DNA of 41,536 bases, from the IMG/VR virus record IMGVR_UViG_3300025738_000008, positions 1 through 41,536 of that record. One strand, 5' to 3'. The notes under the pieces were generated by a model. The model worked only from the letters and a program-made list of their open reading frames with translations, was not told where the DNA came from and did not search any database. Below, in pieces: positions 1 to 41,536 of the stretch. The stretch is from a virus (Duplodnaviria > Caudoviricetes). The position numbers were made by a program, and so were the translations under genes. The number at the start of each line of letters is the position of its first letter. Positions within the stretch are counted from its first letter, which is position 1.

Positions 1-2016
1 AAGGATTTTACGAAAAAAGAGATTGCTGATTATTGTGAGTCAGTTTATCGCAATGAATCACTTACAGTTAGACAAGTTACAGACCGTCTAGGCAGTATGA
101 TAAAGCGACATTTAAAGCATCGTGATATTGGTATCGAATCAAGCAGGGTTCGAGTTGGCCAGCACAGTGAAGTTCATTATCGATTTACAAATATCAATGA
201 GAAGCTAAATGATGATGATAGGAAGAAAGCTGAAGTAAAAGAAGCCCACCGTATATCTAATAAACTACGGGAGTGGAAAGACGCTATTATCTCTCTTAAT
301 TTGCCACACCATTTAATCAAAAAAAATCTAGATAAGGCAAATAAAAATCTTGCTGAATATATCCCTGAGTTTTCAGAATCAATGTCGCCAGATATGGACA
401 TTAATGATCTGCGTAATAATTGGAAAGTAATATATAAGAATGAACGACGAGGCCCAAACCGAGCTGCAGTGGTGAAAGCATTGCAGGACATTCGATTCGA
501 GCACCATGCTTATTATTTATTGCAACCTATTTATGTTTGGGTTAGAAAAATAGCTACATCATTGGATAGCGAAAAACGCGATAATAATGTAATGAGCCAA
601 ATAAAAATCAATCCTAACTTCGCATTAGAAACTGCAGAACAATTAATTAAAGATTCAATAGAAAAAAAATTGAACGCAAGTAAGTTCGATTTAGCAATAG
701 GTATAGCAATAGCGACAGGCCGTCGTCGTACTGAGATATTTAAAACAGCTATTTTTGACGCTATTGAAACTACACCTGAAGGTCATGTTGTATTTAGTGG
801 GCAACTAAAAACACATGACAGAGCTTTATTTGATGATTTAAGGCCATATGTAATCCCTTGTTTAATTGATCGTAATTTAGTTATTTCAGGACTAGAATTA
901 CTGAGGGAATTGCAATGTGATGATGTGGTGTCTTACTTAGATAAGCGCGGCAATGAGGTGAAGCATAGCGTGTTAGAAATGCCTCTGAGTGATCAATACC
1001 ACACGAACGCGGTTGGTAAGTTCTACTCTCATGCAGCTAATGATCGGATACGTTCGTTGTTTGGTACACCAGCTATGGAATTTAGACATTCACGCGATAT
1101 GTACAGCGAAATTGGTTATGACAAATATAAAAAAGAAGGTGAAGGACGTTCATCATTTCGCACCCGGGTGTATGGTCACGCAAAAGGTCAAAGCGAAACC
1201 GGGCGTGCTTATGAGAAATTCGAAATAAGCACTGATGTTGAAAAAGCGAGTTTTATTAGAACTAATGAAATCAAAGTAGAATCATCACAAAATAAGCCGG
1301 TTGTTGATGTACTGAAAGAATTAACACCCAAAATAGAGGCTTGGTTACGTAGCCCTAATGCTATTCGTATACATAATTGGCTTGTGACTCAACTAGAGGC
1401 TGGTTTGCCTGTAGAGAATATAACTGCGCATTACATACGCAAACACATAATGCTGCCAGACGTTCAACAACTAAATTTACGAAGCATTCAGACATATCTT
1501 AGTGATAAGTGGGCTAACTGGGAAGAAAATAAATTATTAGCATTAGAACAAGCTGCAGAAGATGAAGGTCTAGACGACATCGATGATGAAATAGATATGA
1601 TCGAAAGTGAAGAAGATCAACCTGCAGAAGATGAAGTACCAGGTAAGGAAGATGCGACTAACGAAGACAAAATACCTGCTAAGAAAAATAATAATAAGCC
1701 TAGATTCAGCGTTCCACATAAAAATGACGATGGAACATGGAAAGTAGAATTCTTTATCGATGATAAAAAATATACTGAAATGGTTGAAGATGCAGAAAAT
1801 ATGCAGGATGCAGGGGCTCAAGCCTGGCAAAAGTGGCAAATAAGGCAAGACCTGCCTAATGTTATGCCCTCCCCTGTAATACTTAAACAGAAGAGCGGCT
1901 GGTGGCTGGCTCAGATAAAATATAAAGGTAATATACTGGCGGAAGCCATGACTAAAAGTAAGCTATCAGCAAGGCAAGCTGTAGAGACTGAATACAGACA
2001 AAACTACAAAAATTAA
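1..2016 (+). CDS. telN: Protelomerase (telomere resolvase); 5' end probably lies just outside the window
   Basis: Catalytic motifs ATGRRRTEI, FSGQLK, FRHSRDMY, VYGH and AYEKF; acidic linker and C-terminal extension. Frame 1 is open from base 1 (KDFTKKEIADYC...) up to the ATG at 97. Confidence 0.9.
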   Translation, partial: KDFTKKEIADYCESVYRNESLTVRQVTDRLGSMIKRHLKHRDIGIESSRVRVGQHSEVHYRFTNINEKLNDDDRKKAEVKEAHRISNKLREWKDAIISLNLPHHLIKKNLDKANKNLAEYIPEFSESMSPDMDINDLRNNWKVIYKNERRGPNRAAVVKALQDIRFEHHAYYLLQPIYVWVRKIATSLDSEKRDNNVMSQIKINPNFALETAEQLIKDSIEKKLNASKFDLAIGIAIATGRRRTEIFKTAIFDAIETTPEGHVVFSGQLKTHDRALFDDLRPYVIPCLIDRNLVISGLELLRELQCDDVVSYLDKRGNEVKHSVLEMPLSDQYHTNAVGKFYSHAANDRIRSLFGTPAMEFRHSRDMYSEIGYDKYKKEGEGRSSFRTRVYGHAKGQSETGRAYEKFEISTDVEKASFIRTNEIKVESSQNKPVVDVLKELTPKIEAWLRSPNAIRIHNWLVTQLEAGLPVENITAHYIRKHIMLPDVQQLNLRSIQTYLSDKWANWEENKLLALEQAAEDEGLDDIDDEIDMIESEEDQPAEDEVPGKEDATNEDKIPAKKNNNKPRFSVPHKNDDGTWKVEFFIDDKKYTEMVEDAENMQDAGAQAWQKWQIRQDLPNVMPSPVILKQKSGWWLAQIKYKGNILAEAMTKSKLSARQAVETEYRQNYKN

Positions 2017-2041
2017 TTAGTTAATCGGACATCATAATTTT

Positions 2042-2068
2042 AAAGCCGCCATTTTGGGCGGCTTTTTT
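2042..2068 (+). terminator. Rho-independent terminator after telN
   Basis: AAAGCCGCC-attttg-GGCGGCTTT plus T-run. Confidence 0.85.
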
Positions 2069-2134
2069 AATTAACTACAAAGGAGTATATTAAGTGTTCG
2101 TGATAATAATACAAAACAACTAAAGGATGTAGAT

Positions 2135-2698
2135 GTGAAAAAAGTAATTATAGGTCTATCAGCAGTTATCGTTTTTTATGCGGTAGTCTCAGGTTCTCAT
2201 AACTTTGATGAACACAAACATAACACACTAGATGATTTTAAAATTCAACCCATTGCAGTTAGGCACGATGTGATTGAAGATTATGTATCTGAAAAAGAAC
2301 TTCCTGACGATGCAGTGGATAGTATGTATGCATGTGTTAGCCAAATGCTTTTCACTAAAGATAAAGATTTACTATTAGATGAGATAGCTAGTTGGTGCCT
2401 CACTAATTACGAAAATAAAAAAATTGAAACATACGTTAATTTTGATAATTTTGAAAAAGGATTTCATCAGTGGGACGGCTCGTTCATAGAGCTTGAACGT
2501 AGAATAAAAGGCGCAATGAATGATAGCGATTCTTACGAACATGTTAAAACGAACTACAGATTGGTGCTAAACAACAATCCCCGAGCGATCGTTACAACGG
2601 AATTTAAAGGTACGAATGATTTCGGGGGAATAGTAAAAAACAAAATATCAGCAAACGTGGACATTAAAACAGGTGAGATAACAGAAATTATACAATAA
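2135..2698 (+). CDS. Membrane-anchored/exported hypothetical protein (moron)
   Basis: GTG start after AAGGA; N-terminal KK plus hydrophobic segment; flanked by terminators. Confidence 0.75.
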   Translation: MKKVIIGLSAVIVFYAVVSGSHNFDEHKHNTLDDFKIQPIAVRHDVIEDYVSEKELPDDAVDSMYACVSQMLFTKDKDLLLDEIASWCLTNYENKKIETYVNFDNFEKGFHQWDGSFIELERRIKGAMNDSDSYEHVKTNYRLVLNNNPRAIVTTEFKGTNDFGGIVKNKISANVDIKTGEITEIIQ

Positions 2699-2700
2699 TA

Positions 2701-2725
2701 AAAGGCCGCCATTTGGCGGCTTTTT
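2701..2725. terminator. Bidirectional terminator between moron and repA
   Basis: AAAGGCCGCCA-tt-TGGCGGCTTTTT between convergent genes. Confidence 0.85.
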
Positions 2726-2743
2726 GTTAATACGCCACATAGA

Positions 2744-5700
2744 TCATATTAAACCCCTGTTCGATGCACAAATAACTTCCATATCCAGTGCTTTCTTAAT
2801 ATGTTGAGCCCACTTCACACGATCATTCTTGAAGCTTTGAACCAGATGATTGTCTACTTCAAACTCAACCAAGTGGTTAATTACTGCGACTTTAGATAAT
2901 TTTAATTCATCAACAGCAATTCTAATCACATCATGTATAACTATTTGCTCACTCTTATTTAAATGACTTATTGAGTTTTGTAAGTGTGCTAAGTGGGAGT
3001 CTGTTCCTCTTCCCTCTGAATGCAATAAAACCGCTTGGTGACTGGCTTTATCACACTCTATCGATGATCCACCCTTGCCAACTGTTTTAAGTAATACAGT
3101 CGCAGGGGGTGGATCACTTTTTTGTGTAGTTTGGTCTTTAAATTTGTGAGCTATTTGTGCGTAGGTTTGTGCTAATAAATCACGCAATTCGAGCTGGCCG
3201 GTTAATGCACATTGTTCATCAAGCTTTTTGTACTGAATGTTAAAGCCAGATTTGAACTCACCTGCGTTTATCACGTCGACAAATTTGTTAACACTACGCT
3301 GTAGCGCTTCTACATCAATAAAGTCATCGGTTTGAACACTTGCTTCAATACCGCGTGTTCGTATTGCTACAAGCGATTGAACGCCTTTCCATGCTGATTT
3401 TTCTACGCTATAGCAGTTGACTGGTTTTCCGTTAACTCGTTTCTTACCTGATATGATAGGTATACCAAATGAACCAAGGTGAGTGTTTAGCCATTGGCAT
3501 GGATTATTAATGGCGCTTGCTGTCACGGTCATACCTGAATATTTAAACAATCGTTCTTGGTTCTTCTTATCTTTTAACCAAGGGCCAAGTTCAGCGTTTA
3601 ACTTCGCAGCAGTCCATTTATGTCCGTTGTAATTGAGTTGTTCGTCGATACCTGCCATACATAACAGTTTGATCATATGTTTGCGGCGAATTGAAATGTG
3701 GCGCCAGCTTACACGGCTACCTGAATGTTGAATGTCTTTTGTATCAAGTGCTTTTGCTGTTTGTTCGTTTACGTTCACCCATGCCAGGCGTTTTATACGA
3801 TTCACGTAGCGATTTTTAGCCTGGCTAAATGTTAGTGCGGATGTTACCGCTTCTTTTAAATCGGTAGGAAATTCGATAACGGCATCAATATTATTGATTG
3901 CTACATTTTCACCTGGTCGCGTGAATTCGTCATAAATTTCTTTTGCCATTGGGAATAGCGTGTCGAGTTCTTCATTTGTTGCATCAGTTAGGTTCAAGTC
4001 GTGAACGACTTTTGATTTTTCAATCTCAACTGGTGAGTAATCTTCACCATTACTCATCATACTGTTGAATGCTTCGCCAATATGCACTGGTGCATTGGTA
4101 ATATTTCGTAACATCTCGCGATTGTTACGTTCGTTTGCATCTGTACGAATGATATTTCCAAACTCTGCAGCCGCTTTATTTTTAGCTATTTGGATAATGT
4201 CATAACCATCTTCTGCAGCTAAATCTAAAAATCGCATTTTATAGTTATTTTTAGAGAGGTTATGTTGTGCTTTGACTTCACAAAATAGCCATTCAAATAG
4301 TGGATTCCGCGATGCGTATTCACCTGTTGTTGCGTCAATAGATAAGATCTTCATTGTCTCTGCAGATACTTCACTGATCAATTTACTATGAATATAATCT
4401 GACTCAATAGGTTCACTACGTTCGGTTGGGTCTAGGTACACATGAAATTCGCTAATGTTACGTGCTCGGTTCAGTCCTTGGTGACCTTCTTCACTTGTAC
4501 CAACGCGGCTTGATAAAAAGCCGATCGTTTTATCAAATTGGTGACAGTCGGAACTAATATCAAACCCGGTACCTAGTGTCGGGCTTGCGATGATCACATC
4601 AAGATTAGGTACTACTGCATTAATATCTTGAAGTGCTGCAGCAACGTCTTTATCTTCATTTACAGATTCGGAATGAACAACTAACGTTTTACCTGCAAAG
4701 TTTTCTCGCTCTCGCTCTTGTTCAAGAGCTGCTGCTATGCGTTTAACTTCTGCCTTCGAGTTTGCATAAATATAGCGTTTACCTTTAGCCATTAGCTGTT
4801 GCATTATTTCTTCGGTTAAGTGTGATCTCGATTCATAAACGAATAACTTTTTGGGATTACCATCTGCATCGATACCTGTTTTATATTTGTTGTCGTAGAT
4901 AGTTCCGCAATTTAAACCGATGCGGTTGCAGAATGATTTTGTTAAATCACCTAAATGAGCATCGGCCATTATTTGATAGTCTGAGTGAGTTAATGCAAAC
5001 GTGATAAATGCAAGGCAGTCCTCACCTTTTTTATTTGTATCCGCGTAATAGTGACCGAGGTTTTGTTCTATTTCATCAATAAAGATAACATCCCAACGCG
5101 AGCCAGCTAATTTATGTAATGAGTCAACAGAGCAAACTAATATATTTGCAGCGCGTAATGCAGCGTTTGCATCAATGTCACGACTCGGGTTTTGAATAGT
5201 TAGATCTTCGTAATAATCGACTGTTATGTTTTCATCGTTAATGCTATTACGTAACGACTTGGCTAATGCGCGACGATGTGACACGATCAGTGTTTTTAAA
5301 TTTGGGTTTTGTCTAATGAATTTCTGAACATTTGTTGATTTACCAGTACCCATACCTGACTTGAGCAAATTCAAACCTTTCTTTATTTCAGCCTGAAGAT
5401 ATCGTGTATTTGACGTTACAGTTTTAAAACCGCGTACATTTAGTAACTGATTTTTTACTGCTGTTGTGCCTTCATTGATATACACATCGCTCCAATCTCG
5501 GCCGTCTGTTTGTGGCAGTGTCCAAAATCCGCCAGCGCGGTTAATCATGGTTAAACCAGTTTTATCGTTATCTGGCGCAGCAACAAATTCAATGTCAGGA
5601 TGTTTTTCTTGAAGTCGTTCGATGATGTGAGGAATGTTACCTTCACCAATAGGTGTGATAATTACTTCACCAGTAGATACATGAGCAGCATAAGCATCAG

Positions 5701-6424
5701 CAAGACCACCAACCACAAAGATACGTTTGCGACCACGGTCGCATTCGGTACCAAATGTGATAAAACCTATATCAGTACGAGCATTAGAGCTTGAGAATTT
5801 GTTTAATAATTTTTTACCAAGTTGAACACGTTTATCGATAATACGTTCGTAACCACAGAAATTTCCGGTATTGAATAGCCCGTCATAGATAGGCCAAGCA
5901 AGAAAGTTGTTGTTATATTTATCTGTGCCTAATCGAATATCTGCAAATTTAGATAGATCAGCCATATGCTTTTCTAACATATAACCGGTTGGTTGGAATT
6001 GTGTTGGCCATCGTGAGAATTCATTAAATTCTTTTTTTAACTCAGACCATTGTGCTTGTTCTGCAACTTCACGTTTTTTGGCTGATTCAGCTCGACGTTT
6101 TTCTGATTGTATTTTGTGTCGTTGTTTTTCTTCAGGTGTTAGTTCTTTACGTTCAGGCTTCCAACCTGCTTGCATTGCTTCAAATATAAATGAACCAAAA
6201 TTGGTTCGTTTTGTTTTTAGGAAGGTTTTCCAGTAACTTTTAAATTCAGCTTTACTGTATGTATCACCTTGAGATGACCATTTTTCAAAAAGATCACGTG
6301 CATCGTCGCCATATTCTGAACATAAAGCTCGGCCTATTTTTGACCATTCTTGATAAGGTAGATCGGGGTTTATAAAGTAAAGGGCATCACTGACCTGATC
6401 GAATGTTAGTTCAATATCACTCAT
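2744..6424 (-). CDS. repA: Multifunctional replication protein RepA (PriCT-2-like, TOPRIM primase, helicase, origin binding)
   Basis: 1226 aa. N-terminal INPDLPYQEWSKIGRAL, TOPRIM-like VVGGLADA...APDND, Walker A GMGTGKS, Walker B IFIDEIEQ. Lies between telN and cI as in N15-like phages. Confidence 0.88.
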   Translation of the reverse strand: MSDIELTFDQVSDALYFINPDLPYQEWSKIGRALCSEYGDDARDLFEKWSSQGDTYSKAEFKSYWKTFLKTKRTNFGSFIFEAMQAGWKPERKELTPEEKQRHKIQSEKRRAESAKKREVAEQAQWSELKKEFNEFSRWPTQFQPTGYMLEKHMADLSKFADIRLGTDKYNNNFLAWPIYDGLFNTGNFCGYERIIDKRVQLGKKLLNKFSSSNARTDIGFITFGTECDRGRKRIFVVGGLADAYAAHVSTGEVIITPIGEGNIPHIIERLQEKHPDIEFVAAPDNDKTGLTMINRAGGFWTLPQTDGRDWSDVYINEGTTAVKNQLLNVRGFKTVTSNTRYLQAEIKKGLNLLKSGMGTGKSTNVQKFIRQNPNLKTLIVSHRRALAKSLRNSINDENITVDYYEDLTIQNPSRDIDANAALRAANILVCSVDSLHKLAGSRWDVIFIDEIEQNLGHYYADTNKKGEDCLAFITFALTHSDYQIMADAHLGDLTKSFCNRIGLNCGTIYDNKYKTGIDADGNPKKLFVYESRSHLTEEIMQQLMAKGKRYIYANSKAEVKRIAAALEQERERENFAGKTLVVHSESVNEDKDVAAALQDINAVVPNLDVIIASPTLGTGFDISSDCHQFDKTIGFLSSRVGTSEEGHQGLNRARNISEFHVYLDPTERSEPIESDYIHSKLISEVSAETMKILSIDATTGEYASRNPLFEWLFCEVKAQHNLSKNNYKMRFLDLAAEDGYDIIQIAKNKAAAEFGNIIRTDANERNNREMLRNITNAPVHIGEAFNSMMSNGEDYSPVEIEKSKVVHDLNLTDATNEELDTLFPMAKEIYDEFTRPGENVAINNIDAVIEFPTDLKEAVTSALTFSQAKNRYVNRIKRLAWVNVNEQTAKALDTKDIQHSGSRVSWRHISIRRKHMIKLLCMAGIDEQLNYNGHKWTAAKLNAELGPWLKDKKNQERLFKYSGMTVTASAINNPCQWLNTHLGSFGIPIISGKKRVNGKPVNCYSVEKSAWKGVQSLVAIRTRGIEASVQTDDFIDVEALQRSVNKFVDVINAGEFKSGFNIQYKKLDEQCALTGQLELRDLLAQTYAQIAHKFKDQTTQKSDPPPATVLLKTVGKGGSSIECDKASHQAVLLHSEGRGTDSHLAHLQNSISHLNKSEQIVIHDVIRIAVDELKLSKVAVINHLVEFEVDNHLVQSFKNDRVKWAQHIKKALDMEVICASNRGLI
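5728..5743. promoter_or_regulatory. Putative parS/sopC-like centromere site 1 (inside repA)
   Basis: TGCGACCACGGTCGCA; compare F/N15 sopC TGGGACCACGGTCCCA; identical copies at 9408 and 18234. Confidence 0.8.
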
Positions 6425-6679
6425 TTATTTTACGCATCCTGCATAACGCACAACGTATAAATTTTGATCTAATGCAAAATTTATGTTGCGCATGAACGAG
6501 CAGACCGCTAAAATAAAATCAAATTGCAGTGTGATTTTTATTTTTAGCTTTCTGCTGACAAATAACAAATTTCGCGTAATAAAGCTGAGAACGCCACATT
6601 CTCGGCTTTTTTTACGCCCGCTTTTTAATGAAATGCCTTTTAAATCAACGTCTTGTGTTTTTTTGTGTTTAAATGGCAT
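6425..6679 (-). CDS. Putative repA leader ORF (84 aa), stop codon abutting the repA ATG
   Basis: GGAAAG upstream of ATG; TAA directly followed by the repA ATG. Confidence 0.4.
   Translation of the reverse strand: MPFKHKKTQDVDLKGISLKSGRKKSRECGVLSFITRNLLFVSRKLKIKITLQFDFILAVCSFMRNINFALDQNLYVVRYAGCVK
6581..6613 (+). terminator. Hairpin with + strand T-tail in the repA leader (candidate antisense RNA terminator or attenuator)
   Basis: AAAGCTGAGAA-cgccaca-TTCTCGGCTTT followed by TTTT. Confidence 0.6.
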
Positions 6680-6730
6680 AATCTTTCCATGTGTTTATAT
6701 CGTTAGTACGCCACATAATAAACGATATTT

Positions 6731-6765
6731 TCACACATGGGAATTAAAATATCCCACCTATGGGT
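6731..6765. promoter_or_regulatory. Putative CI operators at the repA promoter side
   Basis: TCACACATGGGA (6731-6742) and CCACCTATGGGT (6754-6765) resemble the 12-bp quasi-palindromes in the cI-cro gap. Confidence 0.55.
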
Positions 6766-6766
6766 G

Positions 6767-7420
6767 TTATATTTTTTTATCTTCTATTTTTCTGAATACC
6801 ACTCCTTTGACTACGGTTTGTTCGGTTACATCCATAACCGAAAACTGTGTATTCAACGGTTTAAAATACATCTTGCCACAATCTTCAATTAATTGCTTGA
6901 ATGTTGCTTCTTGAGTTGCTTCATTTACAGCAACAACGAAATCCTTTGTATTAGCCACTCTGTTTGGATCTACCAATATTAAACAACCATCAGGAAAAGT
7001 GTTGTTTCCTTCGCAGTTTGTCATTGAATCTCCACTAACTCTTAGTGCAAAGCTGTCTTTAGGTATCTTCCCAGTGACAAACGCTGTTTCTTGATCGTAG
7101 TCAGGTACGAATGGACTATCAGACCAATTACCAGCCTGTACCCAGCTAGCAATAGGTATATGCTTTCCAATGTTGATAGGAATTGATTTGTCATCTTTAT
7201 CGATATCACCATTTAAGCGTTTTTCAAGCTCAGATAACGACCATCCAAAGATTTGGCAATAGCCGTTTACAATATCCCAAGACGCAGCCCATCCTGATTC
7301 AATTCTAGATATAGTAGATGTAGAAACGTCGATACCCCATCCGCTCATTGTGTAGGCGGCATCAGCTTGGCTTAACTTAATTCGCTGCCTTTCGGCTTTT
7401 AGTATTTCGTGTAGTTTCAT
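6767..7420 (-). CDS. cI: CI-like prophage repressor (HTH + S24 autopeptidase)
   Basis: N-terminal HTH (LSQADAA...STSTISRIESG), cleavage site VQAG, catalytic VSGDSM and TFKQL. Start at 7420 preferred; ORF track start is 7447. Confidence 0.92.
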   Translation of the reverse strand: MKLHEILKAERQRIKLSQADAAYTMSGWGIDVSTSTISRIESGWAASWDIVNGYCQIFGWSLSELEKRLNGDIDKDDKSIPINIGKHIPIASWVQAGNWSDSPFVPDYDQETAFVTGKIPKDSFALRVSGDSMTNCEGNNTFPDGCLILVDPNRVANTKDFVVAVNEATQEATFKQLIEDCGKMYFKPLNTQFSVMDVTEQTVVKGVVFRKIEDKKI

Positions 7421-7443
7421 TCTTTTATTATCACCCTTATTAT

Positions 7444-7499
7444 TCACAGATGAAAATCATATATGGGAATTTTCTCTTGTGTGAAAATCCCATATGTGA
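7444..7499. promoter_or_regulatory. cI/cro divergent control region with four operator-like 12-mers
   Basis: TCACAGATGAAA (7444), TCATATATGGGA (7457), TCTCTTGTGTGA (7473), TCCCATATGTGA (7488); consensus about TCMCATATGKGA. Confidence 0.65.
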
Positions 7500-7512
7500 A
7501 ATAATAATATCT

Positions 7513-7752
7513 ATGAAAACACCTTTATATACATGCAGAACCAACGAGAAGCTCACTCAAAGTGCGCTTGCTCGTAAAGTTGATAGCAGCGGTCCTACTA
7601 TTAGTCGTTTAGAACGTGGGGAGACCAGTGAAGTATCTGGCCGAGTCTGCTTTAACATTATTCAACGCTATGAAAAGCAAGGTTTGACTTTGGACCATTT
7701 GATAAACCCACAAGCTCACGCTGATTTTTATAAGCATACACAAGGAGAATAG
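7513..7752 (+). CDS. cro: Cro-like HTH regulator
   Basis: Small XRE HTH (LTQSALARKVDSSGPTISRLERG) divergent from cI. Confidence 0.8.
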   Translation: MKTPLYTCRTNEKLTQSALARKVDSSGPTISRLERGETSEVSGRVCFNIIQRYEKQGLTLDHLINPQAHADFYKHTQGE

Positions 7753-7754
7753 TA

Positions 7755-8366
7755 ATGAAATGTCGAAAGAACGACAGTAGCTTAGCTCAGATTGTCATTG
7801 AACATACAATTACCTATTTTTTGGCATCGAAAGTACGCCGTGACGATTTTGTTAAAACGGAACTGCTTAATAACTTACTTGAATCTGGGGCTTTGGGTAA
7901 TGAACCAGCTAATTTCGAAGAGTTTTTGCGATGGCAAAAAACTAAGTGCAAACAGATTGAACGTATCATTAAGCAAGAATCTCCAATGCCTGCTGACTTT
8001 GTGTTTGGCTGGATAGGCGCGTTACCTGCCGAGTATAAAACGAAGTGCATGAATGACGTTTGCGGCGCAATGGGTACTTTTTACACTCCCTTATCGCCGA
8101 TTAATGCAGAATCAAAACTGACTGATATGCAAGCGTCACTTGCAGATATATCTAGCGAATTTGCAGATGTGTTACAACATTCAGCCCCCGCGATGGACGG
8201 TGTTTACGATGATAAAGACAGCGCTACTGACTTGCAAAGATTATCAAATGAAATCTTCGAATTAATGGCTAGTTGCATTGTAGAGCTTGGTGCGATCAAT
8301 AAAGCATCGGGTGTTGTGCCGAGCGCGTATGTTGCTATGGCCAACAGTCAATTATTTAAAAAATAG
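7755..8366 (+). CDS. Phage regulatory protein (CII/YdaT-like position)
   Basis: GGAG RBS; directly after cro; MPADFVFGWIGALP segment resembles CII/YdaT-like phage regulators. Confidence 0.5.
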   Translation: MKCRKNDSSLAQIVIEHTITYFLASKVRRDDFVKTELLNNLLESGALGNEPANFEEFLRWQKTKCKQIERIIKQESPMPADFVFGWIGALPAEYKTKCMNDVCGAMGTFYTPLSPINAESKLTDMQASLADISSEFADVLQHSAPAMDGVYDDKDSATDLQRLSNEIFELMASCIVELGAINKASGVVPSAYVAMANSQLFKK

Positions 8367-8377
8367 GGAGATTAGCA

Positions 8378-9064
8378 GTGCGATATAACACAGAAGGATT
8401 GCGTGATGAAATTCGAAACGCACTGTTAGTTGTCTCTAGAACGAAGGGCCAGCTTGATGGGTTTGAAGATTGCGGCAGTAGTAATAGTAAGTTTCAAAAA
8501 ACGCGGGCTGGGGCTCAACCAATCCGCACGTTGGCATGTAGAACATTTAAAACATCACCGATGCCATTGCCTCCGCAAGCATTTAAATTTACCAAATTGG
8601 TTCGCGCTGTGAATAACGCACGAAAATGCGTTGCTGACTGGTTGCGCTATTGCTACAGCGATGGTGCGCAGCTGCCTACTAAAGCGGTACTAGTTGAATT
8701 GTTGGCTGAATTCTCAGCACAAGAAGACCGTGTACTGCGTGGTTCATCGGTTGAATTAGTTAAACACTTGGCATTGCTTGCTTGCCAGCAAAAACGCCAT
8801 CAAATAAATATTGGTTCGAACCTGCTCACTCAAGTCAAAATTGCACAGCTTGCGGGTAAAACTGACTCCGCGTGGAATAAACGCTGGTCATGTCGCTGGG
8901 AACGCCTGCTTCGGATCTTAGAAACCTTTGATCAAGAGGGGCTTAACCATGTGTATAAATGCGGACGCGGCCAAAAAACTACCAGAGAACATGGCGACTT
9001 GCTTGTGCAATGTAGCATTCAATCTCGAACCCGAAATGAAATGGCTACCAGTATGGCGCTATAA
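8378..9064 (+). CDS. Q: Late antitermination protein Q
   Basis: RTKGQLDGF and WLRYCY motifs and C-terminal HTH-like region typical of N15-like Q proteins; position in the cro operon. Confidence 0.8.
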   Translation: MRYNTEGLRDEIRNALLVVSRTKGQLDGFEDCGSSNSKFQKTRAGAQPIRTLACRTFKTSPMPLPPQAFKFTKLVRAVNNARKCVADWLRYCYSDGAQLPTKAVLVELLAEFSAQEDRVLRGSSVELVKHLALLACQQKRHQINIGSNLLTQVKIAQLAGKTDSAWNKRWSCRWERLLRILETFDQEGLNHVYKCGRGQKTTREHGDLLVQCSIQSRTRNEMATSMAL

Positions 9065-9245
9065 CAAGGCAAGGCAAGAGCTGTTGCTATCGTGTCCCAA
9101 CTGCAACTTTCGTACTGGCGCGTTTAATAACAAGCCTGCTGTGCAGGCATTTTGGAACGCATGTAATCGACACGGTGATGCGTACTTATTAGAGCTTTGG
9201 CGGCGTGATTATGAACGTCAACGTGAACAAACTAAGACGGCATAA
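8949..9245 (+). CDS. Zinc-ribbon protein, Lar (restriction alleviation)-like
   Basis: CxC ... CPNC ... AVQAFWN pattern; GAGGGG RBS. Confidence 0.45.
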   Translation: MCINADAAKKLPENMATCLCNVAFNLEPEMKWLPVWRYNKARQELLLSCPNCNFRTGAFNNKPAVQAFWNACNRHGDAYLLELWRRDYERQREQTKTA

Positions 9246-9267
9246 ACAATGCCAGGAGATAATTAAT

Positions 9268-9465
9268 ATGCGAGAACATACGCAATTACCGATACAGAAG
9301 TCTGAACAACCGAATGTGTTCGAATCATTTTTTCACGCTGAAACATTCTTGGAAATAAATGGTTACGAGTGTCATGATGGAGTTTGGTTGAACAATGTTC
9401 TTTTGAATGCGACCGTGGTCGCAAAGCCGAATGGCGTTGAAGTTATTTTTGGAAATATCCATTAA
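9268..9465 (+). CDS. Hypothetical protein
   Basis: GGAG RBS before ATG; contains a parS-like palindrome. Confidence 0.6.
   Translation: MREHTQLPIQKSEQPNVFESFFHAETFLEINGYECHDGVWLNNVLLNATVVAKPNGVEVIFGNIH
9408..9423. promoter_or_regulatory. Putative parS/sopC-like centromere site 2
   Basis: TGCGACCGTGGTCGCA, downstream of Q. Confidence 0.8.
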
Positions 9466-9471
9466 TTAGGA

Positions 9472-10500
9472 ATGATCATGTTTTTTAAAAACGCATCAAT
9501 TTATGAATTGAGTGAATTCAATCTATCGAATTCTAAAATTGAATCGAAATTAAGTACTGCGCGATTTGTTGAATTAAACGATAACGATGTGCTGGGTAGT
9601 GGTTTTGAGCATATCCAATTCTCAGACAGTGAAAAAGTTGTCCATGAAGTTAATGATTGCTTCTTTTTTAAATACATCAAAGCTATGCGTTCTGTTCCGG
9701 TTGGACAGTTAAATGCGTTGGTTGCGAAAGGTGTATCTGCAGCCGAGTTGTCGGGTCAAAAAATCACGAACAAATTTAAAAGTAATTTAACAGACATTGC
9801 AAGAGCAGAATTGTTACGAGTACAACCTGTTAAACATGTACATATTCGCGCTTATATTGATGTCAAACGTCAACTGCTTGTTGTTGATAATGCATCTGAC
9901 ACTCTTTGTGATGATTTGACTAAGTCACTACGTAAGGTTTTCGGGTCGTTTCGTTGCAGTTCGATCGGTGTTGAGTATTCACCGTGTGACTTTATAAGTG
10001 ATTGGATTGCACTCAGTGCTGATGAGTTTCGTATTCCAATGCCACAATGGTTGAACATTAATTTTTGCGGAACAATAAAAGCTCGAGGTGATGATGCTAA
10101 GCAAACTTTAGTATCAAAAAGTGACACTGTTGTTCGTGATGCATTTACATCGCTGTTCATTACTGAATGCGATATGTTTAAAACTGTCTATGAAACTGAT
10201 TATAGTAACGCAGGATTAATATCATTTACGTTATGCAGTAAGCCCAACACTAGTTTTATTAAACTCAGTAAGATTGATTATGATGTTAAAGATGAAAAAT
10301 ATGATGATAGCGACGATGGATATTATAACGCGCAACTTTATTTAATCGCAGCAGAACTTGGTACGCTGATCGAAGAATTGTCATCGGTATTTGGCGGTCG
10401 CTTTGGCTCTGGTAGAAAAGATATGATCACAGAAGATGTAGAGAAAGCATTGAAAGTTGGCGATGGTAAAGTAATTTGGCTTTCAGAAGGAAAAACATAA
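9472..10500 (+). CDS. rdgC: Recombination-associated protein RdgC
   Basis: [11 protein letters not shown] start, [33 protein letters not shown] end. Confidence 0.85.
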
Positions 10501-10943
10501 TGGCATCCAGAGGTGTAAACAAAGTAATTATTCTTGGTAATTTAGGTCAAGATCCTGACGTTCGAACATTTCCAAATGGTGGCTCAGTTGCCAATCTAAC
10601 CATTGCTACAAGTGAATCATGGAGTGATAAGCAAACTGGCGAACATTGTGAGAAGACCGAGTGGCATCGGGTTGCAGTATTTGGCAAGTTAGCTGAAATT
10701 GCGGGTCAATATTTACGTAAAGGCGCACAGGTATATATTGAAGGCGCTTTACAAACTCGTAAATGGCAAGACCAAAATGGGCAAGACCGTTTTACGACTG
10801 AAGTAGTCGTTCAAGGTTTTAATGGTGTGATGCAAATGATTGGTGTGCGTCAAGATGGTCAACGACAGCAGGGTGGCCATGATCAACAACTAAATCAAAA
10901 TGCTGGTTGGGGTCAACCACCACAATTTGCTCAACAAAGCTAA
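10500..10943 (+). CDS. ssb: Single-stranded DNA-binding protein (no acidic C-terminal tip)
   Basis: [19 protein letters not shown]...[23 protein letters not shown], highly similar to enterobacterial SSB. Confidence 0.95.
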
Positions 10944-10949
10944 TTCGAT

Positions 10950-11171
10950 ATGGGCTTATCTAGCGACTTACAAGCATATGTTATGAAGTTTAAAAAAGTG
11001 TCTCAAGTAGAAGCACAGGCGTATTTAGATGAATTTATACCGGACTGGCGAGATAAGACGCCAGCTTCGGCATCAGGTGTTATTTATCATGATGGTGATG
11101 ATGGTGAAACAATTTCCAGTTCTACAAAAAAGCGGCCAAAAAATTTATGTCGATTGGGACTGCTTAAATGA
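10950..11171 (+). CDS. Hypothetical protein
   Basis: ORF in operon context. Confidence 0.55.
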   Translation: MGLSSDLQAYVMKFKKVSQVEAQAYLDEFIPDWRDKTPASASGVIYHDGDDGETISSSTKKRPKNLCRLGLLK

Positions 11172-11340
11172 AGATTGGGCGCTGAAAATTCACGGACAAA
11201 CATTAAAGCGGTTAGCTGAAAGAGGGGGGCTATCCCCTGAAGAAATATTTTTAAATGTTGAATGTAAAAAAGCTTCTGAGATTAAAAATATCACTGCCAG
11301 TTTAGCGAGTGATTTAGTGAATAAAATACGAATTAATTAA
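11101..11340 (+). CDS. Hypothetical protein (HGQTLKRLAERGGLS motif)
   Basis: ORF with a motif seen in phage hypothetical proteins; start uncertain (11089-11101). Confidence 0.6.
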   Translation: MVKQFPVLQKSGQKIYVDWDCLNEDWALKIHGQTLKRLAERGGLSPEEIFLNVECKKASEIKNITASLASDLVNKIRIN

Positions 11341-11354
11341 GAGGGAAACTGAAT

Positions 11355-11831
11355 ATGAGAGAAGGCGCGATAATCAATCAGATTAGCGATAGCGTAAATA
11401 AATCTATACAAGAACAAATTCAGCATTTGAGTCATCTAAGCGAGGATAAGCAGGGTGTCGATAAGGTTAGGTACGAAGCTATGTTCGATGGTGCTCAAAC
11501 TGTATTGAGCATCATTAGTCACGATAAGATTTGTGCTACAGGCACTAGCAATTGGTTGAGTAACCTAGACCATGATCAGCTAGTCTTTGCTCAAAAAAAA
11601 ATATCATCATTGATAAATAAAATGGAGCAAGAAGAAAAGATAAAACTATGGTGTATTTATAGTGAATATTCCCTCCCTTATTACTTCAGATCTTATGAAG
11701 AAGCGGTTAAAAAATTAAAAGAAATTATTGATGTAGAGACGACTGAATATTCAAACAGAAAGAATAGATTTCAAATTGGCACTAAGTTTGTTCGTGAGTC
11801 TGAATTGTCTGAATATTTGCCTGATAATTAA
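11355..11831 (+). CDS. Hypothetical protein
   Basis: GAGGG RBS, 158-aa ORF. Confidence 0.7.
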   Translation: MREGAIINQISDSVNKSIQEQIQHLSHLSEDKQGVDKVRYEAMFDGAQTVLSIISHDKICATGTSNWLSNLDHDQLVFAQKKISSLINKMEQEEKIKLWCIYSEYSLPYYFRSYEEAVKKLKEIIDVETTEYSNRKNRFQIGTKFVRESELSEYLPDN

Positions 11832-11845
11832 TAGTGGGAAACTTT

Positions 11846-12124
11846 ATGAGCTCTAAATCTTTATTGAACATAGCAGTTACCGATGGTGTTCTTAATATAT
11901 CAATCGGTGTGGATGCACTAAAAACGTCCATTGAAAGCGGCGAGTTAGATGTAAGCACCTCTGGTGTGTTTGCTATAACTGACCTTGAATCATTTGTTGT
12001 AGATTTTGTTCATGAACTTCGTTCTCAATCAGAAAGTGGTGCAACAGTAGTCGATAAAATGTTTGATATGGCTGCGCTCGAATCGTTAGAAAATGGCGGC
12101 GCAGGTTGCGAAATTTTAGATTAA
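11846..12124 (+). CDS. Hypothetical acidic protein
   Basis: GGGA RBS, ORF in tandem array. Confidence 0.7.
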   Translation: MSSKSLLNIAVTDGVLNISIGVDALKTSIESGELDVSTSGVFAITDLESFVVDFVHELRSQSESGATVVDKMFDMAALESLENGGAGCEILD

Positions 12125-12144
12125 CTAAATATGGGAAACTGAAT

Positions 12145-12323
12145 ATAACTAAGTTTATAGCAATATCAAAGATGAAGCATATGTTGAAGTTGGAGTTTTT
12201 AAAGTTATTCAACCAGGTTCACTAGAGTGGGACGATGAAGTGTTCGATCCTGATTGGGCATGGGCATGGGCATGGGCGATTGGCGATAGAGTTGATACTA
12301 AAAACATTCAATTTTTAATGTAG
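12145..12323 (+). pseudogene. Degenerate small gene (ATA in place of ATG, frameshift, TGGGCA repeat)
   Basis: Same GGGAAACTGAATAT leader as 11355 but followed by ATA; second frame reads KDEAYVEVGVFKVIQPGSLEWDDEVFDPDWAWAWAWAIGDRV...*. Confidence 0.45.
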
Positions 12324-12346
12324 GAAATTGGCAAAAGTTATTCAAT

Positions 12347-12407
12347 AGAAAATAATTTGCTATTATTAGCGTTTAAGTATTGAAAAGAGCAAATAATTTG
12401 CTATAAT
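12347..12407 (+). promoter_or_regulatory. Sigma70 promoter with two palindromic operators
   Basis: TTGAAA (12380) -16 bp- TATAAT (12402) with extended TG; AGAAAATAATTTGCT (12347) and AGCAAATAATTTGCT (12388). Confidence 0.7.
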
Positions 12408-12454
12408 GATTTCAAGAGTTAAGGCAAAGGGCTTTAACGTAAACAAGAGGGACC

Positions 12455-12616
12455 ATGAATAAAAAGAAAAATAAAAAGAAACATAAAAATGAGCAGCTAG
12501 AAAAACAGAGGCTCGAAAGAATAGAATTAAGGCTGAAGATATTAAAACTTTTAATTGAAATACCTTTAATAACAACAGCCATAATCATCGGAATCGACAA
12601 GATTCTAAAAATATAA
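12455..12616 (+). CDS. Small basic membrane peptide, 53 aa (not in ORF track)
   Basis: GAGGGA RBS; MNKKKNKKKHKNEQLEKQRLERIELRLKILKLLIEIPLITTAIIIGIDKILKI. Confidence 0.65.
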   Translation: MNKKKNKKKHKNEQLEKQRLERIELRLKILKLLIEIPLITTAIIIGIDKILKI

Positions 12617-12619
12617 ATA

Positions 12620-12646
12620 AAGGGGGGTTGCCGCCCCCCTTCTTTT
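12620..12646 (+). terminator. GC-rich hairpin between the two peptide ORFs
   Basis: AAGGGGGG-ttgccg-CCCCCCTT then CTTTT. Confidence 0.7.
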
Positions 12647-12656
12647 AAAGGATAGC

Positions 12657-12752
12657 ATGATGATGAAAACGAATAAAGAGTGGTTCCCTGTAGTTGGCGT
12701 GGTCATAGTGACCGTCATATTGGTTTCAACTTACTTTGTATTTTTAAGGTAG
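12657..12752 (+). CDS. Small membrane peptide, 31 aa (not in ORF track)
   Basis: AAGGA RBS; MMMKTNKEWFPVVGVVIVTVILVSTYFVFLR. Confidence 0.6.
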   Translation: MMMKTNKEWFPVVGVVIVTVILVSTYFVFLR

Positions 12753-12754
12753 TT

Positions 12755-12934
12755 ATGTCTGCATCAGATAGTGCAAAAGTGGCAGGGCTTAAAAACCTTG
12801 CCACGGTAATAGAAATGACAGGTCAATCTCGACAAACATTACAAAATTGGTACAGGGATAAACCAGATCTATTTCGTGTTGTGATCGCTGGTTGTGTAGC
12901 GTTAACTCAAGCAGGAAAGTCAAAAGTTGAATGA
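12755..12934 (+). CDS. Small HTH DNA-binding protein, 59 aa
   Basis: AAGGT RBS; AGLKNLATVIEMTGQSRQTLQNWYRDKPDLF HTH-like. Confidence 0.7.
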   Translation: MSASDSAKVAGLKNLATVIEMTGQSRQTLQNWYRDKPDLFRVVIAGCVALTQAGKSKVE

Positions 12935-13133
12935 TGGCACTTTTAATGCGTCTGAATTTAATTTTGAACTAGAAATAGTAGGAGCATATCAAAAAAAATT
13001 CAATCAATGGGAGAGCTTTATACACTGAAGTTAGGTGAAGAGGTTAAACGTGTAAAAGCTGACTCTACTAGACCTGGCTTACTTCTTGGTCTTTGTATAA
13101 AATAATTTTAAGCATAGGAAACTTAGGTAAATC

Positions 13134-13817
13134 ATGAAAATAAATCAGCATACTTCACATCCGTCAGCATTCATTAGTTCGACTTTTGTCGACCTTGAAG
13201 ATGAAAGGGATTGTGTAGCAAAAGGATTACAAGAGTGTGGGCTAATTGTAAATGCCCTAGAAGTAAAGCCTGCTTCAAATGGTACATCTAGATCCGAAAT
13301 ATTGAAAGGTATTAAGGAAAGTGATTTTGTAATATTAATCATTGCTGACAGATTTGGTTCTATTGTGCCCAAGATAACTAATAGTCAATCGTTGAGTGTT
13401 ACTTGGTGGGAATACAAGATGGCCATTACATTTGGAAAACCAGTGATTGCTTTTTTTCAAAAAAGCGATTTTTTCAATACTAATTATCATGATTCTACAT
13501 CAGATGAAAGTTATCCACGAAAGCGTAAATTGTTTGAAAAATTTAAGTCATTGATTACTGTAAGTCATAATCCTGCATATTTTACGGATTCATATGATTT
13601 ATCTGAAAAAGTGAAACGATCTTTAATTTCAACTTACCGTGAAGGTGTTGTAAAACTGGACAGTGACAAATCTTCACTGAATAGAACTATTGCTAATAAA
13701 GAAGCTCTTATTTCCTGTTTAGAAGCTGAGAATAAGGAATTAAAACGTAAGTTGGATAAAACTCAAAACCCTTCAGGTATTGGTATGCTAACTGGCTTTG
13801 GAAGTTTGAGTAAATAA
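13134..13817 (+). CDS. DUF4062 (TIR-clan) domain protein with C-terminal coiled coil
   Basis: FISSTFVDLEDER, SDFVILIIADRFGS, SVTWWEYKMAITFGKPVIAF motifs. Confidence 0.8.
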   Translation: MKINQHTSHPSAFISSTFVDLEDERDCVAKGLQECGLIVNALEVKPASNGTSRSEILKGIKESDFVILIIADRFGSIVPKITNSQSLSVTWWEYKMAITFGKPVIAFFQKSDFFNTNYHDSTSDESYPRKRKLFEKFKSLITVSHNPAYFTDSYDLSEKVKRSLISTYREGVVKLDSDKSSLNRTIANKEALISCLEAENKELKRKLDKTQNPSGIGMLTGFGSLSK

Positions 13818-13881
13818 AATGGTTTTCTTTGATTCTACACGCGGAGAATAATCAGAAAGTGTACCGTGTGTTGACAGATAA

Positions 13882-14088
13882 CTAATCTTGGAGTTGTTCA
13901 TAACCAGCTTCTCTTAGTCTTTTTATATCTCTACCTGATACTACCCAAAATTTATAATCGTCACCGTGAAATATACCGTAGTGATGACCTCGTAATGTGC
14001 GCTTGTGTTTATACTCCATAGCCATTTCGCGGTTGTGTAAGCTGAATTTCCAAATATTAGATTGGTATACACCGTTAATTGTTTTCAT
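13882..14088 (-). CDS. Hypothetical protein
   Basis: GGAG RBS; FWVV...RLREAGYE C-terminus. Confidence 0.7.
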   Translation of the reverse strand: MKTINGVYQSNIWKFSLHNREMAMEYKHKRTLRGHHYGIFHGDDYKFWVVSGRDIKRLREAGYEQLQD

Positions 14089-14265
14089 ATCTATCTCCTA
14101 TCTTGTTGGTTAAACCAACATTAGCGTTAGTATTTCTGGAATGCTATTAGTTATTGAAGAAGAAGAGGTCGTGGTCGCAGACAAGCTATTTAGTCATAAT
14201 AAGACTAGCTTTCCAGCCTGGTAATAATTAGTGTCGTTAATAACTTAAACACGCCAGGAGAAGTT

Positions 14266-14514
14266 ATGAATAATATTAAACCACGTCAAAATAGTCTTGT
14301 GACCAATATACTTAACAGCACGAATAAACATGCATTAGATGCTAAAAACATTCATCATAAGCTGGGTGAAATTAATAGTTTTTTGCATATTACATTTGTT
14401 ATTGAACAGTTGTACATTGCGGGGTTACTAGATGTTGAAGATGGAAATCGTTATATCACGACAGATGCGGGGAGATTATTTAATTCAGACAAAAACACTA
14501 TATGCTGTGTTTAA
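14266..14514 (+). CDS. Small winged-helix-like protein
   Basis: AGGAG RBS; IEQLYIAGLL...YITTDAGR wHTH signature. Confidence 0.6.
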   Translation: MNNIKPRQNSLVTNILNSTNKHALDAKNIHHKLGEINSFLHITFVIEQLYIAGLLDVEDGNRYITTDAGRLFNSDKNTICCV

Positions 14515-14541
14515 AATAAAAATAAACACAATATGTAGTTG
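14495..14541. promoter_or_regulatory. Tandem NrdR-box-like sites
   Basis: ACACTATATGCTGTGT (14495-14510) and ACACAATATGTAGTTG (14526-14541), 31 bp apart; NrdR consensus acaCwAtATaTwGtgt. Confidence 0.6.
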
Positions 14542-14567
14542 CAAATGTCCTATTGATGCGGTATAAA
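14539..14567 (+). promoter_or_regulatory. Late promoter (pR'-like)
   Basis: TTGCAA -17 bp- TATAAA, followed within ~40 nt by a terminator, upstream of the lysis and virion genes. Confidence 0.65.
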
Positions 14568-14603
14568 TTAGCCATTGTGCGGTTTTTGTAACTCAGCACA
14601 AAT

Positions 14604-14632
14604 AAAAACCTCGCCATTGTGCGGGGTTTTTT
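14604..14632 (+). terminator. tR'-like terminator (Q-antiterminated)
   Basis: AAAAACCTCGC-cattgt-GCGGGGTTTTTT. Confidence 0.85.
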
Positions 14633-14641
14633 CGTTTCTGG

Positions 14642-14830
14642 ACGCGGTTTGAGTACCTGAGACCTGCAGAATAAGCAGAGAGGAGCCGCGTATTTTTTAC
14701 GGCAATGAAATGGGCGACTGTGAAGTGCGATAACACCCCACAGTCAATTGACCTATTACAGAAGTCATAAGCCAACACCAAGGCCCATCCAGCTTTGCAA
14801 AGCGGAATGGAGTCTACAGGAAAGTAGGTC
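14642..14830 (+). ncRNA. Putative structured late-leader RNA
   Basis: Stems 14642-50/14683-91, 14710-15/14783-88, 14716-22/14739-45, 14749-52/14764-67 and GCTTTGCAAAGC. Confidence 0.45.
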
Positions 14831-14833
14831 TGT

Positions 14834-14959
14834 ATGACAGTATTAAGGGTATTACGTTGTCAAAACTGCAACGCTAAGTTATGTGAATTTGATGGTATCG
14901 TCAAAACGAAATGTAAGCGTTGTAAATCATTGGTTGAAGGGAGTACCAAGAGTACCTAA
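14834..14959 (+). CDS. com: Mu Com-like zinc-ribbon translational activator, 41 aa (not in ORF track)
   Basis: MTVLRVLRCQNCNAKLCEFDGIVKTKCKRCKSLVEGSTKST: RCxxC-K-L...KCxRC, directly upstream of a DNA modification gene. Confidence 0.8.
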   Translation: MTVLRVLRCQNCNAKLCEFDGIVKTKCKRCKSLVEGSTKST

Positions 14960-14973
14960 TCTTAGGAACTCTA

Positions 14974-16020
14974 TTGAATCACTCTTTTTTGAACAATCGC
15001 ATTCAGCTAGCGAACGCTGATTGCCTTATCTATTTAAAAACTTTACAAGATAGTAGTGTTGATCTTGTTTTAACCGACCCACCGTATTTTCAAGTGAAAA
15101 AAAACGCTTGGGATAATCAGTGGCCAGATGTTGAAACGTTTTTAGCATGGCTTGATGAAGTGCTACTTGAATTTTGGCGTGTATTAAAGCCATCAGGTTG
15201 TATTTATTTGTTTTGTGGCCACAAGCTTTCAGCTGATACCGAGATGCTTATGCGTCAACGGTTTAACATGTTAAATCACATTACATGGGCAAAACCTAAC
15301 GGTCCTTGGCGACGCATGAGAAAAACGGATCTTCGTTCGTTCTTCCCTGCTACGGAGCGCGTTTTATTTGCTGAACACTATGGTGCAGAAGGACATGCGA
15401 AAGGCGTGTCCAGATATGCAAAGCAGTGTGCAAAATTAAAGAAAGAGGTTTTTAAACCTCTGATTAATTATTTTAAAGATGCCCGGGAACAACTTGGCAT
15501 TTCAGCAAAAGATATAAACAAGGCTACTGACACACAAATGTGTTCGCATTGGTTTAGTGCGAGTCAATGGCAACTTCCAAATCGTGAACAATATGAAAAG
15601 CTGCAGGCGTTGTTTGCTGAACATGCTGGCAAACTCTGTCGTTCTCACGATGAATTAACAAAAGAATACGATGCATTAAATGCTGATTACCAATTTTTAA
15701 CTCGTCAGTATGATGATTTAAAAGCTGAGTATGAGTCGTTGCGTCGTCCATTTAGCGTCACAAGTGACGTGCCTTACACCGACGTTTGGACGTTTGCTCC
15801 TGTCGCGTATTATCCTGGTAAACATCCGTGCGAAAAGCCCGCAGAAATGCTGGAACATATTCTTACTGCTAGCAGTCGAGAAGGTGGTGTCGTGCTTGAT
15901 GCGTTTATGGGTTCTGGTTCAACTGGTAAAGCGTGCGCGAAACTAAACCGCCGTTTTATTGGTATTGAAATGGAGGAGGGCACTTATTTGTCGACTGTCG
16001 AGTCATTCAAAGAATTATAG
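14974..16020 (+). CDS. Site-specific DNA methyltransferase (N6-A/N4-C, beta class) with internal HTH-like insert
   Basis: TDPPY, HPCEKP, VLDAFMGSGSTG; TTG start. Confidence 0.92.
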   Translation: MNHSFLNNRIQLANADCLIYLKTLQDSSVDLVLTDPPYFQVKKNAWDNQWPDVETFLAWLDEVLLEFWRVLKPSGCIYLFCGHKLSADTEMLMRQRFNMLNHITWAKPNGPWRRMRKTDLRSFFPATERVLFAEHYGAEGHAKGVSRYAKQCAKLKKEVFKPLINYFKDAREQLGISAKDINKATDTQMCSHWFSASQWQLPNREQYEKLQALFAEHAGKLCRSHDELTKEYDALNADYQFLTRQYDDLKAEYESLRRPFSVTSDVPYTDVWTFAPVAYYPGKHPCEKPAEMLEHILTASSREGGVVLDAFMGSGSTGKACAKLNRRFIGIEMEEGTYLSTVESFKEL

Positions 16021-16049
16021 GAGCGTACTGAAAAGTACGATTAGTCACT

Positions 16050-16328
16050 ATGTTAAAGAACAACAAAAGCTGGCTATCTAAGCTGATGGCATGGTGGCTA
16101 GGCACTAGCTTTTCAGCGAAAGCTGACGAAATATCCACGGGTTCAACCAAATTTTTTGCGGGTTTCGCTACTTTTTTCGGTGCGTTCTCAGTCAATGAAT
16201 GGGGCGTTATCTTCGGTATATTCCTCGGTGTTGCTTCATTTATTTTGTCTTGGTATTTCAAAGTGAAGAATCACGACTTACTTCGATCTCGTATTGAGCA
16301 AGATTTAATGAAGGAACTAAGCCAGTGA
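16050..16328 (+). CDS. Holin (HP1-like)
   Basis: SVNEWGVIFGIFLGVASFILSWYFK transmembrane motif; overlaps endolysin start; true start may be internal. Confidence 0.75.
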   Translation: MLKNNKSWLSKLMAWWLGTSFSAKADEISTGSTKFFAGFATFFGAFSVNEWGVIFGIFLGVASFILSWYFKVKNHDLLRSRIEQDLMKELSQ

Positions 16329-16906
16329 AAAAAAGTAACAAAGCTGTTTGCTCAGTAATAGCCATTATCGGCATTATTACAGGCGGCGCTTATCAGACAG
16401 AAGCCGTTTCCTTCCCGCCTGTCGGAGATGTTGAAATAAATGGATCCACGGTCGCAAAGCTTAAAGTGTCTCAGCGAGCACTAGAAATAATCGGTAATGC
16501 AGAGGGTTGTAGATTAAAACCGTATGCTTGCCCTGCGGGGTTAGCGACGGACGGAATTGGTAATACACATAATGTTACCGGGAAAGTTAAAACAGAAGCC
16601 GAAATTGCAATGGAATGGGTCCGCAATATCAGCTCTGCAGAAACATGTCTCATTACCTCAACGGGTGATGTCTTAATGAGCCAGGGGCAAGTTGACGCCT
16701 TTACGTCATTTATATTCAACACAGGTTGCACGCGATTCAAGAATAATCCGGACGGTAGTGAGACACGTATTTTTAAACATATAAAAGCTGGTAGATATAA
16801 GAACGCTTGTAATGAGTTGCGTTTTTGGGTTTATGGCGCTGGTAAGAAGTTAACTGGCTTGGTCAAACGAAGGAAGGTGGAAACTGATGTTTGCTTTTCT
16901 TCGTAA
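16325..16906 (+). CDS. SAR endolysin, GH24 lysozyme (P1 Lyz-like)
   Basis: N-terminal weak TM with Cys; IGNAEGCRLKPYACPAGLATDGIGNTH catalytic motif. Confidence 0.9.
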   Translation: MKKSNKAVCSVIAIIGIITGGAYQTEAVSFPPVGDVEINGSTVAKLKVSQRALEIIGNAEGCRLKPYACPAGLATDGIGNTHNVTGKVKTEAEIAMEWVRNISSAETCLITSTGDVLMSQGQVDAFTSFIFNTGCTRFKNNPDGSETRIFKHIKAGRYKNACNELRFWVYGAGKKLTGLVKRRKVETDVCFSS

Positions 16907-17318
16907 GATAAATACTACAACCGTTATTGGTTTGCTGTTTATTGCTGGAATTAGTTTTTTATCGTTACGAATTGGATTGTTGCAAAATACAATCAAAAAA
17001 CAATCTCTGCAGTTAGAAATTAAAACAGCAAAACTAGCTACTGCAAAGCAATCGATCGAAACTGTTTCACAGACCAACACTAATTTAAATTCAACGATTG
17101 ACACGCTAACTCAACACTTGAAAGATGAGCGTCGTGCTGTTGAATTCATAAAAAAATACAATGGGGCCGTGGACGCATCGGTCAATAAAGCTGTCGGCAA
17201 ACTAAAAGGACTACTCAAAAATGAAGAAGATGATTGTGGTTCTCGGCCTTTGCCTTCCGGTGTTATTGACAGCATGTGGCAGCACTACGGAGTTGAAGGT
17301 CGTAACCCAAACCCGTGA
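16887..17318 (+). CDS. Inner-membrane spanin (Rz-like)
   Basis: N-terminal TM, coiled coil, C-terminal C...LPSGV. Confidence 0.8.
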   Translation: MFAFLRKINTTTVIGLLFIAGISFLSLRIGLLQNTIKKQSLQLEIKTAKLATAKQSIETVSQTNTNLNSTIDTLTQHLKDERRAVEFIKKYNGAVDASVNKAVGKLKGLLKNEEDDCGSRPLPSGVIDSMWQHYGVEGRNPNP

Positions 17319-17499
17319 TGTGTTTGTGTTACCGCCTGCAGCGTTAATTACGCCGTGTGATATTCCTTTTGATGCTCCGCCCTTAACTCGGGATGAAGCG
17401 GTCGAACGTGATCTTGTTTGGAAGGGTGCGTTAGATAAGTGCGGGAAGAAACCCGATAAGATCAAAGAGTGGTACCGAGGTAAACAGGCTGATAAATAG
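17221..17499 (+). CDS. Outer-membrane spanin lipoprotein (Rz1-like)
   Basis: Lipobox LLTAC, Pro-rich, overlaps Rz in another frame. Confidence 0.82.
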   Translation: MKKMIVVLGLCLPVLLTACGSTTELKVVTQTRDVFVLPPAALITPCDIPFDAPPLTRDEAVERDLVWKGALDKCGKKPDKIKEWYRGKQADK

Positions 17500-17529
17500 C
17501 TAATGTAGCCACTCTTTCCAATAAGGCAA

Positions 17530-17595
17530 ATATAAGGCCAGCATATGCTGGCCTTATATATAAGTGGGTTTTGAAAGCCTGCTTATATATAAGGC
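17530..17595. repeat. Perfect 30-bp palindrome overlapping a second inverted repeat
   Basis: ATATAAGGCCAGCAT|ATGCTGGCCTTATAT (17530-17559); GCCTTATATATAAG (17551-64) / CTTATATATAAGGC (17582-95). Confidence 0.9.
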
Positions 17596-17830
17596 AATGC
17601 ACCGTAGTGTTCAACTGAGGGATTTAACATGCAGGCATGACTTCCACGCGGACGGGTAACACGGTCTGAGCGGGCAGAACGCGAGTGTTACGGAAACCAT
17701 ATTCAATGCAGGCGTAGTCAATCCGATTCAATCGACTACATCCAAACCCGAGCTGGGCAGAGACAAAGCTGATATTAATGTAGGTAGCGCGTTGAATCGT
17801 GCATTGATCATCGGCGCACACGAGGTTGTT

Positions 17831-17995
17831 ATGTTTAAACAGATTATAAGTACACAAGGTCAGGCATTAGAACAGATGATGTCAAAGCAGCCAACAGATA
17901 ACCCAGCGTTGATGAATGAAGCGCAAACGGATTTAAAGAACGCGATAGATAAAGCGGTGAAAGCAGCCGGAGAGACAACCAATGCCTCTGCTTAA
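17831..17995 (+). CDS. Hypothetical protein
   Basis: GAGGT RBS before ATG 17831. Confidence 0.6.
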   Translation: MFKQIISTQGQALEQMMSKQPTDNPALMNEAQTDLKNAIDKAVKAAGETTNASA

Positions 17996-18260
17996 TCAAC
18001 TGCCTAATGCTGAAATAGCTAAAGAGTTCACTCATTATGCAAAGCTGCATGGTGTGCCGATTTACTTCAATGAAAAGACTAATGCTGTAAGTACACGCAA
18101 TTGGGTACCTGAATGGATACTTGATGTTGCGCAAGGTCTCGTTGATACAGCTGACATGTTGAAGCATTACATGCTGCCAGTTCATGAGGAATCTTGCTTC
18201 ATGATTAAGTTAGGTAAACCCATCGAAAGTGAATGCGACCGTGGTCGCAACGGCAAATAA
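17982..18260 (+). CDS. Hypothetical protein
   Basis: GGAG RBS; 3' end contains a parS-like site. Confidence 0.65.
   Translation: MPLLNQLPNAEIAKEFTHYAKLHGVPIYFNEKTNAVSTRNWVPEWILDVAQGLVDTADMLKHYMLPVHEESCFMIKLGKPIESECDRGRNGK
18234..18249. promoter_or_regulatory. Putative parS/sopC-like centromere site 3
   Basis: TGCGACCGTGGTCGCA. Confidence 0.8.
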
Positions 18261-18275
18261 GCACCAGATTGTTTT

Positions 18276-18330
18276 AGGTACTCCGGACGGGGGCCCCCAA
18301 ACTGCGGGTGAATAACTCGCGTGGTCAGAG
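18276..18330. other. Putative cos packaging region
   Basis: GC-rich AGGTACTCCGGACGGGGGCCCCCAAACTGCGGGTG just upstream of terS, reminiscent of lambda cosQ-cosN (GGGTCCT...GGGCGGCGACCTCGCGGGT). Confidence 0.5.
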
Positions 18331-18396
18331 AATTTTTTATATTATTTTTGACTGGATCCGCTTCCGATTTTTCAATTGTTTTGGGACCTATTATTT

Positions 18397-18978
18397 ATGA
18401 GCACAATAAAAGCGTTAGCAGTTAAATTAGGTGTATCTGACCGTACTATTCGTAACCATCAAAAAGACGGCTACGCTTTGGTGTACTTGGATGATAAGAA
18501 AATTGACATCGATAAATCAGTGCATGTATATGTTAAATATCAATCTGAAAAAATAAGACAAATGAAGGCTCAGAAAGGCCGAGATTCTAGCGGAAACAGC
18601 GGAAGCAGTAATGAGCCTGAAGCGATAACAGATTGGAAAGCGGAAAAAGAAAAACAAGCAGCAATAAAAATCAAATTACAGAATGAGCAAGACTTAGGTG
18701 AGTCAGTTCCGTTGGATGCGATGATGGAGCTTTATAACAAACCTCTTTCGTATATCAAAAATAAGCTAACTGATTTATCTAACCAAATATCAAAACGTTT
18801 CTCTCTTTCTCCAGCCGAAATTAAGTTAGTTGATGATTTAGTTCGTGATGCGCTCGATGAACTGAATGAGAAGGGTATGGATGAATTGCAGTCAATTATC
18901 ACGCCGATTATCGAGCGGTATTCTAAATACTATCGTTCCGCCGAAGAAGATGGCGATTATTCCCTGGACGAGGATTAA
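18397..18978 (+). CDS. Terminase small subunit (Nu1-like)
   Basis: N-terminal wHTH (LAVKLGVSDRTIRN), coiled coil, overlaps terL. Confidence 0.8.
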   Translation: MSTIKALAVKLGVSDRTIRNHQKDGYALVYLDDKKIDIDKSVHVYVKYQSEKIRQMKAQKGRDSSGNSGSSNEPEAITDWKAEKEKQAAIKIKLQNEQDLGESVPLDAMMELYNKPLSYIKNKLTDLSNQISKRFSLSPAEIKLVDDLVRDALDELNEKGMDELQSIITPIIERYSKYYRSAEEDGDYSLDED

Positions 18979-20800
18979 TCAGAATCCAGCAGCTCAAATA
19001 TTTTCACCGAAAAAATTCCAAGAAGCTTGGCTACTTGCGTTTGAATCTCCGTATATTGAAAAAATAGTATTATCGAAAAGTGCGCGTGTGGGCTATGCCA
19101 TTTTCATGAACACGGCTATTGGTTGGTCAATTACTAATGACCCAGCCAACATCATGGTCGCCCAGAACACATTTACTGATGCGGGAAAATACGCAAGTAA
19201 AGAAGCCAGTAAGGTTTTTACTTATTGCACACCAGTTTCAAAGTGCATGTTTGGTAAAAATGCCAGCACAGAGAAACAGTTTTACGGTGGTGATTTTAGC
19301 GTCGTATGGGCTACTTCTGCTGGTTCATTCCGAATGGTTACTATTCGTTACTTATTTCTTGATGAAGTAAGTGGCTGGCCGGAAAACCCCGATAATGAAG
19401 GTGATCCGGTTGAGAACGCGATAATACGAACGGAAACAGAAAGCCGTCGTAAAGTTGTCATGGGTTCAACGCCTAAAGAGGCGGGAACTTGCAAAATAAC
19501 AAAAGAATTCAAGTTAACCGATCAGCGTTATCTTTATGTGCCATGTCCACATTGTGAAAATAAGCATCGATTGAAATTAGAAAACTTACGCTATCAGTCT
19601 GACGATTATAAAACAGCACATTTTGTTTGCCCTCAGTGCAGTGGCAAGATTTATGAATATCATAAGTTTGCCATGGTTGAGGCCGGGCAATGGCAAGCAA
19701 CACGCGAGTTTAAATGTTGCGATATTCACCAAGTTCCAGAGCAATGGGATGAAACAGGGACTGCGCTTTGCTGCAAATGTAACAAACCAGGTGATATCAA
19801 TGAACGCGGAAAAGTTGATGCAGGTTTTCACATCTGGATGGCATATAACGACAATCCAAATACTGCGTTACCCACGATTGCGAAAGAATATGACAAGGCT
19901 AAAAAAGATCCGCTAAAAATGCAGTCGTTTATGAACACGCGAGTTGGTGTTGAATATTCAGATACACAACGTGCTCATAAGTTAAATAACTTTGATGAAT
20001 TATATGAACGTCGCGAATATTACGAACCATCAGTTAGCTTACCTACTGAAACACGCTGCGTAATTGGTACTGTCGATACTCAGAAAAACCGTTTTGAGTA
20101 TCATTTGTGGGCAATTGGTGAGCGGGGGGAAATGTGGGCCATTAATTATGGTGTTATCTATGGAGATCCAGAAGACGATTCCACGCAAAAAAGCTTAATC
20201 CATCAACTTAGTCAGCCTTTAATATTATCCGAAGATCGAAGTATTAGCGTTTACGCTGTTGCTATGGATTGTAACGGCCATGCGTGGAAAGCGATGTTAG
20301 ATTTTTGCCGACCTTACCAGGGTTGGATTTACGCAATCCGTGGTGAGGTTAACGCAAAAACTAAATTTAAACCTGAATTTACTTTGGGATTTAAAGTTCA
20401 TCCAGAAGCAAAATGTGAATATCGAAGCCTCAATGTTCATCAATTAAAAAACCGCGCTGCAGAACGACTTAATAATATAAAGCCTGGTAAAAACTATATC
20501 CATTTCCCTGCCATTGACACGTTTGATTTAACGTATTTTCAGATGCTCACAGCCGAAGAATTAGTGGGCAGTGGTAGTAAGGTTAAATGGAAAAAACGGC
20601 AAGGCCAAGAACGAAATGAGCCGTGGGATTTATTTGTTTACGCACTTTGGTTATACGAATTTTTACGACCAGAGATTCAGGCTGCAAATTCTTATGAGCC
20701 TCTGGGGCTTATTGATTTAGTTAATCAAACATCAACAGATTCGGATGAACAACACGATTATTCAGACGATTACGAAACATCAAGTTATGAGGACTATTGA
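18950..20800 (+). CDS. Terminase large subunit (lambda gpA family)
   Basis: KSARVGY, LFLDEVSGWP, GSTP, DQRYLYVPCPHC, GTVDTQ, RNEPWDLFVYA. Confidence 0.93.
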   Translation: MAIIPWTRINQNPAAQIFSPKKFQEAWLLAFESPYIEKIVLSKSARVGYAIFMNTAIGWSITNDPANIMVAQNTFTDAGKYASKEASKVFTYCTPVSKCMFGKNASTEKQFYGGDFSVVWATSAGSFRMVTIRYLFLDEVSGWPENPDNEGDPVENAIIRTETESRRKVVMGSTPKEAGTCKITKEFKLTDQRYLYVPCPHCENKHRLKLENLRYQSDDYKTAHFVCPQCSGKIYEYHKFAMVEAGQWQATREFKCCDIHQVPEQWDETGTALCCKCNKPGDINERGKVDAGFHIWMAYNDNPNTALPTIAKEYDKAKKDPLKMQSFMNTRVGVEYSDTQRAHKLNNFDELYERREYYEPSVSLPTETRCVIGTVDTQKNRFEYHLWAIGERGEMWAINYGVIYGDPEDDSTQKSLIHQLSQPLILSEDRSISVYAVAMDCNGHAWKAMLDFCRPYQGWIYAIRGEVNAKTKFKPEFTLGFKVHPEAKCEYRSLNVHQLKNRAAERLNNIKPGKNYIHFPAIDTFDLTYFQMLTAEELVGSGSKVKWKKRQGQERNEPWDLFVYALWLYEFLRPEIQAANSYEPLGLIDLVNQTSTDSDEQHDYSDDYETSSYEDY

Positions 20801-20809
20801 GGACTATTA

Positions 20810-21043
20810 ATGGCCATTTATTCGACGCCTGACAATTTAGTAATAGTCCAACAAGCTATCACTGATTTAGTTAGAGGAAAGCGCAAGGTTCGTGTTGAAT
20901 ACACAGAACAAAACGGTAATAAAACGAGCATGCAGTACACGGATGTGAGTTTAAGTGAATTGCGTAGTTTACAAATTCAGATGCAACATGACTTAAATCC
21001 GGCACCGTTAATGGAAAGCGTGGATATGGAGGTGGTCTTTTGA
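20810..21043 (+). CDS. Head-tail joining protein (gpW-like)
   Basis: 77 aa between terL and portal; AITDLVRGKR...YT...L pattern. Confidence 0.75.
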   Translation: MAIYSTPDNLVIVQQAITDLVRGKRKVRVEYTEQNGNKTSMQYTDVSLSELRSLQIQMQHDLNPAPLMESVDMEVVF

Positions 21044-22428
21044 GTTATTCAACGATAGCTAAGTCACCTTTATTTTCGGATGCAGAACTTCATGACAATG
21101 AAAAAAGCGAACAAGCGTTATTAAAAGAGATCACGGCTAGCCACCACTTAATGCGCAACAATCCATTGTTACGCGTCGGGGCAACTCGATTTCGAGCATC
21201 ATGTATTGGAGGTGGTGCAAAACCTGTTTTTAATCCTAAATTGTTTGATGCTGATTTCATTACAAGTTTCAACGAATGGACACTGTATTGTGATTTTGAA
21301 GGGAATACTAACTTTGCAGGTATTCAAGCGTTAGCAGTGATTACTATGTTGATTGACGGCAGCGCTTTTATTATTCGTCGTCGGACATTAAATATTGTGC
21401 CTCTGCAGTTGCAAGTCGTTAGCCCATTGAGTCTCGCCTCTGGTTTGGAAAAGCCAGGTAAAGGTGCATACATTCGGGGTGGTATTCTTTACGCAAAAAA
21501 CGGCAAAGTGAAGAAGTATGCATTTTATAAATTAGCTCGCGACCATCCTGAATTTGATGAAGAGTCTGTTAATTGGATACCAGCTGCGGATGTTATACAT
21601 TTACGCGATGTAATCCATGCAGGACAAACAACAGCACAGCCCTGGATCGCTGCAGGTGGTGATTTTGCTAAGCAATATAAAGACAATCAAACAGTCGAAA
21701 TAAAGTCTCGAATGAAACGGACTGCGCAGCAAGTTTTCGCAATGAAAGAGAGCGATGGAAATCAACAAAACTCAAACAAACCAGCTAATAACAATGCACC
21801 ACAGAAATTAGTGCACAAAGTCGGTGATGTTACGGTTCTAAATGGTGTTAAAGACATTAAAACAGCGTCAACACCAGAGATGGCGGGAAACTATCAGGAA
21901 CATAATAATCAAGTACTACGCATGATAGCAGGCTTGCTGGGTATTACTTACGAAATGTTAACAGGCGACCTTACTCAAGTAAATTACTCAAGTATTCGCG
22001 CAGGCATGATTAATCATCGCCGTTTCATCGGGCAACTCAGAGATATTGTTTTAGGACCGGCTTTTAATCGGATACTAGGTTGGTTCATTGATGCGTACCA
22101 ATTAAAAACAGTCACTGAATTACCTGGTTATTTTGATAACCCATACAGCTATTTAAATCCACAATGGATTTGGCCGGAGTGGGAAGAAATCGATCCACTG
22201 AAAGCAGCGAAAGCGTTGGTACTTGAAGTTGATAACCACATCAAGTCGCTAGAAGAAGTTTCGAACGGCAGGGGCCAAACATTAGACCAGCATCTTGATA
22301 GCGTTCAGCGCAGTAATGATGCACTTAAAGAAAGAGGTATAACCAATGCGACATCTGCTGCAGTTGATGACGAACTCACCGATGCTGATGACGATAGACG
22401 CCCATCAGACAAATCTAAGCCTGCTTAA
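21040..22428 (+). CDS. Portal protein (lambda family)
   Basis: GITYEMLTGDLTQVNYSSIRAG, IDPLK motifs. Confidence 0.92.
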   Translation: MSYSTIAKSPLFSDAELHDNEKSEQALLKEITASHHLMRNNPLLRVGATRFRASCIGGGAKPVFNPKLFDADFITSFNEWTLYCDFEGNTNFAGIQALAVITMLIDGSAFIIRRRTLNIVPLQLQVVSPLSLASGLEKPGKGAYIRGGILYAKNGKVKKYAFYKLARDHPEFDEESVNWIPAADVIHLRDVIHAGQTTAQPWIAAGGDFAKQYKDNQTVEIKSRMKRTAQQVFAMKESDGNQQNSNKPANNNAPQKLVHKVGDVTVLNGVKDIKTASTPEMAGNYQEHNNQVLRMIAGLLGITYEMLTGDLTQVNYSSIRAGMINHRRFIGQLRDIVLGPAFNRILGWFIDAYQLKTVTELPGYFDNPYSYLNPQWIWPEWEEIDPLKAAKALVLEVDNHIKSLEEVSNGRGQTLDQHLDSVQRSNDALKERGITNATSAAVDDELTDADDDRRPSDKSKPA

Positions 22429-23455
22429 ACAGTTCTATCAAAACCCAAAATTGTTTATGGGTAGCAGTAATGCAGAGAAGAAAGATACATTTTGCCACTT
22501 ATCTGTTTTCGGCCCCACTACACACCGTTTTAATGGTTTGGATTCCAACTGTAATCGCGTGCTTTGTTATCGTGATTTACGTCATGACCTCGAACCCTTG
22601 AAGAGTGATGATTCAGTTAAGAAAGTGTTTATTGAATTTAATGGCCCCGGCGGTGAAGCTGAAGGTTGTTTTGACTTAGCGGATTACATTGCTGAGTTGG
22701 GAAAAATAAAGCCAGTTATCGGGTTTATCAACGGTAGTTCTTATTCAGCTAATTATGCACTTGCTTGCGCATGTAATGAACTATATGCAAGCCCTTATAG
22801 CATGGGCGGGTCAATAGGTGCAATTTATGGACGCCGAGAAATTATGCGCGAAAATGAAACGGTTACTTATTTTAAAACCGGTGATGCGAAAGCTGACGGC
22901 ACACCTGATTTAGCGCTTGATGAAAATGAGAGTGGTCGACATCAAGCAATGGTTGATCAGCTTGGTGATTCATTTTTTGCATTGGTTGCAAATCATCGGG
23001 GTGTTGATGCCAAGGCTGTTAAAGCACTGCAGGCGGGACTATTTAATTCACAAGCGTTACTCAATCACGGTTTGATTGATGGCATAAAAACAGAAGAAGA
23101 GATAAAAACCATGATGACAAACGCAGGTCACCAAAAAATTGTAGACAGTATCAACGCAACGCATGCTTTAGAAAAAACAGAGCTGACTACACAAATCACT
23201 GAATTGCAATCTGAAAACCAGAAACAACAAGAGAATCAATTAAAACTAAGTCAAAAGATTATGAATTTAGCTACATCAGCCGGTGTACCTGAATTAGCCG
23301 CTGAACTGATTGTTGATGATGCTAATGAAATTGATGCAGCTAAAAAAATCAAAATTGCCGCTGCAGCAAAAGACGAAGAGCTTTTATTAACTAGCGGTTT
23401 AGATACGCAAGGTAACGAAGCTTATGACATGCAACAACTAATAAGAGATGCATAA
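22346..23455 (+). CDS. Prohead protease (S49) with scaffold C-terminus
   Basis: FNGPGG, SYSANYALA, GSIG. Confidence 0.88.
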   Translation: MRHLLQLMTNSPMLMTIDAHQTNLSLLKQFYQNPKLFMGSSNAEKKDTFCHLSVFGPTTHRFNGLDSNCNRVLCYRDLRHDLEPLKSDDSVKKVFIEFNGPGGEAEGCFDLADYIAELGKIKPVIGFINGSSYSANYALACACNELYASPYSMGGSIGAIYGRREIMRENETVTYFKTGDAKADGTPDLALDENESGRHQAMVDQLGDSFFALVANHRGVDAKAVKALQAGLFNSQALLNHGLIDGIKTEEEIKTMMTNAGHQKIVDSINATHALEKTELTTQITELQSENQKQQENQLKLSQKIMNLATSAGVPELAAELIVDDANEIDAAKKIKIAAAAKDEELLLTSGLDTQGNEAYDMQQLIRDA

Positions 23456-23778
23456 TGAAAAAAATTAATATGCCTGATTCAATGGCACTTAAATTACTTT
23501 GGTCTCACGAACGCGGTGAACTTTGTAATAAACAAATACCAGCCGCGTCAACTAATCCTGAATTATCTTTAGTTAATAAAGACGGTGATGCCATTGATAC
23601 TACTGTTGATAATTATGATGCCAGTGACGTTTATGGGGTTCACATGAGTAATGGCGCAGTGTATTACGCTCACTCGGTTTTTAATGGGAAGTACATCGTG
23701 TGGCCAGAAAATATAACAGAGCCAGTTAAAGCATTAATTATTGCGCAACTTGAAAAATCATTTTTAATTATTAAATAG
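23455..23778 (+). CDS. Head decoration protein
   Basis: Position between protease and capsid; IVWPENIT...AQLEK end. Confidence 0.65.
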   Translation: MKKINMPDSMALKLLWSHERGELCNKQIPAASTNPELSLVNKDGDAIDTTVDNYDASDVYGVHMSNGAVYYAHSVFNGKYIVWPENITEPVKALIIAQLEKSFLIIK

Positions 23779-23786
23779 GTAGCCTC

Positions 23787-24773
23787 ATGCCAGAAGAAAT
23801 TTTTGATAATGAGGCATTTACGCTTGCCTCGCTTACAACAGGTTATAACTCAGCAACGAACATTGATGCTGATGTGTTAAATATGTTTACTGTTGAAAAC
23901 GTAGAAAACCGCACAGTTATGATAGTTAAATCAGGTACTGAACTACAAGTTCTGATGCCAGGTGAAATTGGCAACAATCCGAACATTGATGTAGCCGACA
24001 AAGAGAGTGCGGTACCAGTTAGCTTAATCCGTTACCCATTTGAAACATATATTGTACCAAGTGATTTAACTCGCATTGCATCTCTGAAAGATAAGAAACT
24101 CAAAGCATCAGAACTGGCTGTGTTAGTTAAAACACAAATGACTAAACACAAAGCCAATCATCGATATACAGCAGCGTTTACAGCCTATTCAGCTTTAAAA
24201 GGTATAGTGAAAAATAAAAACGGTAGCATTCTTACTAACTTATTCAATACTCTTGAAGTGGAAGAACGTAAAGTTGATTTGAAACTCGGCACACCAGGTA
24301 TTAATGTACCTTTATTGTTGAAGGGAATTAAAAAAGACACAAAAACAAACGCCAAAAAACACGGTCACATGACAATTTCTGGTGTGACGTGTCGTCTCGG
24401 ACAAGATGTGATTGATCGCATTTTGAATCATAAAAGTATTAAAGAATTTTACGGTGAAGAGGTTCACGCAAAACGTGTCGTTCAGTTTGCTGATGACTCT
24501 TCTGGAATTAACATTTGCGGTATTCATTTTATCACTGATGAAGCTGACGCAGTAGAAACAAAAGGTGCATCTTACCCTACTGGTATTAATAACTTATTTT
24601 GTATGTTACGTGCGCCAGCGGATGTGTTGTCAGGTGGTACAAATCAGCGAGAGTGTTACATCACGAAGAAAATGAAAGATCATGACGAAGGTATGGAAAT
24701 TCGCTCACGCGCTATTTACTTACCAATTTGCCGCGATCCAAGTTTGCTTTGTGAAATCTTCTCGTCAAATTAA
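23787..24773 (+). CDS. Major capsid protein (gpE-like)
   Basis: AFTLASLT start, APAD, LPICRDP; size and position. Confidence 0.82.
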   Translation: MPEEIFDNEAFTLASLTTGYNSATNIDADVLNMFTVENVENRTVMIVKSGTELQVLMPGEIGNNPNIDVADKESAVPVSLIRYPFETYIVPSDLTRIASLKDKKLKASELAVLVKTQMTKHKANHRYTAAFTAYSALKGIVKNKNGSILTNLFNTLEVEERKVDLKLGTPGINVPLLLKGIKKDTKTNAKKHGHMTISGVTCRLGQDVIDRILNHKSIKEFYGEEVHAKRVVQFADDSSGINICGIHFITDEADAVETKGASYPTGINNLFCMLRAPADVLSGGTNQRECYITKKMKDHDEGMEIRSRAIYLPICRDPSLLCEIFSSN

Positions 24774-24788
24774 TGTGATCAGCAAGGG

Positions 24789-25151
24789 GTGCAATTGAAT
24801 AATCAACATAAAGCTGTTCTTGCTGATTTAAAATCTAGTATCGATGACGAATTTGGCGAATCCGCTGTGTGGTTGTTTGAAAGTGGTAACCGCGAACCAG
24901 TTTTTGGTACATTTAGTTTGATAGAAAAAAGTTTTAACGTTAAGCAATCGCGTGAAAATCGAAGTGGCGGTATAACAGTTGATGTTGCGACAGCTACATA
25001 TGCGATGACGCCGAGTAAGGTGAAAGGTAACGCAGGTGACTCGCTGCGTATTCGTGGTCAAGATTACTTAGTTTTACCTTTTTCATCAGGTGATTTTGAA
25101 ACAATTATACCGCTTAAATTAACTCAGAATAAAAACCACAGTTGGCGTTAA
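24789..25151 (+). CDS. Putative head-tail joining/closure protein
   Basis: Position; GDSLRIRGQDYLV. Confidence 0.55.
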   Translation: MQLNNQHKAVLADLKSSIDDEFGESAVWLFESGNREPVFGTFSLIEKSFNVKQSRENRSGGITVDVATATYAMTPSKVKGNAGDSLRIRGQDYLVLPFSSGDFETIIPLKLTQNKNHSWR

Positions 25152-25152
25152 T

Positions 25153-25725
25153 ATGCATCTTGAGATGGACTTAGGCGACGACTTAGCTGAACTTGAAGAA
25201 CAACTACAGCTGTCTTTTCCGCAAATTCAAAAAGCAGTATCACGCGCGTTGGCTAAAACGTCGCGATGGATAGAGACTCACAGTAAACGCGAACTTGGTA
25301 AAGCGCTATCTCTCCCGCAGCGCATATTTAATGTGCGTTATCATCATTCATATAGATTAAAGAATAGTGAACGGTCTGTTTTAGTGTGGTTCGGTTTAGA
25401 GCCCATACCTACCTATCGGCTTGGTAGAGCGGAGCAAAACAACATGGGGGTTCGAGTTGGTCGACATCAATTTGATGGTGCATTTATAGCTACGATGAAA
25501 AACGGACACCAAGGTGTTTTTGAAAGAAAAGCATCAAAGAATAACAGACGGGAAAAACGTCCTGATGGTCAGTGGACAGAGTTACCAATTGATGAAGTAA
25601 CTCGACTTCCTATTGAAGATATAGCAAAACCTATTATTGAACGTTATTACGTTAGAGCAGAAGCTCGATTCAAAGAAATATTGCAGCAAGAAATTAACTT
25701 TGCATTAAATATAGAGGTCGCATGA
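25153..25725 (+). CDS. Minor tail/neck protein (gpZ-like)
   Basis: AVSRALAKT, GAFIATMKNGHQGVFER, RLPI. Confidence 0.75.
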   Translation: MHLEMDLGDDLAELEEQLQLSFPQIQKAVSRALAKTSRWIETHSKRELGKALSLPQRIFNVRYHHSYRLKNSERSVLVWFGLEPIPTYRLGRAEQNNMGVRVGRHQFDGAFIATMKNGHQGVFERKASKNNRREKRPDGQWTELPIDEVTRLPIEDIAKPIIERYYVRAEARFKEILQQEINFALNIEVA

Positions 25726-26261
25726 ATCCAACTATCACGTCTATTCATGACGCTATAAAAGCCGCATTAAGTAATAAATTTTTAAGAGTTAACATCGATA
25801 CTTACGAGCCTCTGAAAGATTTATCAGAACTTGCTCCCGCGCTTTTAATTAACTTTGAAGAACTGCCTAAGGCGGTCGATGTTGGTGATGGACGTTACCC
25901 CGTTAATGCTCGGATATCATTACATTGCGTACTTGGATATGAAGTGAAAAACTTGCAGATTGAATTGCAAGAATTTGCTATATCAGTGTCTCAGTTTGTA
26001 TATGAAAATGGTATTTGGCTAAATGGGTCCGTGGTCTCAAAGCCTAAAGGAATAACGGCATTCCCTGGTAACTTTAAAAAAGCAACGTCAGGTGGATATG
26101 ATTCCTGGGTAGTATCTTGGGATCAATATTTATACCTCGGTGAATCAGAGTGGGAAACACCTGAAGTGTGCGGTGGTATTCGTTTAGCCGTCAACCCTAC
26201 CAATCAAGACGAACCTGAAGAGTACAAATCGTTGGAGATAGCACATGCACCAAGTGATTGA
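25722..26261 (+). CDS. Putative tail completion/terminator protein
   Basis: Position; YDSWVVSWDQYLYLGES motif. Confidence 0.6.
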   Translation: MNPTITSIHDAIKAALSNKFLRVNIDTYEPLKDLSELAPALLINFEELPKAVDVGDGRYPVNARISLHCVLGYEVKNLQIELQEFAISVSQFVYENGIWLNGSVVSKPKGITAFPGNFKKATSGGYDSWVVSWDQYLYLGESEWETPEVCGGIRLAVNPTNQDEPEEYKSLEIAHAPSD

Positions 26262-26868
26262 ATTATTGGTGCGTGACATGTTGAGTCCTTACCTTGATCG
26301 GATGGAAGAGTTAAGTTCAGAAGTCGAAGATCTGAGAAAAAGATTGCAGTTAATCATCAGACTTGGTTACGTTTATAAAATAAACGATAAGAATAATCTT
26401 GTTAAAATAAAACACGGTGAGCTTGAAACCCCATTTATTAAATGGTTTGCGCAATCGTCTGGCCGAGTATCGCATTACCGATGCCCGACAGTTGGAGAGC
26501 AGGCTATTATTTTAAATTATGGTGCTGGCGACACAGGGACCCAAAGTATAGCCTTAATCGGCATAGATTCTAAGAAGTTCCCATTCCCTACAGATAAGCC
26601 ATCAGAGGTAGTCACTGCTTACGGTGATAAGTGTGCAGAAATATGGGATATGGATGCGGGTACGCTTACTCTTAAAGCGGAAACACTGATTAAGCTGGAC
26701 AGCCAGGTAGTACGTGCCACCAACAATGTACATGCAGATAAAGATATTCATGCTGATGGTGAAGTTAGTGATAAAACCAGAACAATGCAGGCTGACCGAC
26801 TTATTTATAATAGTCACAAGCATCCACATGGGGTGCCTAATACTAGCGTACCGGAGCAGCAACAGTGA
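26245..26868 (+). CDS. Baseplate spike (P2 gpV-like)
   Basis: PTVGEQ motif; C-terminal HKHPH metal site. Confidence 0.88.
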   Translation: MHQVIELLVRDMLSPYLDRMEELSSEVEDLRKRLQLIIRLGYVYKINDKNNLVKIKHGELETPFIKWFAQSSGRVSHYRCPTVGEQAIILNYGAGDTGTQSIALIGIDSKKFPFPTDKPSEVVTAYGDKCAEIWDMDAGTLTLKAETLIKLDSQVVRATNNVHADKDIHADGEVSDKTRTMQADRLIYNSHKHPHGVPNTSVPEQQQ

Positions 26869-27227
26869 TTGGGATAGATAGAAAGTCAGGCAGAAGAATC
26901 GATGGTTTCGAACAGTTTGTTAGTCGCGTTACTCAGATAATGACCACTTCACTAGTTGGACGCGCTAAACGACCGAAAGTTGGTAGTAAAGTGCGAGATA
27001 GTCTTTCTGCAAACATGTCTGATAGTACGTTAGTTCGTGTGCAATCGGCTTCAATCGAAGCTTTTTATAATAAAGCTAATGGGTTGCATGACTTCGTTCC
27101 GAGCCGTTGCATAGCCCAGCGTCATGCCACCGGCCTAAGCTTATTTTTCGAAGGAAAGTGGCAAGGGCGTCCTGTTAAATTTGAGGTACCGCTCGATGTT
27201 TTTTCCACATCAAAACCCTTTACCTAA
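26865..27227 (+). CDS. Baseplate wedge (P2 gpW/gp25-like)
   Basis: MIGIDRKSGR, IMTTSLVGRAKRPKVGS. Confidence 0.8.
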   Translation: MIGIDRKSGRRIDGFEQFVSRVTQIMTTSLVGRAKRPKVGSKVRDSLSANMSDSTLVRVQSASIEAFYNKANGLHDFVPSRCIAQRHATGLSLFFEGKWQGRPVKFEVPLDVFSTSKPFT

Positions 27228-28200
27228 ATCCGATATTATTACCACGCCTACTTTCGAAGTGCTTTTAGAAAGTGTTAAGTCTGATGTTTTATCGTATTTA
27301 GAAAAAGTAGCACCAAATGATGCAGTTGCAGTTCGTGAAACATTTGAAAACGAGGCTGAACTGCTCACTAAATTTACAGAAGCATTTACAGTTATTCTGC
27401 AGAGTCACTTTCGCCAGATGAACGCACAAGCGCAACAAATGTTTGGTATGTACGCAACTGATAATGCGATGGTTGATTTGATAGCCAGCCAGCTTGGTGT
27501 TGAACGCCAAATATTGGCACCTGGCGATATTAATGCGTTTCCTGCTGTACCAGCTGAAATGGAAAGTAATGAATCATTGCTAACCCGTTATTATCTTGCA
27601 GCATATGCACTTGCCAGCACCGGAACTCGCGCTGGTTATCGTTTTCATGCAATGACGTTAGGTGGTAGACCAGCTGTAAAAGTTGAGAGTCCAAAAGCTA
27701 ACAAGGTTGTTGTGACGTATGAATTTACTGAGCATGATAATGCTGGCTTAACTAAAGATGCACAAGCTCGTCAAGTCACGCCTGGCGTTGTCGATTGCTT
27801 TATCCTGACCCACGCTGAGAACGGCATGCCAGAGCAATCCCTGATTGATGCTACGCAAGAATACTTGGAGCGTGATGATATTGCTCAAGAGACTGACTTG
27901 ATAACGGTTAAACCGCCATTAATTCAAAATTGGGCATGTAAAGCTCAGCTTTATATTAGACCCGGACCCGATTCAGATGTGATTAAGTTAGCTGCTGAAA
28001 AAGCAGTTAAAGAGTATGCAGCGAGACAGCATAGGCTTGGTGGAAGTATTGAACCATCGATGCTCTATAGTGTGCTGCTAAAGGCAACTAGTGCGCATCG
28101 GGGTGACATAATCCAACCAGCTCAGCCGCTGCGCTGCGCATACAGCGAGGCACCTCATCTTGAGTCAGTCAAAATTACCATCTTTACTGAGAACGTATAG
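27196..28200 (+). CDS. Baseplate protein (P2 gpJ-like)
   Basis: MESNESLLTR, STGTRAGYRFHA, HRLGGSI. Confidence 0.85.
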   Translation: MFFPHQNPLPKSDIITTPTFEVLLESVKSDVLSYLEKVAPNDAVAVRETFENEAELLTKFTEAFTVILQSHFRQMNAQAQQMFGMYATDNAMVDLIASQLGVERQILAPGDINAFPAVPAEMESNESLLTRYYLAAYALASTGTRAGYRFHAMTLGGRPAVKVESPKANKVVVTYEFTEHDNAGLTKDAQARQVTPGVVDCFILTHAENGMPEQSLIDATQEYLERDDIAQETDLITVKPPLIQNWACKAQLYIRPGPDSDVIKLAAEKAVKEYAARQHRLGGSIEPSMLYSVLLKATSAHRGDIIQPAQPLRCAYSEAPHLESVKITIFTENV

Positions 28201-28942
28201 TGTATTACCAGACAATAGGAGTCCACTAGAGAGGGCGCTAGAGTTATCTCTTAGTGAACAGCTTTACGCTAGCTCTCATCACTATCCTCAACTGCTAGAT
28301 GCTTTGCATACTGATATTGATGTCGTTCCTTACCTGGCTGCTGAGCGTCAATTACCCGTCTGGGACACACAAGACTGCGATGATGTTAAACGAAATTCGG
28401 TAGACAATGCTTGGAAAGTGCGCAAATTAAGTGGCACACGGGCTGGCTTAATGCTAGCACTCAATTCCTTCGGATTTAAAAGCACTATAACCCCTTGGCA
28501 TAAAATGTCGCCAACCGGAACACCTTATCAGCTAGAAATTGTTGCGTGGGAAAAAGACAGTAAACCAATTGATGGGGCTAACGCTAAAAAATTACTAGCG
28601 TATATAGAAGACACACAATCAGAGCGTGATGATGTTGAACTTTCTTTGATGTTTTGTGTTGAAACAAGTGCAAGTTTGGCTGGTGCAAGAGCACCGGTTA
28701 TTAATGTAAATAACACGTCTAGTACAGCTGAAATTTGGTCAGCCCCAAATCCTCAGCTGTCATTATCGATAACGGCTGCTATACCGCCATCAATAAACAT
28801 TCAACCGTTGAAATTAAAGGCCGTTGTTCCTGTGATAAAGGGCATTGGTCAAATGGGCATTTCAGTAGTAGCCACACATTATAGTTTTACGGTTTCACCC
28901 GTTAGTGCGAAAGCCGTTTTAAAAGGTAAAGAGAATGACTGA
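28160..28942 (+). CDS. Tail protein (P2 gpI-like)
   Basis: SVLPDNRSPLERAL, PYLAAER, SGTRAG. Confidence 0.82.
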   Translation: MSQSKLPSLLRTYSVLPDNRSPLERALELSLSEQLYASSHHYPQLLDALHTDIDVVPYLAAERQLPVWDTQDCDDVKRNSVDNAWKVRKLSGTRAGLMLALNSFGFKSTITPWHKMSPTGTPYQLEIVAWEKDSKPIDGANAKKLLAYIEDTQSERDDVELSLMFCVETSASLAGARAPVINVNNTSSTAEIWSAPNPQLSLSITAAIPPSINIQPLKLKAVVPVIKGIGQMGISVVATHYSFTVSPVSAKAVLKGKEND

Positions 28943-29465
28943 CGAATTAAAATTAGTGATAACCCGACAAGGCTTAGAAGAATGTATTAGTGCTAAATCG
29001 AAAGGGATTAATTTAAATCTGAAGTGGGTATCAGCTGGAGACAACGCGTACATTCCTAACCCAGAGCAAACTGAGTTAGGCAATGAGCTTCAACGAGTAG
29101 AATTTGGTGAGTATAAAGACCAAGGGAATAACCAGCTCCAGGCAGTTGCTAAATTCAGTGGGCCTCTAGAATATCCTGTCAAAGAATTAGGATTTTGGCT
29201 TGAAACGGGCACTTTACTAGGTGTTATTTCTAAGCCAGGAACAACGTTGAACTATAAAGCTAAAAATGGGCATTGTATTCAACCGTTCACGTTAGACCTG
29301 AGCTCGCTACCTAGTGATACCGTCAATGTTGTTGTTGGTATTGAAAACCTCAACATTTTAATTGATGAAGAATTTATTAAAATGGCAATTGCTCAGATTG
29401 ATACAATGGGTAGACAAATTATGCAAGAGATTCGCTTGCTTGATTTGGAAGTAAAACGTAGTTAA
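28935..29465 (+). CDS. Tail collar/fibre N-terminal protein
   Basis: VITRQG, QTELGNE, VKELGFWLETGTLLGV. Confidence 0.78.
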   Translation: MTDELKLVITRQGLEECISAKSKGINLNLKWVSAGDNAYIPNPEQTELGNELQRVEFGEYKDQGNNQLQAVAKFSGPLEYPVKELGFWLETGTLLGVISKPGTTLNYKAKNGHCIQPFTLDLSSLPSDTVNVVVGIENLNILIDEEFIKMAIAQIDTMGRQIMQEIRLLDLEVKRS

Positions 29466-29607
29466 AGATTTTCACCCAGAGTTAAAACCTCTTGTTATGC
29501 GTAATATTTTTTACTTTTCAGCAATTCTTAAAACGAGAGATATCACATAATAAAACGCTGTTTTGATAACAGTAAAATTTTAATTAATGACGTATAAGGA
29601 GAACTTT

Positions 29608-30336
29608 ATGTCGACAACTGTTGCTGCGGATTTAATCGAATCAGTTAATAAGGTGACTAAAACGGTCACGGAAACCTTGGGTAATATTAATAGCGCTGTT
29701 GCAAAATCTTCACAAGAATTTGAAGAGTGGAAAGATTCAATAAGAGCAAACAATATTGAAGGAGAAAGTCTTTACATTACAGAAGTTTACGTAGATGGCG
29801 ACAAGGATACGTTTTATCCAGTTATATTCAGAATGCCTGACAGTAAGGAAACAACAATTGAAATATACCGCCACTACGCTTGGAATAGTGAAGGCAGTGA
29901 CTTTAATGCAACACACGTTGCATCAGCATTGGTTATATTAAAAGGACAATCGTACCCATGGTCTGGAGACGCTAATTATCTTAGAACTATAGTTAATTAT
30001 CAGCGCTATAGAAAGTGTGTAGGGCATGTTGCTTTTTCAGCATGGGCTAAGGTAGAGAAGAAGGACCAACTTGGTCCAGATAGTGTTTATAATAAACCGC
30101 AGACAGGTTTTACTTGCCGAAGTCTTTCATCTTTTATGCTTCGAGGAGGAAAATTAAAATATAATATTTATTCGAATCATCCGATAGAATTCCGACTTTT
30201 AAAAGACGGTGAACTTATATATGAGCATGGTAGCCAAAAGGTGAACGTAAAATATTTAGCTAAAACGGTTATTCTCGAAGATTTTATTTCTGGAGACTCA
30301 AATAATAACCATGGAACAACGTACATCGGATATTAA
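29608..30336 (+). CDS. Putative tail fibre/receptor-binding protein
   Basis: AAGGAG RBS; coiled N-terminus plus globular head (GDKDTFYPV, LRGG); precedes a fibre chaperone. Confidence 0.6.
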   Translation: MSTTVAADLIESVNKVTKTVTETLGNINSAVAKSSQEFEEWKDSIRANNIEGESLYITEVYVDGDKDTFYPVIFRMPDSKETTIEIYRHYAWNSEGSDFNATHVASALVILKGQSYPWSGDANYLRTIVNYQRYRKCVGHVAFSAWAKVEKKDQLGPDSVYNKPQTGFTCRSLSSFMLRGGKLKYNIYSNHPIEFRLLKDGELIYEHGSQKVNVKYLAKTVILEDFISGDSNNNHGTTYIGY

Positions 30337-30374
30337 ACTCCATAACCAAAAACATCGTAATTATAGGTCGTGTA

Positions 30375-30689
30375 ATGATTGAAGAATTAAATTGTCGTGG
30401 TGAAGTATTAATTAATGTACCCGCTGATAAAAAGCAGCTTCTGGAATTAGGATTATCAGAATCCGAAGCAGATACAGAGCTCGAAGCTCATCAAACTAAA
30501 AAAGAACTAGATAAAATTCGTGTATATCGTGATCCTCTTTTAGTTGATGCTGACTATAGTGTAAATATTGCATTGGACAAAGGCATAAGCATTGAATCGT
30601 TACGTGCGTATCGTCAAGCGTTGAGAGATATTACCGATAACTATCAAGTTTTTTCTGATGTAGTGTGGCCTGAAAAACCAACTTTATAA
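30375..30689 (+). CDS. Tail fibre assembly chaperone
   Basis: IRVYRDPLL...AYRQALRDIT...VVWPEKP. Confidence 0.8.
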   Translation: MIEELNCRGEVLINVPADKKQLLELGLSESEADTELEAHQTKKELDKIRVYRDPLLVDADYSVNIALDKGISIESLRAYRQALRDITDNYQVFSDVVWPEKPTL

Positions 30690-30690
30690 C

Positions 30691-30714
30691 AACCGCCCAT
30701 ACGGCGGTTTTTTT
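30691..30714 (+). terminator. Rho-independent terminator
   Basis: AACCGCC-catac-GGCGGTT plus T-run. Confidence 0.8.
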
Positions 30715-30763
30715 ATATCTAATTCCCAGCTCTTATGCTGGTTTTTTGTATTTGGAGGCTTAA

Positions 30764-30976
30764 ATGGCAACATCAAAGATAGTTAACCCACGCCAAGAAT
30801 ATACGGTGTTGGTACCTTATCAATGCCCTAACCATAAGCATTGGCATAAAAAAGATGAAGTAGTTGATCTGTTACCGTGTGAAGCTGATTTTTTACTTTT
30901 ATCAGGCAAAATAAAAATGGCTACAGTGAAAAAGGTTCCGGCGGTGGCAAACAAACAAGGAGAGGGCAATGCCTGA
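30764..30976 (+). CDS. Hypothetical virion-operon protein
   Basis: GGAGG RBS; precedes sheath. Confidence 0.7.
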   Translation: MATSKIVNPRQEYTVLVPYQCPNHKHWHKKDEVVDLLPCEADFLLLSGKIKMATVKKVPAVANKQGEGNA

Positions 30977-32138
30977 TATAGCATCATTTGTGCACAACGG
31001 TATTAGTGTTGAGCGACATCCTGCTCCACCACCTATGGGGCCGTTAGGTAGTATTGTATTAGGTGCAGTGGGAACAGCGCCAGATGCAGACCCTGCATTA
31101 CCTAAAAACAGTCCAATCCGCATCGCTAATCTTGGTGCTGCTGCCAAGCTTGATATAAAAGGGACAGAGCGCGGTACGTTATGGCGCACGTGTTATGAAC
31201 TTTTTCGTTTAGTTGCAGTGCCTGTTTATGTCGTCATTGTTGATGAAGGTGCTGATGTAGCTGAAACAATAAATAATGTGATCGGAAAAATTGATGCTAC
31301 AACAGGTCAACGATTGGGTATTCAAGCGTTAGCTGATTGTATGGAAATACCAACTCACATTGCAGCGCCAGGGTTTAATACTAAACCGGTTGCTGATTCA
31401 CTTGCAGCTATGGGTAAGCGTCTATTTGCTGTGCCAGTAGGTGATGGTCCGAACACTAACGACCAAGCAGCAGTGGACTACTCGAAGAGTTTAGGCGGTG
31501 AAGGTACCGGCTATGAATCATTTTATATGGTTGATCCTCAAGTGGCAGTATACAGCCATGCAGCTAAGGGTAACGTTTACTTTTCAGCAGCCGCTATTGC
31601 GTTGTCATGCTTTGCCCGTGTTAAAGCGTGGGAAAGCCCTGCTAAGGGTGGCATGGGTGCGTTGATTGATGGCACTGCGCGTACGATTGATTACAACATC
31701 ATGGACAAAGCCACCAATGGCGACTTGTTGAACCGTCATGGCGTGTCGTATTTTGCGCGCACGTCAATGGGCGGTTTTTCACTAATTGGTAACCGTTGCG
31801 TAATGGGACGTTTTGTTTCTCAGGTTGGTCTTGAACACGCAATTATTCGCAAGTTAGCAAAAACAGCGCAACGTGTAATGGCTCGAAACCTGAGCAAATC
31901 GCTGATGGAACAAGAGATCACCAAGCTGAATGTATGGCTTAAATCTCTGCAGGCTGATGAAACCATCATGGGTGCTCAGGTATATCTGCATCCAACGCTT
32001 AATAATGTCGAAAATTATCGCAATGGCGAATGGCACATTGCGATCAAATATCATGGCTACGCACCAAACGAGCACATGGTTTATCACTTAATTGAAGATG
32101 TCGGCATCGTCGAATCATTTCTTGAAGGAATTTTATAA
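30969..32138 (+). CDS. Contractile tail sheath protein (P2 FI-like)
   Basis: FVHNGI, GAVGTAPDAD, IAAPGF, GNR. Confidence 0.92.
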   Translation: MPDIASFVHNGISVERHPAPPPMGPLGSIVLGAVGTAPDADPALPKNSPIRIANLGAAAKLDIKGTERGTLWRTCYELFRLVAVPVYVVIVDEGADVAETINNVIGKIDATTGQRLGIQALADCMEIPTHIAAPGFNTKPVADSLAAMGKRLFAVPVGDGPNTNDQAAVDYSKSLGGEGTGYESFYMVDPQVAVYSHAAKGNVYFSAAAIALSCFARVKAWESPAKGGMGALIDGTARTIDYNIMDKATNGDLLNRHGVSYFARTSMGGFSLIGNRCVMGRFVSQVGLEHAIIRKLAKTAQRVMARNLSKSLMEQEITKLNVWLKSLQADETIMGAQVYLHPTLNNVENYRNGEWHIAIKYHGYAPNEHMVYHLIEDVGIVESFLEGIL

Positions 32139-32644
32139 TGGCAGGACAACGCTCACGCATCACCCGACAGGGAATTATCAACGGTCAGCCGCTAGTGAAA
32201 GAACTGGATGAGTTTACGCCACCCGAAATAAAAAAAACAATGCAAGAGACGCGTGGTGGATCTTTTATACCAGGTGAAATCATGGTCGGTCTGGAAAAGA
32301 TGAATTGCAAGTTTAAAGTCAAAGGAGCCAACCAAGAATTACTTGCGGCTTTCGGTCTTTCTGCAGGTGAACTTTGTCAAACTGATGTTAAAGAATCCCA
32401 TGAAGATGAAGATGGTAACAAGTTTGCGATTGCTTACAGTGTGACTGGGGAAATCATTTCGGTCACTGAGTCAGTCAGTAAAATGGGCGAACTTCCTGAT
32501 GTTGAATTTGAGATGGCTGTTAGTGCGTATAAAAAAACGGAAAGCGGTAAAGTTGTCTATGACATTGACCGCAATGCACAAATCCTTAACTTAGGTGCTG
32601 GTGACTTAATGGCAGAACATCGCCGTAACATTGGTATGCCTTAA
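32138..32644 (+). CDS. Tail tube protein (P2 FII-like)
   Basis: EFTPPEI...RGG...GLEKM, HRRNIG end. Confidence 0.9.
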   Translation: MAGQRSRITRQGIINGQPLVKELDEFTPPEIKKTMQETRGGSFIPGEIMVGLEKMNCKFKVKGANQELLAAFGLSAGELCQTDVKESHEDEDGNKFAIAYSVTGEIISVTESVSKMGELPDVEFEMAVSAYKKTESGKVVYDIDRNAQILNLGAGDLMAEHRRNIGMP

Positions 32645-32683
32645 TCGTTATTTTTTAATATTTCTCTGAGTAGCTACAGGTTT

Positions 32684-32714
32684 GCCTCAATCATATTGAT
32701 TGGGGCTTTTTTTT
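32684..32714 (+). terminator. Terminator after tail tube gene
   Basis: GCCTCAATCA-tat-TGATTGGGGC plus T-run. Confidence 0.75.
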
Positions 32715-32728
32715 AGGAGTTCAAAACT

Positions 32729-33400
32729 ATGTTTCAGAAAACGCATTCGCTTAACTGGCCGATTGACGATGATAAGAGCCAATCAGTAAGCTCAATTGTA
32801 ATGAAAACGCTGACTATGGGTCAGCACCGTGAAATAAGCAAGAAACACAAAGGTAAAGAAACAGACTTACTACGTGCTTGTATAAGTAAAAGTACTGGTT
32901 TAAGCCTGACAGAAATTAAGCGTCTTATTACGCCAGATTTCAATAGTATTCAAGACCAGGTATTGGAGTTAATGAATTCAACTGCTCAGCCTCTTATTGA
33001 AGAACGCATTGAGCGCGAAGTTGAAGCATTAAATGAAACCCTGCAGTCATTAGTAAGTTCAGAAGCGCCGGAACATGAAATTGACAAGATTAGATTACGA
33101 ATAGCTGGAACTGTTTATCTCCCTGCTTCACCAATATTACTGATCAGATTCATGGGTGACGATGGTCAAGATAAAAGAGGATACAAGTTGCGTCCGCCTA
33201 CCGTGGCCATCACTGACTTAATGGAAGCGCATGACGGTGATTGGGACCGTACGTTATTTATTAGCGCCAGTTGCACTGGATTTAGTCGTGACGAACTAGA
33301 ACGAATGAGCTTGCCAGATTGGAACCAGCTGCAGGAACGTTTAATCGATTTTTTGCAAAAACCGGCGGACTTCTTTCGCCGCGAGACGTCGAAGTCTTAA
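32729..33400 (+). CDS. Tail assembly chaperone (gpE-like, tandem domains)
   Basis: Between tube and tape measure; two TGxSxxExxxL/MxxPD repeats. Confidence 0.8.
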   Translation: MFQKTHSLNWPIDDDKSQSVSSIVMKTLTMGQHREISKKHKGKETDLLRACISKSTGLSLTEIKRLITPDFNSIQDQVLELMNSTAQPLIEERIEREVEALNETLQSLVSSEAPEHEIDKIRLRIAGTVYLPASPILLIRFMGDDGQDKRGYKLRPPTVAITDLMEAHDGDWDRTLFISASCTGFSRDELERMSLPDWNQLQERLIDFLQKPADFFRRETSKS

Positions 33401-33519
33401 CTGATGTGATCCCGTTGGTTTATCACGTAAACCCAAGCGAAATATTGGACTGGCGTATTGATGAAGCAATGCGTCGTTATCATCTTGCTGCGGTAAAGTT
33501 GGGTATTAAGCAGAGGTAA
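33349..33519 (+). CDS. -1 frameshift extension of the tail chaperone (gpE+E'-like)
   Basis: Slippery T-TTT-TTG at 33349-33355; -1 frame reads ...IPLVYHVNPSEILDWRIDEAMRRY. Confidence 0.75.
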   Translation, partial: FFAKTGGLLSPRDVEVLTDVIPLVYHVNPSEILDWRIDEAMRRYHLAAVKLGIKQR

Positions 33520-33522
33520 GTA

Positions 33523-36357
33523 GTGGCGAATAAAATTTCACTTTTACTCTCAGCAGCAAACAATATTAGTAGCCCTACTGAAGCGGCTACTAAGAGTGTT
33601 GGAGAGTTGAAAACGGCTGTCTCGGAAACGAATAGTAGTTTAAAAGGTTTAAATACTCAGCAGCGGATGGTGACTCGATTTAAAGGGTTATCTGAACAGC
33701 TTAGTGTCACTAAACAAAAATTATCAGGTGTTAAGTCTGAGGTCGCTCGTCTTCAAGCTGCTGAAGTAAGTGCTGGCAAGGTTGTTAAACAGCATACTGC
33801 AACATTGAAAAATGCAGAGAAAGCTGTATTAGAAATGGCTGAAGCTCACGGTGTTGAATCAGAGCAAGTGATTGCAGCACGTAAAGAAGTCGTAAGGTTA
33901 ACTAAAGAAAAATCTGCAGCTGAGCGCGCACTGAAAAAAGAGCGAACAGCGCTAAAATTAGCCGAACGTTCATCTGAACAGTTAACATCTAGTTATAGTA
34001 AACAGTCTAAAGAGCTTGGCGGTTTACGTCGTGACATGGGTGCCGCAGGCTTAAATGCCAAAGCACTTGGTGCAGAAGAATTACGACTTGCAAAAAAGAC
34101 AAAGCAGGCAAACAGTGCGCTAGATCAACAAGCGGCAAAACTTAAAAATGTACAAACCATTCAAAACAGAATGGCAGCGCGTAAAGCGCAAAAAGGCGAG
34201 CTGGTAGGACAGGCCATTGGTGTTGCAGCACAAGCGGCTCCACTTGTTATGGCTGGTAAACGTGCTGTTGAGTATGAAAATACGTTTGCTGATGTGAAAA
34301 AAGTGGTTAACTTCTCTAATCAAAAAGAAGAAACCGAATATCGCACAAGAATGATGAAGTTAGCTGGTGAGCTAGGTGTTAAGCAAGACGGTATCGCAGA
34401 CATTGTGACTGCAGCTGGTCAATCAGGTATTGAAAAAACTGAGTTATTAGCGTTTGCTGGCTCAGCAACAAAGATGTCAGTAGCGTGGGATGTATCTGCA
34501 GAAGCTGCAGGTTCGACGTTAGCAACATGGCGTGCATCGATGGGATTGACGCAGAAAAAAGCGTTAGATTTAGCTGATGCGACGAATTACCTTAGCAACA
34601 ATATGAATGCTAAAGCAAAAGATATTGCTGCTGTAATGGTTCGTCAAGGCGCTGATGCCATGGGTGCTGGCTTTAGTTATAACGATACTGCAGCACTTTC
34701 TGCAAGCTTAATTGCGGGCGGTGCTACTGAAGAAACAGCTGCTACCGCGTTAAGGAACATTGCTAGTACGTTAACAGCAGGATATTCAGCAACAGGCAGT
34801 CAAAAAAAGTCCCTAGATAAACTTGGTTTAGATCCTCAAGATCTTGCGTCATCAATGCAAAAAGATGCGCAAAGTACGTTAACGGAAGTTTTACGTGCGC
34901 TACAAGATGTATCTGCAGAAAAACGTGGCGCAGTCATCTCTCAGTTATTCGGTAAGGAAATTCAAAGTGCTGTTTCCAAGTTAGTGCTGACGATAGACGA
35001 CCCTAAAAATGGTTTATTATCTGCATTTGGAAAAGTAGCAAAAGAGATTGACCGCGCAGGAAGTGTGGATGATGAATATGCTAATCGAGCTAAAACGCGT
35101 AGCCATAAATTAGCGCAATTATCAGCTAAGTTTGACCGCATGACAATTGCATTAGGTGATAGATTACTACCTGTTATTGATGCTGTTGTTCCGCCATTAA
35201 TGACGGTTGTTGATGGTATTGCTAATTTAGCTGAAGATTCACCGATGTTGGCAACAGGCCTTATGGGGGTTGTTGGTGCAATGACGGCAGTTAAAGCGGG
35301 TGCTATCGCATTCAAATTGGCTAAACTGGCTGTGGGTAACGGTGCAGACCGTTTTAAACTAGGTAAATCAAAATTATCTGGTTCAACTGACCAAACGACA
35401 ACGAGTGCAAATCGAGCAGCGAAAGCGCTTGATAGAATGAACCGCAAACTTGGTGAGCTAGGTTCTGGCAGTAGAAGTAGTCGTGGTCGTGGCGAAAGTA
35501 GAACTAGAAGTAAACGCAAGCGAGGACGAACGCGTTCAAGAGGTAGTATTGGTCGTTTAGTTGGTGGTATTAGTGATTTCTTTGATGGAGGTTTAGCGCT
35601 AGAACCGGCAATGGCTGGTTTTTCATCACCTAGTTCAAAATCTGAATCTCGCCGTTTAAAAGGTGGTAAATATGGGCGCTTAGCTGCGTTAATTGGCGGA
35701 GGTACAGCATTATCAATGTTTTCCGCAAGTGCAAGTGCTGGAGAGCTCGCCAGTTCAGGTGCTGCGATAGCTGGTACAGCAAGTGATATATTTGGCGGTA
35801 TTAGCGGTGGTGGTGCGATGTTAAAAGGTGCGGGTAAAATGTTTAGACCGTTAGACATTGCATTATCTGGAGCAGCTTTAACCTCAGCTATTTCTAATGG
35901 TGATAACCAACAAATAGGTAAAACAGCCGGTGATATGGTCGGCGGTTTAAGTGGCGCTGGAGCTGGTGCGTTGTTGGGAGCAGGAATTGGCTCAGTGGTA
36001 CCTATTGTTGGTACAGCAATAGGGGGATTAATAGGTTCAATCCTTGGTGGTTTAGGTGGTGGCGCTGTAGGTGAATGGGCTGGCGGTAAAATAGCAAGTT
36101 GGTTTAGTGAAGATAAAACATCGCGTCCTGCCCCAGCGTCTATTGCTGATAAAGCGAAGCAACTGCAGCAAGTGAATAAACAAATTACTTTTTCACCCGT
36201 TATCCAAATCACGCCGTCGGGTAACCCGTCATATGATCGTGATGTTGGTAGCGAGTTACTCGAGCGAATGAAAGTGGATCTTAGTCCAATGTTACTAGGT
36301 AATGCAGACGTTTCGTCTCGATCGGACGGCAGTTTGTCAGACAGGAGTGATACATGA
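33523..36357 (+). CDS. Tail tape measure protein
   Basis: 944 aa, Ala/Gly-rich; FADVKKVV, AAGQSG, NYLSNN core. Confidence 0.92.
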   Translation: MANKISLLLSAANNISSPTEAATKSVGELKTAVSETNSSLKGLNTQQRMVTRFKGLSEQLSVTKQKLSGVKSEVARLQAAEVSAGKVVKQHTATLKNAEKAVLEMAEAHGVESEQVIAARKEVVRLTKEKSAAERALKKERTALKLAERSSEQLTSSYSKQSKELGGLRRDMGAAGLNAKALGAEELRLAKKTKQANSALDQQAAKLKNVQTIQNRMAARKAQKGELVGQAIGVAAQAAPLVMAGKRAVEYENTFADVKKVVNFSNQKEETEYRTRMMKLAGELGVKQDGIADIVTAAGQSGIEKTELLAFAGSATKMSVAWDVSAEAAGSTLATWRASMGLTQKKALDLADATNYLSNNMNAKAKDIAAVMVRQGADAMGAGFSYNDTAALSASLIAGGATEETAATALRNIASTLTAGYSATGSQKKSLDKLGLDPQDLASSMQKDAQSTLTEVLRALQDVSAEKRGAVISQLFGKEIQSAVSKLVLTIDDPKNGLLSAFGKVAKEIDRAGSVDDEYANRAKTRSHKLAQLSAKFDRMTIALGDRLLPVIDAVVPPLMTVVDGIANLAEDSPMLATGLMGVVGAMTAVKAGAIAFKLAKLAVGNGADRFKLGKSKLSGSTDQTTTSANRAAKALDRMNRKLGELGSGSRSSRGRGESRTRSKRKRGRTRSRGSIGRLVGGISDFFDGGLALEPAMAGFSSPSSKSESRRLKGGKYGRLAALIGGGTALSMFSASASAGELASSGAAIAGTASDIFGGISGGGAMLKGAGKMFRPLDIALSGAALTSAISNGDNQQIGKTAGDMVGGLSGAGAGALLGAGIGSVVPIVGTAIGGLIGSILGGLGGGAVGEWAGGKIASWFSEDKTSRPAPASIADKAKQLQQVNKQITFSPVIQITPSGNPSYDRDVGSELLERMKVDLSPMLLGNADVSSRSDGSLSDRSDT

Positions 36358-36746
36358 GACAAATGATGTCGCTAGGTGGGTTTGTTTGGTCACTTAGTGA
36401 AGGCACTCCTTATGAAGGGCTTTCTCGAACAAGTGACGGAGGTTGGGTAACTGTGCCTCGATACTCTCAAAAACCGATTAGTCAAAACACAGGCCAACAG
36501 TTAGAAAATATCAACATAACTGGCACCTGGTTTCGCGGCGAGGGTATGGCTAATATAAGCAAACTCAGAGCCTTACAGGCTAAGCGGAAACCATTAGTAC
36601 TAACCGATGGCTATGGTAATAATCTCGGATTATGGGTCATAAAAAAGCTGGAAGAAAAACAGGAACGCATAATTGATGATGGTACCGCTTTTGTGCTTGG
36701 TTTTACTATTGACTTAGAGGAGTACGCAGGTGAGAACAGTTCGTAG
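36354..36746 (+). CDS. Tail protein (P2 gpU-like)
   Basis: MMSLGGFVWS, LVLTDGYG...GLWVI. Confidence 0.85.
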   Translation: MRQMMSLGGFVWSLSEGTPYEGLSRTSDGGWVTVPRYSQKPISQNTGQQLENINITGTWFRGEGMANISKLRALQAKRKPLVLTDGYGNNLGLWVIKKLEEKQERIIDDGTAFVLGFTIDLEEYAGENSS

Positions 36747-36939
36747 TCGAGACGGTGATTCAGTTTCCTTACTGATTTGGTTAGCGTTGAAAGTTGATGA
36801 TGATAATACTGAGGAAGCGTTATATAAATTAAACCCGGGGCTAGAGGAATACGGCCCCGTTTTACCTGCAGGGATTGAGATAGTGTTACCTGAACTATCT
36901 CCACCAGAACCAGCTAAGGTCGTAAATATATGGGATTAA
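36730..36939 (+). CDS. Tail protein X (P2 gpX-like)
   Basis: DGDSV...NPGL...LPAG...LP...IWD. Confidence 0.88.
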   Translation: MRTVRSRDGDSVSLLIWLALKVDDDNTEEALYKLNPGLEEYGPVLPAGIEIVLPELSPPEPAKVVNIWD

Positions 36940-37934
36940 TACCACAATTTAGGATGAGTGGCCCAGGAGCTGATGTTATCAACAGCCGGCTAATATCATG
37001 GGAGAGAATTGATGCATCTGGAATTCAATCTGATCAAATAACTTTGACTGTAGATACAGCTGGGCAAACCGGCTTGCCCAAAGAGGGCGGTTCAATCCAC
37101 TGGTTCGAGGGTTACGATGGGAACTTGGTTGATAAAGGTGAATTTAAAATAACCCGTATAATCCCTAGGTTATTCCCACCCACAGTGACGATAGTCGCAA
37201 CATCAGCACCTTTTCAGGTCGATGATAAAACAAGATTTAAAGAACGGCGGACTCGTTCTTTTGAAAATATTTCATTGGCTGAACTGTTTCGCCATGTAGT
37301 TACAGCGCACGATTTCAGTCCGCGGGTTGCGTCTGAGTTTGAAAGTATTAAATTAGTTCACGTTGACCAAGTTGATGAAACGGACAGTGCATTTCTAACT
37401 CGTTTAGCTAAAGAGCGAGATGCAGTGGCCAAGCCCGTTAATAATCTTTATGTATTAGCGAGACGTGGTCAAATTAAAACCATGACAGGGCAAGACATAC
37501 CCTTAGTATCAATCGGTGTAGATAACAATAATGACCTGTCTGATCTTGGGCAGTTCATTAATTGCCAGTTGGATAAGCCAAGTCGTACAAACTTTAGCGG
37601 TGTAAAGGCTAAATGGACAGATAACAGCAGTGGTGAAGAGCACGCGGTGCAAGATGGTCAAGCGCCTTTCAAAAAGCTACGGCAGTCGTATGATAGTGAA
37701 TCTGTCGCTAAGCAGGCTTGTCGTTATGAATTAACTAAAGTTCAACGCCAAGGTTCGAATATTAGATTGGATTTACCTGGGGATCCTTATTTAGTCGCAG
37801 AGGGAATGTTAATGTTAAAAAACTCATTCCCACCAGAAATGATGGGGAATTGGTCTATTGATAAAGTAACCGCTAGAGGTGATACAAAGGGCGGTTATCG
37901 TTGCGCGGTTTTAGCTACACATACATCAAAATAA
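36930..37934 (+). CDS. Baseplate hub (P2 gpD-like)
   Basis: VDKGEF, DQVDETDSAFLTRLA, GDPYLVAE. Confidence 0.88.
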   Translation: MGLIPQFRMSGPGADVINSRLISWERIDASGIQSDQITLTVDTAGQTGLPKEGGSIHWFEGYDGNLVDKGEFKITRIIPRLFPPTVTIVATSAPFQVDDKTRFKERRTRSFENISLAELFRHVVTAHDFSPRVASEFESIKLVHVDQVDETDSAFLTRLAKERDAVAKPVNNLYVLARRGQIKTMTGQDIPLVSIGVDNNNDLSDLGQFINCQLDKPSRTNFSGVKAKWTDNSSGEEHAVQDGQAPFKKLRQSYDSESVAKQACRYELTKVQRQGSNIRLDLPGDPYLVAEGMLMLKNSFPPEMMGNWSIDKVTARGDTKGGYRCAVLATHTSK

Positions 37935-37938
37935 AAGT

Positions 37939-37965
37939 ACCTCAACTAATTATATTAGTTGAGGT
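37939..37965. terminator. 12-bp hairpin between convergent genes
   Basis: ACCTCAACTAAT-tat-ATTAGTTGAGGT. Confidence 0.75.
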
Positions 37966-37972
37966 TAATTAA

Positions 37973-38131
37973 TCATCCAGTCAACAAATTATCCTTCAAT
38001 TGTTTAGCTGCACGAATCAATATTTTACAGCAAATTATACTCATTTCTTCAGTCATAACCACGCCAGGTTCTGCTGCAGCTGCCATTAGTTCTAACTCAC
38101 CAACTGTCTTCATTATTTTCACATTCTTCAT
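37973..38131 (-). CDS. Small ORF, 52 aa, divergent from the XRE regulator (not in ORF track)
   Basis: MKNVKIMKTVGELELMAAAAEPGVVMTEEMSIICCKILIRAAKQLKDNLLTG; GGA upstream; ends at the hairpin. Confidence 0.6.
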   Translation of the reverse strand: MKNVKIMKTVGELELMAAAAEPGVVMTEEMSIICCKILIRAAKQLKDNLLTG

Positions 38132-38408
38132 ACAATTAATATCCGAATTTTTTTATATAAAGTTATATGCCTTACCCATATGACGTATTGCAATACCCAA
38201 TTAAACTTATATCATATTTGGTTATAAGCATCATATAATGGCATAAAACAGGTCTTATTTTAATATTTGTTTGTAATGTTTTGATTTTATGTAATTCTTT
38301 CAGGAATAACGATACCAACATTTTCTACCACTAAATAGTCAATTTAAATCAATGACGCCAATTTTGACGTGTTTGTAATTAATTCATGACAAAGTAGGCG
38401 CTGAAAAA

Positions 38409-38741
38409 ATGAGCAAAATAGATCCTGTCGTCTATGTCTTAAGAAAATATAGAGAAAAGGGTAATTTATCGCAGAGAGACATCGCGCTTAAAACAGGCAT
38501 TAGTGAACGAACAATTCAGCGAATTGAATCGGGCTATACAGATATGAAATTTAGTCAGTATAGATGTTATTTACGAGCACTTAAAATAACAGATATGGAT
38601 GTGTCCATAGCGATGTTATCTCATGAGTTTGCTACAGAAGGTGATATAGCAGCTGTCTCAAGACGTTTACCTGTCTGCCTACGGCAGGTTATATTTGATT
38701 TTTTGGATGAGTTAGCTCGTTATATAAGTCAGCGAAAGTGA
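38409..38741 (+). CDS. XRE-family HTH transcriptional regulator
   Basis: LSQRDIALKTGISERTIQRIESG. Confidence 0.88.
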   Translation: MSKIDPVVYVLRKYREKGNLSQRDIALKTGISERTIQRIESGYTDMKFSQYRCYLRALKITDMDVSIAMLSHEFATEGDIAAVSRRLPVCLRQVIFDFLDELARYISQRK

Positions 38742-38785
38742 AATAATCAATTTCACTGACTTACTAAAATGCTATCTAACGTTAC

Positions 38786-38863
38786 TTAAAAGCCAAGAAT
38801 AAGGGTTGAGAACGTAACGATTGTCACAATACATACAAGTTCAAATATAATGTGTTTCAGCAT
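38786..38863 (-). CDS. Possible 25-aa hydrophobic peptide
   Basis: MLKHIIFELVCIVTIVTFSTLILGF; ATG overlaps the end of the upstream ORF (ATGCTGA). Confidence 0.35.
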   Translation of the reverse strand: MLKHIIFELVCIVTIVTFSTLILGF

Positions 38864-39021
38864 GACGCAGACCCCGCTATAGTTTGGCAGCAGCATTTAG
38901 CGACAGCCTCGCCAAAGGCGTCGGGTAATGTTGCTAAGTACTCAGCTGCGATGTGTGCAGGTAGTGATGGAATATCTTGTAGAGGTGTAGCCTTAATTTT
39001 GGTATAGTCTGGTTTAGACAT
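38857..39021 (-). CDS. Small ORF, 54 aa (not in ORF track)
   Basis: AGGAG RBS 6 nt upstream; MSKPDYTKIKATPLQDIPSLPAHIAAEYLATLPDAFGEAVAKCCCQTIAGSASC. Confidence 0.6.
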   Translation of the reverse strand: MSKPDYTKIKATPLQDIPSLPAHIAAEYLATLPDAFGEAVAKCCCQTIAGSASC

Positions 39022-39052
39022 GATTATCTCCTGGCGGTTTTAGTTGTGTTTT

Positions 39053-39078
39053 AAACCCCAGTTAGCGCTGGGGTTTTT
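39053..39078. terminator. Hairpin terminator after parB
   Basis: AAACCCCAG-ttagcg-CTGGGGTTT. Confidence 0.75.
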
Positions 39079-39082
39079 CATA

Positions 39083-40042
39083 TCAGCAGTTTTTAAGAGC
39101 TTCTTCTGATAATGTTTTTGATATAAATGCTTCAATTTTTTCTAATGAGATTTCTGATACTTTAGGTATATTAAACGTGGCTTTACCGTTTTTTACTTTT
39201 ACTGTTGCTCCCATTGCTAGTTCCTTCGGTTTTTCGACGTTAACGATTTTTTTATTTAGACCGCACTCACTTTCAAATAATGTAATTAATTCCTCAGTAC
39301 CTAGCGTTCCTTTCTCGTTTCTCACCCACGAATCAAAAAAATCGATCACTTCATCTTTAGGTGTTGAAGGTTTGTTGTAAAGAGCAAATAAGGCTTCACC
39401 GCGCCTAGCACTCAATTCATTTGGAGATGATAAACAGCGAATAAATGACTTAGGCAGTGATGCTGTTTTTACACAGCGCATCATGGCTTTTCGAGTAAGT
39501 TTTATCGCATTTGAAACTTCTTCCTGAGTAGCTTGCGTTAATAATCGCGTGTATTTTTTACCTTTCTCATAAGCACTAGTCTCTTTATAAGTGTTTCCGA
39601 TCTCTGACAAATACGTCATTTGCTTGTCAGTTAAGTCACCAATCCACGCGAAGTATGGCTGTCGCGTTATGATTGCTGCGGCACGTCTAGAGCTACCATC
39701 TGCGATTTCGAATATACCGCACAACTCCCGGCCTTTGGCTGGCTCTTGTTGACCATTCTCTTCAAATGAAGGTATTAAGTGAGCTAGCGCGTGTTCATCA
39801 AGCAATTCTTGATCTCGCTCATTCTCCATCCAAACCATTGAACATCGTTGGATATCTTTAGGTTTAATTTCGATAAGTTTAAATGTAACTTCTTTACCCA
39901 AAACTTTTTGAGTCATGGTGTTATCTGCTGCAGCTGCTTTGGCTTCAAGCTTCTTTAATTGACGCTTATTCTTTTTACCTGCTGCTTCTACTGATACTGA
40001 ACTTGGAGTCAATTCGACTTCCACATCATTTTTAATACTCAT
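39083..40042 (-). CDS. parB: ParB/SopB centromere-binding protein
   Basis: NERDQELL, GQQEPA, IADGSSRR, SAYEKG, HTH, ELSARRG. Confidence 0.9.
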   Translation of the reverse strand: MSIKNDVEVELTPSSVSVEAAGKKNKRQLKKLEAKAAAADNTMTQKVLGKEVTFKLIEIKPKDIQRCSMVWMENERDQELLDEHALAHLIPSFEENGQQEPAKGRELCGIFEIADGSSRRAAAIITRQPYFAWIGDLTDKQMTYLSEIGNTYKETSAYEKGKKYTRLLTQATQEEVSNAIKLTRKAMMRCVKTASLPKSFIRCLSSPNELSARRGEALFALYNKPSTPKDEVIDFFDSWVRNEKGTLGTEELITLFESECGLNKKIVNVEKPKELAMGATVKVKNGKATFNIPKVSEISLEKIEAFISKTLSEEALKNC

Positions 40043-41202
40043 GAGTTACCCCATTGTGGTTTTATTAGTGTATTTAATAATTCATCAAAGGTGTTTTGAA
40101 ATACATCAGTCGCACGCTTCCAAGCCGCCGGACTAGAGCGTTGATCATCTGCTTGCTCATAAATAGATGCCATTCTGCGCTGGCCCTTACCTACCTCGTC
40201 TGTTACACGGATACCATTTATAAGTACCATGCCAGGCCACATTCTCATTAAATCATTTACATTTTGTTGGCTTGCGGAACCTGACGCGCCCAGCTTGGTT
40301 GGCAGAACGCGAACAAGGGGTTCGTGTGTTGTGTCTAGTTGAGAGTTTGGATTATAAATATCACCAATGAGACCCATTAGTTGCGCTGTTGAGTTGATGT
40401 CGTTAACTTCTGTTGATGTTGCAATTAAAGTAATATCAGAAGCGCAGATCATATTCATTGTGCCAATACCAAGGTCTGGATGGCCATCGATAATTATGAT
40501 GTCATAATTATCTGAAACCGTAGCAATACCCGCCTGCAGCATTGCGTGCGCTGGGTAGTCAATGTCAGCATCTTGAATTTCACGTTCTAGACGTTGCATC
40601 TGCAAGTGACTCGGGATGATTTCTAGTTTTGGCCAAGCAGTGCTTTTGATGCAATAGCTTAGATCATCTTCTTCACCCAGCATGAACGGCAACACGGTAT
40701 CATTGATGGTTGTATTTAACTCAGGGTGATAGCCGAAATACATCGATGCATGCGACTGTTGATCGATGTCTATTAGCAAAACGCGATAGCCCTTTAGTGA
40801 ACACCATTGTGCGAAACTCACTGCAGTACTGGTTTTGTAGCAACCGCCTTTACCACCTGGTATTGCGAGTGTGATCGGGCTTAACTCTGCAGTCTGATAT
40901 GGTTGAGTCTGAAAATGATCTCGCATCATATCCATTTGCTCAAGTGTGTACCCTTGGCGAATAGGGCGAGGGTTAACACCGTTGCTGTCGATATAATCTG
41001 CAGCTGGTAATCGCCCTTCTTTCTCAGCCTTTTCTATTGCTTGTCTTGATACATTTACATAGCTTGCAGCTGCATTAATCTTGAATCGGCGTTTTATTTT
41101 ACGAGCATCTGGTGAATCGTCACCAAATACAGCCTTAGCACGTCCTGCACTCCATTTGTTTGCTTCATCTATGCAGTCTTTCATTAGTTTTGTTAGTGAC
41201 AT
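40039..41202 (-). CDS. parA: ParA/SopA type Ia partition ATPase
   Basis: N-terminal HTH, KGGCYKTS deviant Walker A, VLLIDID, YDIIIIDGHP. Confidence 0.93.
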   Translation of the reverse strand: MSLTKLMKDCIDEANKWSAGRAKAVFGDDSPDARKIKRRFKINAAASYVNVSRQAIEKAEKEGRLPAADYIDSNGVNPRPIRQGYTLEQMDMMRDHFQTQPYQTAELSPITLAIPGGKGGCYKTSTAVSFAQWCSLKGYRVLLIDIDQQSHASMYFGYHPELNTTINDTVLPFMLGEEDDLSYCIKSTAWPKLEIIPSHLQMQRLEREIQDADIDYPAHAMLQAGIATVSDNYDIIIIDGHPDLGIGTMNMICASDITLIATSTEVNDINSTAQLMGLIGDIYNPNSQLDTTHEPLVRVLPTKLGASGSASQQNVNDLMRMWPGMVLINGIRVTDEVGKGQRRMASIYEQADDQRSSPAAWKRATDVFQNTFDELLNTLIKPQWGNS

Positions 41203-41536
41203 TTGATCTCCTGGCTCGTTTTGGGTTGCTTATTATAATTACACGGTCAACAAAAAAGAGCAACTAATTAATTAATGGGCAACCTAATTAATTTGACCAT
41301 AATCACAATAGAACGATTATAAAAACCACCTGGTTTCACTGATTCCTGTTTATTATAATTTAGAAACAATAGGTTAGTGTTTTTAAGTGGTCGGTAAACT
41401 GAATTTTTAATGTAATAAATTAAAGGGTTTCACATTCACTGTACTAATAATGACTAACTAGATTTATGACGAACTGTATTTACCGATTACATTTAAAAAA
41501 ACATAAATTTAACTGCACCAGAGCGTGGTTTTCGTG

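Follow-up and report, generated by a model that had tools for sequence, protein, structure and literature searches.

Introduction

In lambdoid phages, the coupling of late expression to replication is usually explained by the slow accumulation of Q alone. The Q cassette of the Q82 family associates a PF06323 Q protein, a promoter, a short transcript, a terminator and the late genes. Q lets the polymerase pass the terminator after PR'. In the accessible text of PMC9388147, control by Q is described at pausing and termination only, and no host metabolite-sensing repressor of initiation is described. Host repressors wired into phage control are known from the LexA sites of phage promoters (N15 antirepressor, GIL01), where induction is gated by LexA in response to DNA damage (PMC11652158, accessible part).

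Bacterial NrdR operators (nrdAB, nrdHIEF and nrdDG of E. coli, nrdAB and nrdRJ of S. coelicolor) share two 16-bp boxes with six conserved positions, a linker of 15–16 bp of free sequence and an overlap with the RNA polymerase site, as described in the accessible sections of PMC13584703, PMC12051234 and PMC9110341. NrdR binds the two boxes as a dATP/ATP-loaded tetramer and leaves DNA when loaded with ATP only (PMC9110341, PMC13584703), so that a slowing of DNA synthesis, with its rise in dATP, brings about repression (PMC9110341); each box is kinked by about 90 degrees (PMC12051234).

An orthologous described locus is the late promoter region of N15, phiKO2 and PY54, which consists of a gp51-like ORF, a protein-binding site, a promoter, a terminator, a methylase gene and lysis genes. 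In N15 and phiKO2, the -35, the -10 and the terminator are annotated between gp51 and the methylase gene, and a binding site (parS) of the phage ParB lies about 20 bp 5' of the -35. The parS at the N15 late promoter is IR3, and Ravin is said to have reported in 2008 that Sop facilitates N15 late expression. Here we describe an orthologous late promoter at which the ParB site is replaced by a candidate host-repressor pair overlapping the -35.

A probable Q-dependent late cassette in an N15-like phage-plasmid

The window, i.e. the whole stretch of 41,536 nucleotides analysed, is a single 41.5-kb contig of an N15-like (telN) linear phage-plasmid. Its genes follow the order protelomerase, repA, cI/cro, Q82-family antiterminator, accessory genes, methyltransferase (MTase), holin, endolysin, spanins, terminase and virion genes, parA/parB (Table 1). 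The closest named relatives are the Vibrio phages yong3, Valp1, ST2-1pr, K242 and HY01, together with Vibrio plasmid records. The initial annotation had stated that the phage carries no nrd genes, and none was detected: a tblastn search with five host NrdA/NrdD proteins as queries gave no match in the window. The AT-rich accessory stretch 5' of the late promoter also encodes a DUF4062 protein (13134–13817), possibly a defence-type moron.

The simultaneous presence of a Q gene, a promoter, a terminator and lysis genes is that of a Q-dependent late cassette. The late promoter was inferred by orthology with N15 and phiKO2 and not from a consensus match; a simple consensus promoter scan did not list it because its -10 lacks the final T. 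It is followed by a hairpin of 11 base pairs and a run of T (14604–14631), then by com, MTase, holin, endolysin, spanin and terminase genes in the order initially proposed. No LexA box was found near the late promoter, and no sigma-dependent pause element was identified at it. The ORF whose final codons overlap box 1 had been labelled a winged-helix protein. Pfam did not confirm this label, and neither Pfam nor PDB sequence searches gave a confident family; we assign it to the N15 gp51-like proteins, an assignment which leans on synteny since the homology is weak (15.1 and 10.4 bits, in a comparison against four sequences).

Table 1. Features of the window at and around the late promoter.
Feature	Position	Strand	Remarks
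Q antiterminator, Q82 family	8378..9064	+	PF06323; 5.4 kb 5' of the late promoter
parS-type palindrome TGCGACCNNGGTCGCA	9408..9423 (also 5728, 18234)		same motif as phiKO2/N15 sites; 9408 copy lies 3' of Q; the late promoter has no copy
gp51-like ORF, 82 aa	14266..14514	+	weak homology and synteny with N15/phiKO2 gp51
NrdR-type box 1, ACACTATATGCTGTGT	14495..14510		one deviation, T11C; 16.5 bits with the host strong-site matrix; overlaps the final codons of the gp51-like ORF
Linker, 15 bp, AT-rich	14511..14525		sequence not conserved
NrdR-type box 2, ACACAATATGTAGTTG	14526..14541		all six NrdR-conserved bases; 17.5 bits; positions 14-16 supply the -35 TTG
-35 TTGCAA of the inferred late promoter	14539..14544	+	position orthologous to the annotated -35 of the N15 and phiKO2 late promoters
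-35/-10 spacer, 17 bp	14545..14561	+	type tracks the Q clade; candidate Q-binding element, inferred
-10 TATAAA	14562..14567	+	TATAGT/TATCGT in relatives
Short initially transcribed region with conserved GCGGTTTTT	14568..14640	+	ends in the intrinsic terminator, stem 14604-14631
Com-like zinc-ribbon ORF, first ORF past the terminator	14834..14959	+	PF10122, E 0.039, below cut-off; kept in relatives
DNA adenine methyltransferase	14974..16020	+	
Holin, endolysin, two spanin subunits	16050..17499	+	
Terminase small subunit	18376..18978	+	first of the packaging/virion genes, same strand

Two NrdR-type boxes overlap the inferred late promoter

The pair of 16-mers which had been noticed in front of the late genes, with starts 31 bp apart, was found again, each box occurring once in the window. 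C4 and G13 are present in both boxes, 8 bp apart. A6, A8, T9 and T11 are all present in box 2, while box 1 deviates at T11C only, so that the full match of box 2, the single mismatch of box 1 and the overlap of box 2 with the -35 could all be reproduced. The AT content between C4 and G13 (0.75 and 0.875) is above the at least 63% of the rule. One deviation, as in box 1, is also seen in most host nrd pairs. T11C equals A6G on the opposite strand; A6G in both boxes cut the binding of E. coli NrdR tenfold, and a single box alone was not bound (PMC13584703, accessible text).

To score the boxes against the genome background, matrices were built from 59 Vibrio nrdA/nrdD promoters and no phage sequence. 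Of 60 regions upstream of host nrd genes, the strict published regular expression recovered pairs in only 6, mis-called start codons being part of the reason, and host sites were re-picked by position; one promoter (L137) was left out as a non-orthologous nrdA copy. Since the partner boxes of the hosts lie across the -10 in an uncertain register, a matrix restricted to the strong sites was used besides the full one. With both matrices, the two boxes were ranks 1 and 2 among the 41,521 16-mers of the window. The strong-site matrix gave 8.3 bits for the next-best window position and 9.7–23.1 bits for the host strong sites themselves (leave-one-out), which puts the phage boxes at the level of real nrd operators. 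The pair score of 34.0 bits was reached by none of 500 whole-window dinucleotide shuffles (maximum 24.2) and none of 5000 local shuffles (maximum 14.3), and no other pair exists in the window. Javan prophages of Streptococcus suis and an Acinetobacter plasmid also gave BLAST matches to the box region (14500–14539), and these are probably further NrdR-type pairs.

Conservation of the pair among related late promoters

An anchor search yielded 25 distinct homologous promoters, that of the window among them; the full pair is present in 20 of these, box 2 alone in 2 and neither box in 3. Addition of L108/109, L119 and L120 (both boxes) and L027 (none) gave 29 distinct promoters: 23 with both boxes, 2 with one and 4 with none. 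Q-bearing loci without a promoter anchor (L105, L111/L128, L112, L122, L123, L127) were left out of these counts. The expected conservation in telN relatives thus held for both boxes and their spacing in 23 of 29 promoters, the full pair being missing in the other 6. In the 23 pairs, which were chosen by score and include near-identical groups that are not all independent, 269 of 276 bases at the critical positions 4, 6, 8, 9, 11 and 13 are kept. C4, A8, T9 and G13 never vary (C4 and G13 in 46/46 boxes), and positions 5, 7, 10 and 12 vary largely as in host NrdR sites. Spacing is 31–32 bp from start to start, with a linker of 15–16 bp, in 23/23, the linker itself drifting (mean pairwise identity 0.45). 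The end of box 2 lies on the TTG of the -35 in 20/23 and one base earlier in 3/23. Pairs occur on both main branches of the Q tree and on the long branch of L130. Taken together, these results confirm that the box pair is a real, conserved feature which is not due to chance.

Promoters lacking a full pair are of several kinds. The HY01 type has box 2 and a box 1 whose C and G are only 7 bp apart, a distance which abolished NrdR binding (PMC13584703, accessible text). No boxes were seen in L020 and L027. In L024/025/087, which count as one promoter, a truncated upstream gene runs into the -35, by deletion or misassembly; the Q of L087 is identical to that of the boxed L001. As such promoters exist, a NrdR layer would not be essential, and with 6 of 29 promoters devoid of the full pair it is probably dispensable or tunable. 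No pair was found in the late regions examined of N15, phiKO2, PY54, VP882, MAR and VP58.5, nor at the MTase loci of other phage groups (L021–L023, L028, L031–L084). In a 99%-complete relative (L026:3490–3545), both boxes look decayed by several point changes, with C4, A6 and G13 kept and the centres lost, which makes it a candidate for a natural NrdR-independent variant.

Host NrdR and host nrd operators

NrdR is encoded by all five Vibrio hosts of the relatives, in each case with D15 and R17, the base-reading residues of the protein (PMC13584703, accessible text). Exact consensus pairs number 6 in the 23.4 Mb of these five genomes, every one of them at the late promoter of the phage-plasmid, and a reversed-pattern control gave 0. 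In the Vibrio nrdA/nrdD promoters (L138–L196), a consensus box is paired with a deviant one, mostly A6C, which apparently overlaps the -10, and the phage pair is closer to the consensus than the hosts' own because of this deviation. During lytic infection of S. pneumoniae by a temperate pneumococcal phage, the NrdR regulon was by far the top upregulated host response at 50–90 min (PMC6755750, accessible part). Release of NrdR during lytic growth thus does occur in another system, which by analogy is consistent with the mechanism proposed below.

NrdR-type pairs in other phages

The tandem pattern at 31–32 bp is present in about 960 IMG/VR stretches, as estimated from 8/64 parts, versus 12 at the off-phase distance of 36–37 bp; 119 of the 121 pairs fetched are intergenic. 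From 80 flanked pair loci, 69 were annotated with PHROGs, near-duplicates, one clade member and two loci without ORFs being left out. Nineteen of the 69 face terminase, portal, scaffold, head protease, tail or endolysin genes, and the remainder are directed towards genes for replication, integration or regulation, or towards unknowns. In a strong-promoter baseline, late genes were faced by 8/77 loci under a strict definition (p 0.010) and 12/77 under a liberal one (p 0.10), the loci not being independent. For terminase/portal genes, the figures were 14/69 for pair loci and 3/77 for the baseline (p 0.003, a test inflated by related loci). The enrichment of pairs at late genes across phages is suggestive. 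A NrdD match was found near the pair in 1 of 80 loci, class II and Ib reductases being probed only indirectly. Among these loci (L199–L319), pairs were seen in many unrelated phages 5' of terminase, portal or lysis genes and also of replication initiators, integrases and an antirepressor. Recurring small genes also follow such pairs, phrog_3773 with phrog_2273, phrog_3866 or phrog_1733.

A proposed host-sensor gate on late transcription

The initial annotation had placed the host dNTP sensor over the late promoter, a reading which is supported by the scores with host-derived matrices, the conservation of the pair and its independence of the adjacent ORF and of Q type. The window pair passes the sequence tests of a NrdR operator and would be a variant of the known operator in a new setting: unlike the bacterial examples, it is known here from sequence, belongs to a phage without nrd genes and fronts com, methylase, lysis and virion genes instead of an RNR operon. 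We consider it probable that host NrdR, loaded with dATP/ATP, blocks Q-dependent late initiation until replication lowers dATP or outnumbers the repressor. NrdR bound to 14495–14541 would occlude the -35. After induction, Q would build up while phage replication lowered dATP and multiplied the operators, freeing the promoter. The late genes would then depend on an AND gate, in which Q allows terminator read-through and NrdR release allows full initiation. Lysis and packaging genes would wait for genome amplification, leak in the plasmid state would be reduced and, as a side effect, titration of NrdR would derepress host nrd genes. Gating by nucleotide status, as first suggested, is retained in this form and not as a release at plentiful nucleotides; because NrdR represses at high dATP, the published mechanism implies that release would follow dATP drain or titration of NrdR by copy number. 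Whereas LexA gates induction, NrdR, which senses dATP/ATP, would gate the late stage.

Could the boxes be bound by a phage protein, their likeness to NrdR sites being incidental? Q, the gp51-like ORF product, CI/Cro and ParB are conceivable binders, as the boxes adjoin the gp51-like ORF in most relatives and sit at the target promoter of Q. The gp51-like protein was rejected because its ORF is absent from the whole genomes of K242 and HY01, although K242 has both boxes; conversely, the ORF is present in L020 and L026, where the boxes are missing. Q was rejected as well: the -35/-10 spacer exists in two types which follow the Q tree (a 16-row branch with support 96/95), while the boxes span both types, and L087 points the same way. 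A check which had been called for thus shows the boxes to be independent of Q type and of the ORF next to them. The boxes are not parS sites since the palindrome TGCGACCNNGGTCGCA is a different motif, no second copy of a box lies near cI/cro, and the degeneracy of the boxes mirrors that of host NrdR sites. We regard binding by a phage protein as very unlikely. That chance or protein-coding constraint produced the pair is hardly credible: the region is AT-rich and the end of an ORF overlaps box 1, but the local shuffles never reached the pair score and, across relatives, the upstream ORF ends before, within or past the boxes, or is another gene.

Other explanations keep NrdR as the binder, and they are not mutually exclusive. 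Amplified phage DNA might titrate NrdR off host nrdAB/nrdDG and so increase the supply of dNTPs, while late transcription would hardly be affected. The lack of nrd genes in the phage, a pair nearer to the consensus than the host pairs and the rise of the NrdR regulon in lytic infection (PMC6755750, accessible part) would all fit. A decoy could sit anywhere, however, whereas in 23/23 promoters box 2 adjoins or overlaps the -35 to within one base, and the window has only one pair; we hold this explanation to be unlikely. NrdR may also act architecturally or positively, bending DNA or helping Q to load, like the parS/SopB site in the same slot of N15. Kinking of the boxes by NrdR (PMC12051234, accessible part) would favour it. 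So would the position of parS just 5' of the late -35 in N15, phiKO2 and PY54, and the window's retention of parS 3' of Q with none at the late promoter. The aid reportedly given by Sop to N15 late expression points the same way. Overlap with the -35 is, on the other hand, a geometry of repression, the N15 parS lies about 20 bp farther upstream and the cited papers describe NrdR as a repressor only, so that such a role appears improbable. We give equally little credit to the view that NrdR has no part in lytic timing and merely curbs the leak of late transcripts in the lysogen. It is favoured by the loss of the boxes in several lineages and by the location, on a plasmid prophage, of holin and endolysin genes close after a single terminator; a nucleotide-sensitive repressor freed during DNA synthesis would be an odd constant clamp, and the pairs 5' of terminase/portal genes in other phages also argue against it.

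The preferred reading, NrdR as a dATP-responsive gate on late initiation, may extend further. Phages of many hosts may repeatedly have set up a replication checkpoint by placing NrdR operators at their late promoters, the Vibrio N15-like clade using the slot of N15's partition site; we see the case for this broader view as evenly balanced. If the gate is real, replication would be read out directly through metabolism, by a nucleotide-sensing host protein that represses the late promoter, and drugs or stresses shifting dATP would alter lysis timing. The NrdR regulon would then extend beyond ribonucleotide reductase; the original NrdR prediction of 2005 reportedly already had boxes before a few non-nrd, replication-related genes. 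Cultured phages offer a clean comparison set, with both boxes (Valp1, yong3, K242, ST2-1pr), one box (HY01) or parS instead (N15/PY54/phiKO2).

The initial annotation knew of no such control characterised for a phage late promoter, and our search of the openly accessible literature likewise brought up no paper that places NrdR at a late promoter of a phage. The accessible texts of PMC12051234, PMC4009431, PMC12176259 and PMC11652158 do not describe it, and those of PMC9110341, PMC12176259 and PMC4009431 do not mention the word 'phage'.

Other elements of the late region

The segment 14562–14630 scored 34.4 bits (E 1e-4) against Rfam isrJ (RF01393), under the gathering threshold of 37, at which no Rfam match was obtained in the window. 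IsrJ is a short terminated RNA 3' of a Q-like gene in Gifsy-1 (PMC4825925, accessible part), and the sub-threshold match suggests that IsrJ-like RNAs may be short late-promoter transcripts. Between the terminator and com/MTase, the leader 14702–14825 can form a long-range TGGGC/GCCCA stem, invariant in 13/13 sequences including MAR, PY54 and phiKO2. Its inner hairpins show some two-sided changes, and it has no Rfam match at gathering; it is possibly a translational control element of the methylase. Finally, a perfect 30-bp palindrome (17530–17559) lies between the spanin genes and the terminase and is followed by repeated CTTATATATAAG.
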